From NCBI RefSeq assembly GCF_001186125.1, contig NW_014039659.1:1-33202 (forward strand): a stretch of DNA of 33,202 bases, given 5' to 3'. This document shows, piece after piece, positions 1 to 33,202 of the stretch. The stretch comes from Sphaeroforma arctica JP610 (Eukaryota). How positions within the stretch are numbered: the stretch's first letter is position 1; each line of letters begins with the position of its first letter. The translations under genes were made by a program, and so were the position numbers. The notes under the pieces are model-generated. The model was not told the DNA's origin, ran no database searches, and worked only from the letters and a program-made list of their open reading frames with translations.

Positions 1-945
1 TTATATTATATATTTGATTATATATTACATTATATATACAATATGAGCATGTATATATAACATAAAATTGAATATAGATTATACTATATACATAATATAT
101 TTATGTATATATAATATATAATAATATAATTGATTATAGATTATATTCTATATATTATATATGTATGTATATATAATATATATTTGATTATAGAATACAT
201 AGCATCTATAATTGATTATATATTAAATTATATATGTGTATATAATATATATTTTAAATCTATAAATAATATATGTATGTTTATATATATTATATAATAC
301 AATACAATTAATCATAGATTGTTCTATATATACAATATATGTATGTATATATAATATATAATTGATTATAGAATATATAGCATCTATAATTGATTATATA
401 TTAAATTATATATGTGTATATAATATATATTTTAAATATATATATAATATACTTTTGTATATATATTATATAATACAGTACAATTGATCATAGATTGTTC
501 TATATGTACAATATATGTATGTATATATAATATATAATTGATTATATATACAATATATACAATATATCCTATATATGTATGTATATATAATATATAATTG
601 ATAATAGAATATATATCATATATTATCGACTATAGATTAAATTTTATATATAATATATGTATGTATATATTATGTATAATTGATTATTGATTCTATTATA
701 TATATAAAATATGTTATATATATATACATATATATATGTATACATAAATAAATAATTGATTATAGATTTATATTATATATATATATATGTGTGTGTGTTT
801 GTGTGTACGTATATAATATATAATTGATTATGTATTATATAATTGATAATATAGGTCATATATATAATATAATTGATTTTAGATTGTAGATTTTAGATTG
901 ATTATATTATTGATTACAGATCTTTATTGTATTTTGGGTGTATAT
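1..945. repeat. Degenerate AT-rich satellite / (TA)n-rich tract flanking the retrotransposon
   Basis: Recurrent motif AATTGATTATAGA...TATGTATGTATATATAATATAT throughout. There is a near-identical block of about 180 bp (about 160-340 versus about 340-520). Confidence 0.9.
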
Positions 946-1062
946 AGTCACGGCGTGTTACATGTTTATTCTCAAACTCTATAACAGTTAAAACATATGC
1001 AGCTATATCACTGCCTTCTTTAGCTTCAAAATATATACAGCATATGCATGCATCGCACTTAA

Positions 1063-1830
1063 TTATCGCCACTTGGATGTGAAACCAGGCGCCTCATCCA
1101 GCATGGTTTTTATAGCTAAAGCTGTGACATGTCGATAAACCGTCCCCGTTTCCAACTCATATAGGGACGTGCCTATTACCCGTAATGTAGTGGCACTGTA
1201 GTTTATAAAGAATGTGGAGATTTCACTTCGCCATTCATGCATCAACCCCACGTCCAGTGATCTTTTTACCACATCAATGCCGTGCGCAAAAACATCTCTA
1301 TGCGATCATTCCCCCCATGCTCACCTTTAGAGACAAACCATATCTTAGCACCGCGACTCGTCAAATAGGTTGAAAACTCATCACTAATAAACGGGCTGTC
1401 TTGGTCCAGCACGTATTCCTTATTGTGCCTCCGTGGTTTAAGCTGAGTTTGAAAGAGTTTAATGACTTCCGCGGACATGTGTTCGTCGTCTCGTAATAGA
1501 GTGCCAAAGGCCCGCGGAGTACACCTGTCCTGGGCCGCTAGTATATATTTTTAGCCACCCTTATCCTCGTCCAACTCCAAATAGTCCATGTTGATCTGAT
1601 CGCACATAGCAGCAGACCGAACCGGTTGCTGTAGTAGTCCCCTAGTAGGCCCTGTAGATAACCCACACGTACGCACTCCGTACAACTGTCGGTGATTGGC
1701 TTGATAACATCCACCAGAATGTTCCGTCTATACTTATCTTGTGCCAATGCTCTCAAACGGTTAGTTTGTATGCTGGTGCCAAATCCATAGCGCGTTCAAA
1801 GTTGTTTTGGGTGGCACCAGTTTGCCCATT
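1063..1830 (-). pseudogene. Retroviral-type (rve) integrase, disrupted
   Basis: Zinc-finger region: KLVPPK..WHQHTN*P / ..KPITDSCTECVR. Catalytic core: CDQINMDYL (first D), GG*KYILAAQDRCT, YVLDQDSPFISDEF (second D), HGGNDRIEMFLRT (E). This is followed by HEWRSEISTFFINYSATTLRVIGTSLYELETG, which resembles W...YN.T.H..TG.SP.EL..G. Confidence 0.9.
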
Positions 1831-2773
1831 GCTGTCACACATCTTCAACCGATCAATGCGGCTAATAACCGCTTTTTCCGTTTTTGACATGTTTCGTAGC
1901 GACGTTTTCCGCAACCGGCGACGGTTATGAATGTGAATGGGCGCATCCGTGGTGACGTCGTCTGAAATCGTATACCAAACCTCCGGCGGCGCCACTCGCG
2001 GCTTCGTCCATGTACGTGGGCCTACATCCTCTACTTCCAATGCATTCTCCATGTACTGCGCTGCTTGGAATGCGGCGACCTTTTCACTTGTGCCAATCGA
2101 CACCTCTTGAAATGCCAAATGAATCCGAGGAGCTTCGCAATCATCATCAGCGCCCAACAGTCCAATCTCAATATAACCTACCTTGTGCGGCGTTGGCTGT
2201 GCCAAGTGCTCTTTCGTGGGCGCCACAGTGCTCTCATCACTACTCGCTGGCTGCAGGGCAGAAAATTTATTGTCCGCTTGCATCCAAGTCATGGCAAAAG
2301 AATGCACACCATCTGCCTCGTCTGCTGAATTATCCTGAACGACCTCCAAGATATCCTGTCCCTCCCGACTCTCCAGTGCCCGGGACATGTCTGTTTGTGC
2401 CAGTTCCTGTTATACCTGCCCAAGTGCTTGAGACATGTCCGTTGGGGCCAACTCTGTACTGTTCACGTGCCGTGAGTTTACCGGTGACAACGGTGACATC
2501 TTTCCAGGTCCGAACTTCCACGTCGCTTGTTTCTGCGCCCCTTGCGCCACATTTGACGGTGAAGGGACTCGCTTGGTGCTGAACCATTTCCATGTTCTCG
2601 GTTCTTCGCTGCCCTGATCCGTTGCAACCGCCGATGTCATTGGTGTTGACACACAACAGGGCTGTAGTGGGTATTCTATACGATGTAGACTTGTTGGCGC
2701 CCGTTGTTTCCCTACTGCATGCCAAAATCGGAGTGGAAGGTGTGGTGGCGTAGGTTTACCACTAACACGGCAA

Positions 2774-3149
2774 TCACGTATATTCCCAAGGAGGTAAACC
2801 CAGGATCGTCCGTCCTCGGTGAAGAAATGTATCCTCGCGATGCGGTATCACCAGTGGTATTCCTTGCGTCATGTGGACGAGTAACGGGAACCAAACGGCC
2901 TTAGGTCGATAAGGTACCACCGCCGCTACATACGTATTCGGCATATGTTCAACCGATTTCAAGAAAGGAAGAAAAAAATCGGCCACGAGGAGTTCATATA
3001 TGCTCGAATATGGCGAAGGTCAACCCAAACGCATCCGTGCCCCAGAGGCCTGAGCCATCTTTGGTACAGTAAACCGCCATCACACGGCCTTCATGGCCAG
3101 CAAAGAGTTCAACGTCAAAGGAGCCATAGAGCTGATCAATCAAGTACAC
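2774..3149 (-). pseudogene. Dam-like / DIRS-type DNA N6-adenine methyltransferase domain inside Pol, with two frameshifts
   Basis: Joined frames read VYLIDQLYGSFDVELFAGHEGRVMAVYCTKDGSGLWGTDAF / VDLRHIRAYMNSSWPIF / LPFLKSVEHMPNTYVAAVVPYRPKAVWFPLLVHM...PPWE. This fits the pattern FDxDLFA ... YC ... DAF ... YxNPP(W/F) ... VVPxxPxAxWFP. The catalytic NPPW position reads NSSW (2983-2994). Confidence 0.8.
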
Positions 3150-3389
3150 CTAGGTAAGATTAAAAGAGTAGCTGTCCGGGAACCTGTACCGTGATTTGCT
3201 ATACACTAACACATCTGTATCGTCCTGAACTATATTCACTTTGTCATGACCCCACGTGATTCGTTGTTGCCGCGGCGCAAAAGATAGTGCACGCGTTGGT
3301 TGACTAACCGACTACACTTCTTCCGTAACTTTACCAAAACCTACACGACTTGCCCCTTTCTGTTGAAGTAGCTTGTCTGTGTGGTTCAT

Positions 3390-4260
3390 TGAACGCGAGA
3401 AGCAATTACCGAACACTGTGAGTGGTCGTTGAACATATCGCACGTCCATTACTACTTCCTTAATAGTGTTGAGAGCGCGGATAATTATGCTGTTCTTGGA
3501 ACTCTATTCCTGAAAGTAGGCTTCTGGGTTCGCTATGAAATTTAATAGAGGTTTGTGGTCTGTGACCATAAGCACTAATCGTACAGATCTGCGACAAAGT
3601 ACAAACGCTTTCCTCGCACTAAATGTGCAACCGACCATCTCTCTATCCGTAGCCCCATAGTTTCTTTGTACGGGGTTGAGTTTACTCGAACAAAATGCTA
3701 CCGGGAAGAGGAATATATACTCGCCGATAGTGATGTCCAATCCTTTGGACTATCCTCGGTTACTACCGATATGTCAGAGTCGTGCGCAAGTGAACCATTC
3801 TGCGTCTTCGTCATGCCCGCAAGTGAACCACCCTGCGCTGCATCCTGTGGGTTTCCAGGTGTCACAACAGTGAACCACTCTGTTGTAAGTGCGGTTTTCC
3901 GCGCCCGACTGTCGTATCACTGATCACTGTGCGCTCCCGTTGTGCGTTTTCTATGTTCGTAGCCGCGTTTCGTGGCGTGAAAGGTTAAACCCCTGGTTAA
4001 AAAATGGATTATAGACGATCTCTGGTTTGTTTGGTTCTTCATAAATGGATTCTTCCTGATCTGAAATCACTAACCTCGGTGTTTGTGAGTGAAGTGTCAG
4101 AGGTGATAGACCTAATGCCTCTCTATACCTCCGGCAGTCTGCTACACAAGACTGTTCTGTGTCCCATTCCTCGGCTCCTGGCCGGGGTATCTGTACAGAT
4201 ACTGCAGCCCCAACCCCGACATTGCACGCGTCGGGCATGATTATTAGCTGTTGGTGTGGG
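3390..4260 (-). pseudogene. Ty3/Gypsy RNase H, split by a large insertion
   Basis: LIIMPDACNVGVGAAVSVQ (about 4190-4250), then FPVAFCSSKLNPVQRNYGATDREMVG..VTDHKPLL (about 3540-3710), then VRYVQRPLTVFGNCFSR, which corresponds to the ADALSR motif. Confidence 0.9.
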
Positions 4261-4446
4261 AGAGGCTCATAAATTTTCATTCTCCGCATAATCAACGCTA
4301 CAGCTTCTGAAGGGCAGCTTATTGGGGTGCCTTCCATGAGAACACCGCCCCCTTCTTCGTCAGATCCGACATAGGGACCGCAATAGATGTCATATTCAGT
4401 ATGCACCTGTTCTACCAAGACATCACTGCTGTAAGGAAATTAGATC

Positions 4447-5260
4447 TTATCGGTTGACCGGTGCTGGTCTGTCAAACAACGCCTGTGTCCACTCTTTCAT
4501 TATCATAGATGTATTTCCCACTTGTTCCCGACCATAAAACACTGTCGGAATGTCTGCTAGAAGCATTATCTGAGTTTTTATTTGTTGTTGCAATTGTATG
4601 TTCTCTGCGACGCATATGTCTACAAACTGAATCACGTGCTGCCAATGTCTCTCCAAGGCGTCAACTACCGATTATGTATGTCGCCTGTGTGTCACCGGCT
4701 TGTTATCACCAGCTTGTTGCCACCATTATACAATTTAGGGTTTGGGGCTTCCGTCTCGGTATAATGCTGCATATCAAAGGATTCATTTTCGATCCCTTCC
4801 TGTAGGCATGTGGGTCTATGGAGTTTTCCGTCCGCCGTCACATATGTTAGGTAGTCCCTGGATCCCTGTTCTAACTCCAGTTGATGGTACGACGCTGCCA
4901 GGTCTGCCACTGTCGTTATCAACGCGTTTGTTCCGTGGGTGCCCATGTCCTCATCTTACGGTAATTGGTACGCCACCCTCACCATTTGCTTGTTTACTTC
5001 GATGTAATTAATGGTAATCGCATAATCCTTTAGATTTTTCGGTTCCACCCGTGGGTCTTTCCGTACCGCTTTAACTGAGCTGACATACCGGCTGAAGCGA
5101 TTTTCTGCCTCCGCTTTTCCTTGGCGATGTAGCTCATTGATTTTCTTGATGTCCACTTTCTTCAACAGCGGGTCCTTAGTGAAATATATTGACCGAGATG
5201 GTCCTGCATCTTCCTTAGGCTGCAATATGACTTGGTCATTTCTTATAAATTTGGTGTGTC
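4447..5260 (-). pseudogene. Reverse transcriptase, disrupted
   Basis: YVSSVKAVRK..DYAITINYIEVNKQMVRVAYQLP, ADLAASYHQLEL..SRDYLTYVT..GKLHRPTCLQEGIEN, and ERHWQHVIQFVDICVAENIQLQ. The YxDD position reads HTGD at 4680-4691, directly after a stop codon. Confidence 0.9.
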
Positions 5261-5433
5261 TCGGATCATAGCGCGCCTGTAAAAATTTATCTTTCACTGC
5301 ATCGACCTCCTCATTTGTCTTTCCTAGCAGTTTCCCAACTCCCTCTAAATGCGAAAAGTCATACTCATCCAGTAGCTTCCCATCCAAATCCGGGACGCGC
5401 TGTTCATCTATCTCCGACCACGATTTACCCTGT

Positions 5434-5832
5434 TTAAGTATGAGGAAATTCATGTCCTGTACCTGCGGTATCTGTAGTATAAACGTGGGAGGGATAGTAC
5501 TTTGGTTCCCAGTTTGTTCCTAGTAAATTGCCTCTCATGACGTCAAATCCCACTAAAACGTCACAGTCTTGTGGCAACCACTCCGAGATCAGAAATAAAA
5601 TCTCACGCGTTTCGCAGAATGTCGGCATGCCGTCGGCTACCCTTACTTGTAGAATTAACGTTGCTGTTGTGCGGTGTGTAAGTGCTGCTTCTCCACTGCC
5701 TCCAAACTCTCTGATGTGAATTGGGTTAGTCGCAGTGATAGTTAACTGATGCTTCTCGCGTAGTCGACCAGCATCGTTGCCGGTCCAGCATCGTTGCCGG
5801 TCTTGCTCCCGTATCGTTGTAGATGAAAGCAT
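5434..5832 (-). pseudogene. Retropepsin-like aspartic protease, disrupted
   Basis: It lies between the Gag knuckle and RT. The C-terminal motif FLISEWLPQDCDVLVGFDVM resembles ILGxDxL. The candidate active site TMLVDY is in an alternate frame, next to a 17-bp tandem duplication (5768-5801). Confidence 0.65.
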
Positions 5833-6028
5833 GCTCGTCTTCGCATAGCGCTTCAGTAACTGGTCCAGTTCACTCTTGTACTTCTACTGTCGCGTCCCTT
5901 TCATCGTCGAGCTAAGCTGTTGCCACTGATTGTCACCTAGGGGGTTCCTCTGCTCTGAACGTAACGTGTTCCTGTTCTTGTGCGGCGATGGGTCCACTGC
6001 TCTGCTTCTGTTCCGCTGCCTCCCCCTA

Positions 6029-8358
6029 TCATAAATGTTTTTCCTGTGGGCACGTATTTTGGTAGTGACCCGGTTTACAGCAATTATGGTATACCGGGCA
6101 TACAGAGCCCATATATCTCACATTACACTTACTGTACTGGGGTGCCGGACCTGGCGACATGGACCTCCTCGTGTTGCCATGTCTGCTGTCCCTACCACAC
6201 CGATCATTTCTGCTCACAGGCCTACTAGAGTCCCTACTGTACGAGCTCCCATGATCTCTGCTATTGCTCCGCATATATCTGGCCTGAGGTCGAGGCTGTC
6301 GGTCCGGGGTGCGTCTGTCGGACAAATATCCATCCGTTACCTGCCTATTATTCCCATATTGTGACTTGACTAACTGTGCTGCATGTGCTTCTGCTCTCCC
6401 CGGCCCAAATGTGTCGAAGATTTCCGGCATTGTGGTACGACGGTTTCTAGGAAACGCCGCATTCATAAATGTGCGTCCTGCCGTTTGTAGCTCTTTTAAA
6501 GCCTTGAGCAGCTGTGGTGTAACTATGTTATAAATAGATGTAAGAGCTATTCGCAACTGTGTGTCCTTCGTAACTGCATGCAGCATAGTTTGCGCTGCGA
6601 AGTAACCTCCTCGCGACGCATCCTGTCGTAGTTTTCGTCGATGGCTTCCCAGGGTATGACATGTACTGGTGCTTTCTCCTGGGACCCAGATTGCCTGTAT
6701 GGTGGCTTGTTCTGTTGAAAATCACTATCACCATATCCAAATTGATTGACTGGGTGGCGCAGCTTGGTTTTGCCCTACAAGCTGTCTACATTGTACATAT
6801 TTCTATTCGGGAACCACACCTTGTGTTGTGGTACGTAGATATATGCCTCTCGCTGATTCGTCGTCCGGCACCAACGCCCTGCTGCACTGAAAATAAAATC
6901 ATCCCCATAGTCAATGATTTCTCCCTGCTGGCTGACCACATGATGTGCTGTACGAAGTCCCCAGTGCACCCCTTCCCATCTCGATGTTCCCCCGCGCGGC
7001 TTAATAGACACTGGCGCCGTTCGCACCATCGTCAAATGTGCAATAATCTCTACATCGGGTGCTGGGCCGTCCGGCAATAATGACTCGTCTCGTTACCACA
7101 GGATATCATCCCAAGCTCGCTTCTCCTGAATTGTGCTCGGTCCCTGCAATCGTTATCGTGGCGCGATACCCTAAACCTAGGTGGTGACCGTCGCACTACC
7201 GGACGGTGTGGTGACAGCGACCTTGACCTGCTGCTTTGTCGCGACCGTGTCCGGGAACTGCTGCGTCGTTGCGAACTCGAAATGGTACCCTGTAGTGAGC
7301 ACGAAGCGTGTCGCCTATTCCGGCTGGCACTTATCCCATCGGCGGGGTTGAGAGTGTCTCGAAGATCCCCTTGACCCTCCCCTTGACCCCTTTGACCCTC
7401 CCCTTGACCCCCTGGGGTGATTCTCGAATGGTGAATTTGTGGACCTCGCCCGATGTTACTCCCTTCATCATCCCCCCAGGATTCTCGTCTCCGCTTGTTC
7501 GTCTTCCTAGTTGCTGCATCCTCTGCATCCTCTCTCTGTTCGCCGTCCTCAAGTTCTTCTTTCTGCTCGTTGATCTTCGTGAAAGCCGTTATGGTGGCCT
7601 GTATATCTAGCTCCTTCTCTGCATACCGCTCCTGGCCTTCACTATCAATCTGTATTAACTTTTCTGGTATACCCTTCAACCCTCTACTCAACCAAAGCGG
7701 TGTCGTCGGTCGTTGCCGTGGTGTCGTTCGGGGCTGCTCAGGTGCACGAAATTGTGCTTGCATTCTTAAATTAGCTCAATAGATCTCTACCGGCGTCATT
7801 CCTGAGCCTTCAGCACACAACATGCTCAGCTTCATAGGTGCGTTACGCAACGCCTTTTGTGTGCTGCTTTGCGGATTGAGCTCATTTTCGGTGGCGTATA
7901 TATGACACGCCCCGCTGCAAATTCTGCTAACTCATTATCATTACCGCTCGGCTCCATGCTGCCGCTGTCACATTGTCACTCATGTCTGTGGCTTTCGCAT
8001 GCAAATCGACCACGTACAACGGTACAAACAGATACGACGGTGCGCCAAAGTTTTCCAACAACACTCGCTCCACATCCAGTACCCCTGGGTCATTTGGCAG
8101 AAGTGGGTACAACTCGATCAGCACGGACTGGTCTAAGTATTCGTACATTATTTCCAATATTGCCTGCTTCGGAGACAAACCTTTCATGGCTTGGGCACAC
8201 ACCTTGCCCCCTCTTAAATCTCCGCCATGGTCGCAGAAAACAAAAAAAACAAAAAAACGCCTATGGGATCTTGCTTGGCTGCCATATACACCTTCGAAGG
8301 TGACATCGTGTGCCGAGAGATCGATCAAAAACAACTCACGTCCTCTTCTCGAGTCCAA
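6029..8358 (-). pseudogene. Long Gag/ORF1 region with a C-terminal zinc knuckle, fragmented into several ORFs
   Basis: Consecutive minus ORFs at 7927-8358, 7050-7763, 6775-7077 and 6029-6586. The last ends YHNCCKPGHYQNTC, a CX2CX4HX4C knuckle with the first Cys reading Tyr, immediately upstream of the protease. Confidence 0.65.
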
Positions 8359-8496
8359 AAAGAAAAATTAAATGTGTCTTCTCAGCTCCTCGACGTCTGT
8401 GGTTGATGCCGTCAAGGCTAATTTAATCGTAGTTCGAGTTTATATAATCGTTACACTAGGTTTCTTTATTTTAACTGTTAACTAGATGTTAGCTAT

Positions 8497-8592
8497 GACG
8501 TTCCAACCTAACCAAGTGTAAAAGTGGGCTGACGTTCCCTCAGTCCCACTCCTCATATGTCCACTCCCGATCCACTACTAGGCTGTGATGCA
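8497..8592 (-). other. Candidate 5' LTR remnant (TG...CA, 8592-8517) followed by a candidate primer-binding site (TGG at 8514)
   Basis: The minus strand reads (TA)n-TGCATCAC...TTTTACA-CT-TGGTTAGGTTGGAACG upstream of gag. No matching second LTR is seen in the window. Confidence 0.35.
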
Positions 8593-8850
<258 letters not shown>

Positions 8851-9215
8851 ATAATTACAATTAAAAACTTTCGCATTCATTCGAAATTACATACATGCAG
8901 CATATTTACATTTATGTAAACGGTATTGTTTTTGGAATTCCACACCACTTTGTATATTTGTTTTAATATTCAATTTTCCGCACAACTTACTTTGAGCCAT
9001 GCAGTGCTTCGAAAACATTTGTTCACAGAACAATTACAACTCACCCCCCCCAACGTATTCGGGTAAGGTTGAACTAAACTCTCGCATAGAGCAAGCATTG
9101 CTCAATTTGCTCTTACACCTACAGAATGCAAATCTTGTCCAGTAGCTACTAATCGAATCGTCGGCTGTTAATAGAACATCTGCGGACACCCAATCAGATC
9201 TTCCGTTGGATAAAA

Positions 9216-16486
<7,271 letters not shown>

Positions 16487-16852
16487 CTTGGCTGCCGAAC
16501 TGAGCTTATGTGCGCACTACAACTAACGGGATATAGAATTATAGATACAACTACACACTTCAGAAGTTCAGATACGCTCATTTAACACCCTCTGACCTCT
16601 GGTTGTTTATTTATAGCATAGGCCTTGGTATTTACATTTTTAAGCTCTTTTTTATATAATTAACCTCGAGCATTTCTGATTTCACGTTGGCGGTTGGTCG
16701 GGTCACACAAGTTTTTGTTTTCTTTTCAACTTTTAAAATTTATCTTCCAATCAAATGCGAGAGACAGCTAGAGCCAAACTGAGAATGCTTCAGATATAAA
16801 TACATAGTCTAAATACATACGGCTACTGTTGTGTCGTATGTTCATACCCGTA

Positions 16853-17068
16853 GCCATAATACCCATTGTCTAAATACTACTACTATGTGCATACCCATAG
16901 GTGTCCATAGTACCCCTTGTCTAAATAATACTACTATGTACATACCCATAAGTGTTCATAGTACCCATTGTCTAAATACTACTACTATGTACCCACCCAT
17001 AGGTGTCCATAGTACCCCTTGTCTAAATACTACTACTATGTACTTTCCTATAGGTGTCCACAGTACCT
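16853..17068. repeat. Tandem repeat, 51-bp unit, about 4 copies, upstream of the WDR1 start
   Basis: GTCTAAATA recurs at 16868, 16919, 16970 and 17021. Confidence 0.93.
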
Positions 17069-18505
17069 GTGTGTTATCTTTAGCTGGCCTGTACAATTTG
17101 TGTAAATAATGTGCAATGCGGAGTTGTGAAGTGATGTGAAAGCCTGAACGACAGAAGGCCGAAGGGTTCGTAACTTCATAGTGTATAGTTTCTAACAACA
17201 TGTACAAAGGTACTTCAAACAACGCGTCGCTTCAGAATACTTTGAATTAATGATGATGGTTTACTTCTTTTTCTATAAACAATACACTTTCAGTGACTCG
17301 GCCGACATGCCGTTCAACGCTACCAGTTACAGTAGCGGTAGATAACATTTTCTTCCGTAATTGTAGCTTTGCTATACAACCCCCTTGAAAGTACCGCCAC
17401 ACGACACACAGTCGCATATCAGTAATATGATTTGTAGCATCGTGGTGGGTACTCAGGCTATAGCAGAAAAATTGAATTGAGAGACTATGAGGTGCATAAT
17501 AATCATCATGGGGGAACAAGCCTAGCCATTGGCAACCTTACCACAAGCAAGTTTGGAAACAATATTCAAAAGGGACATATATAGTAGACTCCAATTCGTC
17601 GTATGTTAGCGAAAGGAAACAATCCCTCTATTGTGAAGTAGTCTGCATCTATAAACGCTTATTTTTAGGAGAATATCATAGTATAGGATAACAGGGTTTA
17701 GGGTTTTTCATTGCATTTTTTTTTCCAGGCGTATAAATATGTACCTATAGGCGTGCACATATGCATACAATACGTGTCTCGCTTGTGCCCGAGCACGAGC
17801 TATTGACATCAGCAGTTCACCATACAGCTGCAGTATTTGAATATATAATCATAATCTATCAGTTAGTTTTGTTCTACAACTCATAAAGATACAATAGGAG
17901 GTTATGAGAAATGTGTGGACATATCTTTTTTAGTCGGTGGTGAGGCTATCCGCGGTATGCCTTCATCCCTTGAGCACATATTGATCGGCTCTGTGTCTGC
18001 CACCTGTCGAGCTGTGGGTGTGAACTGCGAACCCGTTAACTATTATACATGTTATTGTACTGGCAGCTTTGATTAACACACGCCGAAATAAGACAGCGAG
18101 TGACAGTGTACCTACCGAATGTCCTGGTTGTATTCAAGTACAACATCTGAGCTGAATTGTTAATGCGCCTCAGCAATGAAGAAATATACAAAAGCATCAA
18201 TGATGAGCGTTGAATGGAGAGCCTGTAGCGGAGATGTAGATGTAGATATATATATATCGCTTGCCAAGAATTCGAATTACATTATGAATATTCACCGCGA
18301 AGTGATCTAAACAGCTGACTACAGCCTAAAGTCTATTATTAACACTTACAAAAAAACACTACAGACAGGCAAGGTCCGTGAAGAAACAGTAAAGAAAATA
18401 ATAATAGTAAGAATAAGTCATAGTATGTTGGCGGTGCCAATTAACTACAGACCACAGCAAGCATTTAGTGTATTTACATATCTGAGAATAAAATATTAAT
18501 AGTAA

Positions 18506-18680
18506 AAATAAGTCATAGTATGTTAAAATAAGTCATAGTATGTTAAAATAAGTCGTAGTATGTTAAAATAAGTCATAGTATGTTGAAATAAGTCATAGTT
18601 TGTTAAAATAAGTCATAGTATGTTGAAATAAGTCATAGTATGTTAAAATAAGTTGTAGTATGTTGGCGGTGCCAATTAAC
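18506..18680. repeat. Minisatellite, 20-bp unit (AAATAAGTCATAGTATGTTA), about 8 copies
   Basis: Directly visible. A related single unit with the same flank (TATGTTGGCGGTGCCAATTAAC) occurs at about 18412-18445. Confidence 0.95.
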
Positions 18681-18889
18681 AATATACCAAGGCAAGCCAG
18701 TAGTGTATATACATAGCAATCGAGTATTCCGCCTGGTTACATAGACGAGGTGTTTATTCTGACCGCCTAGGTACGCCCAGCGCACTTACAGTGGTCACTT
18801 CTCATCTGTTCTCGTGGGTCGGCCGTAGCTGTTACACAGAACAGGCATGGGCAGACAATACTATCGACAGCAGCGTACAGTCCGTCATC

Positions 18890-19532
18890 TCCAATCAGTC
18901 AATTCTAAGCTACACGTGACGCTACTGTGCTTTCCCTATCCAACAATAGTCGCTGTTTCGAATCAGTCAAGCTAAGCTACACATGACTTTCCTTATCCAA
19001 CAGGAGTTACTGTTTCATATCAGTCATGCTAGTTACACATGACTTTCTTTATCCAACAGTAGTTACTGTTTCATATCAGTCATGCTAAGCTACACATGAC
19101 TTGCCTTATCCAACAGTAGTTACTGTTTCATATCAGTCATGCTAGCTACACATGACTTTCCTTATCCAACAGTAGTTACTGTTTCATATCAGTCATGCTA
19201 AGCTACGCATGACTTTCCTTATCCAACAGTAGTTACCGTTTCATATCAGTCATGCTAAGTTATACATGACTTTCTTTNNNNNNNNNNNNNNNNNNNNAAC
19301 AGTTAGTTACCGTTTCATATCAGTCATGCTAAGTTATACATGACTTTCTTTATCCAACTGTAGTTACTGTTTCATATCAGTCATGCTAAGCTACACACGA
19401 CTTGCCTTATCCAACAGTAGTTACTGCTTCATATCAGTCATGCTAAGTTACACATGACTTTCCTTATCCAACAGTAGTTACTGTTTCATATCAGTCATGC
19501 CAAGGTACACATGACTTTCTTCATCCAATAGT
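18890..19532. repeat. Tandem repeat, 56-57-bp unit, about 11 copies, each unit with two small hairpins
   Basis: TATCCAAC recurs at 18937, 18994, 19050, 19107, 19163, 19220 and onward. The array contains a 20-N gap at 19278-19297. Confidence 0.95.
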
Positions 19533-19555
19533 CCTCACTGCTAATCTCGGGTATC

Positions 19556-19695
19556 AAATGAACCATTTAACAGCGTATCACTGGCCGTTAAAATGAACCA
19601 TTTAACAGCGTGTCACTGGCCGTTAAATTGAACCATTTAACAGCGTGTCATTGGCCGTTAAAATGAACCATCTAACAGTGTATCACTGGCCGTTA
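19556..19695. repeat. Tandem repeat, 35-bp unit x4
   Basis: AAATGAACCATTTAACAGCGTGTCACTGGCCGTTA and variants at 19556, 19591, 19626 and 19661. Confidence 0.93.
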
Positions 19696-20375
19696 ACACC
19701 ATATTTTCGCCAAATGTACGGCAAGCATCCCTCCACTTAAAACCATGTCCAGTTTCAATGTCCTTGTCGGTCGGATCTATGAACTCAAATCGAACCATCG
19801 GGCAAATACCGCCTTCTGTGCTTATGCGTGTAATCATAAGTCTGAACACAACACGACCTTCGAACCAGCACCAGCCTACAGTCAGTGCTGCTACATGATT
19901 CGATACGTCCAGCAAGTGCCTGAACTCTGGACACACCCAATTTTTCTTTTCTTTTTTGGGAGTGGCGGAGAGGGGTCGACAGCCCCACACGTGTCCCAAT
20001 CGATGACTCAACACCAGTCCAGTACTGTGACAACAGGTGCACACCCCTCGGTGTGCTACTAAAGCGCCTATGGCTTTCGCTCCGTTGTAGCTGGTGTGAG
20101 CGTAGTTCACTGGCGATGGTATGATAATTAAAGGGCTTTGAACCTGACCCACGACGCGTGGGCACAAACGCCTGCCCCAAAACAGAAGTCGCAGGGCCGA
20201 TGTCCTACAAACGCCTGCCCCAAAACACAAGTCGCAGGGCCGTTGTCCAAACGGTCCACGCCCTGCAGGAAGGTGCCCTTGAGCCTCGAGCAATTCGGTA
20301 GCAATCGCCGATATACGAAGAGGTGCATCATACAGACTATACTATGCTATACCAGACCTGACCTAATCCAGACCC

Positions 20376-31875
<11,500 letters not shown>

Positions 31876-33135
31876 CTGAGCGCAACATTGGCCGAGAATC
31901 AATAGATATTCGCAAGAATTTCGGTACCATATAGCCTCAGCGATATCTGCTAAATAAATCGACACTGGTGCGCACAGCCGCACACTCGGCATAAGCTAGC
32001 ACATACTGAGCAAAATACTACAAGGTAAAAATTACAGTGTAAAATTCAATACGAACCGCTTATATACAGGCAACAGAAATACTGAGTGATATGCTCACAC
32101 AGCCACGAGACTAAGGTAAGTTTATATACGCTCAAGACAAGAATACTGAGTAGTCGAATGAGAAGACTGATATATGCGCATCATCCCATTCTGGTGCTTG
32201 GCTGGTGTCTATGAGTAGGTTAGGAGCACTTGCTGTGTATGTGACAGGTGTCTATGAGTAATTCGGGAGCATACGTTGTGTATCTATAATTTGCTTGAAT
32301 ACCGACATTTTTTTTTCTCGGAGTAAAAATTGAACCATGTTCAAAAAAAAAATTGAACCGCCAATATCAAAGTTAAAATCTGCACGGTACAGTACTAAAT
32401 ACAAGTGTGCGCATGACGTCTAATATCTAAAGAATGGGTATATATCGTTCCGAGTTGGATAAACAGCGAGCATGGTGGGGGACTTGTTGTCAAGCAGTGT
32501 TTCAATATGTGCACGTGGTTGTCATGATGTAAAACTAATGCAGAAATCAAGTCCGGAAAGCCAAAAATGATTCTACTTGATCTAATTCACGGCGATACAA
32601 TGTGTTATCTCGATCAAGCCTCAGGGCACATTGAATTGACGCGATTTGACAGCAAACCGATTAGAGATGTGAACCGGTAATGCATCTTCTCTCAGTAGAT
32701 GGTGTTGGAGTGCTAAACTTTGCCATGAAAATAAATTTTGAGATTGTGAACTCAATTTCGCAATCATCATAGTGTCAAAGGCAAATATATACATTCAGAA
32801 CCCCCAACAGCTATACGAAGGTTAGCATATTCAATTCCGATGTCACATACTTTGTCAATCTAGAGAGGCGCTTTAAGGGATTGTATCATAGTAGTACCCA
32901 GTCCATGCATATGATCGTTACTGAACAGCCTGCGTATCGCAAATTATTGAGTCTGCACTCGTATGTGACCATACATTGTCATGAACCCTACTTGAAGCAG
33001 CCGTACCTGAACTTCATGTATCCTACCACTTTATAACACGTTAAAGCTGAAGACATAAAGTCTAGCGCGAATGCTGATTAAACAGGCTCTGCTTTTCAGG
33101 TCATGTCCCCACACACACCCACAAGAATATCGAAT

Positions 33136-33172
<37 letters not shown>

Positions 33173-33202
33173 TACATAATGTATACATATATATATATAT
33201 AT

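What the first reader, a model, noticed from the sequence alone, without database searches (positions are those of the whole stretch)
2774..3149. Ty3/Gypsy retrotransposon carrying a DNA N6-adenine methyltransferase domain between RNase H and integrase
Seen: continuing the RNase H frame through a few stops and two 1-nt frameshifts (about 3025, and the T-run at 2972-2978) gives IDQLYGSFDVELFAG..YCTKDGSG..GTDAF/VDLRHIRAYMNSSWPIF/LPFLKSV..VAAVVPYRPKAVWFPLL..PPW. A DDE integrase follows downstream. Established: the FDxDLFA / DAF / YxNPP(W/F/Y) / VPxWPxxxWFP pattern is that of the phage Dam-like (PF05869-type) adenine MTase found after RNase H in DIRS tyrosine-recombinase retrotransposons. Canonical Ty3/Gypsy Pol lacks it. 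Inference: this is an integrase-using LTR family that captured a 6mA MTase, possibly to mark its own cDNA, mimic host adenine methylation or evade silencing. In this copy NPPW has decayed to NSSW (AAC TCC TCG TGG, two C>T changes from AAC CCC CCG TGG). The ORF track shows only the last fragment, so the domain is easy to miss.
Basis: partly seen in the sequence, partly recalled or inferred. Interest (0 to 1): 0.92.

Follow-up and report, generated by a model that had tools for sequence, protein, structure and literature searches.

The report
Dead Gypsy retrotransposon with Dam-like domain
This is a broken copy of a Ty3/Gypsy jumping gene, likely from the single-celled animal relative Sphaeroforma, whose polymerase carries an extra adenine-methyltransferase-like domain; the design is real, but a 2026 preprint already describes it for Sphaeroforma arctica.

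Summary
On the minus strand (~1000-8400) lies a decayed Ty3/Gypsy element: gag knuckle, protease, RT (best PDB match Ty3 RT), RNase H, a DIRS-type Dam-like domain (2774-3179), a ~330-codon linker and a DDE integrase core. Read through with X at its breaks, the domain scores 87 bits against a profile of non-Sphaeroforma Dam-like domains (shuffles at most 9.8), with NSSW opposite NPP(W/F). Six Sphaeroforma arctica gene models carry parts of it, one joined to RNase H and one behind RT/RNase H-like stretches, so it is a family trait, not a nested DIRS fragment. It is as conserved as RNase H (76-81% against 31-56% in linkers). The architecture is already described: bioRxiv 10.64898/2026.05.21.726589 reports DAM-LTRs, including an ichthyosporean lineage in S. 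arctica, 6mA enrichment on copies and a negative E. coli assay. This scan also noted such elements on other DNA. One correction: none of 4 family copies that show the motif has NPP (NSSW twice, NSPW, NYPW), so loss of the first proline is likely family-wide, not decay of this copy. LTRs were not found. Low novelty.

The parts
6029..8377 (-). 5' part of the element: gag-like region in several broken frames, ending in a decayed zinc-knuckle-like motif (NCCKPGH at 6085-6065)
   Evidence: Sequence; S. arctica P0004 residues 313-402 match 6631-6362; a contig of run X20 is collinear with 4872-8377 at 90-95%. No Pfam hit; the knuckle label is recalled.
5530..5830 (-). aspartic-protease-like region (DTGA at 5815-5804, DVLVGFD at 5562-5542, different frames)
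   Evidence: Motifs seen in the sequence; assignment by recalled motif and position only; no Pfam protease hit.
4498..5333 (-). reverse transcriptase, Ty3/Gypsy-like, broken by stops and frame changes
   Evidence: phmmer against PDB: Ty3 RT 4ol8_A E 7.8e-5 and Ty3 Gag-Pol 7q5b_A E 2.8e-4 are the top 2 of 3 hits; P0004 matches 5333-5052 and 4707-4498. No Pfam RVT_1 hit.
3393..4301 (-). RNase H with a variable insertion (about 3747-4037)
   Evidence: Pfam RT_RNaseH E 7.2e-8, 33 bits; 74-84% identical to P0001 outside the insertion, 31% inside.
2774..3179 (-). DIRS-type Dam-like adenine-methyltransferase-fold domain, broken by a stop at 3152-3150 and frame changes at about 3025 and 2972-2978; motif IV position reads NSSW (2994-2983)
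   Evidence: 87 bits against a non-Sphaeroforma Dam-like profile; alignments; relatives pass the Pfam Dam cut-off.
1800..2770 (-). about 330-codon linker between the Dam-like domain and integrase, mostly in one frame (2 stops in 336 codons, 2760-1753), weakly conserved in sister copies
   Evidence: 49% to P0001, 36% to P0003 over the parts they cover.
1130..1800 (-). DDE integrase: zinc-binding remnant (CTECV 1684-1670) and catalytic core; no chromodomain and no 3' LTR found behind it
   Evidence: Pfam rve E 4.6e-5, below cut-off; motifs located; chromodomain profile no hit; no terminal repeats.

Best explanation
This is a dead copy of a Ty3/Gypsy retrotransposon family, likely of Sphaeroforma arctica, whose pol region carries a DIRS-type Dam-like domain between RNase H and integrase, the DAM-LTR design. 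Shown: domain order, homology of the domain, its presence in sister copies, and its conservation at the level of RNase H. Inferred: in the active ancestor the domain was made as part of Pol, was packaged in the particle and acted in cis on the element's own RNA or RNA-DNA intermediate. I put 45% on the preprint's model (it deposits, or helps seed, 6mA that host AMT1 then maintains, keeping new insertions in permissive chromatin), 45% on a non-catalytic nucleic-acid- or SAM-binding role, and 10% on other roles. This copy makes no protein across the breaks and has no function of its own that I can show.
For: Profile score 87 bits against at most 9.8 for shuffles. Six S. arctica gene models among the 16 hits (names); P0001 joins RNase H to the domain and P0004 has RT/RNase H-like stretches ahead of it, collinear with the window. 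RT closest to Ty3 RT; rve hit downstream; no tyrosine-recombinase hit in six frames. Window against P0001: Dam-like parts 76% and 81%, RNase H parts 74-84%, linkers and insertion 31-56%. Intact PR-RT-RH-Dam-INT-chromo proteins P0007 and P0022 and Pirum gemmata P0014 (RH-Dam) pass the Pfam Dam cut-off. A model of homologue P0010 ranks cap adenosine methyltransferase CAPAM/PCIF1 first (Z 5.3, rmsd 4.0, 125 aligned), then N6-adenine DNA methyltransferases. The preprint describes an ichthyosporean DAM-LTR lineage without chromodomain in Pirum, Abeoforma and S. arctica, with raised 6mA and expression.
Against: No LTRs found. The integrase hit is below Pfam's cut-off, and no S. arctica protein I found joins the domain to an integrase; the link rests on this one collinear copy. 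None of 6 S. arctica proteins scanned matches Pfam Dam, so this subfamily may differ from the one the preprint counted. The structure model is of a homologue and poor (pLDDT 55); Z 5.3 is within the range of common arrangements. The canonical NPP is absent in 4 of 4 copies. The E. coli assay was negative. The host species is inferred from nearest proteins; no genome was held.
Confidence: 0.88

Rival explanations
1. Same element, but the Sphaeroforma subfamily's domain was already catalytically dead while the family was active and was kept as a binding or structural module of Pol (a refinement of the mechanism, not of the identity).
For: First proline of NPP absent in 4 of 4 copies, across both subgroups of the tree; long stem branch of the family (1.44); intact relatives P0007 and P0022 read NIPF and NVPF; Iyer et al. 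(PMC4738411, one passage read) call DIRS MTase domains PCIF1-derived and likely inactive; heterologous assay negative.
Against: Asn and the aromatic residue are kept in all four copies; N-x-P-aromatic motifs occur in active rRNA adenine methyltransferases such as Erm/KsgA (recalled, no call); all four copies are decayed, so independent mutation is not excluded; the preprint finds 6mA enrichment on S. arctica DAM-LTRs.
Confidence: 0.45
2. A DIRS fragment inserted into this one Gypsy copy, so the fusion is a local accident.
For: The domain is typical of DIRS pol (PMC3266345, passages); the copy is old and broken.
Against: The domain continues the RNase H frame; P0001 shows the same RNase H-spacer-domain-linker order at another locus and P0004 a similar one; the S. 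arctica domains form one clade, 100/100; no YR hit.
Confidence: 0.03
3. The RT-RNase H-Dam part and the integrase belong to two different elements joined by nesting or recombination, so the family need not use an integrase.
For: About 1 kb separates domain and integrase; no sister protein found spans both; no LTRs seen.
Against: The first half or more of the linker is shared with sister copies and runs in one frame up to the integrase zinc-binding remnant; RT and RNase H are Gypsy-type; strand and order fit Ty3/Gypsy.
Confidence: 0.08

Closest known systems
Ichthyosporean DAM-LTR lineage (Fernandez-Moreno et al., bioRxiv 10.64898/2026.05.21.726589, 22 May 2026; whole main text read, figures and supplements not seen)
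   Same: Ty3/Gypsy organisation, DIRS-derived Dam-like domain, no chromodomain, nearest proteins from S. arctica, one of the three species named.
   Different: The preprint reports NPP in almost all DAM domains and screened by DAM profile at E 1e-5; this subfamily shows NSSW, NSPW, NYPW and no Pfam Dam hit. In my 149-column tree it does not group with the Pirum domain, but a joint clade is not rejected (p-AU 0.15). Whether this exact family is in their set I could not see.
Chromovirus-type DAM-LTRs (preprint's chlorophyte clade; here unnamed proteins P0007 and P0022)
   Same: PR-RT-RH-Dam-INT order; non-canonical first proline (NIPF, NVPF); similar domain C-terminus; weak grouping with the Sphaeroforma family (82/81).
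   Different: They end in a chromodomain and have only a short spacer before integrase; the window has a ~330-codon linker and no chromodomain.
DIRS1-like retrotransposons (RT-RH-MT pol plus tyrosine recombinase; PMC3266345, passages read)
   Same: The same MT domain directly after RNase H.
   Different: The window has a protease-like motif, Ty3-like RT and DDE integrase; no YR and no inverted terminal repeats found.
PCIF1/CAPAM and phage Dam family PF05869
   Same: Fold and motif layout.
   Different: Stand-alone enzymes with NPP(F/Y)-type motif; distant.

Membership tests
Ty3/Gypsy LTR retrotransposon | pol order PR-RT-RH-INT | tested here: met
   Order on the minus strand from motifs and hits; protease by recalled motif only.
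Ty3/Gypsy LTR retrotransposon | RT of the Ty3/Gypsy group | tested here: met
   Best PDB matches are Ty3 RT. No RT tree was built; small home-made profiles were too weak to decide.
Ty3/Gypsy LTR retrotransposon | DDE integrase | tested here: met
   Pfam rve E 4.6e-5, below cut-off; acidic triad seen; not recovered by phmmer against PDB or a two-sequence profile.
Ty3/Gypsy LTR retrotransposon | direct long terminal repeats, PBS, PPT, target duplication | tested here: inconclusive
   No terminal repeat in self-blast or local alignment; the copy ends shortly after the integrase core next to AT-rich repeats, so truncation is likely. PBS and PPT not tested.
DAM-LTR (preprint 2026) | eukaryotic Dam-like domain inside an LTR-type pol | tested here: met
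   relatives pass Pfam Dam.
DAM-LTR (preprint 2026) | conserved Asn-Pro-Pro catalytic triplet (reported in almost all members) | tested here: not met
   NSSW in the window; NSPW, NYPW, NSSW in P0003, P0002, P0004. All are decayed copies, and the preprint defines the class by domain content, so this does not exclude membership.
Ichthyosporean DAM-LTR lineage | no chromodomain | tested here: inconclusive
   None found, but the 3' end is likely truncated.
Ichthyosporean DAM-LTR lineage | domain groups with Pirum and Abeoforma domains | tested here: inconclusive
   Not grouped with Pirum P0014 (long branch); joint clade not rejected, p-AU 0.15. No Abeoforma sequence found.
DAM-LTR (preprint 2026) | 6mA enrichment and expression of copies | not testable with these tools
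   No modification data; only contigs could be laid.
DIRS1-like | tyrosine recombinase ORF | tested here: not met
   No such Pfam hit in six frames of 951-8500; decay lowers sensitivity.
DIRS1-like | inverted terminal repeats | tested here: not met
   Self-blast of 881-8600 found no repeat pair.

The most novel reading that the evidence does not exclude
This is a second, long-branched Sphaeroforma DAM-LTR subfamily that a Pfam-based screen misses, captured independently of the Pirum lineage, in which the Dam-like domain stayed under selection after losing the canonical NPP triplet. Together with intact chromoviruses reading NIPF/NVPF, it would show that LTR elements keep the domain for something other than canonical 6mA writing (for example binding their own RNA, PCIF1-like), against the preprint's model.
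Probability: 0.2. Interest if true: 0.5.

Novelty: already known. Interest (0 to 1): 0.2.

Why it matters
As a class, LTR retrotransposons that carry an adenine methyltransferase are a striking case of transposons adapting to 6mA-marked host chromatin, but that point was made in May 2026 with S. arctica as a test species. What this copy adds is small: its family keeps the domain as tightly as RNase H while lacking the canonical catalytic triplet, which bears on the open question whether these domains are enzymes at all.

Tried and rejected
No whole genome was held, so no copy census, dN/dS or LTR search across copies. Pfam on the window's single-frame pieces: no Dam hit. Word-based protein searches were insensitive: 1 hit of 52 candidates, only P0001 itself of 7992, 11 of 6645; no intact Sphaeroforma polyprotein appeared, which is weak evidence. 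Of the 16 hits, I dropped 3: P0006 (read, an unrelated repeat protein) and P0011, P0012 (very long multi-stretch hits, not read). Metagenome scan with P0001: 25 pattern matches, none confirmed. Profile A2 against PDB sequences: 4 hits, none significant. Integrase region against PDB: no integrase among 7 hits. Two- and six-sequence RT/integrase profiles too weak. The 16-residue middle piece alone scores -1.3 bits; its placement rests on its position between the flanking pieces (joined 87.0 against 23.4 plus 49.7). The profile's members were found with P0001's flanking parts, so the score is not fully independent for those parts. No RNA holder listed; two RNA-guess runs gave no contig; neither says anything on expression. 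No copy at 80% or more was laid on the domain itself. CpG is not depleted in the element (0.94), so no sign of methylation-driven decay. LTR search negative.

Full report
Setting. The window is eukaryotic, with introns, microsatellites and assembly gaps. No genome was held. The nearest proteins to the finding are gene models of Sphaeroforma arctica JP610, so the host is likely S. arctica or a close relative; this is inferred. Host genes to the right are a WD40 protein and a JmjC plus PHD-like protein.

Observation. The motif codons are AAC TCC TCG TGG. Contigs from 4 of 4 runs laid on 2700-3300 show no substitution or indel (two may be the source of the window, one has a short hole), so the breaks are genomic.

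What the domain is. The single-frame pieces give no Pfam Dam hit. A search with the last piece found SARC_08162 (P0001), whose gene model joins RNase H to the same domain but skips its middle. A full HMMER scan with that part of P0001 gave 16 proteins: 6 from S. arctica (P0001 included), 1 from Pirum gemmata, 6 others that match Pfam Dam, and 3 that I dropped (one read and unrelated, two not read). Of 12 scanned, 7 match Pfam Dam and 3 pass its cut-off; 0 of the 5 S. arctica ones match. A profile built only from the 7 non-Sphaeroforma domains scores the window's X-read-through at 87.0 bits, shuffles at most 9.8, and sets NSSW opposite NPP(W/F). These 7 were found with P0001's flanking parts, so the test is independent only in part. 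Atlas look-ups with P0001 and P0003 return Dam-, PCIF1- and RT-RNase H-Dam-labelled clusters at TM 0.56-0.83, all under the tool's bar for naming a family. A low-confidence model of homologue P0010 (pLDDT 55) ranks CAPAM/PCIF1 first (Z 5.3, rmsd 4.0, 125 aligned), with type I M subunits, CamA and T4 Dam next; this is supportive only.

What the element is. In order along the minus strand: gag-like region with a decayed knuckle, DTGA protease-like motif (recalled labels), RT whose best PDB matches are Ty3 RT (E 7.8e-5), RNase H (Pfam E 7e-8), a 70-codon spacer, the Dam-like domain, a ~330-codon linker, and an integrase core (rve E 4.6e-5, below cut-off). No tyrosine recombinase hit in six frames, no chromodomain and no terminal repeats; the copy ends soon after the integrase core. 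In run X12, 8 records were laid: the locus itself and partial, mostly under 90% matches from other copies; in run X20 of another organism label one 3246-base contig is collinear with 4872-8377 at 90-95% and does not reach the domain.

Family trait or accident. P0001 is collinear with the window from RNase H through the domain into the linker; P0004 matches gag, RT, RNase H and the first half of the domain; P0002, P0003, P0005 and P0008 match parts of the domain, and P0002, P0003, P0008 also the linker. The five S. arctica domains in the tree form one clade (100/100; 17 rows, P0005 and P0008 left out as short fragments). Against P0001, the domain is 76% and 81% identical, RNase H parts 74-84%, the RNase H insertion 31%, spacer 56%, linker 49%. 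So the domain was kept like an enzyme core while copies diverged. This refutes a locus-specific nested DIRS piece. The tie to integrase rests on this copy alone among Sphaeroforma sequences; unnamed proteins P0007 and P0022 show the whole RT-RH-Dam-INT-chromo order intact.

The catalytic motif. Four family copies show the motif: NSSW (window, P0004), NSPW (P0003), NYPW (P0002); P0001 skips it. None has the first proline, and both subgroups lack it. The simplest reading is that this position had changed before the copies diverged, and only the second proline decayed here; independent decay is not excluded, as all are dead copies. P0007 and P0022, with open frames of about 1200 residues, read NIPF and NVPF, while Pirum P0014 reads NPPF. 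N-x-P-aromatic motifs can be active in rRNA adenine methyltransferases (recalled, no call), so this does not prove inactivity.

How it likely works. Inferred: the active ancestor made the domain as part of Pol and carried it into the particle, where it met the element's own RNA and cDNA. The preprint (whole main text read; figures and supplements not seen) proposes 6mA deposition on reverse-transcription intermediates followed by AMT1 maintenance, reports raised 6mA and expression on DAM-LTRs of S. arctica and Abeoforma, and found no activity in dam- E. coli. Iyer et al. (PMC4738411, one passage) hold DIRS domains to be PCIF1-derived and likely inactive. I weigh enzyme and non-catalytic binding about equally for this subfamily (45% each).

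Comparison and novelty. [quoted passage not shown] My four searches showed no other paper on it in their listings; 'DAM-LTR' occurs in that preprint alone. PMC3266345 (passages) gives the DIRS RT-RH-MT layout; PMC11673190 (passages) added nothing; PMC5890265 was seen as a listing only. Earlier notes of this scan report the same design in another genome, with a lost motif; none concern this genome. Whether this exact subfamily is in the preprint's set depends on supplements I could not see: its proteins miss Pfam Dam and do not group with Pirum in my small tree, though a joint clade is not rejected (p-AU 0.15).

Verdict. Real, correctly spotted, already known as a class and very likely for this species. 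Interest 0.2. The boldest reading left open (20%) is a separate, screen-invisible subfamily that kept the domain without the canonical triplet.

Noticed in passing
window 3747-4037 (-): RNase H is split by a poorly conserved insertion of about 100 codons (31% to P0001); sister copies P0001 and P0004 have longer, repetitive insertions at the same place.
   Followed up: partly
window 1800-2770 (-): A ~330-codon linker between Dam-like domain and integrase with short conserved blocks (TWKW, WMQA-like) shared by sister copies; no Pfam hit.
   Followed up: partly
window 4872-8377: A contig of run X20 (another organism label, RNA guessed) is collinear at 90-95% with several short deletions: a close copy or orthologous insertion in a relative.
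   Followed up: no
window 1013-1080: A second contig in run X12 shares these 68 bases with 3 differences and then diverges; possibly a shared family end or another repeat.
   Followed up: no
proteins P0007 and P0022 (unnamed): Intact RT-RNase H-Dam-integrase-chromodomain polyproteins with NIPF and NVPF in place of NPP(W/F): good natural material for an activity test.
   Followed up: partly
window 7927-8367 (-): A 146-codon open frame at the 5' end of the element, upstream of the gag-like region, without Pfam hit.
   Followed up: no
window about 9200-16100 (-): Intron-rich host gene with WD40 repeats (looks like actin-interacting protein 1; label recalled).
   Followed up: partly
window about 23500-32000 (-): Host gene with JmjC and PHD-like zinc fingers (KDM4-like layout; label recalled).
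   Followed up: partly
window 10264-10803, 10994-11278, 18467-18684, 18918-19578, 22340-22531, 22692-23121, 26126-26445: Tandem minisatellites of 20-86 base units, typical non-coding repeats.
   Followed up: no
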